38,837 bases of DNA from IMG/VR virus record IMGVR_UViG_3300035492_000219, positions 1 through 38,837 of that record; one strand, 5' to 3'. The first letter of the stretch is position 1. The number at the start of each line of letters is the position of its first letter. A program made the position numbers and the translations under genes. Below are positions 1 through 38,837 of the stretch, one piece after another. Under the pieces are notes generated by a model. It was given only the letters and a program-made list of their open reading frames with translations. It did not search any database and had not been told where the DNA came from. The DNA comes from a virus.

Positions 1-493
1 CAATTACCTTGCCTTTGCTGCCCGCCAGGGTCGCCGCATCCTGCGCGGCCTGCTGCGCCGCCACCGCCTTGCCGTCCGCGGTGGAAACGCTATTGGTCAG
101 CGAGGTGATCGACTGGCCCTGGCTGGTTAGTGTGTTTTCGGTGCTGGTCACGCGCGTGTCGAGCGCCTGCAGCGCCGAGGCGTCCGCCTTGGTTGCCAGC
201 CCCGACAGCGCATTGGCCGCAGCCGCGGCGGCATCCGTTGCCACCTTGTCCGTCACCGCCGTCCACGCCGAGCCGTTCCAGCGCTTGGGCGTGTTCGCGT
301 TGTTGGTGGTGTCGATCCACAGGTTTTGTGCCAGCCGGTCAGCCGCTGCCGGCGCGGGCGACTGGACAATTACCTTGCCTTTGCTGCCCGCCAGGGTCGC
401 CGCATCCTGCGCGGCCTGCTGCGCCGCCACCGCCTTGCCGTCCGCGGTGGAAACGCTATTGGTCAGCGAGGTGATCGACTGGCCCTGGCTGGT
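1..493. repeat. Exact tandem coding repeat, 366-bp (122-codon) unit, inside J
   Basis: 1-127 = 367-493 = 38592-38718; 1-246 = 38592-38837; 112-366 = 38337-38591 (read by eye). The unit encodes ..VQSPAPAAADRLAQNLWIDTTNNANTPKRWNGSAWTAVTDKVATDAAAAAANALSGLATKADASALQALDTRVTSTENTLTSQGQSITSLTN.. Confidence 0.9.
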
Positions 494-3373
494 CAGCGTG
501 TCGCCCTGCTGGGTGATAGACGCTGTGTTCTGCTGCACCTGGGCGGCCAGCGCATTGGCCGACTGGACCACCTGCCCGATATCCAGCCAGTAAGTGGCAT
601 TCGGCGGCGCGGTGTTGACCGGAACCGCCTGGGCGGCCTGATACAGCCGCTGCCCTTGGCGCACGGTGTCGCCCTGGGCATAGGTGCGCGTCGGCTCATA
701 CGCCAGCGCGTCGACCGTCTCGGCCACCTGTTGCGCCAGGCTGTCGACTTCGGCATTGATGGCCGCCAGGTCGCTCTCCACGCTCTCGCGCAGGGTCGCC
801 ACCCGCGCCGCCACCGTGCCCGGCACCGTCGCCGGGCCGTCGATCAGATTGATTCGCTCGGCCAGGTGCTGGCCGAGCTGGGTCTCGCTGATCTTCCCGG
901 CAATGGCGCCCAGCAGCTTCGGAACCTCGACACTGGCCTGCCCCATCACCCAGGCCGACCACGGCCCCACGTTGCCGCTGCGGTCCACCAGCCGCGCGCG
1001 GAAATGGAAGGTCGCCCCGGCCGCCAGGCCGGTCATGGTGTGGCTGTTGTTCGGGTAGGCGTAGTCGCCCAGGTGCATCACGCCGGTGGCGCTCGGGCTG
1101 GTGTTGTATTCGATTTCGGTGCGCTGGGCGTCGCTCGCACCCTCGGCCGGGAAGGCCCAGCCCAGACGAATGCCAAACTCCAGCGGCGTGGCCGTCAGCG
1201 AGGCCAGCGCCGGCGGGGCGCCCTCCTTGCCATTGAGCTGGGTTTCCGCGCTGTAGGCGGCCAGCGAGGCCACGCCAATCGGGTTGACCGCACGCACCCG
1301 CACCAGATAGCGCCCGGCATAGATGCCCGGCACCTCGAAGCCCAGGGCCGCGGTGCGCGGCACCGCCAGCCATTGGCCGTCATCCTTGCGCCATTCGGCT
1401 TCATAGGCCACCGCACCCGCCGCGGCCTCCCATTGCGCGCGCAGGGTGGTGATGGCCAGGCCCTGATCGACATAGCTGAAACTCTCCAGCGTCACGCCCG
1501 TGGGTGGTGCCTGCACACCAGCCGGCACCACGGATACCGGGCGCTGCTCGATGCGCGCGCCGGTGTCGACCGCGCCGTGTTTGCTCGGGTCGTACTGCAC
1601 CCCGACAATCTCGAACACGCCCGCCTCGGGCCGGCTAACCCGCGTCACGCGGTAGAGCTGAATGGCCAGGTCGGCGGCGTCCAGCGCCCACACCGATTGT
1701 GCCCGCGGCGGCTCGCTGTACTCGGTCGTTACCGTCACGGTGCGGCCGGTCACGCTCTGCACGGTGCGACCTTCGGCCACGCCGCTCGGCAGGTTCAGCA
1801 CCAGGCGGTCGCCGACCTGCACCTGGGCGTCACGGTCGAGGGTGATCTGCCGGCCGGACACCAGACTGATACGCCCACCCAGCGGGCGACCCGCCAGCAG
1901 CTCGTCGGCCACGCCAATGACCCACCCCGGCCGGGCCAGCACGCCGTCGAGCCCCACGCGAAAGGTCACCATGCGGTCGGCGGCGTTGGTCAGCAGCAGC
2001 CAGCGGCCGCGGCGGTTGGCCTCGCTGCGGCGGGTGCAGCCGATGGCGGTAATGTCCTGCTTGTTCACGCCGTAGCGGCGCACCAGGGCGTTATCGGATA
2101 CCGGCTCCACGTCGGACTGGTAGGCATTGGCCGGCTCGTCGTAGCTGACCAGCGCCATGCTGTAGCGGTTCTTCTGCTGGCCGCCGGCGTAGCTGAACCC
2201 ACCCACCACGCCGTTGGCGCGGCTGTACACGTAGTCGACCGCGCGCGGCATGTCCGCCTCTGCGACCATCTGCGTGCCGTCCCAGTAGGTCATGCCGCGG
2301 AAGATCGCCGCCAGGTCGCGTAGCACCGTCCAGGCCTCGGCCTGGCTTTGGATGTACACGTTGCAGGTAAACCGCGGCTCCTGCCCACCCTGCCCGTCTG
2401 GCACCAGTTCGTCGCAATACTGGGCGATGCGGTACAGCGCCCACTTGTCCACCTGATCGGCCGTGATGCGCCGGCCCAGGCCGAAGCGCTTGGCCAGTAC
2501 CACGTCATACCAGACCCAAGCCGGGTTATCCGTCCAGGCCCATTTAAAGGTGCCGTCCCATAGCCCGACATAGGCGCGGGTGGCGGGGTCGTAGTTGCTC
2601 GGCACGCGGATCACGCGGCCGCGCGTCTCGACTGCAACCTGCGGGATGCTGTCGAACTGCGCGGCGTCGAACTCCACATACAGCAGCGTGGTGTTGGGGT
2701 AACGCAGCTTGGCGTCGATGACCTCGGTGATGGCCTCCACGCGCATGGTGTCGGCCACCTTGTTGCCGTCCTGATTGGGCGTCAGGCGGCGGACGCGCGC
2801 TTGCCAACTGCTGCCGGCCGGCAGGTCGACGCGGTGCGTGCGCTCATATTTTGTGGTGGTCTTGCCGTTGACCGTGTAGGTGCTGACCTCCTGCCAGCTG
2901 CCGCCATCGGTGGCCACGTCAATGGCGTAGTCGATGCGGTAGCCCACCACGTCGCCGTTGTCTTTCTGCTGCTGCAGTGCGGGCCACGACAGGCGCAGGC
3001 GCACCGCCGACAGCTGCGGGTTGGTGATCGCACGCACCCAGGGCGTACCGCTGCGCAGCTCGACGCCGACGCCGATTTCGTTTTCGACCGCCGGCAGGCC
3101 GGCGATGTGTTCCTGATGCGGCGTGCCGGGGCGGAACTCCCAGCGCACGCCGGGGAAGTTCTCGCCGCCATCCGGGCCAATCAGCGGCGTGCCGTCCAGA
3201 TAGATATCGCGCCCATCCAGCGTGCCGGCGGCGTTGCCGGCAAACTCGCCCTCACCCAGCGCGATCAGGATTTTGGCGTATGCGGTCGACTGCACACTGT
3301 CGGGCGCCTCCACCGGGGTGCGCGGTTTCTTCTCGCCACCCTTGCGGCCGTGAATCGCTGCTGCTGCGCTCAT
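1..3373 (-). CDS. Tail tip / host-specificity protein J (lambda gpJ-like), first ~1124 codons; 3' end runs off the window at position 1 and continues at 38837
   Basis: Own translation from ATG 3373: MSAAAAIHGRKGGEKKPRTPVEAPDSVQSTAYAKILIALGEGEF..WEFRPGTPHQEHIAGLPAVENE..YRIDYAIDVATDGGSWQEV..RVPSNYDPATRAYVGLWDGTFKWAWTDNPAWVWYDVVLAKRFGLG.., the conserved gpJ N-terminal pattern. No stop down to base 1, so it is absent from the ORF track. The frame matches ORF 37099..38835 through the end identity (position 1 = 38592; 38835-38592 is divisible by 3). Confidence 0.88.
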   Translation of the reverse strand, partial: MSAAAAIHGRKGGEKKPRTPVEAPDSVQSTAYAKILIALGEGEFAGNAAGTLDGRDIYLDGTPLIGPDGGENFPGVRWEFRPGTPHQEHIAGLPAVENEIGVGVELRSGTPWVRAITNPQLSAVRLRLSWPALQQQKDNGDVVGYRIDYAIDVATDGGSWQEVSTYTVNGKTTTKYERTHRVDLPAGSSWQARVRRLTPNQDGNKVADTMRVEAITEVIDAKLRYPNTTLLYVEFDAAQFDSIPQVAVETRGRVIRVPSNYDPATRAYVGLWDGTFKWAWTDNPAWVWYDVVLAKRFGLGRRITADQVDKWALYRIAQYCDELVPDGQGGQEPRFTCNVYIQSQAEAWTVLRDLAAIFRGMTYWDGTQMVAEADMPRAVDYVYSRANGVVGGFSYAGGQQKNRYSMALVSYDEPANAYQSDVEPVSDNALVRRYGVNKQDITAIGCTRRSEANRRGRWLLLTNAADRMVTFRVGLDGVLARPGWVIGVADELLAGRPLGGRISLVSGRQITLDRDAQVQVGDRLVLNLPSGVAEGRTVQSVTGRTVTVTTEYSEPPRAQSVWALDAADLAIQLYRVTRVSRPEAGVFEIVGVQYDPSKHGAVDTGARIEQRPVSVVPAGVQAPPTGVTLESFSYVDQGLAITTLRAQWEAAAGAVAYEAEWRKDDGQWLAVPRTAALGFEVPGIYAGRYLVRVRAVNPIGVASLAAYSAETQLNGKEGAPPALASLTATPLEFGIRLGWAFPAEGASDAQRTEIEYNTSPSATGVMHLGDYAYPNNSHTMTGLAAGATFHFRARLVDRSGNVGPWSAWVMGQASVEVPKLLGAIAGKISETQLGQHLAERINLIDGPATVPGTVAARVATLRESVESDLAAINAEVDSLAQQVAETVDALAYEPTRTYAQGDTVRQGQRLYQAAQAVPVNTAPPNATYWLDIGQVVQSANALAAQVQQNTASITQQGDTLTSQGQSITSLTNSVSTADGKAVAAQQAAQDAATLAGSKGKVIVQSPAPAAADRLAQNLWIDTTNNANTPKRWNGSAWTAVTDKVATDAAAAAANALSGLATKADASALQALDTRVTSTENTLTSQGQSITSLTNSVSTADGKAVAAQQAAQDAATLAGSKGKVI

Positions 3374-3385
3374 GCGGGAACCTCG

Positions 3386-3416
3386 AAAACGAAAAAGCCC
3401 GGCGCATGGCCGGGCT
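3386..3416 (-). terminator. Intrinsic-terminator-like hairpin between gpI-like and J genes
   Basis: Minus strand: AGCCCGGC-catgc-GCCGGGCT followed by TTTTTCGTTTTC, then an RBS-like GAGG and the J ATG. Confidence 0.5.
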
Positions 3417-3438
3417 CAGGAATGGGAAGCGTGCGGGT

Positions 3439-4005
3439 TTACAGCTGGTCTTCGGCGTAGATGCCGCCGGAAATGATCGCCCCGCCGATGCGGCGTTTGC
3501 CGTACAGCAGGCCGACCGGGTTGCCCTGGGCGGTGGTGTTGACCGCGCCGCCGAAGGCATACGACGGTTTGTTTTCCGGCGCCTCACGGCCGGACAGGCC
3601 GGTCGCCTGCGGCGCGAGCATCTGCGCCACGCCACCGGCCATCATCCCGGCGCCGGCGGCGACCAGCCAGCCTTGGCCGGTGTACACGCCCACCGCCACC
3701 AGCACCGCGCCCAGCACGGTGGAAAACACGCCGCCGTTCTTGCTGCCGATGATCACCGGCGCAATGCGGATATCCCCCTGCCGGCCTTCCAACTGCAGCT
3801 CCTGCTCGGTCAGGTTGCGCCGGCCGTAGAACACCGCATACGTCAGCCCACGGTCGGCGCTGGTGGCCAGGTATTGCTCGAAGCCCGGCAGCTGCGCGCA
3901 CAGCGCGCGGATCGCTTCGGCCGGGCTCGCCACGGCCAGGCGAAACACCCGGCCGAAGCGCGCACCCAGCACGCCGTAAAGGCGCACGGTTCGCAGTTGA
4001 TTCAT
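3439..4005 (-). CDS. Tail assembly protein I (lambda gpI-like)
   Basis: MNQLRTVRLYGVLGARFGRVFRLAVASPAEAIRALCAQLPGF.. with a Gly/Ala-rich hydrophobic C-terminus. The ATG at 4005 overlaps the gpK stop (ATGA). The upstream part of track ORF 3439..4257 overlaps gpK and is not believed. Confidence 0.8.
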   Translation of the reverse strand: MNQLRTVRLYGVLGARFGRVFRLAVASPAEAIRALCAQLPGFEQYLATSADRGLTYAVFYGRRNLTEQELQLEGRQGDIRIAPVIIGSKNGGVFSTVLGAVLVAVGVYTGQGWLVAAGAGMMAGGVAQMLAPQATGLSGREAPENKPSYAFGGAVNTTAQGNPVGLLYGKRRIGGAIISGGIYAEDQL

Positions 4006-4718
4006 GCCGCCCCCTTGTAGCGCACCACCAGCGCGGTGCGGTCCAGCCAATAGCCGCCATATGCCACCCGGCCACTCGGGCGGCCATACAGGTGGTGCAG
4101 CAGCTGTCCATCGCCCAGGTACACGCCGCCGTGGTTCACCGCCGGCGCCTGCACCTGCATCAGCACCACGTCGCCGCGCTGCAATGGGCCGCTGGCCACC
4201 TCGAACCCAGCCTGCTCGAAACGCTCCAGATAGTGGTTTTCGCCGTTGTGCCACCAACCATCCGCGCGCGGAAAGTCGGGCAGCGTGATGCCGTATTCCA
4301 GCTGGTAAAAGCCGCGGATCAGCCCGTAGCAGTCATAGTCGGTGCCATGCACGAACGGCCGCCCCTCCAGCGGGGCCACGCCCTCGCACGGGGTCAGCAC
4401 GTTAAGGTCACCCTCGGGCCAGCTCAGGATGTACCAGGGCACCGTGCCGGCGTTGCACAGCGCCACGTCGGCGGCACTGGCGCGGCTGGTAGCGTCGGGG
4501 TGCGAATGCACCACGCCGACGATGGTGCCCAGGTCTTCGGCGGCGGCGTAGTCGGCCGGGTCCAGCTCGAAGCGATCGGCACCGGCGGCGCCCTCGGCCA
4601 GGTTGCGGCAGCGCACGTACTGCTGGCGGCGGCCGATCTGCACCACCAGGCCGCAGCACTCGCGCGGGTACTCGGCCGCGGCGTGCGCGCGAACGGCTTT
4701 CAGGATGTGTTTACGCAT
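4002..4718 (-). CDS. Tail tip assembly protein K (MPN/JAB plus NlpC/P60 domains, lambda gpK-like)
   Basis: N-terminal ..EYPRECCGLVV..HSHPDATSRASAADV (JAMM-like HxH..S..D) and a C-terminal NlpC/P60-like region. Position between L and I. Confidence 0.85.
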   Translation of the reverse strand: MRKHILKAVRAHAAAEYPRECCGLVVQIGRRQQYVRCRNLAEGAAGADRFELDPADYAAAEDLGTIVGVVHSHPDATSRASAADVALCNAGTVPWYILSWPEGDLNVLTPCEGVAPLEGRPFVHGTDYDCYGLIRGFYQLEYGITLPDFPRADGWWHNGENHYLERFEQAGFEVASGPLQRGDVVLMQVQAPAVNHGGVYLGDGQLLHHLYGRPSGRVAYGGYWLDRTALVVRYKGAA

Positions 4719-4721
4719 GGG

Positions 4722-5471
4722 TCATTGCCTCAGCAGGCCGGCGCCTGGGAAGCCGCCGTGTGGCAGCGGGTTGTTCGCACCGAAGCGCGCTTTGCAGTCG
4801 CTCAGCAGGCCGCCGCAGCGGTCGCGGGCGGGGTCATCGGTTGGGTTGCCGTCAATGTCGGCCACCGGGCCGCCGGTGTAGCCGCAGTCGGGGCCGCGGT
4901 ACTCGCCGCACATGGCCCAGTCGCACAGCGCGTGAATCTGCCGCGCCGGGATCTTCTGCCCCTGCACGTCCGCCGGCGAGCTGAGCGCAAAGGCCACAGC
5001 CTCGCCGTTCTCGCCGGTCTTCTGCTCGATGTACCAGACCTGGGTTTTTTCCTGGGTCGGGTCCGCGGTCGGGTTGCCGCCCTCGAAGTTCACCGCGTCG
5101 AGGTAGTGGGCAAAGGTGGTACGCACCGTGACGCGCGCCTGGGCCAGATCGGCGAACAGCAGGCACAGCGCGCTGATCGAGCCGTCGAGGTTGCCCACCG
5201 TCAGCGTCGGCGAAGGCGCCGGGCCGTCGCCGTCCAGCGCGAAGCCTTCGGCCTTGACCGGCCACGCGCGGTATTCCTGCCCCTGCCACCAGATCGACTT
5301 GGCGCGCAGCGGCTCGGGGCTGTTCGCCGCGGCCGCCAGCTCGGCCGGCGTATGCGCCACGGCGTGGCCATGAAAGTGCAGTACATCCCCACCGAACGCC
5401 GTGCAGTCGATGACGTACAGCGTCACCTCGGCGCCGGGTTCCAGCAGCTGCACATCGGCATTGATGCCCAT
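4722..5471 (-). CDS. Minor tail protein L (lambda gpL-like)
   Basis: [22 protein letters not shown].. and a Cys-rich C-terminus ([29 protein letters not shown]), as in gpL Fe-S ligands. Confidence 0.85.
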
Positions 5472-5474
5472 CGG

Positions 5475-5828
5475 TCACTCTCCAGAAACAGCAAGCCCCG
5501 CACGGGGCGGGGCTTCGGGTGGTGGCGTGACGGGTGACGGCGGCGAATGCTCGCGCGCCAGTTCGCCCAGGTACGCCAGCTGACAATGCCGCAGCGCGCC
5601 CACGCGGTCGCGCCAGAACAGCGCATTTATCAGCCGCTCAGCCAGCCGCCAGCGGCGTTTCGCTGGCGTGCGCAGCTGGGCGCTCCGGTAGGCGCGGCTC
5701 GACAGCGTTTCGTCCACAAAGCCCCACAGCAGCGCGTTGGCGAGCTGGTCCAGGGCGATCAGCAGGGCCAGCCAGTACGGCCGGCGGCCATAGCGGGCGA
5801 CGTAGGTGGTCAGGTCCAGCTTATTCAT
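5475..5828 (-). CDS. Hypothetical protein with one hydrophobic segment (..RPYWLALLIALDQLANALLWGF..DETLSSRAY..)
   Basis: ORF in the tail operon, overlapping the upstream gene by 8 nt. The last ~14 codons run through the repeated hairpin element 5493-5515. Function unknown. Confidence 0.55.
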   Translation of the reverse strand: MNKLDLTTYVARYGRRPYWLALLIALDQLANALLWGFVDETLSSRAYRSAQLRTPAKRRWRLAERLINALFWRDRVGALRHCQLAYLGELAREHSPPSPVTPPPEAPPRAGLAVSGE

Positions 5829-6153
5829 GGCTGGCCACCCATAGCCGCGCCTGCTCGGCGCCGGCCAGGTGCAGCGCCTCGGACAGCTCGGCGGCGGTCA
5901 CGGCCACCGGCGTGTTGTCCGCCAGCACCCAGGTTACGGTCGCGCCCTCGCCGGCTTCCTGCAGGCCGAGAATGGCGCGAGCCATACGGGCCTGGCTGAT
6001 TTCGTCGCCGTCGAACACTCGGCCGCTGGCGGTGGTCACCTTGATATTCCGCACCGCCTCGGCGCGGCGCGTTTTCCACGCCTCGCGCGCCGCTTGTGCG
6101 GCCTGCTGGGCCTTGTCGTCAGCGGTGATCAGTTGGGAATAGTCGATGTTCAT
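5821..6153 (-). CDS. DUF4376-like protein (tail-fibre associated, possible fibre assembly factor)
   Basis: ..IKVTTASGRVFDGDEISQARMARAILG..VTWVLADNTPVAVTAAEL.. resembles the DUF4376 pattern commonly found next to phage fibre genes. Confidence 0.55.
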   Translation of the reverse strand: MNIDYSQLITADDKAQQAAQAAREAWKTRRAEAVRNIKVTTASGRVFDGDEISQARMARAILGLQEAGEGATVTWVLADNTPVAVTAAELSEALHLAGAEQARLWVASHE

Positions 6154-6494
6154 TCGGGCAGTTCCTCGGGCATATCGAGCAGCGGTTCCGGCTCGTGGGC
6201 GGGGTCGAACGGCAGATCAATCTCGCCATCGACCATCACCACCAGCGGCTTGGGGAAGGCCACGGCCTGGCTTGGGTTCGGCCCGTGCGGCAGGCGCAGG
6301 GTCAGGTGCAGGTCACCGTCAATGCGCGACACAGGGCCGACGATCCAGTCCGAATCAATTGCCTCAGCTGGCAACGTGGCGCCCTCGGGTAGCTGCCCGA
6401 AGTCGAAGGCCTCGCCGTTGAGGGTCAGCACGTCGCCGGCACGGGTGGCGGACAGGGTTTCGTCCAGGCGGACGGGGGAAAGGGTGATGTGCAT
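6150..6494 (-). CDS. Hypothetical protein, fibre cassette
   Basis: 114-aa acidic ORF. Its start overlaps nothing and its stop overlaps the next gene by 4 nt. No recognised motif. Confidence 0.55.
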   Translation of the reverse strand: MHITLSPVRLDETLSATRAGDVLTLNGEAFDFGQLPEGATLPAEAIDSDWIVGPVSRIDGDLHLTLRLPHGPNPSQAVAFPKPLVVMVDGEIDLPFDPAHEPEPLLDMPEELPE

Positions 6495-6503
6495 GAGCGC
6501 TCC

Positions 6504-7319
6504 TTACTGCCATCGTCCGATGGCGAAACCGTCAATTGTCGAGCCAGTGCGCGATGCCACTCCCATTGCTCTCAGGGTCGTACCGTTACCGCCTGTACCA
6601 GTGGCGTTCGCACCCCACTCGGAATGGTTACCTCCTGCGCTTGAGGTCGCAAATATGGGGGCCGAGTTGATGAATGCGGCCGGGAACTCCCAACTGACAA
6701 GGCCCCGAAAAAGCGAGCCTGCCGCTACGTTTATATCTATCGTCAGGTTCCTCACCCAGCAAATCTGCAGGCCGTTCGGGAATCGTGCATAGTCGCCGTT
6801 CGCATTGCTCCCGTACTCCGCACCGATGCCCACCCATGCGCCCCACGTCCCGGACTTGGTGCGAAACCAAGCCTTGTTATAAACGCGGTCAAGGTATATC
6901 TGCGCGCAGTAGGATGAGCCTGTGTCGCCGGTGACAAACAACATGCCGCGGGATGGGCTAGCGCCGATTGGGAAATTTTGAAAGTCCACCGGCGTGCCGC
7001 TATTCAGCCCGTAAAAACCAGAGCTTTCGTAAGCGTTTGCATCCATCTGTCCGGCATAAAGCTGCTTGCCCAGGCCGAATGCCCCATAGGCAAGCAACAT
7101 GCCGTTAACGCCGTCCAACGCATTCACCTGCGCGGCCCTCGTCGCCGCCGTCCCAAGCCCGAACATATCCCGCGCGGCTTGCTTCTGCGCCGCCGTGCCG
7201 GGCAGTGCCGCCGGATACAGCTCGGCAAAGTTGGCAATGGCCTTTTCGAACGCCGTGCGGGCGCTGTCGCCGCCGGCGCCGCTGCCGGTGGCGCCGAGGT
7301 TGATGATCTGTTGTGGCAT
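6504..7319 (-). CDS. Tail fibre-like protein with knob-type C-terminal domain
   Basis: N-terminus MPQQIINLGATGSGAGGDSARTAFEKAIANFAELY is the typical phage fibre/pyocin-fibre opening. The Trp/Gly-rich C-terminal half (6504-~7000) is visibly less GC-rich than its surroundings. Confidence 0.65.
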   Translation of the reverse strand: MPQQIINLGATGSGAGGDSARTAFEKAIANFAELYPAALPGTAAQKQAARDMFGLGTAATRAAQVNALDGVNGMLLAYGAFGLGKQLYAGQMDANAYESSGFYGLNSGTPVDFQNFPIGASPSRGMLFVTGDTGSSYCAQIYLDRVYNKAWFRTKSGTWGAWVGIGAEYGSNANGDYARFPNGLQICWVRNLTIDINVAAGSLFRGLVSWEFPAAFINSAPIFATSSAGGNHSEWGANATGTGGNGTTLRAMGVASRTGSTIDGFAIGRWQ

Positions 7320-7326
7320 GCGTGCC

Positions 7327-7662
7327 TCACGGGTGGTATGCGGTTTCGAAGGTCACGGCCAGGGTGTAAACCCGGCCATGCCCTGTCAGGGAAAGTTCGC
7401 TGCGCTGGTACAAGCCCAGCTCGCCCAGCGGCGGCGTCCAGAGAAAGGCCTTGGCCTTGCCGTGGCGGCGCAGAAAGGCGCGGATCGGCTGCAGGTACTC
7501 GGGCGTACCCGTGAACGTCAGCGGCCAGCTGTGCGTGGTGGCGTTGATGCCGTCGACCACCGACTGGGCGTAACCGTCACCGAACTGCACCCGGCGGGTG
7601 CGTTCATCCTCGGTGCCGGTCGCGCCCAGGCGCGGCGACCATGTGAAGGTTTCAAGCGGCAT
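7327..7662 (-). CDS. Minor tail protein M (lambda gpM-like)
   Basis: MPLETFTWSPRLGATGTEDERTRRVQFGDGYAQSV..WPLTF.. matches the gpM family pattern. Lies immediately after the tape measure. Confidence 0.85.
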   Translation of the reverse strand: MPLETFTWSPRLGATGTEDERTRRVQFGDGYAQSVVDGINATTHSWPLTFTGTPEYLQPIRAFLRRHGKAKAFLWTPPLGELGLYQRSELSLTGHGRVYTLAVTFETAYHP

Positions 7663-10600
7663 TAACGTCTCCCGTTCAGGTGGCGGCCGATGGCGCCATC
7701 GGTGCGCAGATCGCGCGCGAGCAACTGCTGGTAACGCTGGTCGACAAAGCGGCCGATATCGGCACCGAACTGCTCCATGCCGGCCGGCGTTTCCACCTCG
7801 GCGCCGCCCTCGTTGGTGATGCTGATATGCACCACCGGCGCCGCCCCGCCAGTGCGGGCGGCGTCATTGGCGGCCGGCTGGCGGGACAGGAAGGCTTTCA
7901 GGTCGCCGTTCGTGCGCCGATCCACCACGCGCTCGCCCTGATCCAGAAGCCAGGTGCCTTCGCGCGGGATGTTGTCGATGCCGTCATGCGCCATGCCCAT
8001 GATCGAGGTGGCAGCGATCATGCCCACCGAGGCATACCCCAGCCCGCGGATGATGCCCGCCATAGTGCCAGTGGGATCAATGGTTAGCGCCTTGGTGGCC
8101 GCAACTTCCGTGTTCACCACTGCCTGGGCGATCGATGCCGCCTTGCTGGCCAAAAACATCACCTTGTAAGCCGCCGAGCCTTCGCCGGCCAGTTGCTTCA
8201 TCATGTCCGCAGCCTGGCCCGTCACGTCCGCAAACATGCCAAGCGTGGCGACCTTGTAGGCATCGCCAAGGCTGGCCAGCTTGTCGTTATTGGTGGCGGT
8301 GATTTCGGCCACGCGCTCGGCGTGCTGCGTCTCGTTGATCAGCTTTTCGTCGAGGAACGCTTTCTGCCGGGCCAGCTCCTGCTCGCGCCACTTGGCCAGC
8401 TCCTGCTCGGCCTGCGCCACCTTCACCAGCTCGCCGGCCGGGCCGCCTACGCTGGCGTCCAGGCCGCCGAAGGGCGGCGCCTTGCTGATGGCCGCTTTGC
8501 TGAACTGGTCGCGCGCAGCGTCGTACTGCTCGGGCGTCACCCCGCCGGCGGCGCGGGCTTCGTTGAGCAGGCGCACACGCTCGCGCATCTGCGACAGCAG
8601 CCGTTCCTCGGCGGTCTGCGCGCCCTCCATCAGGCTCTTGTATGCCTGCTGGGCATCGAGCGCATCCTTGGCCGCGGCAGCCCGTTCGAGTTCGCTTTTC
8701 TGCGCCGCCGTCAGCGCCTTTAGCTCGCCTTCGGTGGTCGCGTAGCGGATGCGCGCAAGCTCGGTGCTTTGCCCGTGCATGGCGACCTGCTGCTGCAGGG
8801 TGGCCAGGGTGCGGGCGTGGGCGTCGTTCAGCTGCTTGACCGCCCGCGCGGCTTCCTCGGCGCTGCTCTTGGCGGCGCGGGCGGCTTCCTCGCGGGCGGT
8901 TTTCAGCTTCTGCTCAGCGTCCACCGCGGCAGCGGCGGCACGGGCGCGCTCGGCCAGGGCACGGCCGGCGGCGGTGTCCTCCAGGCCATCGGCCGCAATC
9001 TGCCGGTTGACCTCGCCCAGGGCGCTGGCGTCCTTGAGCTTGGCGGTTTGCTCGGCCAGGTTGGCGATTTTCTTTTCCCAGCCGCTGGCCAGTTCGGGCG
9101 ACAGGCTGACCACGTTTTCCATGGCCGCGCCAAGGCCCTGCATCTGACCTTGCAGCTCGTTCGCGCTAGCGCCGGCCTGGCGGCTCTGCGCGATCAGTTC
9201 GACGTAGCTGGCAGCCAGCTGCTCGATCTGCGCGCGCAGTTCCTCGCTCGGCCCCACGGCCTCGATAAGCGCCTGGGTCGCCTCGTCCACATCCATGCCG
9301 GCACGCACGCGCGTACCGAACTGCTTGGTAGCCGCTACGCGGTCACGCCGCGAGGCGGTGAAGTTGTTGCTGTACAGGTCCGGCGCGCTGGTGATCTGGC
9401 CAATCCCGGCCAGGGCATCGCGCGCCGCCTGCTGGGCCTGCGCCTGCTGCTGCAACAGGTTGTTGATCATCGGCCGGCGCTGGACGTCGGCGAGCTTTTC
9501 CCATTCCTCGCGCAGCTCGGCGATAGGGCGCTTGAGATCCACTGCGGCGGTGGCGGCCTTGTCGCCGTGATCGGCGAACAGCAGGAAACTGGCCGCCGTA
9601 CCGGCCGCCAGAATGGCCAGCCCCATCGGGCCGCCCAAGGCGCCGAGCAGCCCGGAAACGGCGCGGCTGCCCACGGCCGCGGCGCGGCTGTAGGCGGTCT
9701 GTGCCGTGGCCTGGGCCAGGGTCGCCTCGCGGTCGGCCAGCTTGGCCAGGCGCAGGCGCGACAGCGCGGCGGTGTGGGCATCGGTAAAGCGCGTCGCCTG
9801 GGCGTGCGCCTGGGCGCTGGCGAGTTCGGCCTGGGTATGCCGCACCGCCATATTGGCGGCGTCGAGCTGGGCTTTCGCGCGGCCGACGTTGGCGCCAATG
9901 GATGCGCGCACGGCGTTGATTTCCGCCAGCAGCGCGGCGGTCGAGGTAGCCGCCCACTTGGTCAGCCCACCGGCGCCGACCGCCAGCACCGCCACGGCCA
10001 GGCCGTCGAGGTTGTCGGTCAGCAGGTTGATCAGTTCGGCCAGGTTGGCGGTGGCGCCGCTGGCTTCGTTCTGCTCACCCAGCCAGCGGGCGTAATGGTT
10101 GGACAGCCGGGTAAGCGCATCGGCCACCGTGGTCGGCATGGCCTCGGTCTTGTCGGCAAGTTCCTGCTGCTTGCTGATCAGCGCGGGCAGCCACTTCGAG
10201 GTGACCAGCTCGCCATTGCGCGCCATGTTTTCCAGTTCGGCGCTGGTGACGCCCAGGGCCTCGGCCAGGGCTTCGACGATGGCCGGGGCCTTGGTCAGCA
10301 TGGCCTGCCACTGGTCGCCCTGCAGCTTGCCCAGCGCGACCGCCTCGCCCGCGGCCTTGATGACCTCGGTGGTGCTTTCGGCGTTGGTCGCGCTCAGCGT
10401 GAGGCCCGAGGCCAGCACGTCGACAAAGCCGGTGACGGTTTCGGTCGAGTAGCCGAGGTCGCGCATGCGCTTGGCCGAGGTGATGAACAGTTCGGCTTGG
10501 TCGCTGTAACGCTTGTAGGTCCGGTCGCTGATCTCCATCAGCTTCTCGGAGACGGCGCGGTATTCCTCCTGCGAGGCGGTGGCCATCTTCAGGCGCGACG

Positions 10601-10895
10601 CCACCTGCCCCCAGTTGTCGGCCTCGGCCACGGCATTGCCGACCGCCAGCGCGCCGAGCATGGCGCGGGCGTAGTTGCCGGCGTTGGCCGTCAGCTCGGC
10701 CAGGGCGCTGTTCTGCGCCTGAATCGCCGCCTGCTGCGCCCGCCACCCGGCCGCGGCCTGGCGGTTGCCGTCACCGATGGTGCGCAGGTAGTTGGCCCCC
10801 ATGCGGCTGGCTCGCGCCATTTCCCGCTGATAGGAACTGGTTTCAGCCGAAACGCTGACCACCAGCGAGCGGAGCGTTTGTCCAGACATGGGCAT
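7662..10895 (-). CDS. Tail tape measure protein
   Basis: 1077 aa, Ala/Gln/Glu-rich and helical with hydrophobic Gly/Ala stretches. Position between the chaperones and gpM. Confidence 0.9.
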   Translation of the reverse strand: MPMSGQTLRSLVVSVSAETSSYQREMARASRMGANYLRTIGDGNRQAAAGWRAQQAAIQAQNSALAELTANAGNYARAMLGALAVGNAVAEADNWGQVASRLKMATASQEEYRAVSEKLMEISDRTYKRYSDQAELFITSAKRMRDLGYSTETVTGFVDVLASGLTLSATNAESTTEVIKAAGEAVALGKLQGDQWQAMLTKAPAIVEALAEALGVTSAELENMARNGELVTSKWLPALISKQQELADKTEAMPTTVADALTRLSNHYARWLGEQNEASGATANLAELINLLTDNLDGLAVAVLAVGAGGLTKWAATSTAALLAEINAVRASIGANVGRAKAQLDAANMAVRHTQAELASAQAHAQATRFTDAHTAALSRLRLAKLADREATLAQATAQTAYSRAAAVGSRAVSGLLGALGGPMGLAILAAGTAASFLLFADHGDKAATAAVDLKRPIAELREEWEKLADVQRRPMINNLLQQQAQAQQAARDALAGIGQITSAPDLYSNNFTASRRDRVAATKQFGTRVRAGMDVDEATQALIEAVGPSEELRAQIEQLAASYVELIAQSRQAGASANELQGQMQGLGAAMENVVSLSPELASGWEKKIANLAEQTAKLKDASALGEVNRQIAADGLEDTAAGRALAERARAAAAAVDAEQKLKTAREEAARAAKSSAEEAARAVKQLNDAHARTLATLQQQVAMHGQSTELARIRYATTEGELKALTAAQKSELERAAAAKDALDAQQAYKSLMEGAQTAEERLLSQMRERVRLLNEARAAGGVTPEQYDAARDQFSKAAISKAPPFGGLDASVGGPAGELVKVAQAEQELAKWREQELARQKAFLDEKLINETQHAERVAEITATNNDKLASLGDAYKVATLGMFADVTGQAADMMKQLAGEGSAAYKVMFLASKAASIAQAVVNTEVAATKALTIDPTGTMAGIIRGLGYASVGMIAATSIMGMAHDGIDNIPREGTWLLDQGERVVDRRTNGDLKAFLSRQPAANDAARTGGAAPVVHISITNEGGAEVETPAGMEQFGADIGRFVDQRYQQLLARDLRTDGAIGRHLNGRR

Positions 10896-10902
10896 TCCTC
10901 AG

Positions 10903-10933
10903 AAACAGAAAAGCCCGCACGGGGCGGGCTTTT
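10903..10933 (-). terminator. Hairpin plus U-tract between the secreted-protein gene and the tape measure start
   Basis: Minus strand: AGCCCGC-cccgt-GCGGGCT then TTTTCTGTTTCTGAGGAATGCCCATG. Member of the repeated junction element. Confidence 0.5.
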
Positions 10934-10954
10934 GGGCGTGACGGGTAACGCGGG

Positions 10955-11320
10955 CTATTCGAGCTTTGCGCGCAATCGCGTCAGGCAGTCGTTCAGGTGG
11001 TCGAGCGCGGCGGGGTGCGGTTCCAGTTCGCCGGCATACACGCGCCGAGCCACCGGCCCGGCGGGCGTCTGGTCGAAGGTCGGCCCGGCCTTGTCGAGCG
11101 TCAGGCCGCGGGCCTTGGCCTCGGCGGCCAGGGTGACGACGCGCGCCTGATCCTGGCAGGCGGTGATGCCGGCGGCGTAGGCACCGCCGAGCATGGTTTT
11201 GGATAGCTCCATACCGGCACGCATGCCGGCGTCGTAGCCGTCCGCCGGGGCGGCCAGGGCCAGCGCGGAAAAGGTCAGGCCGGCGAGGCAGCCCAGGGCC
11301 GCGGTTAACAGTCGTTTCAT
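10955..11320 (-). CDS. Secreted small protein (signal peptide), moron-position gene between G-T and tape measure
   Basis: MKRLLTAALGCLAGLTFSALALA|APADG is a classic Sec signal with an AxA site. The ATG overlaps the T-frame stop (ATGA at 11317-11320). Confidence 0.7.
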   Translation of the reverse strand: MKRLLTAALGCLAGLTFSALALAAPADGYDAGMRAGMELSKTMLGGAYAAGITACQDQARVVTLAAEAKARGLTLDKAGPTFDQTPAGPVARRVYAGELEPHPAALDHLNDCLTRLRAKLE

Positions 11321-12161
11321 TGCGGGTGTTGCTCCTTGTTGGGTGTTGCGTTGGCTTCGCTCGCTGTCACGGCCGCACGGCCGCGCAGGAAGGCGAAGAA
11401 GGTTTCGGCAGCGTCTGCCGGTTCCGCATCCTCGGGCGCCTGTTCGTCGCTGACACGCGCCCAGGGCGGCAGCATGTCGGCCGCGGAAACTTTCGCCCCG
11501 GCCGCCTGCAGCGGTGCCGCGGCGATGATGGCCCCCATGACATCATGCCGCATATCGCCGATGGGCGATTCGCGGTCATAGGCACGCCACATGTTGAATT
11601 CCTCGACGGGCATCTGATCCAGCTCGCCGAGGGTCTTGCCCAGGCGAAGGCACAGGGTCAGCGCGAAGGCTAACCCAGGCTCCGCCTTTAGCCGTTTCCC
11701 GCTTCGTCCACCGGATCGGGTGGCGCCTCGCCCTTCTCGGCCATGCCGATGCCGCTCAGCTCGAAGGCCTTGGCGGCGAGGCGGTCATGCACGGCGGAAA
11801 AGGTCGCAGCCACCTCGGCCACGTCCTTGGCGCGCTGGACCGGCTCAGCACTGAACACCGGGGCGCGGTTCTCGTCGTGCAGACTGACCACCACCACGAA
11901 CGCATAGAGCGCGTCGATGCCGAAGGCTTCCCAGGGCTCGCGCTCGCGCTCGGCAGCGGGCTGGGCATCACCCTCGGCCTGCGCCGGCGACAGCAGGGCC
12001 GCCATGCGGTTGTACTCGCGCCACTCGCCGAGTTTCAGGCCGCGCACCACGACCTTGGCGCCCCATTCGGGCACATCGACGACTTCGCTTTTCAGGTTGC
12101 GGAACGGGTCCACCACCTGGGCGCGCAGCGAGGCGGCGGGCGCCGCCTTGCGGGCCGCCAT
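11317..12161 (-). CDS. Tail assembly chaperone G-T fusion made by a programmed -1 frameshift
   Basis: After a -1 slip on G GGA AAC, the reading continues GKRLKAEPGLAFALTLCLRLGKTLGELDQMPVEEFNMWRAYDRESPIG.., in frame with track ORF 11317..11613. Confidence 0.75.
11688..12161 (-). CDS. Tail assembly chaperone G
   Basis: 157-aa acidic ORF directly after the tail tube gene, ending ..DEAGNG with the slippery GGGAAAC in its last codons. Confidence 0.8.
   Translation of the reverse strand: MAARKAAPAASLRAQVVDPFRNLKSEVVDVPEWGAKVVVRGLKLGEWREYNRMAALLSPAQAEGDAQPAAEREREPWEAFGIDALYAFVVVVSLHDENRAPVFSAEPVQRAKDVAEVAATFSAVHDRLAAKAFELSGIGMAEKGEAPPDPVDEAGNG
11694..11700 (-). other. Slippery heptamer GGGAAAC (X XXY YYZ) for the G/G-T frameshift
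   Basis: Plus strand gtttccc at 11694-11700, 4 nt before the G stop codon (11688-11690). Confidence 0.75.
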
Positions 12162-12622
12162 TACGGCGTCACCACGGGATCAGCCCAGATCACCGCGCCG
12201 CTCACGCGCACCATGAAGGTGGCAGCCAGAATGCCGCCGGCGCCGGCTTTGTAGGTGTACTGCTTGACGAAGCCGAGAAACTTGCCGGTCGATCCGTCCT
12301 TGTGCTTGATCTGGAAGGCGCGCAGGCCGGCATCGCCCTTGGCCTTCATCACAGTCTTATGCGCCGGGTCGGTTTGCGCCCAGTTGCCAGCCAGGGTGAC
12401 GTTGGCCGAGTCGGACAGGCCACCTTCGTATTCCTTGACGTCACTGGCAAAGGTGGTGGTTTCATGCTCGTCGGTCTGGCCGTCCTGCAGGTCGATATCT
12501 TTGATGATTACATTCAGCTCGACGTATTCCAGACCCGCGGCGGCGGGGTCGGTTTGCACGGTATCAGTCATGCCCAGCTGCAGGCCAAGCGCCGACTGGC
12601 TTTTCGATTTCTTCTCGCTCAT
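12161..12622 (-). CDS. Major tail (tube) protein
   Basis: 153-aa ORF between the tail terminator-like gene and chaperone G. Composition (..LAGNWAQTDPAHKTVMKAK..FQIKHKDGS..) is typical of small siphovirus tube proteins. Confidence 0.75.
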   Translation of the reverse strand: MSEKKSKSQSALGLQLGMTDTVQTDPAAAGLEYVELNVIIKDIDLQDGQTDEHETTTFASDVKEYEGGLSDSANVTLAGNWAQTDPAHKTVMKAKGDAGLRAFQIKHKDGSTGKFLGFVKQYTYKAGAGGILAATFMVRVSGAVIWADPVVTP

Positions 12623-12628
12623 GCGGGG

Positions 12629-12982
12629 TTACTCCTCGGGGGTTAGGGTGTATTCCCAGCGGATGCCATAGAGGTCGCTTTCGCGGTCATCGGGCAGGCG
12701 CTGGACGCCGCCGCAGCCAAAGCCGGGCGCCGGGTAGCGGGTCAGTTCGTCGAAGGCGGCCTTGGCCAATTGCAGGGCCTGCAGGTGTTCGGCGGCCCAT
12801 ACGTCGACCTGCACCTGGGCGCGCGCGGAGCCATCCGGCCCGCCGAAGGTGAAGCCCTCGGTGCCGCCGACAATGGTGTAAGTGATGTAAGGCCTCACGG
12901 TGTCCGCGGGCGCGACGCCCGCAAACACCCGCCCAGCCGCCAGCGGGCCCAGGCGGGCATATAGCGATTCTTCCAAGAACAT
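12629..12982 (-). CDS. Tail completion / terminator-like protein (DUF3168-like)
   Basis: ..RVFAGVAPADTVRPYITYTIVGG..QVQVDVWA.. pattern and position. Confidence 0.65.
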   Translation of the reverse strand: MFLEESLYARLGPLAAGRVFAGVAPADTVRPYITYTIVGGTEGFTFGGPDGSARAQVQVDVWAAEHLQALQLAKAAFDELTRYPAPGFGCGGVQRLPDDRESDLYGIRWEYTLTPEE

Positions 12983-12990
12983 TGGCTGCC

Positions 12991-13407
12991 TCAGAGGCCG
13001 GTGATGGCCTTGTCGATGCCAGCCGCCAGGCGGCTGATGGTCGCGCCCTCGATCATGGGCAGGGCGGCGTCCCAGGTTGGGCGGATGAACGGGGCCGCGA
13101 GCATGTGGCGCGTGCCCAGCTCAATGAACTTCCAGTAAAACGGGGCCTGCTTGTCGCTGCGCGGTGCGCTGATCCTGACGCCTGCAACAGCTTCGCCAGG
13201 GGTATCGCTGCGCCGCGCCACGCTGGCCACGGTGCCGCGCTTGAGCCTGCCGGTTCGCACCGGCGCGGACTCGCGCACCTTGTCGCGCGCCACCCGAGCA
13301 CCGGCCAGCACGGCCTCGCGTGCCACCTTGCGCTGCAGGGCCTGGCTCAGCTCCAGAAAGTCATCGGCCAGGGCATCGAGGCCGATCACGTCTAGTGATA
13401 CGTCCAT
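12991..13407 (-). CDS. HK97 gp10-family neck/tail component
   Basis: ..SAPVRTGRLKRG..APFYWKFIELGTRHMLAAPFIRPT.. is the gp10-family signature. Confidence 0.8.
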   Translation of the reverse strand: MDVSLDVIGLDALADDFLELSQALQRKVAREAVLAGARVARDKVRESAPVRTGRLKRGTVASVARRSDTPGEAVAGVRISAPRSDKQAPFYWKFIELGTRHMLAAPFIRPTWDAALPMIEGATISRLAAGIDKAITGL

Positions 13408-13682
13408 CAGCAGCGGCCGCCGTGCTTGCTCTGCAGGTACTCAAGCAAAGCAAGCTCTAGCGATTCAGGGAGGTCGGAGCCGTCGACGCACACAGCGCCG
13501 CGCGACTCAATCCGCACCGCGCCGGCGTGCAGGGTCAGGCTGGCAGTCGACGCATTGTTAGCTTTATGCGTGACAGTAACGGCGCTGCACATTCGGGAGA
13601 TATTCAGCCCATCCAGCTCGACGCGGGCGCGCGTGCCCTCGCCTATCACGACAATCTGCGCCGGCTTCTTCTGCTTGATCAT
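13407..13682 (-). CDS. Hypothetical 91-aa protein inserted in the head-tail joining module
   Basis: The ATG at 13682 overlaps the upstream stop (ATGA). MIKQKKPAQIVVIGEGTRARVELDGLNISRM.. No recognised family. Confidence 0.55.
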   Translation of the reverse strand: MIKQKKPAQIVVIGEGTRARVELDGLNISRMCSAVTVTHKANNASTASLTLHAGAVRIESRGAVCVDGSDLPESLELALLEYLQSKHGGRC

Positions 13683-13987
13683 GGTTTCACCGTCTTGCAC
13701 ATCAGGCGCAGCCACTGGCGGCGTTCATCCGGCAGCGGGGCGACGATTTCCAGGGTGATGCCGTGATGCGTCACGCGCAGCCCGGCGGTAATGTCTGCGC
13801 GGTAGCGCATGCGAATCTCGAAGGTGACCTCCGACTGCTCGGCGCCTGCAGCCAGAAACGCCCGACCGGAAACACCCTTGACCTCGGCCCAGGGCCGGCA
13901 CAGCGGCTGCCAGGCCTTGACCGGGGCGCCGGTAGGGCCGGGCGCCGAACTCTCGCGCTCGATCAGGATGCGGTCGCGCAGGCTCAT
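13679..13987 (-). CDS. Head-tail adaptor / head closure protein
   Basis: MSLRDRILIERES..WAEVKGVSGRAFLAAGAEQSEVTFEIRMRYRADI..LRLMC matches the head-tail joining family pattern. Confidence 0.8.
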   Translation of the reverse strand: MSLRDRILIERESSAPGPTGAPVKAWQPLCRPWAEVKGVSGRAFLAAGAEQSEVTFEIRMRYRADITAGLRVTHHGITLEIVAPLPDERRQWLRLMCKTVKP

Positions 13988-14325
13988 AGGTTTACCCAGC
14001 GGTAATGATCAGTCAGGAAGCGGTAACCCAGCGGAATCTCGCTGGTGATGTTGCCGACGTTGACCGCCGACGGGTTGTCGAACCAGTGCGCCACCATCAT
14101 CAGCATGGCCAGCTGGATATCCTCGTTGGCCTGCAGGGCGTTCTCCGGTGCATCGGCCGGCAGGTCGACGCCCGGCGGATACAGCTTGCGCCCCGTGCCC
14201 GCCTCGATAGCCCGAAAGGCCGCCTTGGCGTACAGCTGCAGGGTGCCGTCGAGCGAGGCGTCATCGGGCTCTAAGCGGGCCTGAATGCGCAGCTGTTCAG
14301 CGGTGACGTATTGGGTCAGGTCCAT
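13984..14325 (-). CDS. gp6-like head-tail connector protein
   Basis: ..TAEQLRIQARLEPDDASLDGTLQLYAKAAFRAIEAGTGRKL.. is the typical connector opening. Confidence 0.8.
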   Translation of the reverse strand: MDLTQYVTAEQLRIQARLEPDDASLDGTLQLYAKAAFRAIEAGTGRKLYPPGVDLPADAPENALQANEDIQLAMLMMVAHWFDNPSAVNVGNITSEIPLGYRFLTDHYRWVNL

Positions 14326-14364
14326 GGCTGACAGGGGCGATTGCTCGCCCCTGCTCCGGTGGGG

Positions 14365-15570
14365 TTAGCCCGCGGCCTGCTGCAGCAGCTTGACCGCCTG
14401 CGAGTTCTCCAGCATGCCGCCCACGCGCTTGGTGGTGTAGAAGCCTACAAACGGCTTGTTGGTGTAGGGATCGCGCAGCACGCGGGTGCCGATGCGGTCG
14501 AGGATGGTGTAAGCCCGCTTGAAATTGCCGAAGGCGATACCCTGGGCGCCTGCTGCCAGGTCGGGCATTTCCTCGTTCTCGGCGATGCCGTAGCCGAGCA
14601 GCACGGACGGGGCGTCCATTTCCAGGCCAGGACGCCACAGGTAGTTGCCCTGCGAGTCCTTGAGCAGGCGCACCGCCTGAACCGAAAGGCCGTTCATCAT
14701 CCACTTGGCGCCGTTGCGGTACGGCTTGCGCAGGGTGTGAACCAGCTTGATCAGGTCATCGGCTGTCACATTCACGCCGGCGGTGAGCAGGTGCTGCAGG
14801 GTGCCGAACGCGCGGGCGCTATCAGCCTCGGCAGTGGTCGCATGGGCGAACAGGCCTTTCGGCTTGTTGATGCCGTTGCCGTAGCTGAACGCCGCTTCTT
14901 CCTGCTCGGTGAAGTCGGTTTGCTGCTCGGTGGTCAGCCAGTCTTCGATGTTGAAAAACGCATCATCGAGCATGGTCTGCGTCGCCTGGGGGTTGGCATA
15001 CAGCTCGCCCCAGGTTGGCTTTACCTGGGCCAGCTTCGGCGTGGCAGTCGCCGGGCGGGCGTCCTGCTCGCCGACCCAGCCGCCACCGCCGCCGCCCAGG
15101 TTCGCGAGCTTCTGATAGCCCGCGCCGCCGACCGAGATAACGCGGCATTCCTGACGCATCACCACATCCTGACGGGCCAGCTCGATCAGAGTGCGGTCGA
15201 GTTCTTCCGGCACGGCAAAGCCGCCGTCTTCGTCGGTGCCAGTGTTCAGCGCCTTGCGTTCGAGTTCGCGCAGGCCGTCTTCGTTACCCTTGCGGATGAA
15301 GGCGCCGAAAGCGCTCTTATGCTCGGCCTGCTCCTTGCTCATACCGCCGCCACCGTTCGGGCGGTTGGCCTGCTTGAGCAGGGTTTCGAGCGAGCCTTTC
15401 ATTTCGTCCAGCTCGGACAGGCGCGCGTTGATCTTCTCGACGCCTTCGGCGAGCTTGCCTTTTTCCTGGGCGATGCCATCGAGGCGGGCATCGTTGGCTT
15501 TCTTGAACTGCTCGAAGCGGGCGCCAAGTTCCTCGGCGACCTGTTCGATATCTTGCTTATCTACGGCCAT
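14365..15570 (-). CDS. Major capsid protein, HK97 family
   Basis: 401 aa with an N-terminal coiled delta-like region, then the capsid fold region. Follows the prohead protease. Confidence 0.9.
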   Translation of the reverse strand: MAVDKQDIEQVAEELGARFEQFKKANDARLDGIAQEKGKLAEGVEKINARLSELDEMKGSLETLLKQANRPNGGGGMSKEQAEHKSAFGAFIRKGNEDGLRELERKALNTGTDEDGGFAVPEELDRTLIELARQDVVMRQECRVISVGGAGYQKLANLGGGGGGWVGEQDARPATATPKLAQVKPTWGELYANPQATQTMLDDAFFNIEDWLTTEQQTDFTEQEEAAFSYGNGINKPKGLFAHATTAEADSARAFGTLQHLLTAGVNVTADDLIKLVHTLRKPYRNGAKWMMNGLSVQAVRLLKDSQGNYLWRPGLEMDAPSVLLGYGIAENEEMPDLAAGAQGIAFGNFKRAYTILDRIGTRVLRDPYTNKPFVGFYTTKRVGGMLENSQAVKLLQQAAG

Positions 15571-15582
15571 GAATGGGCCTCC

Positions 15583-16242
15583 TTATGCTGTAGGGATTCG
15601 GTCAAGTAGGGTTTTCAGGGATTGCAGCGCACTGTCCGAATCCGCCTCGCGCGGGCGCAGACCGCTGTAGCCTTTGGCCATAAGGCCTTTGGCCTGGGTG
15701 TGCGATAGCCCTACCTCGCGCAGGGCTCGCTCCAGTTCTTTCGGCGCCGGGACTTCGCCGCGGGCCAGGGCCGATTTCACGTCGGTGACGCCGGCCGCTT
15801 CGTTCATCGGGAAGGTGACAACGGACACTTCCCACAGCTCGATTTCTTTGAGCAGGTAGGCGCCTTTTTCGTTGCTCCACTCCCAATCCTTGAGGATGTA
15901 GCCAATCGACAGCCCGGTGACGCTGCCGGCCAGCATGTGAGCATGGGCGCGCTTGGCCAGGGGATCGTCATCGATCAGCAGGCGGCCTTTCACATACAGG
16001 CCTTTTTCGTCCTCAAGCATTTCAGTGTGCGGGCCGATTGGCTCGTCGGTGTCGTGCTGCCAGAGCACGGGCGGCAGCTTGCCTTTCGCCTTCCACTCGG
16101 CCAGCGACTTGGTGAAGGCGCCCGGCAGCACGATATCGAGCCCGTGGTCCTTGACGCCGAAGACGGAGCCATACCCCTCGAACTCGCCGGTAGCGCTGAC
16201 CGCCTTGAGGTCGAGCGGGACGTTAAGTCTTTTGATTTCCAT
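15583..16242 (-). CDS. Prohead maturation protease, HK97 family
   Basis: ..GEFEGYGSVFGVKDHGLDIVLPGAFTKSL.. signature. Confidence 0.9.
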   Translation of the reverse strand: MEIKRLNVPLDLKAVSATGEFEGYGSVFGVKDHGLDIVLPGAFTKSLAEWKAKGKLPPVLWQHDTDEPIGPHTEMLEDEKGLYVKGRLLIDDDPLAKRAHAHMLAGSVTGLSIGYILKDWEWSNEKGAYLLKEIELWEVSVVTFPMNEAAGVTDVKSALARGEVPAPKELERALREVGLSHTQAKGLMAKGYSGLRPREADSDSALQSLKTLLDRIPTA

Positions 16243-17428
16243 CGGTTGCCTCGGGGTTTGTGGTCATGTTCATCGGGGTCAGGTACACGTCGCCGCCCTC
16301 GCGCGGGTTCATGTCTTCCATTTCGAGGCAGTCGTTTGGCGAGTACATGCCCCACTGAATGCCCTTGCCGTACGCCTCCATCCGCGCCTTGAGGTCGCCG
16401 CGGACCAGTGCCGCGGTGGTGAACTTGGCGTAATGGGTGGCGCGCTCGGCATCGGTCAGCAGGCCGACACGCACGCGCGATTCGATGCGGGTGAGGATTG
16501 GCACCAGGGCGTTGTTCAGGAACTCGGCGCCCTGATGCTCGATGTTGGTGAAGGTGCCGCGCTCCAGATCACCGATCATGTGCGGCGGCACGCGGAACAG
16601 ACCGGCGATTTCCGAACGCTGGTACTTGCGCGTCTCCAGAAACTGGCTGTCTTCCATGTTCAGGCTGACGGGCTTCCAGCTCAGGCCCATTTCCAGAACC
16701 ATGGGCTTGTGCGCGTTGGTCAGGCCGCTGTGTTCCTCGTTGAATTGCTTCTTGAGGCGCCCGAACGCTTCGTCGGTCAGCTTCTGCTCGGTACTCAGCA
16801 CGCCGCTGGTCACGGCGCCATTGGCGAACAGCTGGGCGCCGTGGGCCTCGGTCGAAAGCCCCAGGGCGATGGCCTGGCGGGCGTAGGCAACCGGATTCAG
16901 CCCGGTTACGCCGTCCAGGGTCAGCAGGCGCACATGCCAGATTTTTGCCTGGGTTAGCGTCTCCTTTCGGCCGTCTCGCCAGGTGACTTCATAGACCAGC
17001 TCCCAATCCTCGGTCAGCTTGGGCACCACGCTGCCAGGGTCGAGCGGCAGCAGCTCGACCACCTTGCCGCCAATGCCGTGGACCTTGTAGGCGTAGAAGT
17101 TGCCGCGCAGCGCGAGGCAGGCCACCAGCAGCTCCCAAAGCTCCTGGCTGGTCATGTAGTCGTTCGGGGCGAGCGACAGCAGGTTGGCGACCGGGTGGTC
17201 CTCCACCAGCTGGCGACCGCGGCCGGAGCGCTTGTAGAGCTTGCAGGGCAGCATGCCGACCGACTCGGCCAGCACGCGCACGCAGCTGAATACCGTGGCC
17301 AGCTGGAGCGCACGCTGCGCCGTTACGCGCTGCCCGGCAAAGGTGCCGTACTCGGTGCCAATCGCCGCCGCCAGCGCCTGGGGCGTATCCAGCGGGGTGA
17401 TGTTGGTTTTGCGCAGCATCTTGAACAT
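16223..17428 (-). CDS. Portal protein, HK97 family
   Basis: 401 aa; ..ALQLATVFSCVRVLAESVGMLPCKLYKR.. and position after terL. Confidence 0.9.
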   Translation of the reverse strand: MFKMLRKTNITPLDTPQALAAAIGTEYGTFAGQRVTAQRALQLATVFSCVRVLAESVGMLPCKLYKRSGRGRQLVEDHPVANLLSLAPNDYMTSQELWELLVACLALRGNFYAYKVHGIGGKVVELLPLDPGSVVPKLTEDWELVYEVTWRDGRKETLTQAKIWHVRLLTLDGVTGLNPVAYARQAIALGLSTEAHGAQLFANGAVTSGVLSTEQKLTDEAFGRLKKQFNEEHSGLTNAHKPMVLEMGLSWKPVSLNMEDSQFLETRKYQRSEIAGLFRVPPHMIGDLERGTFTNIEHQGAEFLNNALVPILTRIESRVRVGLLTDAERATHYAKFTTAALVRGDLKARMEAYGKGIQWGMYSPNDCLEMEDMNPREGGDVYLTPMNMTTNPEATDGNQKT

Positions 17429-17688
17429 CAGCCGTCACCTCTCGCGGCAGGGCTGGCGAAACCAGCCGCGGCCAGCGAAACCAGCAGCAGGATGGAACCG
17501 ACGCCCATCAGCGCCCAGGCCTCGCCAAAGGCCAGCCAGAGGCCGCGGCCGAGCAAGGCCAGGCCCAGCCAGCCGATAGCATCGGACAGGCCACCAGCAG
17601 CGGCGCGCAGGGCGGCGCCGGCGAAGGCGCGCACGGCGGCGCGGGCGCGGCCGAGCCGTGCCCGTGGGGCGGTCGTTTCAGTCATCAC
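17428..17688 (-). CDS. Small membrane protein (two predicted TM helices) between terL and portal
   Basis: ..AIGWLGLALLGRGLWLAFGEAWALMGVGSILLLVSLAAAGF.. 4-nt overlap at the terL end and 1-nt overlap at the portal end. Confidence 0.5.
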   Translation of the reverse strand: MMTETTAPRARLGRARAAVRAFAGAALRAAAGGLSDAIGWLGLALLGRGLWLAFGEAWALMGVGSILLLVSLAAAGFASPAARGDG

Positions 17689-19442
17689 AGGGTCCGTATG
17701 CCGTGGGTTTCGAGGTGGTCGGATAGCGACTCACTTTCATCAGGCGCATCGCGCAGCATCGCGCGCGACATGGCCATTAGCGCGGCGACCATGCCGTCAA
17801 TCTTGCGCATGTTGGTTTTGCCTTCGTCGGCCTTCTGCGGGATCAGCAGGCCCTTGCGTTCGCGCGTCACGACGTTGCCGGCCATCCACGTCAGCGGGCC
17901 ATCGTTGCCGTGACGGAAGCGACCAGACAGCAGCGCCGCCTCGACCTCACGCATGGGCATGTTCCATAGCGCGAAGCCGCCGCCGAACTGCACGGCGTTG
18001 GCGCCGTCTTTCAGCAGCTGGTGGCCGAGCTGGGTGGCGCGGTACTGGTCGTAAACGATCTCCTCGACGGCGAACTGCTCGCACAGGTCGCGGATATCCT
18101 CGCGGATCACGTCGAAGTCGGTTTCATCGCCGTCCGTAGTCAGCAGCTTTCCGTCAGCAATCCAGCCCTCATAGGCCGTTTGGTTGGGGCCAGCGCGCTC
18201 GACCGCGCCCTCCGGTAGGTAGGAGCGGCAAAACACCGTCCACCTGTCGCGCAGCTTGCCGCTGCCCTCGGGCTGCTCGATCTTGTCGCGGAACACCAGC
18301 ACTACGGCCGTTATGTCGGACTTGCTCGCCAGGTCGACGCCCATAAAACAGGGCTTGCCGGCGAAGTCTTCCAGGCGCAGCGATGAATCGCCGCAGGCGG
18401 CCCAGTCGCTCATATTGAGCCAGGCATGCGCCGCCGACACCCATATGTTGAGGTGCTTGGTTTTGAATGCGTTTTGCCGTGACGGGTAACGCTTTGCGTC
18501 CTGCAGGCGCTTGAGCAGGAATTCCTCGCTGACCGACACGCCATAGTTCGGGTTGGCCTTGCGCAGGTTGGCCGGGTCTTGCCAGTCGTCGCCATCGTCC
18601 AGGGTGTAGACGATGGCGAAAAGCTCGTCATTGTGCAGATCGCCAATCCCGGCCGAGGCCTTGAGCATGTCAATGGCCTGGCCGCGGTGGATGTAACACG
18701 GGCCGGCGACGTTGAAGCCCGCCGTGGTGATGGCGAACATCAGCGGCTGGTCGCGGGCGCCCATGCCGGTCAGCATGGTTTCGTAAAGCGCGGGGCTGTC
18801 GTGTTCGTGGTACTCGTCGACCAGGGCGCAGCTGGGCGACGAACCGTCGCCAGGGTCACCGATGACGGGCTCGAACCGGCTTTCGTCCGCCGGGATCGAC
18901 AGGCACCGGGCCATGACCTCGGCACTGCAGGCAGACACCAGTTCGGGCGTGCGTGCCAGCATCTGCTTGGCCGGGCGGAATACCTCAAGCGCCTGCTTTT
19001 CGGTGGTCGCGCCGCAATAGACCTCGGCGCCGAACTCGCCGTCCATGCCCCACATCCAGAGGCCCAGGCCGGCGGCAAGGACGCTTTTGCCGTTCTTGCG
19101 CGGGACTTCGCAGTACGCCTCACGGAAGCGGCGCAGCCCGGTTTTCTTGCTCACCCAGCCGAACAGGCTGCAGAAGATGAACAGCTGCCAGGGCTGCAGA
19201 ACGATCAGCTCCTTTTTCGCCGCCCATTTGCCCTTGGCATGCGGTAGCAGCTGGATGAACAGGCAGACCGCCTCGGCCTTGTCCTTGTCGAATCGCCACT
19301 TGAAGGCGCGGCGCTTGGATGCCTCAAGGTCGTTGAGGTGGCGCGCGCACGCCCATTTGACGTACTGGCAAGCCGCGATCCGGCCACTTACCACGTCGCG
19401 CGCGTACTTCGCCGCCGCGTTGACGTTTGGGTATGTGGCCAT
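17685..19442 (-). CDS. terL: Terminase large subunit
   Basis: 585 aa. Walker-like ..EVPRKNGKS.., ..LVDEYHEH.. and a C-terminal nuclease region. Lies next to the P27-type terS. Confidence 0.92.
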   Translation of the reverse strand: MATYPNVNAAAKYARDVVSGRIAACQYVKWACARHLNDLEASKRRAFKWRFDKDKAEAVCLFIQLLPHAKGKWAAKKELIVLQPWQLFIFCSLFGWVSKKTGLRRFREAYCEVPRKNGKSVLAAGLGLWMWGMDGEFGAEVYCGATTEKQALEVFRPAKQMLARTPELVSACSAEVMARCLSIPADESRFEPVIGDPGDGSSPSCALVDEYHEHDSPALYETMLTGMGARDQPLMFAITTAGFNVAGPCYIHRGQAIDMLKASAGIGDLHNDELFAIVYTLDDGDDWQDPANLRKANPNYGVSVSEEFLLKRLQDAKRYPSRQNAFKTKHLNIWVSAAHAWLNMSDWAACGDSSLRLEDFAGKPCFMGVDLASKSDITAVVLVFRDKIEQPEGSGKLRDRWTVFCRSYLPEGAVERAGPNQTAYEGWIADGKLLTTDGDETDFDVIREDIRDLCEQFAVEEIVYDQYRATQLGHQLLKDGANAVQFGGGFALWNMPMREVEAALLSGRFRHGNDGPLTWMAGNVVTRERKGLLIPQKADEGKTNMRKIDGMVAALMAMSRAMLRDAPDESESLSDHLETHGIRTL

Positions 19443-19448
19443 GATGGG

Positions 19449-19940
19449 TTATCCGGTCTTGCCTCCGCGCAGCAGCTCGAAGGGGTTTTTCTTCTCGCCA
19501 GTGCCGGCCGGTTTCAGCCTGGCCCGCGACGAAGGGTCGAGCCCGAGCGCGGCGCCGAACGTGGCCACCTGCCGCAACGACTCGTTGGCGACGGTGCAGG
19601 CCGGGTTCTTCATCGGGCCACCCTGGGCGCCGGTGACCACCAGGCCGTTCCTGTCGATGCAATCCTGCGCCTCGCGCCACCGCTGGTAGGCCATACAGAA
19701 GGCTTCGAGGTTGTGCAGATCGGTGGCCGCCATGATCTTGGTGGCCACCAGCCAGGGCGCGACGCTGCGCCAGATTTCGGCGGCGATATCGCCCATCCAC
19801 TCGGGCGGCTCGGGCACCTCGGCCAGTGCTTCGGGCGCCGGTTCGTTCTTCGGCAGGGCGCGCTTGCCGGCGTTGCCCTGCAGCAGTTTCAGCGCGGTCG
19901 GCTTCGGCTTCCGACCGCCTCCCTTGGCGCGCTGGGTCAT
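19449..19940 (-). CDS. terS: Terminase small subunit, P27 family
   Basis: MTQRAKGGGRKPKPTALKLLQGNAGKRALPKNEP..LEAFCMAYQRWREAQ..GLDPSSRARL is the family pattern. Confidence 0.88.
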   Translation of the reverse strand: MTQRAKGGGRKPKPTALKLLQGNAGKRALPKNEPAPEALAEVPEPPEWMGDIAAEIWRSVAPWLVATKIMAATDLHNLEAFCMAYQRWREAQDCIDRNGLVVTGAQGGPMKNPACTVANESLRQVATFGAALGLDPSSRARLKPAGTGEKKNPFELLRGGKTG

Positions 19941-19952
19941 CCTCGACGCTCC

Positions 19953-19984
19953 TGCGTTATTGCGTTATTGCGTCATATGACGCA
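19953..19984. promoter_or_regulatory. Array of four contiguous 8-bp boxes (TGCGTTAT TGCGTTAT TGCGTCAT ATGACGCA) abutting the terS RBS
   Basis: Read directly. The last two boxes form a near-copy of the palindrome TTGCGTCATATGACGCAA. The array starts 13 bp upstream of the terS ATG. Confidence 0.7.
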
Positions 19985-20205
19985 CTCCCCTAGCCGCCAC
20001 CCTGGGATTTTTTATTTCGCGGGCGTAAGAAAACGATTGGGGACGCGGTGTTTAAGCGCCGAACCTCCAGAGATTTACCCACCCCCTACCCTTCGGCGAC
20101 GTTCGGCACCGTTTCGGTGCATTTTCGACGCGCGTGCAGTTCGGGGCCGGCAGCCCTGCAAGGCTCGGCGCTCATGTGTTCATGCGGTGAATTGATGGCG
20201 TTTCG
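19985..20205. other. Non-coding HNH-terS gap, expected location of cos
   Basis: HK97-type HNH/TerS/TerL systems cut cos between the HNH and terS genes. The exact cos ends cannot be read from the sequence. Confidence 0.3.
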
Positions 20206-20601
20206 TCACAGCTCGTGGCGAATTTCGCGTGCTCTTGCTGCCGCTCTTTGCGATTCCTCGCGCGTTTTGCGCTTGTGGCAATCGGCGTTGATGGCGAACA
20301 GGTTTGACGGGTCATCGGTGCCGCCTTCGGCCTTGGCCTGGCGGTGGTCAACCTCGGTTGCCGGCAGCACTCGGCCGAGCTGGGTACATTCCTCACAGCG
20401 GCAGCGGTAGCCATCGCGCTTGAGGACCGTGGCGCGCAGCTTGCGCCACTCCGCGCCATAGCCGCGCTGCTCGGCAGTCCCGCGGCCCGGTGCATTCCAG
20501 CCGCTGGCCAGGTACTCATGCGCGGCGCAGTAGCCGTGCTTCTCCTGGGTCAGGCCTGGGCACATCGGCGCCCGGCACCCACGCTTAGCGCGGGGCGGCA
20601 T
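20206..20601 (-). CDS. HNH endonuclease (packaging-associated)
   Basis: ..RDGYRCRCEECTQLGRVLPATEVDHRQAKAEGGTDDPSNLFAINADCHKRKT.. ATG at 20601; the longer track ORF start is not believed. Confidence 0.85.
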   Translation of the reverse strand: MPPRAKRGCRAPMCPGLTQEKHGYCAAHEYLASGWNAPGRGTAEQRGYGAEWRKLRATVLKRDGYRCRCEECTQLGRVLPATEVDHRQAKAEGGTDDPSNLFAINADCHKRKTREESQRAAARAREIRHEL

Positions 20602-20866
20602 CGGCCGCTGCCTTCTGCTTGCGCACGCACCCGTCGACCTTGGCCGCACACTGCAGCAGCGCCGCCTCGGTCTGCACCAGGGCGGCGTCGAATTCCTCAT
20701 TGGTTCGCGGAGCGGTCCTGCCCGGCAGCCGGCACAGCGTCAGCTCGGGGCACGCTGCCTGCACTCGCTCGGTAGGCGCCAATGTCAGTTGTTTCGGGGC
20801 GGGCGTGCCGCATGCCGACAGCAGCAGGCACAGGGCTGCGCAGGTACTCGCGCGCATCAGGGTCAT
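20585..20866 (-). CDS. o-spanin (Rz1-like lipoprotein), overlapped architecture
   Basis: MTLMRASTCAALCLLLSAC has the lipobox LSAC. It starts inside the i-spanin gene in another frame and extends past that gene's stop. Confidence 0.75.
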   Translation of the reverse strand: MTLMRASTCAALCLLLSACGTPAPKQLTLAPTERVQAACPELTLCRLPGRTAPRTNEEFDAALVQTEAALLQCAAKVDGCVRKQKAAADAAPR

Positions 20867-21158
20867 TACGTTTCAGCTCCTCAAGGCCGGCGGCCAGGGT
20901 GTCGCCCTGCTGGTCGAGCAGGCTGGAAAGCTGGGCCATGTCGGCGCCGATCTTGCCGAGCGCCTTGGCTGTCTCCTGCTGACGGGCCAGCGCCTCGGCC
21001 TGCTGCTCGATGATGGCATCCGTGCGGGCTGCCTCAGCTTCCAGGGCGGCGATCTGCTGAGCCTGCAAGGCATTGACGCCGCGAGCATGGTCCAGCGTCC
21101 AGATCGCGGCGCCGAGCGAGGCCACCACCAGCACCCCGAGCAAATCCACTCTCAACAT
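20697..21158 (-). CDS. i-spanin (Rz-like)
   Basis: N-terminal TM segment (LLGVLVVASLGAAIW) followed by a Gln/Ala/Glu-rich coiled region. Lies downstream of the endolysin. Confidence 0.75.
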   Translation of the reverse strand: MLRVDLLGVLVVASLGAAIWTLDHARGVNALQAQQIAALEAEAARTDAIIEQQAEALARQQETAKALGKIGADMAQLSSLLDQQGDTLAAGLEELKRNDPDAREYLRSPVPAAVGMRHARPETTDIGAYRASAGSVPRADAVPAAGQDRSANQ

Positions 21159-21294
21159 CGCACCACCTCAATCACATATCCGGGCCGGCTGAACTGCGCA
21201 TGTATGGCAGCCACCAGCTGCGCCTGCGGCGTCTGCTCGGTATCAATCACCGTGGCGGTTCGCCCATCAGCGAAACGCACTGAGTATCGGCGCG

Positions 21295-21780
21295 TCACGG
21301 CGTAGCCAGGCACAGCTCGCGCCGCACCTGCGCGCGGGTCACGACCCCGCCGCAGTTGTTCGCCGGGTCGCGGCAGTCGCGGCCGCCGACGTACACCCAG
21401 CGCAGAAACTCGTCAGGCGCCGCCGGGTCGCCGGCATTGGTACGCCGCAGCAGGGTCGACGGCACATAGCGGCCGCGGCCCATCTGGAACGTAAAGTCGA
21501 CATGCGACACGCGGCAAAGCCAGCCCACCGGCGCCTTTAGGTGGCGATCGACCGTCCTGATGGCGTCCTGCAGGTCTTCCCATAGCCAGGCCATGCACTG
21601 CGAGCGGGTGGCCACATCGCCGGGCTTCACCCCGGCCGTGTGCCCGTAACAGATCGTCCACACTCCGCCCGTGTCGCGGTAAGCCGTCAGGCTCAGCCCC
21701 TCGAAGAACATCACCAGGGCCAGCAGCACCGGAGCGAAGCCAGCCGCCAGCGGCAGTACCAGCCCGCGTGGCAGCTTCAC
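21295..21780 (-). CDS. SAR endolysin (T4-lysozyme / GH24 type)
   Basis: N-terminal signal-anchor LVLPLAAGFAPVLLALVMFF, then EGLSLTAYRDTGGVWT with E-(8)-D-(5)-T catalytic spacing. Confidence 0.88.
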   Translation of the reverse strand: MKLPRGLVLPLAAGFAPVLLALVMFFEGLSLTAYRDTGGVWTICYGHTAGVKPGDVATRSQCMAWLWEDLQDAIRTVDRHLKAPVGWLCRVSHVDFTFQMGRGRYVPSTLLRRTNAGDPAAPDEFLRWVYVGGRDCRDPANNCGGVVTRAQVRRELCLATP

Positions 21781-21989
21781 GAGTCACCATCCTGGGCTGC
21801 TGGATTGGCGAACCACTTGCTTTTGAGGTGCCAGGCGATCAGCAGCACCGCATAGCCGAACATCAGCCAGCTGGTCAGCTCACTGACAGGCACACCGAAC
21901 AGTGTGGCGCCCGCGTAGGTCGCCGGTGGAATGGCCGCGATTCGCTCGGCCAGGTCCGCTTTCGTCTGGTCGAGAACCATCCGCACCAC
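21777..21989 (-). CDS. Holin (small two-TM, pinholin-like)
   Basis: 70 aa, ..ATYAGATLFGVPVSELTSWLMFGYAVLLIAWHLKSK.., with a charged C-terminus. Overlaps the endolysin start by 4 nt. Confidence 0.7.
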   Translation of the reverse strand: MVRMVLDQTKADLAERIAAIPPATYAGATLFGVPVSELTSWLMFGYAVLLIAWHLKSKWFANPAAQDGDS

Positions 21990-21992
21990 TCC

Positions 21993-22029
21993 AGAAACGC
22001 AAAACCCCCGGCATCTGCCGAGGGTTTCG
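21993..22029 (-). terminator. Intrinsic terminator immediately upstream of the holin (tR-prime-like position)
   Basis: Minus strand: AACCCTCGG-cagatg-CCGGGGGTT then TTTTGCGTTTCTGGAG and the holin ATG. Confidence 0.55.
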
Positions 22030-22138
22030 AGGGTTATTGTCTAGGCCGTGAACGCAAACACGCCACGCTAGGTAGAACTCTATGGAAAAGTGCCAAGCCC
22101 TGTCGCGACATCCGGCTTACATGCGAAACGCATCCGGC

Positions 22139-22516
22139 TCACGCCTCCACCTGTGCCGGTATCTCGAACTTCCACGCGGTCGGCGTGTGCAGGCACGCCA
22201 GCTCCCCTTTAAACGTCCCGCCGCAGCCTTGCGGTAACGGCTTGCCGCACTGCCGGCACGGGTACTGCCGCGCCTCGCCCAGCAGCCCATGCAACCGCTG
22301 GTTGTCCTCGCGGATCAGTGCAGACAGGTACTCGGTCACGTCATACGGCCCATTGACCCCGCCGCGCACCTGGCGGCCTTCATCGAGCATCGCCTGCTCT
22401 GCCGGCCCCAGGATCAATTCGACCTCCTTGAACTGCTGCGCCTTGAGCTTGGCCCGGCGCCGCTCTTGCCGCTTCGCAACGGCAGACTTCTTTTCGCTGT
22501 TACCCGTAACGCTCAT
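22139..22516 (-). CDS. Hypothetical protein: basic N-terminus, possible RHH-like segment, C-terminal Cys cluster
   Basis: ..KRQERRRAKLKAQQFKEVELILGPAEQAMLDE.. and CRQCGKPLPQGCGG..C. Start codon overlaps the upstream stop (ATGA). Confidence 0.55.
   Translation of the reverse strand: MSVTGNSEKKSAVAKRQERRRAKLKAQQFKEVELILGPAEQAMLDEGRQVRGGVNGPYDVTEYLSALIREDNQRLHGLLGEARQYPCRQCGKPLPQGCGGTFKGELACLHTPTAWKFEIPAQVEA
22492..22512 (+). repeat. 21-bp exact direct repeat, copy 1 (TTTCGCTGTTACCCGTAACGC)
   Basis: Identical to 31268-31288. Contains the inverted repeat GTTAC-CC-GTAAC. Overlaps the first codons of the 22139..22516 gene. Confidence 0.85.
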
Positions 22517-22737
22517 CGCCTTGCCCCCAATGCTCGATGCGCCCGGCCGTTCTGGCGGATCAGCTGCCAGTCATTTCCCTTGCAGATCACGGCGCACCCG
22601 TCGTCTTCCTCGCGTACCAGTCGGAAGCCTTCGGCCTCCTTTATGCGCAGCGTGCAACGCTGGGCCTCATTCAAGCCGCCCGAGCGGCGGGCGGGCTGCC
22701 CGGCGCGTGGGCGCAGCTGCTTGCCGTTATGCGTCAC
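22513..22737 (-). CDS. Hypothetical 74-aa protein
   Basis: ORF tightly packed between its neighbours. No recognised motif. Confidence 0.45.
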   Translation of the reverse strand: MTHNGKQLRPRAGQPARRSGGLNEAQRCTLRIKEAEGFRLVREEDDGCAVICKGNDWQLIRQNGRAHRALGARR

Positions 22738-22739
22738 AG

Positions 22740-23057
22740 CTAACCCCTCCCGAACAGCGCGCGGCGCTGATATTTCGCAAGTTTCGCCAGATGCTTTACC
22801 CGTGCCGGTCGCGCAACGGGCAGCCCGTCAGACCCACCAATTCGCCGGAACAGCTGCGCATGCTCACAGCACATCCGCCGCCAATACCCGCCATACGCCC
22901 AAGCTGCCCACCACTTTTGCAGCCATGACTTGTAATTTTTTCGACCAGACCAGCTCGATCTCGAAAGAACCTCGCGGCCTCGGCGAGCCTCAATGCAGGT
23001 GTAGTCACCGCCAGGGGCCGCAGGGTCTACCGCCATTGTCTTCTTCTCGCTCGCCAT
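22740..23057 (-). CDS. Hypothetical 105-aa Trp-rich protein
   Basis: Good SD (AAGGAGG) about 10 nt upstream of the ATG at 23057. No recognised motif. Confidence 0.5.
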   Translation of the reverse strand: MASEKKTMAVDPAAPGGDYTCIEARRGREVLSRSSWSGRKNYKSWLQKWWAAWAYGGYWRRMCCEHAQLFRRIGGSDGLPVARPARVKHLAKLAKYQRRALFGRG

Positions 23058-23086
23058 GTCCTAGCATCCTCCTTTGTAATGGATTG

Positions 23087-24370
23087 CTAAACGGCGCTCG
23101 GGGCCGCGTGGTTATTGGCTTCGGGCGGGGTCAGCATTGCGACCCGTCCGGGTTCTGTCTCGGTGGCAAAAAAAGAGAGGCCCCGCGGATCGAGGTAGCA
23201 ATGCCACCGTTCCAGGGCGTCGCGTTTCAGGCTCTGCGCATGGGTGTGGATATAGGCGGCGTCCAGATCATCGAGCGCGTGGTTCAGCAACAGCTCACCG
23301 ATCAGGTAATCGACGCCCAGGTCAGCCCACATTGAGCGGGCGATCTTGCGCAGGTCGTGGCTGGTCCACTCCCCATCCGCAATACGGGTAAATGCTGCTT
23401 GCGCTTGATCGGCTGAAAGCGGCTCGCCCTTGCCATTGGGGAACAGATAAACACCCTGATAACCCCTTGCCTTCTGATGGCGACGATAGGCAGTCAGGAT
23501 CGCGCACAGCTGGCGGGTGATCGGCAAACGGTGGTCGCTGCGGGTCTTCGTATCCTCGGCGGGCAGGAACCACTCCCCATCCTGAACAAGGGTGATATTC
23601 CCCCACTTGGCGACACGGGTTTCGCTGATACGGGTGCCATGGCACAGCATCATCAGAGCCAGCATTGAATCGGCCGGGCGCGTCGACCACAGCTCGGCCA
23701 GGCGATCCAGCAGCGCGGGCAACTGCTGCGGGCGCAGCGCGGTGCCCTTCGGGCGGATCGGCGTGCTGATGAAGTCGGTGAACACCATGTCCGCCAGCGG
23801 GTTGCTGGTCAGCATCTTGAGTTTGTGCGCCTGTTTGAATGCCTTTTTCAGCACCCCGAAGGCCTGCCGCGTGTAGGCCAGGCAGCACACCTCTTGCATT
23901 GGGCAGATCAGGCGCTCGTCCAGCGCCGCGCGATCCACCGCCAGCAGGCGCAGCGAGCCCAGGCGCGGCAGCAGGTGACGGGCCGCCACAGAACGCACGG
24001 TCGCTTTGTAATTCTTCGAGACGCTACGGGTACGGGCCAGGCGGTCGACGTACCATTTCAACAGGTCGGCAACCACTTCCCAGCCGGAAACCGTCACCAC
24101 CGTGGCCGGGTCGGCGGTCAGCTCGGCCAGCTTCTTCGGCAGCAGCTCCAGGGCGGCGCGCACGGAAAGGTCCGGCCAGTTACCCAGCTTTACGGACGGG
24201 CTCTTGCCGTTGACGTGGCGGATGATGTGCCAGGAAGCGCGCGAGTGGTCGCCGGTGAAGCGCAGCAGCAGCGCAGGCGTTCGCGGGTCGCGCAGGTTGC
24301 GCACGTCGAGCTGGGCGGCGTACCGCTTAACCTCGGCCTCGCTGAACTTGATATGAAGGGTTTTTCTCAC
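23087..24370 (-). CDS. int: Tyrosine integrase, P4-like
   Basis: N-terminal arm-type domain (..LLLRFTGDHSRASWHIIRHVNGKSPSVKLGNWPDLSVRAA..) and catalytic motifs ..CHGTRISE.., ..HDLRKIARS.., ..LLNHALDDLDAAYIH. Confidence 0.88.
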   Translation of the reverse strand: MRKTLHIKFSEAEVKRYAAQLDVRNLRDPRTPALLLRFTGDHSRASWHIIRHVNGKSPSVKLGNWPDLSVRAALELLPKKLAELTADPATVVTVSGWEVVADLLKWYVDRLARTRSVSKNYKATVRSVAARHLLPRLGSLRLLAVDRAALDERLICPMQEVCCLAYTRQAFGVLKKAFKQAHKLKMLTSNPLADMVFTDFISTPIRPKGTALRPQQLPALLDRLAELWSTRPADSMLALMMLCHGTRISETRVAKWGNITLVQDGEWFLPAEDTKTRSDHRLPITRQLCAILTAYRRHQKARGYQGVYLFPNGKGEPLSADQAQAAFTRIADGEWTSHDLRKIARSMWADLGVDYLIGELLLNHALDDLDAAYIHTHAQSLKRDALERWHCYLDPRGLSFFATETEPGRVAMLTPPEANNHAAPSAV

Positions 24371-24475
24371 GGTCGGGGCTCCAGATAGGCGCCCCGTGCC
24401 GGTCAGGCGGGGGCGCTTGGCCGCAACGCTCCCCTACCCATGGCAATGGGCATCGAATCGGAGAGAGTCGCGGAA

Positions 24476-24499
24476 TGCGTCAAAGCGTCAAAGCGTTAT
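24476..24499. promoter_or_regulatory. Three phased 8-bp boxes (TGCGTCAA AGCGTCAA AGCGTTAT) about 105 bp upstream of int
   Basis: Read directly in the 136-bp gap between the 24507 stop and the int start. Alternative reading: Int arm-type sites within attP. Confidence 0.55.
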
Positions 24500-24506
24500 A
24501 TGTAGA

Positions 24507-25205
24507 TCACGCCTCGGCGCGGGCGTCATGCGCCTCGATGGCCGCCAGCAGCATGGCCGCGGCCTTCACCATTGCGCGGCGCGGGTCGTGCGGGCGGAAA
24601 GCCTCCGTCTTGAACGGCCAGCTGAACACCGAGCGCGGCGCCTGCTGGCCCGAAGCAAACAGCGCATAACACGCGGCGGCCTGTGCAAGCTCGCCGTTCT
24701 GATACTGCGCATCGCTGTCGGCGCTGTAGCCCTTTTCGCTGATCTGCCGGGCGCGCTCGGCCAGCACGTCGGCGACCGCCTGCGAGCCGATCAGCTCGCC
24801 GGCCTGGCTCATGGCCTGGGTGACCGCGGAAGCGTCAACGTCAACCGTCAGCACCGAAACCTGATTGGCCGCAGGAGCCAGCGCCGGCACACACGCCAAG
24901 ACCAGCGCCTGCAATACCATCGTTTCCCCGCTGTCGCCCGCGAACACCGGCGGCAACGCGAGCCCGTCAGCGCCCACCACGTCGCCCGCATCGTTCAGGA
25001 TGAAGCCCGCGGCCTCGATGTAATCGGCGGTCAGGCCATCGGCCGGCGTGTCGCCCTGGGCTTGCGCATTGCCTTGATCAGCGGCGGGCGGGGTGCCCTG
25101 CTGCTGGCTCTGCTCCTGCTGCTCGCCGCTCGGCGTGTCCTGCGGCTTGGTCGCTGCAGCCTGCTCGGCTGCCGCCTTGGTTTTCGTGCTGGTACGTGGG
25201 GCCAT
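24507..25205 (-). CDS. Hypothetical protein: low-complexity Gln/Ala/Pro N-terminus and a conserved-looking C-terminal domain
   Basis: ATG at 25205 (MAPRTSTKTKAAAEQ..). The C-terminal ..ERARQISEKGYSADSDAQYQNGELAQAAACYAL.. resembles a motif widespread in phage proteins of unknown function. Confidence 0.55.
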   Translation of the reverse strand: MAPRTSTKTKAAAEQAAATKPQDTPSGEQQEQSQQQGTPPAADQGNAQAQGDTPADGLTADYIEAAGFILNDAGDVVGADGLALPPVFAGDSGETMVLQALVLACVPALAPAANQVSVLTVDVDASAVTQAMSQAGELIGSQAVADVLAERARQISEKGYSADSDAQYQNGELAQAAACYALFASGQQAPRSVFSWPFKTEAFRPHDPRRAMVKAAAMLLAAIEAHDARAEA

Positions 25206-25240
25206 CGTGGGCGCTCCTGTTGGGGTTGGTTTCGTGACTG

Positions 25241-25867
25241 TCACATGCACTGCGGTGCGGGCTTGCCGGCGAATGCCTCGTCGACAGCCTCCCAGGTTGA
25301 ACGCAGGGTGCGGGCATAGCCTGGCGGCAACGGCGGTCGGAACATGGCCAGGTCTAGCGGCCAGCCTTTTCGCAGGCGCGCGCGGATCGTGCATTCGCCC
25401 ACTGGCGTCTCGAAATGCGCCACCAGCTCGCGCAGAGTCCCGGTCACCCCGCGCACCGTGCGAAGGTGCTTTTCGCGGTTGGCGGCCCTGGCCAGCGCAG
25501 CACGGCGCCGAAGGCCAGGATCGGTCACGCCAACACGGGCGGCGTAGGCGCGGCGCGCATCGACCGACCGCCCAGGGCCTGGCCAATTGAACGCCGGCAG
25601 GTGCTTGAGCAGGCGGCGAAAGGACGGCACTGGTATGCCGACCGCCTGCGCCGTGGCGGTGCGACTCATGCCCTGTTCCGCGCAGCGGCGTATAAACTGC
25701 AGCTGCTCAGGCGTGATGGCTCTACGCCGCGGGTTCCACTCCAGCGGCGGCAGGGCGGCGAGCATCAGCCGAAAGCGCTTGGTCGACACCCCCAGAGCCT
25801 GGGCCGTGGCCGCCTTGCTCATGCCGTCAGCGGCGCACTGGCGAATGAAATCCTCAGTTGCGCACAT
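25241..25867 (-). CDS. DNA-binding protein with tandem HTH-like repeats
   Basis: Internal repeat FIRQCAADGMSKAATAQALGVSTKRFRLMLAALPPLEWNP / FIRRCAEQGMSRTATAQAVGIPVPSFRRLLKHLPAFNWPG. ATG at 25867. Confidence 0.55.
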   Translation of the reverse strand: MCATEDFIRQCAADGMSKAATAQALGVSTKRFRLMLAALPPLEWNPRRRAITPEQLQFIRRCAEQGMSRTATAQAVGIPVPSFRRLLKHLPAFNWPGPGRSVDARRAYAARVGVTDPGLRRRAALARAANREKHLRTVRGVTGTLRELVAHFETPVGECTIRARLRKGWPLDLAMFRPPLPPGYARTLRSTWEAVDEAFAGKPAPQCM

Positions 25868-26108
25868 AAGCCACCCCCGCACGAACCGGCTGGAACTGCT
25901 GCCGCAATGCCTCGCAGCGGCGGACCAGCTGATAATGCTCGGCCGTCTTTTCCGGGCCGCCTGGGCGCGCATAGTGCTCAGCCAGATCGCCGACGAAGCG
26001 CTGCAGCTCACGGACGTGTTCGATCAGTCGCAGCGCCGGGCCGTACTCCGGCAGGCCGGAATATGGGCCGAAATGGCGCTCAATCAGGTCTATCTCGCTC
26101 GGGCTCAT
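25854..26108 (-). CDS. Hypothetical 84-aa protein
   Basis: Its start overlaps the Q-like gene's stop by 4 nt and its 3' end overlaps the next gene by 14 nt. No motif recognised. Confidence 0.5.
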   Translation of the reverse strand: MSPSEIDLIERHFGPYSGLPEYGPALRLIEHVRELQRFVGDLAEHYARPGGPEKTAEHYQLVRRCEALRQQFQPVRAGVAYVRN

Positions 26109-26563
26109 TTGCCCCTTCCTCCCAGATGCTCGATCAGTTCGGCACGCGCCTCGGCCAGGCGGCGCTTATACGTGCGCAGGCTGATGCCCAAATGCAGCGC
26201 CTTTTTCAGCTGGCACAGCCCGCGCGGGTCGTACCCCTTGAGGCCGCGCTCGCGCACCACCAGCCACCAGCCGGCGTCATGCTCAAGGCGCAGCACGGCC
26301 TCGCGCATGGGCTCTGCCTTGCCGATTTCGCGTACCGCCAGCTCGATGCCGGCCTCTATGCCGTCAGTCGGGGCGCTCGCCCCGCCGCCACCAAAAATCA
26401 GATGCCCCCTGGCATCCATCCAGCGGGCCAACAGCGAACGGCCACAGCCAAGCGCGCCGCGGCTGGCAGGCTCAGCCAGCCAGCGCGCCCACTGCTCCAG
26501 CCAGGCATCGAGCGCGCCGCGGCGCCGACGCCCGGCTGCTGCCGCCGGTCGCTGGGCGCTCAT
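26105..26563 (-). CDS. Antitermination protein Q-like
   Basis: ..LDAWLEQWARWLAEP.. N-terminus and C-terminal ..ALHLGISLRTYKRRLAEARAELIEHL.. HTH, resembling one of the phage Q families. Confidence 0.55.
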   Translation of the reverse strand: MSAQRPAAAAGRRRRGALDAWLEQWARWLAEPASRGALGCGRSLLARWMDARGHLIFGGGGASAPTDGIEAGIELAVREIGKAEPMREAVLRLEHDAGWWLVVRERGLKGYDPRGLCQLKKALHLGISLRTYKRRLAEARAELIEHLGGRGK

Positions 26564-26961
26564 TAGTGCGCCCGCGCCGTCTTGAGCAGCAGTTCCGACA
26601 ACGCCTCAAGCGGGTCGAGAAAATGCCGGCAGCCGCCTTGCATCTGGGTTACCAGCGCGTCGTCGCGGCGGATCGGAACCAGGTCTGACGGGGTGCCCAT
26701 CACATGCCAGATCACCCCACCGCGCCGGCGGATTTCGTCCGCCTCCGGCAGCGTCACCACGTCAGTGACCACCAGGCCGCCCAACTCACGATTGCCGGAT
26801 GCCTTTTCCAGGGCGGCAGCCAGCGCCTTGAGCCGGACCCCAGGCGCGCGACTTTCAGCAGACGGCACAACCTGCAGCTGATGCCGGCCGAACTGTTCCA
26901 GCCGCTTGCCGATTTCGGCGCGGTCGCAGGCCTTGCCGCCGACCAGTCCAATGATGATCAT
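26563..26961 (-). CDS. Hypothetical protein with degenerate P-loop-like N-terminus
   Basis: MIIIGLVGGKACDRAEIGKRL.. ATG at 26961 with a GGGGGA SD. The function call is not supportable. Confidence 0.45.
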   Translation of the reverse strand: MIIIGLVGGKACDRAEIGKRLEQFGRHQLQVVPSAESRAPGVRLKALAAALEKASGNRELGGLVVTDVVTLPEADEIRRRGGVIWHVMGTPSDLVPIRRDDALVTQMQGGCRHFLDPLEALSELLLKTARAH

Positions 26962-27009
26962 TCGAGAGATTCCCCCAATCACGCCGCCGGAACGTCCGGG
27001 CGGCAAAAG

Positions 27010-27252
27010 TCAAAACGGCAATGCAATGCCTGGCATTTCGGGCCAGGCGCGGCCGCCCACGCACGCCCCGCCCTCGCGGCGATGCGGGAAGTGGTAGGCG
27101 TCGCAGTAACAGGTTGTAAGGCGCCAGGGGCGCGTGGCGGCCCAGCGATCCAGCCGGCCAATACGCGAGCAGGCCGGGCACTTCGTCACGCCAGGCACGC
27201 CCTTAAAGCGGCGCTGACAAGCGCGCGAGGTGCAGCGGCAGTGCCGGCTCAC
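27010..27252 (-). CDS. Cys-rich small protein (putative zinc-binding)
   Basis: GTG start at 27252, 2 nt after the upstream stop. VSRHCRCTSRACQRRFKG..KCPACSRIGRLD..CYCDAYHFPHRREGGAC.. Only this C-terminal part of track ORF 27010..27480 is believed. Confidence 0.5.
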   Translation of the reverse strand: MSRHCRCTSRACQRRFKGVPGVTKCPACSRIGRLDRWAATRPWRLTTCYCDAYHFPHRREGGACVGGRAWPEMPGIALPF

Positions 27253-27254
27253 GT

Positions 27255-27830
27255 TCAGCCCCGCGCCTGCTCGATGCGCTGACGACGAATCGCCTGCAAC
27301 TGTTCGTGCAGCTCTGATGGGCTGAGCTGTGCGCTGGCAGCGACGGCCGCCTTGGCGGCCTCGACCATTTCCCCCGTCGTGACGTTTGAGGCGCACCAGC
27401 GGCGAAACAGCCCCTGCGTGTGCGGGTCGCGGATCAACCAATTGGGAAAGCTCAGCTCGACCGCGCACCAGTCGCCCCACTGCACAGGATCGACAAACAG
27501 TTGCGGCCCATCATTGGCGGGCAGGTACAGCGCCGCATTAGCGAGCGTCACCGATAACGGCGCTGCAGGGTCGGCGCCCTGCTCGACGCTCAGCCAGCCA
27601 GCGGCCTGCAGAAATGCCAGAAACTCGTCCAGTTCCTGACGCCCGATCTGCAGCGCATCGAGCCAATCGCTCGCGCGCATCGTCACCCGCCCGGTGCTGC
27701 GCTCGGCGCTGGTGGCCAGCAGCTCAATCAGCTTGACCATGCGCGCGAAACCGGCCAGGCCAAAACGCTGCTCGACCTTGCGCACGGCGACCTGCGCCGA
27801 GAACGCGCCCGACAGCCGCGCCCAGGTCAT
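27255..27830 (-). CDS. Early protein, possible wHTH/replication-associated DNA-binding protein
   Basis: 191 aa directly after cro. ..MVKLIELLATSAE.. and Trp-rich ..VDPVQWGDWCAVELSFPNWL..LFRRWCA.. No confident family. Confidence 0.4.
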   Translation of the reverse strand: MTWARLSGAFSAQVAVRKVEQRFGLAGFARMVKLIELLATSAERSTGRVTMRASDWLDALQIGRQELDEFLAFLQAAGWLSVEQGADPAAPLSVTLANAALYLPANDGPQLFVDPVQWGDWCAVELSFPNWLIRDPHTQGLFRRWCASNVTTGEMVEAAKAAVAASAQLSPSELHEQLQAIRRQRIEQARG

Positions 27831-28111
27831 GGCTTGCGCCGCCCCTTCTGCGTGGCCTCAACGAACGGCATGTAAATGCCGTTGAAATCGACCAGGCCTT
27901 TGGTTTCACGAAAGATATTTGCCGAAGCCGAAAAGCTCGGGGCACGCTCGAAGCGATACCAGCTGGCGACGGTGCGCACGGCCTCGCCGAGTTTTTCAGC
28001 AGCGGCTGCGTAGCCACCCTGTTCGTCTATCCAGTCGTTTAGATTCACCGTAAGCGCACCCCTTTCACTTATGGTGAATATCATGGCATGTGCGCCCCGT
28101 TTCGCAAGCAT
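27827..28111 (-). CDS. cro: Cro-like HTH regulator
   Basis: Divergent from the CI-like gene. ..WIDEQGGYAAAAEKLGEAVRTVASWYRFERAPS.. HTH. Alternative start at ATG 28084 (MIFTISERG..). Confidence 0.7.
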   Translation of the reverse strand: MLAKRGAHAMIFTISERGALTVNLNDWIDEQGGYAAAAEKLGEAVRTVASWYRFERAPSFSASANIFRETKGLVDFNGIYMPFVEATQKGRRKP

Positions 28112-28169
28112 TATTTCTGCTTTTTTCCACTTTGCGTGTATAGTTAAACGCAGATTTAACTAATGTCGG
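28112..28169. promoter_or_regulatory. Divergent cI/cro control region with an inverted repeat TGCGT-N10-ACGCA
   Basis: AT-rich gap with the inverted repeat at 28133-28152. Individual -35/-10 hexamers could not be assigned confidently. Confidence 0.55.
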
Positions 28170-28850
28170 GTGGCTGGCTACATGACGGACTTACGAAAGC
28201 TGATTGCGGGACGCATCCGCAAATGCAGAAAGGACAGCGGGCTTACCCTCACCCAGGCGGCGCAGCAGCTCTCGGCCATCTCCGGCGAAGCCGTGTCGTT
28301 GCCGCGGTTTTCCAATTGGGAAACCACCATAGAACCCAAAATCCCGAGCCTGCACCTGTTCCCCTATCTGGCAAAAATTTTCAACGTCTCGGCCGCCTAC
28401 CTGGCCGGCTTTGAGGACGTCCCGCGGCGCGACTTCGCCGACAGTGACTACGTGACCAGCGTGCGCACCATCGCGCTGCACGGGCAGCGGCTTGAGGTAG
28501 AGGGCGCCGACGACTCGCTCGCCTTTCGTCGGGCGTTCGCTGAAGAACTCGGCGTGCCCGTCGAGAAACTGCTGGTAATCAAACAGATCGACGACAGCAT
28601 GCGCGACACCCTGGGCCGCGGCGACCGGGCCGTCATTGACACACGGCAGACGCGCGTCAAGGGCAAAGACCTGTTCGGCCTGCTGGTCAATGGTGACGTC
28701 TGGCTGCGCTGGATACGCCCCGAGGTGAACGGCGCCTACACCATCGCCGCCGATGATTCAGACCAGTACCCCGACCAACAGCTGACGGCCGAGGAACTGG
28801 CAGACTTTCAGATAATCGGCCGCGTGGTTTCGCTTAACCTGCGCCGCTGA
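28170..28850 (+). CDS. cI: CI-like repressor (XRE HTH plus S24/LexA-type autocleavage domain)
   Basis: ..IRKCRKDSGLTLTQAAQQLS.. HTH. The C-terminal ..IDDSMRDTLGRGDRAVID..KGKDLFGLLVNGDVWLRW.. is S24 peptidase-like (Ser..Lys). An alternative ATG lies at 28182. Confidence 0.85.
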   Translation: MAGYMTDLRKLIAGRIRKCRKDSGLTLTQAAQQLSAISGEAVSLPRFSNWETTIEPKIPSLHLFPYLAKIFNVSAAYLAGFEDVPRRDFADSDYVTSVRTIALHGQRLEVEGADDSLAFRRAFAEELGVPVEKLLVIKQIDDSMRDTLGRGDRAVIDTRQTRVKGKDLFGLLVNGDVWLRWIRPEVNGAYTIAADDSDQYPDQQLTAEELADFQIIGRVVSLNLRR

Positions 28851-28870
28851 ATGATGACAGAATGAGATCA

Positions 28871-28896
28871 AAGCCCCCGTCAGAGGGGCCTTTTTA
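28871..28896 (+). terminator. Intrinsic terminator after cI
   Basis: AGCCCC-cgtcaga-GGGGCC followed by TTTTT. Confidence 0.65.
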
Positions 28897-28907
28897 ACGC
28901 CAATACA

Positions 28908-28922
28908 TACACTTTAAGTGTA
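28908..28922. promoter_or_regulatory. Perfect 15-bp palindrome TACACTT-T-AAGTGTA in an AT-rich promoter-like gap
   Basis: Read directly, 24 bp upstream of the 28946 ATG. Followed by TACTAAT (-10-like). Confidence 0.55.
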
Positions 28923-28945
28923 CTAATTCACGGCAGGGAAAACGC

Positions 28946-29251
28946 ATGAATAACGCAGTTGCTCACCAGGCCGCCGAGGCAGGCAGCCCGCTCTCGGTCT
29001 TCGACGAAGCCACCCGGCACTCGATCTGCCACTGCCTGCACCTGCAGGCCTCGTTTATGGCCGCCCTTGAAAACACCGCGGCCCGCGCGATTGAAACCGG
29101 CGACCATGCCGGCGCCCTCGAAGACATCGAGCGCATGGCCGGCGGTATCAAGGACAACCTGCGGCACCTGGCGCGCCTGGTGATCGAGGTCGAAACGACG
29201 CGCCCCCTTTCCCTGGTCAAGGACGGCCACCATGCACTCGCTCAACACTGA
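28946..29251 (+). CDS. Hypothetical helical 101-aa protein
   Basis: SD-like GGGAAAA precedes the ATG. Overlaps the next gene by 20 nt. No motif recognised. Confidence 0.55.
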   Translation: MNNAVAHQAAEAGSPLSVFDEATRHSICHCLHLQASFMAALENTAARAIETGDHAGALEDIERMAGGIKDNLRHLARLVIEVETTRPLSLVKDGHHALAQH

Positions 29252-29666
29252 CGACGTGATCGCCCTGCCGGGGCAGAGCCTCACCACGCTGGAACTGGCC
29301 GTGCTCGAAGGGCTGTCCAACGGCAACAGCCCGGCCGATATCGCAGCCGCCACCGGCAACAGCCCGGCCGCCATTCGCACGGCCGAACTGAACGCGCGCG
29401 ACAAGCTGGGCGCCAAAACTCACCCGCACATGATCGCCCGCGGCTTCGTGCTGGGCGTACTGCTGCCCCGCGCCCTGTGCCTGCTGGTAGCCCTGGCCAG
29501 CGCCATCGACCACGGCCCTGCTCAGCGCCTGCGCATGCCCCGCAACGGTCGCGCGCCGTCGTCGCTCGTGCGCAGCACCCGTGCCAGCAGCGGGCGCGGG
29601 CGTGGCGCGCGCGAATCCGTCGTGTTCCTGCAGGCACAGCTCGGGCAGCAGCTCACAGCCGCATAA
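29232..29666 (+). CDS. LuxR/GerE-type HTH protein with a hydrophobic segment and Arg-rich tail
   Basis: LTTLELAVLEGLSNGNSPADIAAATGNSPAAIRTAELNARDKLGAKTHPHMIARG matches the GerE HTH pattern, followed by LLPRALCLLVALASAI. No autoinducer-binding or receiver domain. Confidence 0.6.
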   Translation: MHSLNTDDVIALPGQSLTTLELAVLEGLSNGNSPADIAAATGNSPAAIRTAELNARDKLGAKTHPHMIARGFVLGVLLPRALCLLVALASAIDHGPAQRLRMPRNGRAPSSLVRSTRASSGRGRGARESVVFLQAQLGQQLTAA

Positions 29667-29766
29667 CGCAAGCGTCATTGCGTCATATCTATAAATAACG
29701 CTTGCGCCCTGCCATGGGGCGCCGGTACCCTGTGCGCGTTAAATAACGCAATGGCGCAATAACGCC
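29663..29766. promoter_or_regulatory. Two in-phase arrays of 8-bp boxes upstream of parA (candidate operator/centromere)
   Basis: 29663: ATAACGCA AGCGTCAT TGCGTCAT ATCTATAA ATAACGCT. 29743: ATAACGCA ATGGCGCA ATAACGCC. The two array starts are exactly 80 bp (10 x 8) apart. Confidence 0.7.
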
Positions 29767-29785
29767 AGCACAGGGAGCGCTCAAC

Positions 29786-30430
29786 ATGGCACAGACAATC
29801 GGAGTGGCCGCACAAAAGGGCGGCGTAGGCAAGAGCGGGGAATGCCGCGCCATTGCCACCACCTACGCCGCAGCAGGTTGGGCGGTCAGAATCTGCGATC
29901 TGGACATCGACCAGTCCACCTCACACAACTGGAACATCCGCCGCGAGCATTACGGCATCGAGCCACGCCTGCAGGTCGAGACGTTCGGCAGCTTTGCCCG
30001 CGCCTTCAAGAGCATCGGCGACGACGTAGACCTGGCGATCTTCGACGGCCAGCCGCGCGCCAATGCCGGCACCGTGGAAATGGGCATGGCGGTTGACCTG
30101 CTCATTCTGCCCACCGGCACCGGGCTCGATGATATGGAGCCGACCGTGTTGCTGGCCAACAGCCTGGTCGAACAGGGCGTGCCGGTTGAAAAGATCGCCA
30201 TTGCCCTCTGTCGCATCGGCGACAGCGGCAAGGAGCTGGTCGAGGCCCGCGCCTACCTGGGCGCCACCCCTTACCACCTGCTGGGCGGCGCCCTGTACGA
30301 AATGACCGCCTACCGCCGCGCCCATGATGCCGGCCTGTCGATGGTTGAAACCCCCTACCCCTCGCCCCGCGAGAAGGCCGCCGCCCATGTGCAGGCCATC
30401 GTCGACCGCCTGGCCTATCTGACCAAATAA
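29786..30430 (+). CDS. parA: Partition ATPase, small type Ib ParA (ParF/delta-like)
   Basis: Deviant Walker A AAQKGGVGKSG; 214 aa; ..LDIDQSTS.., ..AIFDGQP.. motifs. Confidence 0.88.
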   Translation: MAQTIGVAAQKGGVGKSGECRAIATTYAAAGWAVRICDLDIDQSTSHNWNIRREHYGIEPRLQVETFGSFARAFKSIGDDVDLAIFDGQPRANAGTVEMGMAVDLLILPTGTGLDDMEPTVLLANSLVEQGVPVEKIAIALCRIGDSGKELVEARAYLGATPYHLLGGALYEMTAYRRAHDAGLSMVETPYPSPREKAAAHVQAIVDRLAYLTK

Positions 30431-30466
30431 CGCTATAACGCTTGCGTGCTATAACGCATTAACGAA
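30427..30466. promoter_or_regulatory. Array of 8-bp boxes between parA and the RHH gene
   Basis: ATAACGCT ATAACGCT TGCGTGCT ATAACGCA TTAACGAA, contiguous and overlapping the parA stop codon. Confidence 0.7.
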
Positions 30467-30477
30467 AGGTATCACTC

Positions 30478-30744
30478 ATGACCACAATCAAAGTTCCCGC
30501 CCCCAAGCGCCCGGCCGGCAAAGGCACCCCGCCTACCACGGCGCGGGCCGTAGGCGTAGTCGGTAACAACATCGAGAAACCCGAAACCGGCGCCACCGTG
30601 CCGTTTAACAAGCGGCTGCCGGTCGAGCTGGTAAAAGAGGTTAAGCAGTTCTGCCTCGACCATCAGACCAACGCCACCAAAATGCTGATCGACGCGCTGC
30701 GCGAGTACATGGATAACCGCGGCGCCGGTAAGGCCCGCAAGTAA
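30478..30744 (+). CDS. Ribbon-helix-helix centromere-binding/regulatory protein (ParG/omega-like)
   Basis: 88 aa. Pro/Gly/Lys-rich flexible N-tail, then VPFNKRLPVELVKEVKQFCLDHQTNATKMLIDALREYM (beta-alpha-alpha). Confidence 0.75.
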   Translation: MTTIKVPAPKRPAGKGTPPTTARAVGVVGNNIEKPETGATVPFNKRLPVELVKEVKQFCLDHQTNATKMLIDALREYMDNRGAGKARK

Positions 30745-30825
30745 GAGAAAGGATCGGGCGCCAGGGTCTTCGACCACCCAGGCGCCCGGTAACACACCGC
30801 CCCACCCCTCTAAAGGTAAGCCGCT

Positions 30826-30972
30826 ATGTCAGCCGCAGAGTATACCGCCCTGGAATCCCTACCGCTCGCCGATCTGCTGCGCCGCCCCTTCTGGCAGCTG
30901 ATCAACTTTATGGAGCGTTGCGACCGCGCCCGCCGCCTTGTCATCCTGCAAGCCATGACGCCCAAACAATGA
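30826..30972 (+). CDS. 48-aa ORF (below the track cut-off)
   Basis: Own translation: MSAAEYTALESLPLADLLRRPFWQLINFMERCDRARRLVILQAMTPKQ. SD AAAGG lies 8 nt upstream. The stop overlaps the next ATG (ATGA). Confidence 0.45.
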   Translation: MSAAEYTALESLPLADLLRRPFWQLINFMERCDRARRLVILQAMTPKQ

Positions 30973-31214
30973 GGTTCCGCCCCATGCCAAACACCGCCCT
31001 CGTCCTTACCGCGAAGAACACCAAACACCCCGACCTGATCGGCCTGGCCGAGCTGGACGGCACCCAGGCCATGGCCCTGGCGCAGCTGGTCAAGCGCCTG
31101 TCCTGGGCCGAGCTGCGCGCCTGTGCGGTCAGCGACGCCGAGGCCTACGACATACGCGACGGCGTGGCCAAGCTGCAGCGCATGCTCGCCGATGCCGGCT
31201 ACGCGCCGCGCTGA
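30969..31214 (+). CDS. Hypothetical 81-aa protein, last gene of the maintenance operon
   Basis: MRFRPMPNTALVLTAKNTKHPDLIGLAELDG.. The upstream part of track ORF 30918..31214 is not believed. Followed by a strong terminator. Confidence 0.55.
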   Translation: MRFRPMPNTALVLTAKNTKHPDLIGLAELDGTQAMALAQLVKRLSWAELRACAVSDAEAYDIRDGVAKLQRMLADAGYAPR

Positions 31215-31231
31215 CCCACCCAGGAACGAAC

Positions 31232-31259
31232 AAGCCCCGCCAGTGCGGGGCTTTTCTTT
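31232..31259 (+). terminator. Intrinsic terminator closing the plus-strand block
   Basis: AGCCCCGC-cagt-GCGGGGCT followed by TTTCTTTG. Confidence 0.75.
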
Positions 31260-31267
31260 GCCTTGCG

Positions 31268-31288
31268 TTTCGCTGTTACCCGTAACGC
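31268..31288 (+). repeat. 21-bp exact direct repeat, copy 2 (TTTCGCTGTTACCCGTAACGC)
   Basis: Identical to 22492-22512. Lies in the convergent gap, immediately 3' of the 31289..31525 stop. Confidence 0.85.
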
Positions 31289-31525
31289 CTACAGCTCGAC
31301 GCGAAAGTCGCGCACCCCCAGCCCCTCGGCGAAGCGTCCCACAGCCGTCAGGCTCGCCCACACTCGCACCGGCTCGCGGCGCGAGCGCACGGGCAGCCAA
31401 TTCGTGCCCAGCCGCACGGCGAAGGTCCAGCCTTGCCCGCCTGGCCCACGGCGCGCCAGGAACTCACGGGCGGCGCCGGTGGCAATCAGCGCCTGCAGCG
31501 TTTCCTCGGTGAAAGCCTGGCGCAT
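31289..31525 (-). CDS. Hypothetical 78-aa protein
   Basis: Start overlaps the upstream stop. ..GWTFAVRLGTNWLPVRSRREPVRVWASLTAVGRFAEGLGV.. Family not recognised. Confidence 0.55.
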   Translation of the reverse strand: MRQAFTEETLQALIATGAAREFLARRGPGGQGWTFAVRLGTNWLPVRSRREPVRVWASLTAVGRFAEGLGVRDFRVEL

Positions 31526-32127
31526 CAGCCCTCCAGGTACACGGCCAGCTCGGCCGGGACGCTTACGGTATCGCCGATCACCACCTTGACCCGCGCCCGG
31601 CAGGCCGCCACCTGAATGGATGGCCCGCTGCCGATTCGCTGATAGTAGTAGTTGTGGTCATAGGCATACGCGCGGAAGGTTTCGCGCTTGCCGTCCTGCA
31701 CCATGCCGAAGCCCTTGCCCCACTGGTCGAGCAGCGGCCCGGTCTGTGACCAGTCACGCTCGGGCCGCCAGGCGATCAGTCGCCCCGCCTGTTGTACCGC
31801 CACCCGCCAGGGCAGGCCGTAGCACGGCGGCAGCAGGATCGGCGCAAGCCCCTCGGCAATCGCCACCGCCCAGGCCAGTGCGGCGCCGTCCAGCTCGTTG
31901 GCTTTCACCTCAACCATCTGGCCGGAAGGCTGCCCATTGGACTGGGCTGGCAGGCGCTGCGCGAAATGGGCGCGAGACAGGGCGCGGGCACGCTCGGCGG
32001 TAGTGACGCCGACGTGCTCAAACACCAGCGGGGGCACGTCACGGCGATGCGCTGCAGCAATAGCGGAAGGCGCAAACGGGCGGGCGTCTGCAAAGTCTGG
32101 CCCGTTACTGTCACGCGGCGCGTTCAA
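31525..32127 (-). CDS. DUF2591 (NinX-like) phage protein
   Basis: ..ELDGAALAWAVAIAEG..WRPERDWSQTGPLLDQWG.. is the family signature. Confidence 0.7.
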   Translation of the reverse strand: MNAPRDSNGPDFADARPFAPSAIAAAHRRDVPPLVFEHVGVTTAERARALSRAHFAQRLPAQSNGQPSGQMVEVKANELDGAALAWAVAIAEGLAPILLPPCYGLPWRVAVQQAGRLIAWRPERDWSQTGPLLDQWGKGFGMVQDGKRETFRAYAYDHNYYYQRIGSGPSIQVAACRARVKVVIGDTVSVPAELAVYLEG

Positions 32128-32396
32128 TGCTCATACCCCGCCACATAGCCCGGCTCGATCTTGGCCAGCAGCAGGCCGCGCAACGTCCAGCGGCGGCCCT
32201 GTTCGTCCAGCACGGTTTCCAGCAGCTCGGCGGGGAAGGCTTCGCGCACGTCGTCAAGCGTGTACGGCTCAAGCCCTGGGGCGAACGCCTGCGCCACGGC
32301 CAGCGCCTGGACGGCATCCTCGGCGGCAAACAGCATGTCCTCGGTCACCCAAAAGCCCAGCAGCGGGCGGGTCAGATCACGAACGGCGGCGGTCAT
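32124..32396 (-). CDS. Hypothetical 90-aa acidic protein
   Basis: 4-nt overlaps with both neighbours. Confidence 0.5.
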   Translation of the reverse strand: MTAAVRDLTRPLLGFWVTEDMLFAAEDAVQALAVAQAFAPGLEPYTLDDVREAFPAELLETVLDEQGRRWTLRGLLLAKIEPGYVAGYEH

Positions 32397-32719
32397 GCGT
32401 CACTCTCCAGAGCCAGCAGCGCGCGGGCCTCCATTTCGTTGCCGTAATCCTCCAACACCTTCCACTCGTCGGCCGTCCAAACGGTTCCCATATCGCTGGC
32501 CATATTCAGGGCGAACACCAGGCCATTGAAGTAACCGGCGGCGCGGGTAATGTCCTCGCGGCGCCTGGCGGTGAACAGCGTGTGCAGGGTCAGGCATAGG
32601 GTCAGGCGCATGCGGCTGCGCTCGATCAGCGTGGCGATGTTCTTCGGCATGCGGGTTAGAGCCGCATCGACGCGGGCGCGCTGGTCGGCGTCGATTTCTT
32701 CGGGGGTGCGCGCGGCCAT
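32393..32719 (-). CDS. Hypothetical 108-aa protein
   Basis: SD AGGAGA upstream of the ATG at 32719. Confidence 0.55.
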   Translation of the reverse strand: MAARTPEEIDADQRARVDAALTRMPKNIATLIERSRMRLTLCLTLHTLFTARRREDITRAAGYFNGLVFALNMASDMGTVWTADEWKVLEDYGNEMEARALLALESDA

Positions 32720-32813
32720 GGTTCGGGTTCTCCTAAATGGCGGGCTCTGCGTAAAGCCAGTGTGCCGGGTAATGGTACGCCACTCCCCGGCCTTCTGGTA
32801 TCCAGTGGACAGT

Positions 32814-32836
32814 AAAAAGCCGACCAGCGGGTCGGC
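32814..32836 (-). terminator. Intrinsic terminator inside the early operon
   Basis: Minus strand: GCCGACC-cgct-GGTCGGC followed by TTTTT. Confidence 0.6.
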
Positions 32837-32867
32837 TCGTGCGGGGGTCTATTTAACGAATGTCCCG

Positions 32868-33077
32868 TTATGCGCAGTCGGGCGGCTCGGGCAGCGGCAT
32901 CCAATGGGTGACTGCGGGGTAGCCCGGCAGGCGGTGAAACTCCTTGTTGCCGAAGCGCAGAACCCCCACGCCGTCGGCGCTGGCCGTCAGCACATTGGCG
33001 AACTTCGGCGGTAGACGATCCTCGACTTTGATCCATTGCCCGAACGGTGCCGGGGCTTCGCTATCCGGTTGCGTCAT
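32868..33077 (-). CDS. DUF551 phage protein
   Basis: ..GQWIKVEDRLPPKF..VTHWMPLPEPP is the family signature. Confidence 0.75.
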   Translation of the reverse strand: MTQPDSEAPAPFGQWIKVEDRLPPKFANVLTASADGVGVLRFGNKEFHRLPGYPAVTHWMPLPEPPDCA

Positions 33078-33146
33078 GCTCAGCTCCTGCCGGCGGCGCC
33101 GGCTTGTGGGTGGGTGCCCCTCGGTGGTGGGGCGGGTTCCTTTCGG

Positions 33147-33437
33147 TTATTGATCCTGGCCAAGCGCGCGACGCTCGGCGGCGTCAAGGCGCTTCCATAG
33201 GCCTGCCAGCAGCTCACCGCGCGGGCCGGTGGTGTCATCCCAGGCAGCACCCACGGCGGCCTTGAGTTCCTGCAGCTCGGCCAGGGTCACGTCACCCAGC
33301 GGAATGCGCCGGCCGGCAAGCCGCTCCGCGCGGCGCTTCTTGCGTAAGCGCTCCTGCCGCTGTGCGGCAGTCAGCGGGCGCTTGCAGGCCTCGATCAAAC
33401 AGAGGGTGCCGGGGTCGTTGGGGTCTTGCATGGCCAT
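33147..33437 (-). CDS. Hypothetical 96-aa protein with a basic central stretch
   Basis: ..AAQRQERLRKKRRAERLAGRR.. First gene after array 33467-33498. Confidence 0.5.
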   Translation of the reverse strand: MAMQDPNDPGTLCLIEACKRPLTAAQRQERLRKKRRAERLAGRRIPLGDVTLAELQELKAAVGAAWDDTTGPRGELLAGLWKRLDAAERRALGQDQ

Positions 33438-33466
33438 GGCTCGGGTGGTGATGCCTGGGTTTATTT

Positions 33467-33498
33467 TGCGTCATTGCGTCATATGACGCAATGACTAT
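33467..33498. promoter_or_regulatory. 8-bp box array TGCGTCAT TGCGTCAT ATGACGCA ATGACTAT containing the perfect palindrome TTGCGTCATATGACGCAA
   Basis: Read directly. The 28-bp core TTGCGTCATTGCGTCATATGACGCAATG is identical to that at 33762-33789. Confidence 0.75.
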
Positions 33499-33508
33499 TT
33501 ACGGTGAA

Positions 33509-33727
33509 TCACAGCCGCCCGGCGTTGGCCTCTTTCGCGCAATGCTCGGCAGCAAGCTTGACCAGCTTGGTGACTTCACGCACCACGTTCGGCACTTCCT
33601 TGGTCAGGGCCGACAGCGCCAGTTCGTAGGTCTGGCCGTTGGTTTTCGCCAGCAGTTTCAGGGCGTCCTCAATGGCGATGGCCAGAAAGCCAGGGGAGGC
33701 AAGGAAGTTGTCGGCGGTCAGGGTCAT
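33509..33727 (-). CDS. Hypothetical 72-aa helical protein bracketed by identical box arrays
   Basis: MTLTADNFLASPGFLAIAIEDALKLLAKTNGQTYELALSALTKEV.. No motif recognised. Confidence 0.55.
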   Translation of the reverse strand: MTLTADNFLASPGFLAIAIEDALKLLAKTNGQTYELALSALTKEVPNVVREVTKLVKLAAEHCAKEANAGRL

Positions 33728-33762
33728 GGCGGCGGCCTGCTGTGTGGGTGTGCCTGCATTAT

Positions 33763-33794
33763 TGCGTCATTGCGTCATATGACGCAATGGGTAT
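33763..33794. promoter_or_regulatory. 8-bp box array TGCGTCAT TGCGTCAT ATGACGCA ATGGGTAT (second copy)
   Basis: Read directly, 36 bp upstream of the 33727 start. Confidence 0.75.
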
Positions 33795-34478
33795 TTGCAG
33801 GCCGCGAATGCCACGCCGCGGCGGGTCGAGGCGGCAGGAAACCACCGCCGGCGGCCAGCGCAGAGCCTCGCGCCCGCGGAGGTCACGCCAGCAGCCTGCA
33901 GGCGCTGCGCGCCGCTCGACCCTGTGCCACCGCATGCCCTTGCCTGCGAACGCTTCACCTGCGCGAGCGCTGCAAGCCCTGGGCGTGATTCGAAGGCAAG
34001 CCCACCCCTCGTATTGATCGCCCGGCGCGTAGCGCCGAAGCCGTAGGCAGGCGCGTGAAGGCGCGAAACGCCGTAGCAGGGCGCAGAGCCTGGCGCGTAG
34101 TGGCGACGGCGTGCAGCAACTGGAACGGGCCGGGTTCGGTCGAATGCGGTGATGCGGTGGCGACTGGGTGCCCTCACGCGCGGGAGCGCGTCGACAGGGT
34201 GCATAAATGACAGGGCGTCGCCGGGTGCCGTGGGTGATGGGTGCAGGGGGCTAAAGGCTCTGCTTTATCCCGAAGGGTGGTACCACTCGACATAAAATTT
34301 TGCAGTATTCCGGGGCGCGCCTTGGGGCGGGGCGCGCGCTGGCCTGTCGGCAGGTGCAAAACGGGTGGCGCGGTGCTGAAAGTAGGGCTGAAACAGTGGC
34401 CAGAACGGCCGGAAACGGCCCTGCGCGAGGCGCAGGCGTGCAGAGGCACCGCCGGTAGGCGGTGCGTTTGGCGGGGGC
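33795..34478. other. About 0.7-kb non-coding region downstream of the rep gene: candidate replication origin
   Basis: Only shadow-type ORFs. Imperfect GC-rich repeats: GGCGCGTAG at 34024 and 34092, GCCGTAG at 34040 and 34070, GCGCAGAGCCT at 33858 and 34081. A lone AT-rich island lies at 34291-34309, preceded by TTATCCCGA (7/9 to a DnaA box) at 34265. Confidence 0.35.
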
Positions 34479-35324
34479 TTAGCGGGGCGGGTGGAGCTTG
34501 TCGAGCAGGGCGACCACTTCGTCGCGGGTCTTGCCGGGGTGCTGCATGGCCAGCTCGACCAGGCGCGCGGCACGGTCGCGGGCGTCGTCAATGCGTGCGA
34601 CGTTGGCCTGTTCCTCGGCGCGGCGCTGGCGGGCGCCCTCGGCCTCGCGGTGGCTCTGCCGGCGCTGCTGCTTGGCGGCCAGCTCGTTGAGGGCAGCCTG
34701 CTGCTGCTCGGCGCCGATCTGGCGCAGGCGTTTGGCGCGTGCGTGCTTCTTGGCGGTGCGCGCCTGGGCCAGCATGTGGCCCAGGCCAAGGTCGATAAAG
34801 AACTGCGGGCGCAGGTGAATGGTCACGCGGGTGATCCAGGCACGGCCGTTGTAGTAGACACGGCGCACCTTGCGGCGCACGTAGCGCGCTGCCTCAAGGT
34901 CGGCCAGGGTGCGCGAGACGCGGCATTCAGTCAGGCCGCCGTCATAGGCGATACCGCGCTGGCGGTTCAGGCGGAAGCCGCCGCGGTTGTCGAGCCAGCC
35001 CAGGGCCATGGTGGCCAGGTCCAGCCGCGCCAGGATCGGCTCGGCCATGGCGGCAAGCGCTGTCCAGCGCTGTTGCTTGGTGCGGCAGCCGCTGCGGTGT
35101 ATGTCATCCAGGCGGCGCAGCCAGCGGCCTTCGCGGCTGGAGGCTTCCTCTATCACGCGCGCGGCGGCGGTGCCCAGGAAGGTGGCGCGCTGCTTGTCGG
35201 AAAGGCGTCGGGGGTGGCGGTCGGCGCCAGGGCCGGCCAGCGGCTTGCGCGGCGCGGGCTCTCGCAGAGCGGCGTAAACGCCGCTTTCAGGCGAGCCGGG
35301 CAGGTAGCTGCGCACGGCCTTCAT
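34479..35324 (-). CDS. repA: Plasmid replication initiator, IncFII RepA-like
   Basis: 281 aa from ATG 35324 (the track ORF starts at GTG 35333). ..GLTECRVSRTLADLEAARYV..ITRVTIHLRPQFFIDLGL.. and a long basic/Gln-rich C-terminus parallel the R1 RepA layout and size. Confidence 0.6.
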   Translation of the reverse strand: MKAVRSYLPGSPESGVYAALREPAPRKPLAGPGADRHPRRLSDKQRATFLGTAAARVIEEASSREGRWLRRLDDIHRSGCRTKQQRWTALAAMAEPILARLDLATMALGWLDNRGGFRLNRQRGIAYDGGLTECRVSRTLADLEAARYVRRKVRRVYYNGRAWITRVTIHLRPQFFIDLGLGHMLAQARTAKKHARAKRLRQIGAEQQQAALNELAAKQQRRQSHREAEGARQRRAEEQANVARIDDARDRAARLVELAMQHPGKTRDEVVALLDKLHPPR

Positions 35325-35404
35325 GCGCGCCACCGGGCGGCGGTTGCGCCTGTCAGAGCCTGCGAAAACGCAGGGCGCCCAATACGGGCGACCGATGAAA
35401 GCAT
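35321..35404 (-). CDS. 27-codon leader peptide translationally coupled to rep (tap-like)
   Basis: Own translation: MLSSVARIGRPAFSQALTGATAARWRA. SD AGGGGA lies 7 nt upstream. Its TGA overlaps the rep ATG (ATGA at 35321-35324). Confidence 0.5.
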   Translation of the reverse strand: MLSSVARIGRPAFSQALTGATAARWRA

Positions 35405-35439
35405 GCTGATCCCCTAGCAGCGGGCTTGCTTAGAAGAAG

Positions 35440-35535
35440 ATCGGCGCTTAAACTCTGACTTGTGCTGGTCGTGAGCCTTGTTGCTTGCTGATCTCCGAAA
35501 ACCCTGAGCTTGCCGGCTCGGGGTTTTCTTTTTTC
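35440..35535 (+). ncRNA. Candidate antisense (counter-transcript) RNA against the rep leader; 5' end not defined
   Basis: Canonical plus-strand intrinsic terminator at 35497-35535 (GAAAACCCTGAGC-ttgcc-GCTCGGGGTTTTC + TTTTTT), lying antisense within the rep 5' leader. A possible TTGCTT-N16-TTAAAC promoter near 35425 is weak. Confidence 0.4.
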
Positions 35536-35593
35536 TAGTGCCCTGTTTTTCCTGTTTCGTGTTCTTGTTCGGCCGTTCGCCGAGTGCCGGGAA

Positions 35594-35857
35594 CTATAGC
35601 ATGTGGTTTTGCCCATTCACTATGGGTGAACCGATTTTTTTTGCCAGGTGATCCAGGGCGCGCTGCGCCACCTGCAGGCCCAGTATCCGCCCGCGCGGCA
35701 CCTCGCTATCCAGGGCGCCCGCCCTCACCAGCTCGGCCAGGTAATCGCGCGTCGCCTCGATGGTATCGCGGTCATCCTCGAAGATCAGCGGGTTACCGCT
35801 CTCCATGGCCAGCGTGGCGGCCGGCGTTTCCGTACTCATTGGGTTTGGCTGCGACAA
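35594..35857 (-). CDS. 87-aa acidic protein upstream of the rep leader (CopB-position gene)
   Basis: TTG start at 35857 with a strong SD (AGGAGG, 8-nt spacing). No sequence resemblance to CopB is claimed; only position and size match. Confidence 0.5.
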   Translation of the reverse strand: MSQPNPMSTETPAATLAMESGNPLIFEDDRDTIEATRDYLAELVRAGALDSEVPRGRILGLQVAQRALDHLAKKIGSPIVNGQNHML

Positions 35858-35978
35858 AAGGACTCCCTCCTACTGCGTCGACGTGCCGGCGATTGTAGCC
35901 GGCGGAACTGGTTATGCTGTACATATTCCCAGTGTGGCACCTTGCCACCCGTCAAGAAATTAGACACATTGCAACTAT

Positions 35979-36008
35979 CCGCCGACCCCTTGTCTCACAG
36001 GTCGGCGG
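35979..36008 (-). terminator. Stem-loop ending the tail operon
   Basis: CCGCCGACC-12 nt-GGTCGGCGG, 78 bp after the 36086 stop. The U-tract is poor. Confidence 0.4.
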
Positions 36009-36085
36009 ACATGCAAGCCCCTTGGTTATAACGGCTGCAGCGCCGTTCTCCACCTTGTTACCACCGCCCTGCAGGAACCCAAGCC

Positions 36086-37102
36086 CTACGCAATGAACAG
36101 CCGCGCAAACACCGCCGGCACGTTGCCCTTGTTGGTGAACACCGTGCCGCCTGGGCCTTGCTGGTAAATCTCGGCGTAGTTCTGCGCGTAGTTCAGGCTG
36201 ATCGCCGTGGGCGAGGCGCTGGGCGAGGTGGCCGACAGTGCCGGCAAGGTAAACGGGTTGATCATCACGTACTCGTCTTCTGCCACGTCGTAGCTCGCGC
36301 GCCAGTAGTAGTTCCCCGCCAGCGTGCCGCCTACCGCGCCGACATAGGCCCAGCTCTGCACCACGTTGGTGACCACCGCAGGCGCCGCGCCCGAGTCGTA
36401 CACGCGCGCAGCTGCGCCGTCCCATATGCGCAGCCCGTAGGTAGCCGATGCGGTTGGCGCGAACGCCGCGGCAAACCACTTGCCGCTGGGCAAGTAGCCG
36501 ATGTTTCGGGTGCTGATGCGAAAGCCCGTCCAGTTCCCGGCGCTGCCGAGGATCGACATGGCGTAATACAGTTCCGTGCCGCTCGACGTTGACGGGCGAA
36601 TGAACACGCACGGCGGTTCCTGGGTGGTAATCGGCTGCGGAAAACTCACCGTCACCGTCATGGTGGTGCCCTGATAGGTGCCACTGCTCAGCACCGAAAG
36701 CCGGGGTTTCTCGGCGTCGATCTGCACATAGCCATCATCATTGACCGCCAGGAAGCCATAGGAGCCCGAAGGCCCTGCAGCGCCGGCGGCTGGGCGGAAC
36801 TTCATCACCAGAATGCGCACCGTATTGCGCGTGTCGTTCGCGCTCGGTGCCGCCGGGTGGTAGCGCGTCACCTGCACGTTGTTGGTCTGCACCACGATAT
36901 GCGGCATAAAGCTGTTATCGACCGTGCCGGTCAACGCGAGCGCAACCGCGCAATGGTTGCTCGCGTTGCCGGTAATCGGGATGTTCAGTACCGACGTGCT
37001 GGCGAAGTTCACCAGCACATTCGCCACGATCTGGTAAGTGAACGTCGACGTGTCCAGCGTCAGGCGCCCTTGCTCGTCCCAGGTTCTAAGCCCTCCGATC
37101 AT
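36086..37102 (-). CDS. Hypothetical tail protein encoded after J (338 aa)
   Basis: Start overlaps the J stop (ATGA at 37099-37102). Beta-rich, Ser/Thr/Gly/Ala composition. Function unknown; possibly receptor-binding accessory. Confidence 0.6.
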   Translation of the reverse strand: MIGGLRTWDEQGRLTLDTSTFTYQIVANVLVNFASTSVLNIPITGNASNHCAVALALTGTVDNSFMPHIVVQTNNVQVTRYHPAAPSANDTRNTVRILVMKFRPAAGAAGPSGSYGFLAVNDDGYVQIDAEKPRLSVLSSGTYQGTTMTVTVSFPQPITTQEPPCVFIRPSTSSGTELYYAMSILGSAGNWTGFRISTRNIGYLPSGKWFAAAFAPTASATYGLRIWDGAAARVYDSGAAPAVVTNVVQSWAYVGAVGGTLAGNYYWRASYDVAEDEYVMINPFTLPALSATSPSASPTAISLNYAQNYAEIYQQGPGGTVFTNKGNVPAVFARLFIA

Positions 37103-38837
37103 GCTGTTAAATCCCCCGCCTGAATGCGCAGTACGTTGTTGCCGTCCCAGAACTTCAAGGCACGGTTCGTCAGCTGCATTCGCCCCTGCCCGGCTACGCT
37201 GCCGTTGATTTCAAAGGTGCCGCTCTTGTCCAAGCGCCACCCCTGCTGCCCGGCCACGTAGTCGGTCGATTGCAGCGCCGTGGCGATCTTCGCCATGTCG
37301 ATGGTGCCGTCACCGATCACCGCCGAGTTGATGAACACCTGCCCGCCCTGAATCACGAACGGCGTGGTGATCTGCCCGTTTGCCACGTTGATGACCGCGA
37401 ACCGATCCGCCTGGAACAGCACCTGGCTTTGCATCCCCTGCGGCGTGTTCTCGATGCCCAGCCCCATGCCGGCGGCGTAATACTGGCCGTTACTGGTAAC
37501 GCCCAATTTCACCGAGTACATGGCCTGCAGCTTGCCGTCCGTGGCGGCCTGCGCCTGGCTGACGGTCTGCACCGAGGCCGAGGCGCTGTCGGCCTTGGCC
37601 TGGGCGGTGTCGATGCGCGACGACAGCGCGCCGTCCGCATCGGCACGGGCCGTGGCCTCGCTCTGCAGGGCGGCGGCGATGTCGTTGTTCACCTTGGCGC
37701 TCAGCGTCTCGACCTGCGACGCCAGCGCGCTGTCGGCCGTCGCGCGGGCCGTCTGCTCGGCGCTGATCGCCGCGGCGTTCTGCCCGACCTGGGCCGTTAC
37801 CGTGTCGATGCGCTGCGCAAGGGCCATGTCCTCGGACGCGCGGGCGGATTGCTCCGACCACACGCCCGCCAGCACTGAAGTCGCGCCGGCATTCCAGCTC
37901 ATATCACCCGCCAGTGGCGGGTTGATCTGAGCGGAAATACCGTCGATGCGACTGGCCTGGCTGGACAGCTCGCCCTCGGTGCTGGTTACGCGGGTATCCA
38001 ACGAGCTGATGGCACCGGCCTGGGCCGTGTTCACGCTCTCGGCATCGCTAACACGGTTGGTCAGCGAGGTGATGGACTGACCTTGACTGGTCAGCGTATT
38101 GCCCTGCTGGGTCACCGTGTTGCTCAGGCTGTTCAGCGCCTCGGCAGTGGCTGCCGCGGGAATGCGGGGGTCTGTGGTGTCAACCCAGGCCGTTCCGCTC
38201 CACCGGCTTTGCTTGTTGTTCTGCCCGGCCGTGGTATTGATCCACAGGTCGCCCGCCACGAGGTTCGCCGTGGGCGCCGTGGCCTGCCGATAGGTGCGGT
38301 TCTTCGTGCCGACCGTGTTGGTCAGCGAGGTGATGGACTGGCCTTGGCTGGTTAGTGTGTTTTCGGTGCTGGTCACGCGCGTGTCGAGCGCCTGCAGCGC
38401 CGAGGCGTCCGCCTTGGTTGCCAGCCCCGACAGCGCATTGGCCGCAGCCGCGGCGGCATCCGTTGCCACCTTGTCCGTCACCGCCGTCCACGCCGAGCCG
38501 TTCCAGCGCTTGGGCGTGTTCGCGTTGTTGGTGGTGTCGATCCACAGGTTTTGTGCCAGCCGGTCAGCCGCTGCCGGCGCGGGCGACTGGACAATTACCT
38601 TGCCTTTGCTGCCCGCCAGGGTCGCCGCATCCTGCGCGGCCTGCTGCGCCGCCACCGCCTTGCCGTCCGCGGTGGAAACGCTATTGGTCAGCGAGGTGAT
38701 CGACTGGCCCTGGCTGGTTAGTGTGTTTTCGGTGCTGGTCACGCGCGTGTCGAGCGCCTGCAGCGCCGAGGCGTCCGCCTTGGTTGCCAGCCCCGACAGC
38801 GCATTGGCCGCAGCCGCGGCGGCATCCGTTGCCACCT
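37099..38837 (-). CDS. Tail tip / host-specificity protein J, C-terminal ~578 codons (5' part lies at 1..3373)
   Basis: Repeat units (TSQGQSITSLTN..), coiled Ala/Gln-rich region and the C-terminal ..YSVKLGVTSNGQYYAAGMGLGIE..LFQADRFAVIN..PFVIQGGQVFINSAVIGDGTIDMAKI.. tip-attachment pattern. The apparent M at 38835 is an internal GTG. Confidence 0.88.
   Translation of the reverse strand, partial: VATDAAAAAANALSGLATKADASALQALDTRVTSTENTLTSQGQSITSLTNSVSTADGKAVAAQQAAQDAATLAGSKGKVIVQSPAPAAADRLAQNLWIDTTNNANTPKRWNGSAWTAVTDKVATDAAAAAANALSGLATKADASALQALDTRVTSTENTLTSQGQSITSLTNTVGTKNRTYRQATAPTANLVAGDLWINTTAGQNNKQSRWSGTAWVDTTDPRIPAAATAEALNSLSNTVTQQGNTLTSQGQSITSLTNRVSDAESVNTAQAGAISSLDTRVTSTEGELSSQASRIDGISAQINPPLAGDMSWNAGATSVLAGVWSEQSARASEDMALAQRIDTVTAQVGQNAAAISAEQTARATADSALASQVETLSAKVNNDIAAALQSEATARADADGALSSRIDTAQAKADSASASVQTVSQAQAATDGKLQAMYSVKLGVTSNGQYYAAGMGLGIENTPQGMQSQVLFQADRFAVINVANGQITTPFVIQGGQVFINSAVIGDGTIDMAKIATALQSTDYVAGQQGWRLDKSGTFEINGSVAGQGRMQLTNRALKFWDGNNVLRIQAGDLTA
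38337..38837. repeat. Copies of the 366-bp J repeat at the right window end
   Basis: 38337-38591 = 112-366; 38592-38837 = 1-246. Near-identity with a few mismatches extends to about 38319. Confidence 0.9.

Follow-up and report, generated by a model that had tools for sequence, protein, structure and literature searches.

Contiguous 8-bp boxes precede both genes of a type Ib partition cassette in the phage genome IMGVR_UViG_3300035492_000219 and recur at four further operons. The window, meaning the whole stretch of 38,837 nucleotides that was analysed, is a complete circular genome of 38.8 kb, and the term genome-wide is thus justified for the box distribution. Arrays of the box lie upstream of the partition ATPase gene parA, between parA and the gene of a small ribbon-helix-helix (RHH) protein, and in front of the small terminase subunit gene (terS), a tyrosine recombinase gene (int) and two small-gene operons. 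We consider it probable that the RHH partition protein is both the centromere binder and a regulator at these outlying operons.

The phage is a temperate HK97/lambda-like siphophage with a Pseudomonas-type host. The host type was deduced from homologues of the recombinase Int, and a scan of genome contigs gave no ParA above 51% identity. The + strand gene order is cI, orf101, orf144, parA, orf88, with the partition cassette last. Candidate + strand genes at 9-3829 were rejected as the antisense of a tail gene spanning the circular junction. The phage is probably maintained as a plasmid. Int clusters of at least 57% identity are all found on contigs of at most 56 kb, isolate assemblies included, and those of at most 52% identity are found within Mb-scale chromosomes. 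Two relatives, L104 and L105, appear in different permutations. The window genome has an integrase gene, and no replication gene was identified in it. An iteron role for the boxes is unsupported: a search for a Rep gene gave none, and the units, 8 bp long and of mixed orientation, sit where genes begin.

ParA (29786..30430, + strand) is a 214-residue ATPase with the deviant Walker A motif QKGGVGKS at residues 10-17. It matches Pfam CbiA, AAA_31 and MipZ as well as the ParA-like family phrog_164, which upholds the type Ib assignment of the initial annotation; its score against NCBIfam ParA_partition, 68 bits, is under the family cutoff. The protein falls in the small ParA class of ~200-220 residues and lacks an N-terminal DNA-binding domain. 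A small protein with profile matches to the RHH fold is encoded directly 3' of parA, and conserved iterated short repeats, a putative centromere and operator, lie upstream.

In the array layouts, which are given for the + strand, F denotes a unit of the TGCGTYAT type and R one of the ATRACGCA type. The distal par array (29663..29710) comprises six units, R F F x R F', and is a candidate centromere and operator. It is kept in the relatives L001, L004, L008 and L009. Its last unit contributes the -35 hexamer of a putative parA promoter read from the sequence, TTGCGC-N18-TACCCT (29702..29731, + strand), of which both hexamers are retained in relatives while the spacer has diverged. The proximal array (29735..29766; F R R R), a candidate operator, follows the -10 hexamer and precedes the parA Shine-Dalgarno sequence; its register is that of the distal array. 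Every match between 29664 and 29760 falls in this single 8-bp register, extending the phase previously described over 80 bp to ~100 bp. The 96-bp span of both arrays is retained in relatives despite the diverged sequence between them. Five units (30427..30466; R R F R R) occupy the spacer between the two par genes, as had also been proposed, and end 11 nt before the ATG of the small gene. This array is kept in relatives, and the same position bears arrays in Vibrio-type phages, a Shewanella locus and the plasmid L108.

The 88-aa product of the second gene (30478..30744, + strand) is the candidate centromere-binding protein and repressor. A disordered, basic N-terminal tail, with conserved motifs that include K10 R11, GKGTPPT, VVGNN and KPE, precedes the beta strand VPFNKRLP (residues 41-48) and two helices (49-61 and 65-81). 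The tail motifs would be compatible, as a fit short of proof, with stimulation of the ParA ATPase and plasmid stabilisation. An AF2 monomer model of low confidence (pLDDT 56.6) contains a strand followed by two helices. Profile searches matched solved RHH proteins, namely the CopG-family structure PDB 9kkd_A at E=1e-4 and 2kel at 0.06, in line with the earlier reading of a flexible basic tail joined to an RHH signature. The protein aligns with its wider family at an hhalign probability of 98.5%, and the family profile in turn matches ParG (1p94, E=0.039), SvtR, ArtA and CopG. No Pfam or NCBIfam family was matched by the protein itself. It belongs to an uncurated RHH family whose members follow ParA in 66 of 93 loci; when 1.84 billion representatives were searched with a profile of the narrow subfamily, no more than 41 clusters matched.

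The 8-bp unit consists of a core, GCGTYA/TRACGC, and an AT-rich spacer. The exact sequence TGCGTCAT/ATGACGCA occurs ten times in the genome, nine of them within intergenic arrays, and ATAACGC was observed 13 times against 2.6 expected. When arrays were defined as at least three matches of the 6-mer GCGTYA/TRACGC with gaps of at most 16, seven were found, compared with a mean of 0.004 and a maximum of 1 in 1000 dinucleotide shuffles. All seven are intergenic, two of them beginning on the final codons of the preceding gene, and neighbouring units within them are always 8 or 16 bp apart. The 51 matches of the 6-mer outside arrays (47 in coding sequence) are at the chance level of 47.9. Lone units at 28950 and 33070 are regarded as chance. 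All features described in the initial annotation are found at the coordinates given there, and its observation is confirmed.

The arrays sit 5' of five transcription units, where putative promoters were read by eye; a strict sigma-70 scan called no promoter at any array, the parA promoter included. Four outlying arrays, each of 3-4 identical units, are present where boxes had been reported. They keep a constant orientation and a short distance to gene starts: the ATRACGCA-type units are always nearest the gene, 0-105 nt before the start codon. The cI-cro spacer has a different palindrome of its own and none of the 8-bp boxes.

The terS gene (19449..19940, - strand; phrog_83, E=1e-53) is preceded by four units, F F F R (19953..19984), which end 12 nt before its ATG at 19940 and abut its Shine-Dalgarno sequence. 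The array is retained in L098 and L106. Its position, with a conserved element (19999-20023) on one side and the start of terS on the other, would also suit a packaging signal, a cosB-like site bound by terminase whose likeness to the par box is secondary; the cosB site of lambda occupies the corresponding position near terS. We give this reading only a slight chance. The units equal those of the par arrays in sequence and phasing, identical boxes occur at sites unconnected with packaging, and L104 carries at this place an array of its own par box, TAACGAA.

The int gene (23087..24370, - strand) encodes a 427-aa tyrosine recombinase (phrog_1, E=4e-44; PF00589 in homologues). Three direct units, F F F (24476..24499), are located 105 nt upstream of its start codon and are retained in L001, L004, L009, L106 and L102. 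Arrays of the respective own box precede int at the same place in L104 and ~100 bp upstream in H905, one of the Vibrio-type phages. The remaining two arrays, G and H, are near-copies of each other with the layout F F R R'. Array G (33467..33498), a 26-bp palindrome, lies 29 nt before the ATG of a 96-aa gene (33147-33437, - strand) and embeds TTGCGT-N17-CAAAAT. Array H (33763..33794) lies 35 nt before the ATG of a 72-aa gene (33509-33727, - strand) and embeds TTGCGT-N18-AATAAT; its cassette is kept in relatives, where it precedes different genes. The boxes at these two positions had been assigned to early genes. The boxes themselves are there, but the genes are small ones that lie downstream of the tail genes, where the genome is variable.

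The palindromic arrays G and H, if transcribed, would form strong hairpins (z-scores -5.4 and -6.1), as might be expected of RNA elements in 5' leaders. That the arrays are such elements, or else selfish or chance repeats, is the least probable of the explanations that we weighed. The par and spacer arrays have no significant RNA structure (z -1.7 and -0.3), the fold in the int leader (z -2.3) lies downstream of the direct-repeat array, no Rfam match was found, and arrays of direct units alone are unable to pair. Chance is excluded by the array statistics and the conservation.

A more serious alternative is that the outlying arrays are mainly additional centromeres, which seed partition complexes around the genome and have no important regulatory role. 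The phage element is seemingly episomal, and phage N15 reportedly has dispersed sopC centromeres. Similar arrays occur at several loci of pSM19035 as parS sites (PMC9499535), and the centromere activity of TP228 tolerates rearranged boxes (PMC3130281). We nevertheless judge a purely centromeric role unlikely. A fixed orientation close to start codons is unnecessary for a centromere, and G and H embed promoter-like hexamers. In pSM19035, arrays of three repeats or fewer activate ParA poorly and those of four need more protein (PMC9499535), the sizes found at the outlying sites. Extra centromeres are compatible with the overall explanation, in which the outlying sites may serve both functions.

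Relatives carry natural swaps of box specificity. The arrays keep their sites in relatives with a small protein of 69-95% identity to that of the window. L104 and L105 share the window backbone (Int 71%, TerS 55%) and encode a different small protein, with the strand VPMNFAVP. Their par box is TAACGAA, arrays of which lie at terS, before int and before one further gene; there are five arrays against 0.32 expected, and zero arrays of GCGTYA. Across the family, the class of the beta strand tracks the class of the box: N-x-R occurs with ACGC, N-x-K with ACGA, Q-x-K/R with CATG and A-T-R with CTAG. The proposal of a single RHH protein as the predicted binder of all arrays gains support on both counts, from this covariation and from the terS, int and other arrays of re-specified relatives, which carry the par box of their own genome. 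Since all sites change together with the protein in relatives, it is very likely that plasmid maintenance is linked to other phage functions through a single partition protein. A site for a host factor was rejected, as the box changes with the par module inside one host group.

The immunity-par block of L104 differs throughout (CI 39%, Cro 40%, orf144 47%), and the L104 swap alone therefore cannot single out the small protein. Another protein of this block, the LuxR/GerE-like orf144, CI or Cro, could bind the boxes, with the small protein binding some or none of them. Homologues of all three occur alongside ParA in Pseudomonas and Vibrio-type phages, the versions in the window and in L104 are different, and orf144 has a weak match to the GerE helix-turn-helix. 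We regard such a binder as improbable. Contiguous 8-bp direct or inverted units are typical of RHH proteins, unlike helix-turn-helix dimers (PMC3130281, PMC9499535). The box class follows the small-protein strand across many unrelated settings, among them plasmids and Saprospiraceae loci without orf144. L107 encodes an orf144 homologue (53% identity) but has neither such a small protein nor such arrays, and the palindrome of the cI-cro spacer is a separate one.

Arrays away from the par locus are also found in more remote relatives. Vibrio-type phages carry their own par box at other sites, with four in H905 (0.3 expected) and seven in VPHZ6 (0.4 expected), some of the latter inside late operons. 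Saprospiraceae loci have only ParA and the small protein in common with the window, and extra arrays are still present. In L109, a relative whose specificity is a third one, no array precedes int within the 12 kb examined. Box dispersal is lineage-specific, and its extent is understated by our family scan, where a single 6-mer is too strict for degenerate arrays, those of the window itself included. A megablast search with the par region gave no match among 50,697 phage records, a metagenome scan with the Int alignment gave two short contigs only, and an IMG/VR scan with the 16-bp palindrome recovered L098 as the one true relative, besides nine chance matches.

The closest modules by sequence are those of true plasmids of the Pseudomonas syringae group, for example P. 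avellanae p4_tig8 (NZ_CP026566), whose ParA is 62% and whose small protein is 47% identical to those of the window. The strand of the latter, VPMNLRVP, is of the N-x-R class, and the same GCGTCA units lie upstream of parA, between the two genes and downstream of the second one. In contrast to the phage, the arrays of these plasmids are local, save for one unit pair 5 kb off. Both par genes are annotated as 'hypothetical protein' in these plasmids.

Among characterised systems, the cassette resembles ParF/ParG of the Escherichia coli plasmid TP228 (parH, OF), where the gene of a small ParA precedes that of a small RHH protein with a flexible N-terminal tail. ParG sites are not known from outside the par locus; the window phage, in contrast, has four further arrays at other operons. 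The comparison drawn in the initial annotation, with tetramer boxes separated by 4-bp AT-rich spacers, agrees with the published description: the period is 8 bp, boxes are direct and inverted, and the ATPase gene is preceded by two arrays, one distal and one proximal (PMC3130281). The box is ACTC in TP228 and ACGC in the window phage. The delta/omega system of pSM19035 (Inc18, Firmicutes) likewise has an RHH ParB on contiguous short repeats, direct or inverted, and these sites, located at the promoters of several operons, act as both operators and centromeres (PMC9499535). The differences are that pSM19035 is a plasmid with 7-bp heptads, WATCACW, in arrays of 7-10, and the window a tailed phage with 8-bp units in arrays of 3-6. 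The targets are copy control, partition and toxin-antitoxin genes in pSM19035, and terS, int and small-gene operons in the window. The label 'omega/ParG-like' holds for the ParG-type operator layout and not for sequence membership: the 88-aa protein has no Pfam match to ParG (E up to 10) or to Omega_Repress, and only its family profile reaches ParG, at the E-value given above.

Other protein types are also known to combine such functions. KorB/IncC of RK2 is a partition system whose DNA-binding protein doubles as a global repressor at many operators; it differs in being a helix-turn-helix ParB of a conjugative plasmid with 13-bp palindromic operators. The phage-plasmid N15 is said to have scattered partition sites for SopAB that are linked to late gene expression (Ravin et al. 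2008, as cited in PMC11652158). The N15 system, on a linear element, is of type Ia; its ParB is a large helix-turn-helix protein, and its sites are palindromic.

We propose that one dimer of the 88-aa protein would bind each 8-bp unit, reading the core GCGTYA/TRACGC through its beta ribbon, and that adjacent dimers would coat contiguous arrays cooperatively. The two arrays around the parA promoter, which share one register, and the array before the small gene would together form the centromere and an autoregulatory operator. Produced in the lysogen, the small protein would also bind the outlying arrays and repress or block terS, int and the two small-gene operons. Maintenance of the plasmid state would thereby be coupled to the recombinase, packaging and accessory genes. 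At each outlying array, the role may be repression, a roadblock or that of an extra centromere. Simple promoter occlusion accounts neither for the terS array abutting the Shine-Dalgarno sequence nor for the VPHZ6 arrays in late operons.

A few plasmids have partition proteins that act as global regulators (omega, KorB), and the phage-plasmid N15 employs a protein of a different type. The window, a tailed phage, encodes a type Ib RHH protein of an uncurated family whose reach apparently includes the operons for packaging, the recombinase and accessory functions. The same-backbone relatives, in which both the protein and the box at these sites are different ones, constitute a natural specificity swap, which offers a testable RHH recognition code and a model of an operator set co-evolving with its regulator. 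The finding also gives a handle on an apparently overlooked group of ~37-39 kb Pseudomonas phage-plasmids, which includes contigs of P. aeruginosa isolates. More tentatively, and with somewhat less than even confidence, we suggest that in Pseudomonas and Vibrio-type phage-plasmids the partition RHH protein may be a second master regulator of the prophage, silencing packaging, recombinase and accessory promoters via oriented 8-bp arrays located where genes start. Exchange of the par module would then re-code the whole operator set by a beta-strand code, in which N-x-R reads ACGC and N-x-K reads ACGA.

The window is laid out as a temperate siphophage. The genome is complete and circular (38,837 bp), since a - strand open frame of 1717 codons, a gpJ-like tail gene, crosses the end-to-start junction (37099-38837 joined to 1-3415). 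What look like + strand ORFs at 9-3829 were rejected, being antisense to this gene. The terS (phrog_83), terL, portal, protease, capsid and tail genes are found on the - strand, while the tyrosine recombinase gene int (phrog_1) occupies 23087-24370. The cI gene (28170-28850, + strand, Peptidase_S24 match) is divergent from a cro-like gene and belongs to a single + strand string of cI, orf101, orf144, parA and the small gene. The window was also searched for tRNA genes, and none was found.

The initial annotation had described parA followed by a gene for an 88-aa protein with a ribbon-helix-helix signature, and both parts hold. ParA (29786-30430, + strand, 214 aa) contains the Walker A motif QKGGVGKS and matches CbiA/AAA_31 and phrog_164. 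The small gene follows at 30478-30744 on the same strand. Its 88-aa product falls into none of the Pfam, NCBIfam or annotated PHROG families and has just 8 close homologues. A profile built from these matches the solved ribbon-helix-helix proteins 9kkd_A (E=1e-4) and 2kel (0.06) over residues 40-82. An hhalign comparison (98.5%, E=4e-15) links the protein by homology to a wider family, whose profile also reaches ParG 1p94 (E=0.039), ArtA and CopG. A low-confidence AF2 monomer model shows an extended segment followed by helices at 49-61 and 65-81. The N-terminal tail contains conserved motifs (K/R, GKG-PP, VVGNN and KPE). Directly ahead of parA, orf144 (29232-29666) encodes a 144-aa protein with a weak LuxR/GerE helix-turn-helix match (phrog_3282, 'sigma factor') and a hydrophobic C-terminal half; its homologues travel with ParA in Pseudomonas and Vibrio-type phages.

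The par genes are surrounded by abutting 8-bp units of the type TGCGTYAT (F) or ATRACGCA (R), in direct and inverted orientation as originally noted. Upstream of parA, a distal array (29663-29710) reads R F F x R F' and a proximal array (29735-29766) F R R R; every match between 29664 and 29760 falls into a single register. A third array, R R F R R, fills the spacer between parA and the small gene (30427-30466). The recurrence of the boxes outside the par region was also borne out: F F F R at terS (19953-19984), F F F at int (24476-24499), and F F R R' in both arrays G (33467-33498) and H (33763-33794). Nine of the ten exact TGCGTCAT/ATGACGCA matches in the window lie inside intergenic arrays, and ATAACGC is found 13 times where 2.6 are expected. 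With an array defined as at least three matches of the 6-mer GCGTYA/TRACGC, the window contains 7 arrays; 1000 dinucleotide shuffles gave 0.004 on average and never more than 1. All 7 are intergenic, with neighbouring matches spaced by 8 or 16. The 51 matches outside arrays (47 coding) are at chance level. These figures answer a refutation that the initial annotation had set: coding sequence has neither equal frequency nor equal phasing of the motif.

A ParA-anchored scan of reference genomes yielded 80 loci. A member of the small-protein family follows ParA in 66 of 93 loci compared, and short phased repeats are located upstream of parA, such as the perfect TTAACGAA runs of a Shewanella locus. 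Across these loci the box class goes along with the class of the β-strand. Strands of the type ..LNFK.., as well as PMNFAV of the relative L104, accompany ACGAA boxes; ..FNKR.. (window) and ..MNLR.. (a P. avellanae plasmid) accompany ACGC, ..LQ(V/L/F)(K/R).. CATG and ..FATRV.. CTAG. We infer that recognition of the fifth box base falls to the residue aligned to R46. The P. avellanae plasmid carries the closest relative of the window module in a defined context, with ParA 62% and the small protein 47% identical and GCGTCA units in both.

Related phages bear on whether the small protein would bind the outlying arrays as well. In L001-L009, L098, L106 and L102, same-box arrays are found at matching places (int, terS, par and the small-gene region); the flanks and even the downstream genes differ. 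The relatives L104/L105 share the window backbone (Int 71%, TerS 55%), but carry another small protein (VPMNFAVP) and a TAACGAA par operator. Here, TAACGAA arrays abut the terS ATG, lie ~130 bp before int and precede the gene before int (5 arrays vs 0.32 expected), while GCGTYA arrays are absent. Aliivibrio phage H905 and Vibrio phage VPHZ6 encode ParA 46-48% identical to that of the window and homologous small proteins. Their own par boxes, TTCTTTAA in H905 and TAACGAA-type units in VPHZ6, recur elsewhere, including near int (4 arrays vs 0.3 and 7 vs 0.4 expected, respectively). CI, Cro or orf144 could in principle be the binder; all three differ in L104 too, so that this swap by itself does not point to the small protein. 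However, Saprospiraceae loci and plasmids have only ParA and the small protein in common with the window and nonetheless contain extra arrays, the cI-cro spacer of the window lacks 8-bp boxes, and the relative L107 has an orf144 homologue without this small protein or such arrays. The small protein is thereby singled out as the probable binder. The pattern is limited in its generality by L109, a relative of a third specificity (TTCGCTAA box), where 12 kb of sequence contain no array before int. L107 (4323-5282; a different, 90-aa ribbon-helix-helix protein in opposite orientation) and L109 (2867-3810) carry other par cassettes, and the par slot of this backbone therefore looks like an exchange point.

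At parA, the arrays abut a putative -35 hexamer and extend over the start region. The hexamers TTGCGC (29702-29707) and TACCCT (29726-29731), 18 bp apart, are conserved in relatives, while the spacer between them diverges. This arrangement at the putative parA promoter is the OF/parH layout of TP228 ParG (PMC3130281). Arrays G and H contain TTGCGT-N17/18-CA.AAT or AATAAT, which relatives keep. The terS array adjoins a Shine-Dalgarno sequence, and that of int is located 105 nt before the gene, ahead of a conserved hairpin. Gene-proximal units are of the R type, read in the sense of the downstream gene, in 6/6 window and 5/5 L104 arrays, and in all 10 clear cases in VPHZ6, some between late structural genes. 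Such fixed orientation near gene starts argues for a role in gene expression over a pure centromere role. Full ParA activation in pSM19035 needs at least 4 contiguous repeats (PMC9499535), so that an array of 3-4 units would at most make a weak centromere. Not every array can be explained by promoter occlusion, and a roadblock or other mode may thus operate. RNA structure does not unite the arrays: only the palindromic ones fold significantly, and an Rfam search gave no match. The par-type arrays of VPHZ6 (2493, 3480, 5885, 9582, 14827, 29101 and 30062) stand 0-50 nt before start codons within late and early operons, all in sense orientation; one occupies the 25 bp that separate the capsid gene from the gene after it.

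There are other elements besides the arrays. Conserved CCCGCGAAATAAAAAATCCCAGGGT (19999-20023, - strand), some 15-25 nt on the upstream side of the terS array, is kept in L098, L106 and box-swapped L104, and could be a cos site or late promoter; the array itself takes the position that cosB has in lambda. The int leader (24431-24459) contains the hairpin CCCAT-GGCA-ATGGG beside TAGGGG, conserved in L001, L004, L106, L102, L104 and L109, which may be an attP core or int control element. A separate palindrome, TAGTTAAA-N6-TTTAACTA (28141-28162), occupies the cI-cro spacer; it differs from the 8-bp boxes and is a likely CI/Cro operator. At the convergent end of the par operon, the palindrome GCGTTACC(N)GTAACGC is present irrespective of the par box in L001 (10794-10804), L104 (2933-2943) and L107 (11978-11988), and at least its GTAACGC half in the window (31282-31288). 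This palindrome probably serves as a terminator or other signal and not as a par site.

N15 is a phage-plasmid with scattered partition sites, which the window system recalls. The box geometry of the window system resembles that of TP228 ParG (PMC3130281), and in pSM19035, too, a single ribbon-helix-helix protein (omega) has arrays at several operons (PMC9499535), but the small protein is not a sequence member of either family. A limited literature search turned up no account of this protein family, nor of a tailed phage with such a layout. We infer all functional steps of the system. Int homologues at least 57% identical, including NCBI isolate assemblies named Pseudomonas aeruginosa, Azotobacter beijerinckii and Pseudomonas sp., are all on contigs of at most 56 kb, nearly all at most 44 kb, while more distant ones lie within Mb-scale chromosomes. 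No replication gene was identified in the window, and the recombinase may serve in integration or in dimer resolution. The contigs of the relatives are 37-39 kb, each permuted differently; together with the small contigs of the Int homologues, this fits an episomal phage-plasmid. These observations suggest that Pseudomonas phage-plasmids of 37-39 kb, equipped with a tyrosine recombinase as well, form a group that has gone unrecognised.

Follow-up and report, generated by a model that had tools for sequence, protein, structure and literature searches.

A probable RepJ-family replication module with a REx-C-type control region in a phage-plasmid of Pseudomonas type

Introduction

The IncFII layout, in which copB, copA, tap, repA and oriR follow one another, is in part established knowledge and in part taken from the annotation of R100. 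In R1, the antisense target CopT lies right next to the ribosome-binding site of tap. Several features of R1/R100 recur, or are predicted to recur, in the locus described below: a small gene upstream; a counter-transcript of ~80-90 nt that has two stem-loops and is directed against the leader of rep; a short leader ORF without which the rep start stays closed; and an origin downstream of rep.

Bardaji et al. 2017 (PMC5304414) described a modular replicon made up of a control module (REx-C) and a replication module (REx-R). Autonomous replication depends on RepJ, whose truncation abolishes it, and the stem-loop SaL4 downstream of rep is likewise essential in pPsv48C (PMC5304414). [quoted passage not shown] In pRA2 of Pseudomonas alcaligenes, repB (240 nt) lies directly upstream of the stem-loops and forms part of the functional replicon (PMC5304414). 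Among phage-plasmids, for which Pfeifer et al. 2021 defined groups, elements whose initiators have no Pfam profile escape the screen (PMC7969092). An earlier note on the DNA studied here had proposed an IncFII-style copy-control region in a phage.

Results

The element is a probable phage-plasmid

The window, that is the whole stretch of DNA analysed (38.8 kb), is a phage genome of Pseudomonas type. Pfam and PHROG scans identified a siphovirus virion module, lysis genes, ParA, a CI-like repressor and a tyrosine recombinase, and a frame of 1717 codons runs across the window ends, which closes the circle. Complete sets of virion and lysis genes are carried on one replicon together with plasmid replication and partition genes, the combination that marks a phage-plasmid. 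The earlier claim that the replicon discussed below is the only one of this phage agrees with Pfam and PHROG scans of the remaining ORFs, although scans of this kind cannot prove it. Related circular elements of ~38-48 kb come from Pseudomonas, Azotobacter and Delftia and combine two virion types with two Rep families; relatives have been deposited as complete circular plasmids (CP124676.1, pHQS1) and, in one case, as a “phage” (PARCL1pr). Carriers of relatives include P. aeruginosa 2022CK-00339 and Delftia lacustris HQS1. The element is marked by its replication module as a probable phage-plasmid from a group that has so far been without a name, and, given its tyrosine recombinase, it may also integrate. 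Our literature search returned nothing about PARCL1pr, nor about RepJ or REx-C in phages.

Anatomy of the module

The features to which we refer are the following, in the order in which they would be met by a polymerase transcribing rep.

35594..35857, minus strand: gene of a small acidic protein of 87 aa, with a TTG start 7 nt after GGAGGGAG
35616..35630, no strand assigned: inverted repeat TTCAC-N5-GTGAA, candidate operator, with its centre at about -37 relative to the predicted rep promoter
35593..35601, minus strand: predicted rep promoter, extended -10 (TGCTATAGT), with a predicted mRNA start near 35586
35569..35583, minus strand: 5'-proximal hairpin of the predicted rep mRNA (TCGGC-GAACG-GCCGA), present in the MFE fold
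35497..35536, plus strand: terminator of the predicted counter-transcript (SaL1 equivalent), with a 14-bp stem (35497-35528), a 4-nt loop and a U-run
35460..35534, plus strand: predicted antisense RNA of about 75 nt, a 5' hairpin (35467-35493) plus the terminator
35426..35454, plus strand: predicted counter-transcript promoter, TTGCTT (35426-31), a 17-nt spacer and TAAACT (35449-54)
35321..35404, minus strand: leader ORF of 27 codons, with the SD AGGGGA at 35415-35410
35359-35374, minus strand: hairpin CCTGCG-TTTT-CGCAGG within the leader ORF
35334-35330, minus strand: rep SD GGTGG, inside a predicted stem
34479..35324, minus strand: rep, RepJ-family initiator of 281 aa from the ATG
33989..34310, minus strand: candidate origin, conserved non-coding blocks downstream of rep that include TGCAAAATTTTATGTCGAGTGGTACCAC and conserved GC-rich hairpins
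34277-34286, minus strand: 10-bp palindrome GTGGTACCAC within TGCAAAATTTTATGTCGAGTGGTACCAC

Rep is a homologue of RepJ

Judged by sequence, the 281-aa product is a homologue of RepJ: a tblastn comparison aligned aa 1-207 with RepJ of pPsv48C at 34.6% identity (E 2e-15; NC_019292.2, repJ locus), and Rep is 67% identical to proteins of circular P. aeruginosa plasmids. It had no match at E<=1 in Pfam and NCBIfam and none in a sequence search of the PDB; RepJ of pPsv48C is likewise without database domains (PMC5304414). Its AF2 model (pLDDT 84.5) predicts a disordered N-terminus, a single winged helix and a C-terminal helix of 80 residues. With this model, Foldseek returned winged-helix matches that were all weak (E > 0.03), those to MarR-like proteins among them; the N-terminal domain of staphylococcal RepA (4pql) also appeared among the fold matches. 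Across the Rep family, the domain matches are solely to winged helices of the MarR/Crp/IclR type.

A predicted counter-transcript faces the rep leader

For comparison we assembled 28 related control regions, 14 with a RepJ-type Rep and 14 with a different Rep of 334-341 aa; a loose pattern scan of viral sequences gave mostly chance matches, and nhmmer was used as the filter. The intrinsic terminator that the earlier note had placed inside the rep leader, on the strand opposite to rep, is present in the window, where its stem is followed by TTTTCTTTTTTC and its end falls at about 35535. By number alone, terminator-like sites between 34000 and 36300 do not exceed chance (2 found vs 2.6 expected); the helix of this one, however, covaries over the 28 loci, with compensatory changes in 6 of its 10 consensus pairs. 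The same alignment holds 18 G.U cells on the plus strand vs 3 that would be G.U on the minus strand, and the terminator is more stable when read from the plus strand (-23.1 vs -17.1 kcal/mol). Both hairpins of the predicted RNA are more stable on the plus strand, at a Wilcoxon p of about 1e-5, a statistic that ignores the relatedness of the loci.

The predicted promoter of the counter-transcript agrees with the consensus at only 7 of 12 positions and hence went unreported in a scan that demanded 9 of 12. In ten loci found by Rep homology alone, nonetheless, both hexamers and their 17-nt spacing are conserved while the spacer itself varies, and across related control regions a promoter of the form TTGC..-17-TA.ACT lies ~70 nt upstream of the terminator. 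The antisense RNA predicted from these signals is complementary to the rep mRNA leader, in which its target ends 56 nt upstream of the leader-ORF AUG, and it folds at -32.8 kcal/mol (z = -5.8). A two-hairpin RNA was predicted in all 28 loci, with a length of 76-84 nt in 27 of them; the 123 nt obtained for the remaining locus (L008) is an artefact of end finding. Compared with shuffled sequences, the 5' hairpin of the predicted RNA has no extra stability (mean z -0.35). The upper stem is offset from sequence to sequence, which precluded a hand-curated covariance model.

A leader ORF is probably coupled to rep

On the minus strand, rep is preceded by a leader of roughly 260 nt. The 27-codon ORF noticed earlier, with its good SD and a stop overlapping the rep start, is indeed there: its TGA (35323-35321) and the rep ATG (35324-35322) share the sequence ATGA, and every one of the 14 RepJ-type loci has an equivalent, an ORF of 26-45 codons that ends with NTGA on the rep start, the encoded peptides being divergent. 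The rep SD and AUG are predicted to be less accessible than the leader SD (0.13 vs 0.51 in the window; same direction in 12 of 14 loci). In sister elements, a different rep is placed directly at the leader AUG with the same control region ahead of it, which makes initiation at the leader AUG the probable regulated step. In some relatives the leader ORF is the leftover 5' end of a displaced rep gene, and it can thus be read as a footprint of rep replacement.

How pairing upstream might reach the leader AUG was approached by constrained folding. Holding the antisense target duplexed or unpaired left the accessibility of the leader SD unaffected (0.36 vs 0.38). A hand-drawn “anti-sequestor” model, seen solely in the window and in one other locus (L006), was unsupported, as constrained folding of the leader altered nothing.

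Non-coding DNA lies downstream of rep

Downstream of rep, ~700 nt are devoid of a credible gene, and in the relatives gene callers left 770-960 nt empty after rep. Non-coding blocks in this stretch are conserved among the relatives, and it is here that we place the candidate origin. No DnaA box (TTATCCACA, <=1 mismatch) occurs between 33000 and 36000, and no iterons or direct repeats were found near rep.

A small conserved protein and an operator-like repeat lie upstream

The 87-aa ORF with a strong SD, previously noticed upstream of the rep leader, stands as a gene: its GC3 is 0.77 and homologues are conserved at the same position in ~20 of the 28 related loci. The family, recognizable by 'GNPLI..D.DTI' and encoded immediately ahead of control regions of this type, is acidic (pI 4.9 in the window, 4.5-5.8 in the family). 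The small protein matched nothing in Pfam, PHROG or the PDB, and Pfam was empty for 17 family members too. AF2 gave a two-helix hairpin, free of helix-turn-helix or ribbon-helix-helix elements, in a model of mediocre quality (pLDDT 70); all its Foldseek matches, Rop included, had E > 1, such that the model is unusable as evidence.

Between this gene and the leader, TGnTAnnnT is conserved across the loci at the position of the predicted rep promoter, likewise a weak match to the consensus that the 9/12 scan did not report. In the 28 loci the core CAC-N5-GTG of the inverted repeat keeps its position, even where the small ORF is lacking or the other Rep is present. At the position of the 5'-proximal hairpin, other loci have different yet self-complementary sequences. 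The whole replication module lies where the tail-fibre operon ends, and no minus-strand terminator separates the two.

Discussion

Taking together the anatomy of the region, its conservation, the covariation of the terminator helix and the homology of Rep to RepJ, all of which the analysis establishes, we consider it probable that the stretch from 33.99 to 35.86 kb serves a circular phage-plasmid as its replication module, namely a RepJ-family theta replicon with a control region of the REx-C type. That this would be a theta replicon in which a short counter-transcript and a coupled leader ORF govern the synthesis of Rep, with the origin downstream, is well supported by the comparison of sequences. 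In the mechanism that we propose, the rep mRNA would start near 35586 and carry the ~260-nt leader. The antisense RNA of ~75 nt would be made constitutively, from its promoter at 35426-35454 to its terminator at 35497-35536, such that its concentration would track copy number. Pairing of this RNA with the leader would reduce translation initiation at the conserved AUG at 35404, and Rep would be made mainly by ribosomes that have already translated the leader ORF; such coupling is suggested by the placement of the rep ribosome-binding site in a stem and by the ATGA with which the leader ORF ends on the rep start. The winged-helix Rep would then act on the conserved non-coding region directly downstream. 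We infer the production of the counter-transcript, its inhibitory effect, the route from pairing to the AUG over 56 nt and the place at which replication starts.

The outward resemblance to R1/R100 is considerable, and with it comes the question of whether the locus could be a genuine member of the IncFII family that carries homologues of CopB, CopA, Tap, RepA and oriR. The order and sizes of the genes are the same (87 vs 84 aa for CopB, 27 vs 24 codons for Tap, 281 aa for Rep vs 285 aa for RepA), and the small protein and CopB have the motif 'GNPL' in common. Size and a downstream non-coding region are also what remains of the earlier proposal that rep is RepA(IncFII)-like; the supposed motifs find no Pfam or NCBIfam match, neither the IncFII_repA profile nor the NCBIfam model that names R100 RepA matches Rep, none of 30 relatives matches IncFII_repA, and hhalign against RepA of R100 gives a probability of 0.3%. 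As for the small protein, it was rejected as CopB (PF10723): the 17 family members show no Pfam match, and hhalign of the small-protein family against the CopB family gives 4% over only 9 residues. The counter-transcript was rejected as a CopA-family RNA, with no Rfam family reaching its gathering score in the whole window and a permissive scan yielding just a sub-threshold rnk_pseudo match. The oriR of IncFII carries a DnaA box, whereas the present downstream region has none. Coupling to a short leader ORF is an architecture common to several families and says nothing on IncFII homology. The modules also differ in detail: tap and repA of R100 overlap by 8 nt, compared with the 4 nt of ATGA here, and the distance of 56 nt between antisense target and leader AUG is unlike R1. 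At the level of sequence homology the IncFII reading is refuted, and we regard membership of the IncFII family as exceedingly improbable. What survives of the earlier parallel with R1/R100 is its functional reading, which the comparative data support; the family assignment of Rep, small protein, RNA and DnaA box does not, since no component is homologous. Far less probable than our preferred reading, too, is the idea that the 281-aa protein is a phage winged-helix transcription factor and the region a regulatory switch unrelated to replication, which we think very unlikely even though the only domain matches of the family are of the MarR/Crp/IclR type, Foldseek adds nothing beyond weak MarR-like matches and some sources label relatives 'MarR family regulator'. 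RepJ, to which the protein is homologous, cannot be truncated without loss of autonomous replication; the complete circular plasmids among the relatives have no other annotated initiator in the parts examined; structured non-coding DNA is conserved downstream of rep; the same slot in sister elements is occupied by a relative of an Aeromonas 'plasmid replication protein repA'; and the fold matches include staphylococcal RepA.

Two further alternatives concern how rep is controlled. The hairpins could act in the sense strand only or be plain terminators, with no regulatory antisense RNA at all; SaL1 might, for example, be an attenuator or an insulator that halts transcripts running on from the tail-fibre operon. 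Control of rep would in that case fall to the leader ORF, to autorepression at the inverted repeat or to the two combined. The sense-strand hairpin is followed by TTTTCGG and could thus be a weak bidirectional terminator, no minus-strand terminator separates the small ORF from the leader, an inverted repeat is indeed present at -37 relative to the predicted rep promoter, the putative RNA has an unexceptional 5' hairpin, and even the antisense RNA of pPsv48C has been termed 'putative' (PMC5304414). Yet the plus strand is favoured both by the wobble pairs (18:3), which become C.A mismatches in the sense strand, and by the folding energies; the predicted promoter that reads into the terminator has conserved hexamers set 17 nt apart; no upstream plus-strand gene needs such a terminator; and in related RepA-PFP replicons with the same type of module, incompatibility maps to this region, where a change of few hairpin-loop bases alters it (PMC5304414). 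We hold control without an antisense RNA to be unlikely. Somewhat less unlikely, though still doubtful, is that the small protein is an analogue of CopB that represses the rep promoter through the inverted repeat at 35616-35630, basal rep mRNA arising by read-through from the small ORF's own promoter. Its gene is placed like copB, and like the small repB that precedes the stem-loops of pRA2; it is conserved beside the control region behind two virion types and ahead of two Rep families, and the repeat overlaps the -35 region. On the other hand, the protein is acidic, is predicted to be a plain two-helix hairpin with neither type of DNA-binding fold and lacks a Pfam, PHROG or PDB relative, seven loci without the small ORF still have the repeat, and the upstream ORFs are not part of the minimal RepJ replicon of pPsv48C (PMC5304414). 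The label 'copB-like' has position as its sole basis. It is conceivable, if rather improbable, that the small protein is a new accessory factor of antisense copy control and that late-gene read-through, unhindered by a minus-strand terminator, couples lytic development to Rep synthesis; such a factor may, as one possibility, act like Rop on the RNA-RNA complex and not as a DNA-binding repressor. If true, this would amount to a phage-specific rewiring of a plasmid replicon.

In the reading that we prefer, the module is one of the RepJ/REx-C replicons already known from Pseudomonas plasmids, and its phage setting is new. As in pPsv48C, promoter, A-run, antisense terminator (SaL1), hairpin and an antisense promoter inside the next stem-loop follow in this order, continued by a leader ORF ending in ATGA on rep and by structured non-coding DNA after rep. 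The window contains all parts of a REx-C architecture, a terminator hairpin flanked by A/T runs, further stem-loops with a predicted antisense promoter and the rep translation signals. In sequence, where REx-C has a conserved core of 175-194 nt, the control region has almost nothing detectable in common with the pPsv48C type beyond the terminator: an nhmmer profile of ten window-type leaders found the terminator only, in three P. luteola/P. asuensis loci (E 4e-4 to 3e-3); pPsv48C itself gave no significant match. The present element further differs from pPsv48C in being a phage genome and not a virulence plasmid, and in the conserved small acidic ORF ahead of the module; its hosts include Azotobacter and Delftia, whereas Bardaji et al. 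found REx-C only in Pseudomonas (PMC5304414). In both systems the control module stands ahead of unrelated rep genes, which here is seen in the 14 of 28 window-type regions that precede the different 334-341 aa Rep.

Other replicons offer partial parallels. In IncI-alpha/IncB (repY-repZ of ColIb-P9, repB-repA of pMU720) and with RNAI of ColE2, an antisense RNA likewise affects translation from a distance, and Rep is translationally coupled to a leader peptide. On reading the sequences, we saw no stretch of the target loop that could pair with the rep start to form a pseudoknot; for REx-C, Bardaji et al. bring arguments against such a structure (PMC5304414). The Rep of the ColE2 type is a primase, which the present Rep is not. 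With pRA2 the module shares a small ORF in the position of repB, ahead of REx-C-like stem-loops and repA, but pRA2 has iterons and none were found here. Among phage-plasmids, the P1, N15 and SSU5 groups are alike in having a temperate phage genome, a plasmid initiator with ParA and maintenance as a circle, which for the present element is probable; the groups of Pfeifer et al. 2021 (PMC7969092) do not include the present one, which differs from known phage-plasmids in an apparently antisense-controlled replicon that originates from Pseudomonas plasmids and in initiators without a Pfam profile.

Pfam, NCBIfam and PHROGs contain no profile for the initiators of these elements, and screens built on known replicases therefore miss the group. 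Our analysis identifies the circular elements of Pseudomonas, Azotobacter and Delftia as phage-plasmids that had gone unrecognized. It also carries the idea of exchangeable REx modules over from plasmids of plant pathogens to phages, and to hosts outside the genus Pseudomonas. From the module, predictions follow on how these prophages behave in incompatibility and copy number, and Pseudomonas gains in it a compact replicon that is open to direct testing. One of the relatives deposited as a “plasmid” is a clinical P. aeruginosa plasmid that carries a mercury-resistance transposon.

The replication module

In our best reading of this module, an antisense RNA controls translation of the leader ORF, to which that of rep is coupled. 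Pseudomonas plasmids are already known to have this control logic and this Rep family; what is new is the phage setting of the replicon, a control-module subtype distinct in sequence, a small ORF linked to that module, and a host range reaching beyond Pseudomonas. An earlier note had likened the locus to copB-copA-tap-repA-oriR of R1/R100, and the small upstream ORF, the opposite-strand intrinsic terminator and the leader ORF that it described are indeed present.

Features of the module (minus-strand elements in the sequence reading 35900 to 34300)
35857-35594, minus: small ORF, 87 aa, TTG start 7 nt after GGAGGGAG
35616-35630: inverted repeat, at about -37 of the predicted rep promoter
between small ORF and hairpin, minus: A-rich stretch
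between A-rich stretch and 27-codon ORF, minus: hairpin CCCCGAGC-CGGCAA-GCTCAGGG
35497-35528, plus: terminator stem (the preceding hairpin as read on the plus strand), then TTTTCTTTTTTC
~35460 to 35534, plus: predicted antisense RNA, ~75 nt, two hairpins
35426-35454, plus: predicted antisense promoter TTGCTT-17 nt-TAAACT, ~70 nt upstream of the terminator
35404-35321, minus: leader ORF, 27 codons, SD AGGGGA, TGA overlapping the ATG of the 281-aa ORF
35324-34479, minus: rep ORF, 281 aa
34277-34286: palindrome GTGGTACCAC, preceded by an A+T-rich TGCAAAATTTTATGTC stretch (conserved block after rep)
~33989 to 34150: GC-rich hairpins with compensatory changes (conserved block after rep)

The description of rep itself held only in part: the ORF is followed by ~700 nt without a credible gene (GC3 filtering, with which gene calls in relatives concur), but the "IncFII-like motifs" of its product were not borne out. 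Rep found no match in Pfam, NCBIfam or PHROGs, its 30 relatives gave generic winged-helix matches only, with IncFII_repA matched by 0/30, and hhalign against R100 RepA returned a probability of 0.3%. We therefore rejected the identification of Rep as IncFII RepA, and the same results argue against true IncFII membership of the module, whose control logic is likened to IncFII and IncI-alpha by analogy. By tblastn, Rep is 67% identical to hypothetical proteins of two circular P. aeruginosa plasmids. Over residues 1-207 it is also ~35% identical to a gene that many plasmids of the P. syringae group share, pPsv48C among them; there the matched locus is repJ, which encodes the initiator of that plasmid's second replicon, as Bardaji et al. 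2017 (PMC5304414) characterised it. That Rep is no more than a transcription factor is improbable. In its AF2 model (pLDDT 84.5) the N-terminus is disordered, and a single winged helix and a C-terminal helix of 80 residues follow; Foldseek returned only weak MarR-type matches for it, together with the staphylococcal RepA N-terminal domain 4pql, a distant relative already reported by Bardaji et al. 2017 (PMC5304414).

A predicted antisense RNA

We gathered 28 distinct window-type control regions from four sources (Rep homologues, a genome scan, a viral pattern scan filtered with nhmmer, and a metagenome scan); 10 of them were found via Rep alone and are thus independent of the DNA pattern. The plus-strand hairpin is a textbook intrinsic terminator, and its helix carries compensatory changes in 6/10 pairs (RNAalifold consensus, 28 loci). 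The predicted promoter matches the consensus at only 7/12 positions; its TTGC and TA.ACT hexamers and their 17-nt spacing are invariant in the 10 independently found loci, with a variable spacer sequence. The two-hairpin fold is predicted in 28/28 loci, and the z-score of the predicted RNA in the window is -5.8; its 5' hairpin alone did no better than shuffled sequence.

Less probably, these hairpins act on the sense strand only, or as an insulator. The sense-strand alternative is disfavored by the base-pair count, in which 18 G.U cells on the plus strand stand against 3 A.C cells (G.U on the opposite strand), and by the folding energies, which in the window are -23.1 versus -17.1 kcal/mol for the terminator hairpin and -9.5 versus -2.4 kcal/mol for the 5' hairpin (plus versus opposite strand). 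Across loci, too, each of the two predicted hairpins is more stable on the plus strand (Wilcoxon p ~1e-5, relatedness ignored).

No Rfam family matched the predicted antisense RNA at gathering score. A sub-threshold match to RF01772 (Pseudomonas rnk leader; 35416-35534 (+), 32 bits, gathering 55, full model length) spans the antisense promoter to the terminator; the similarity lies mainly in "GCGGGCUUG" and the terminator, and the first helix of the model is unsupported. At the extreme 5' end of the predicted rep mRNA lies a short hairpin, TCGGC-GAACG-GCCGA (35569-35583, minus-strand RNA), which may serve as a stabilising 5' stem-loop; self-complementary sequences that differ from it stand in its place in other loci.

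Predicted translational coupling, and exchange of rep

Under antisense control, the RNA would repress translation of the leader ORF, on which rep translation would in turn depend through coupling, much as in the model for REx-C, the control module of pPsv48C. The predicted antisense pairing would end 56 nt upstream of the leader AUG, and constrained folding of the leader left SD accessibility unchanged. All 14 loci that have a RepJ-type gene also have, at a constant position behind an SD, the start of an ORF of 26-45 codons whose TGA overlaps the rep start (ATGA in 8, TTGA in 5, GTGA in 1). An overlap that stays constant while the leader peptides diverge in length and sequence is characteristic of translational coupling. 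In the fold predictions, most of the rep SD/AUG is paired (unpaired fraction 0.13 versus 0.51 at the leader SD in the window), and is less unpaired than the leader SD in 12/14 loci.

In the remaining 14 of the 28 loci, the control region is unchanged and a different rep of 334-341 aa begins directly at the leader AUG. This second-type Rep is unrelated to the RepJ type, has no Pfam match and is ~35% identical to an Aeromonas gene whose annotation reads "plasmid replication protein repA". The second-type rep follows the control region and small ORF in Pseudomonas phage PARCL1pr (L157, MZ496292.1, 3189-4646), in the Delftia plasmid pHQS1 (L158) and in loci L059, L093, L108, L127, L035, L076 and L086; this arrangement is a natural rep-module swap between sister phage-plasmids. 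Moreover, the 45-codon leader ORF of three RepJ-type loci, L099 (10444-10758), L143 and L155, matches the 5' end of the second-type rep at 77% DNA identity (85/111 nt), and from this similarity their leader peptide gene seems to be what is left of a displaced rep. Together, the placement of the second rep and this similarity suggest that initiation at the conserved AUG is the regulated step, and that RepJ-type genes were inserted behind the remnant of another rep.

The small upstream ORF

In ~20/28 loci the control region is preceded by homologues of the small ORF, which carry the motif GNPLI..D.DTI. They are found downstream of siphovirus-type as well as P2-type tail modules and ahead of both Rep types, and thus the ORF travels with the module. 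A CopB-like role for its product is a less likely reading. The family is acidic (pI 4.5-5.8), its predicted fold is a two-helix hairpin, searches of Pfam, PHROGs and PDB found no relatives, and profile comparison with the CopB family found a nine-residue "GNPL" patch only, at 4% probability, such that nothing supports a CopB-like function. The GNPL motif (window 35779-35790; R100 CopB, L159:43254-43508) lies ~20 residues from the N-terminus in both families, probably by coincidence. The inverted repeat at 35616-35630 is also kept in loci without the small ORF.

Ahead of the rep leader no minus-strand terminator was found, which makes it possible that late-operon transcription reads through into rep. 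The 228-nt gap between a tail-fibre-associated gene and the small ORF (35858-36085) contains a GC-rich hairpin, GTCCGCCGACC...GGTCGGCGGAT, that lacks a U-run.

Genome context

When the window ends are joined, one uninterrupted 1717-codon frame (3415 to 1 / 38837 to 37102, minus strand) encodes a J-like tail tip and fibre, which indicates that the 38.8 kb are a complete genome, either circular or circularly permuted. Within the fibre part is an internal duplication of ~366 nt, seen as identical 28-aa ORFs at 38373-38459 and 38739-38825. Besides terminase, portal, capsid, tape-measure, lysozyme and HNH proteins, the window encodes a tyrosine recombinase, a CI-like S24 repressor and ParA; no other replication genes were recognised in it. 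The ParA gene (29786-30430 (+)) is followed by an 88-aa ORF (30478-30744 (+)) without family match, possibly ParB; a distance of 3-4 kb separates the pair from rep, to which it is opposite in strand.

The virion module is 75% identical to phage PARCL1pr. The P. aeruginosa plasmid CP124676.1 (L001, 48.4 kb) combines P2-like tail genes, a replicon of the window's RepJ type and a mer transposon with a mer operon, and is a phage-plasmid with resistance cargo; it comes from a clinical urine isolate, and its genes include a PIN toxin-antitoxin pair and a Tn3-family transposase. We found no description of this phage-plasmid group in the searchable literature.

Candidate origin region

The DNA downstream of rep contains blocks conserved among diverged relatives, chromosomal ones included; searches for iterons and for DnaA boxes gave none. 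In pPsv48C, an essential stem-loop, SaL4, lies downstream of repJ (PMC5304414).

A perfect 16-bp palindrome, TGCGTCATATGACGCA, occurs three times in the window (19969-19984, 33475-33490 and 33771-33786), against a chance expectation of 0.11 matches with up to 3 mismatches. One of the copies is immediately upstream of the small-terminase gene; the other two, each inside a 35-nt repeat, flank a 72-aa ORF (33509-33727(-)) adjoining the candidate origin region, and a degenerate copy with 3 mismatches (30443-30458) directly follows the parA stop. These palindromes are candidate operators or parS sites.
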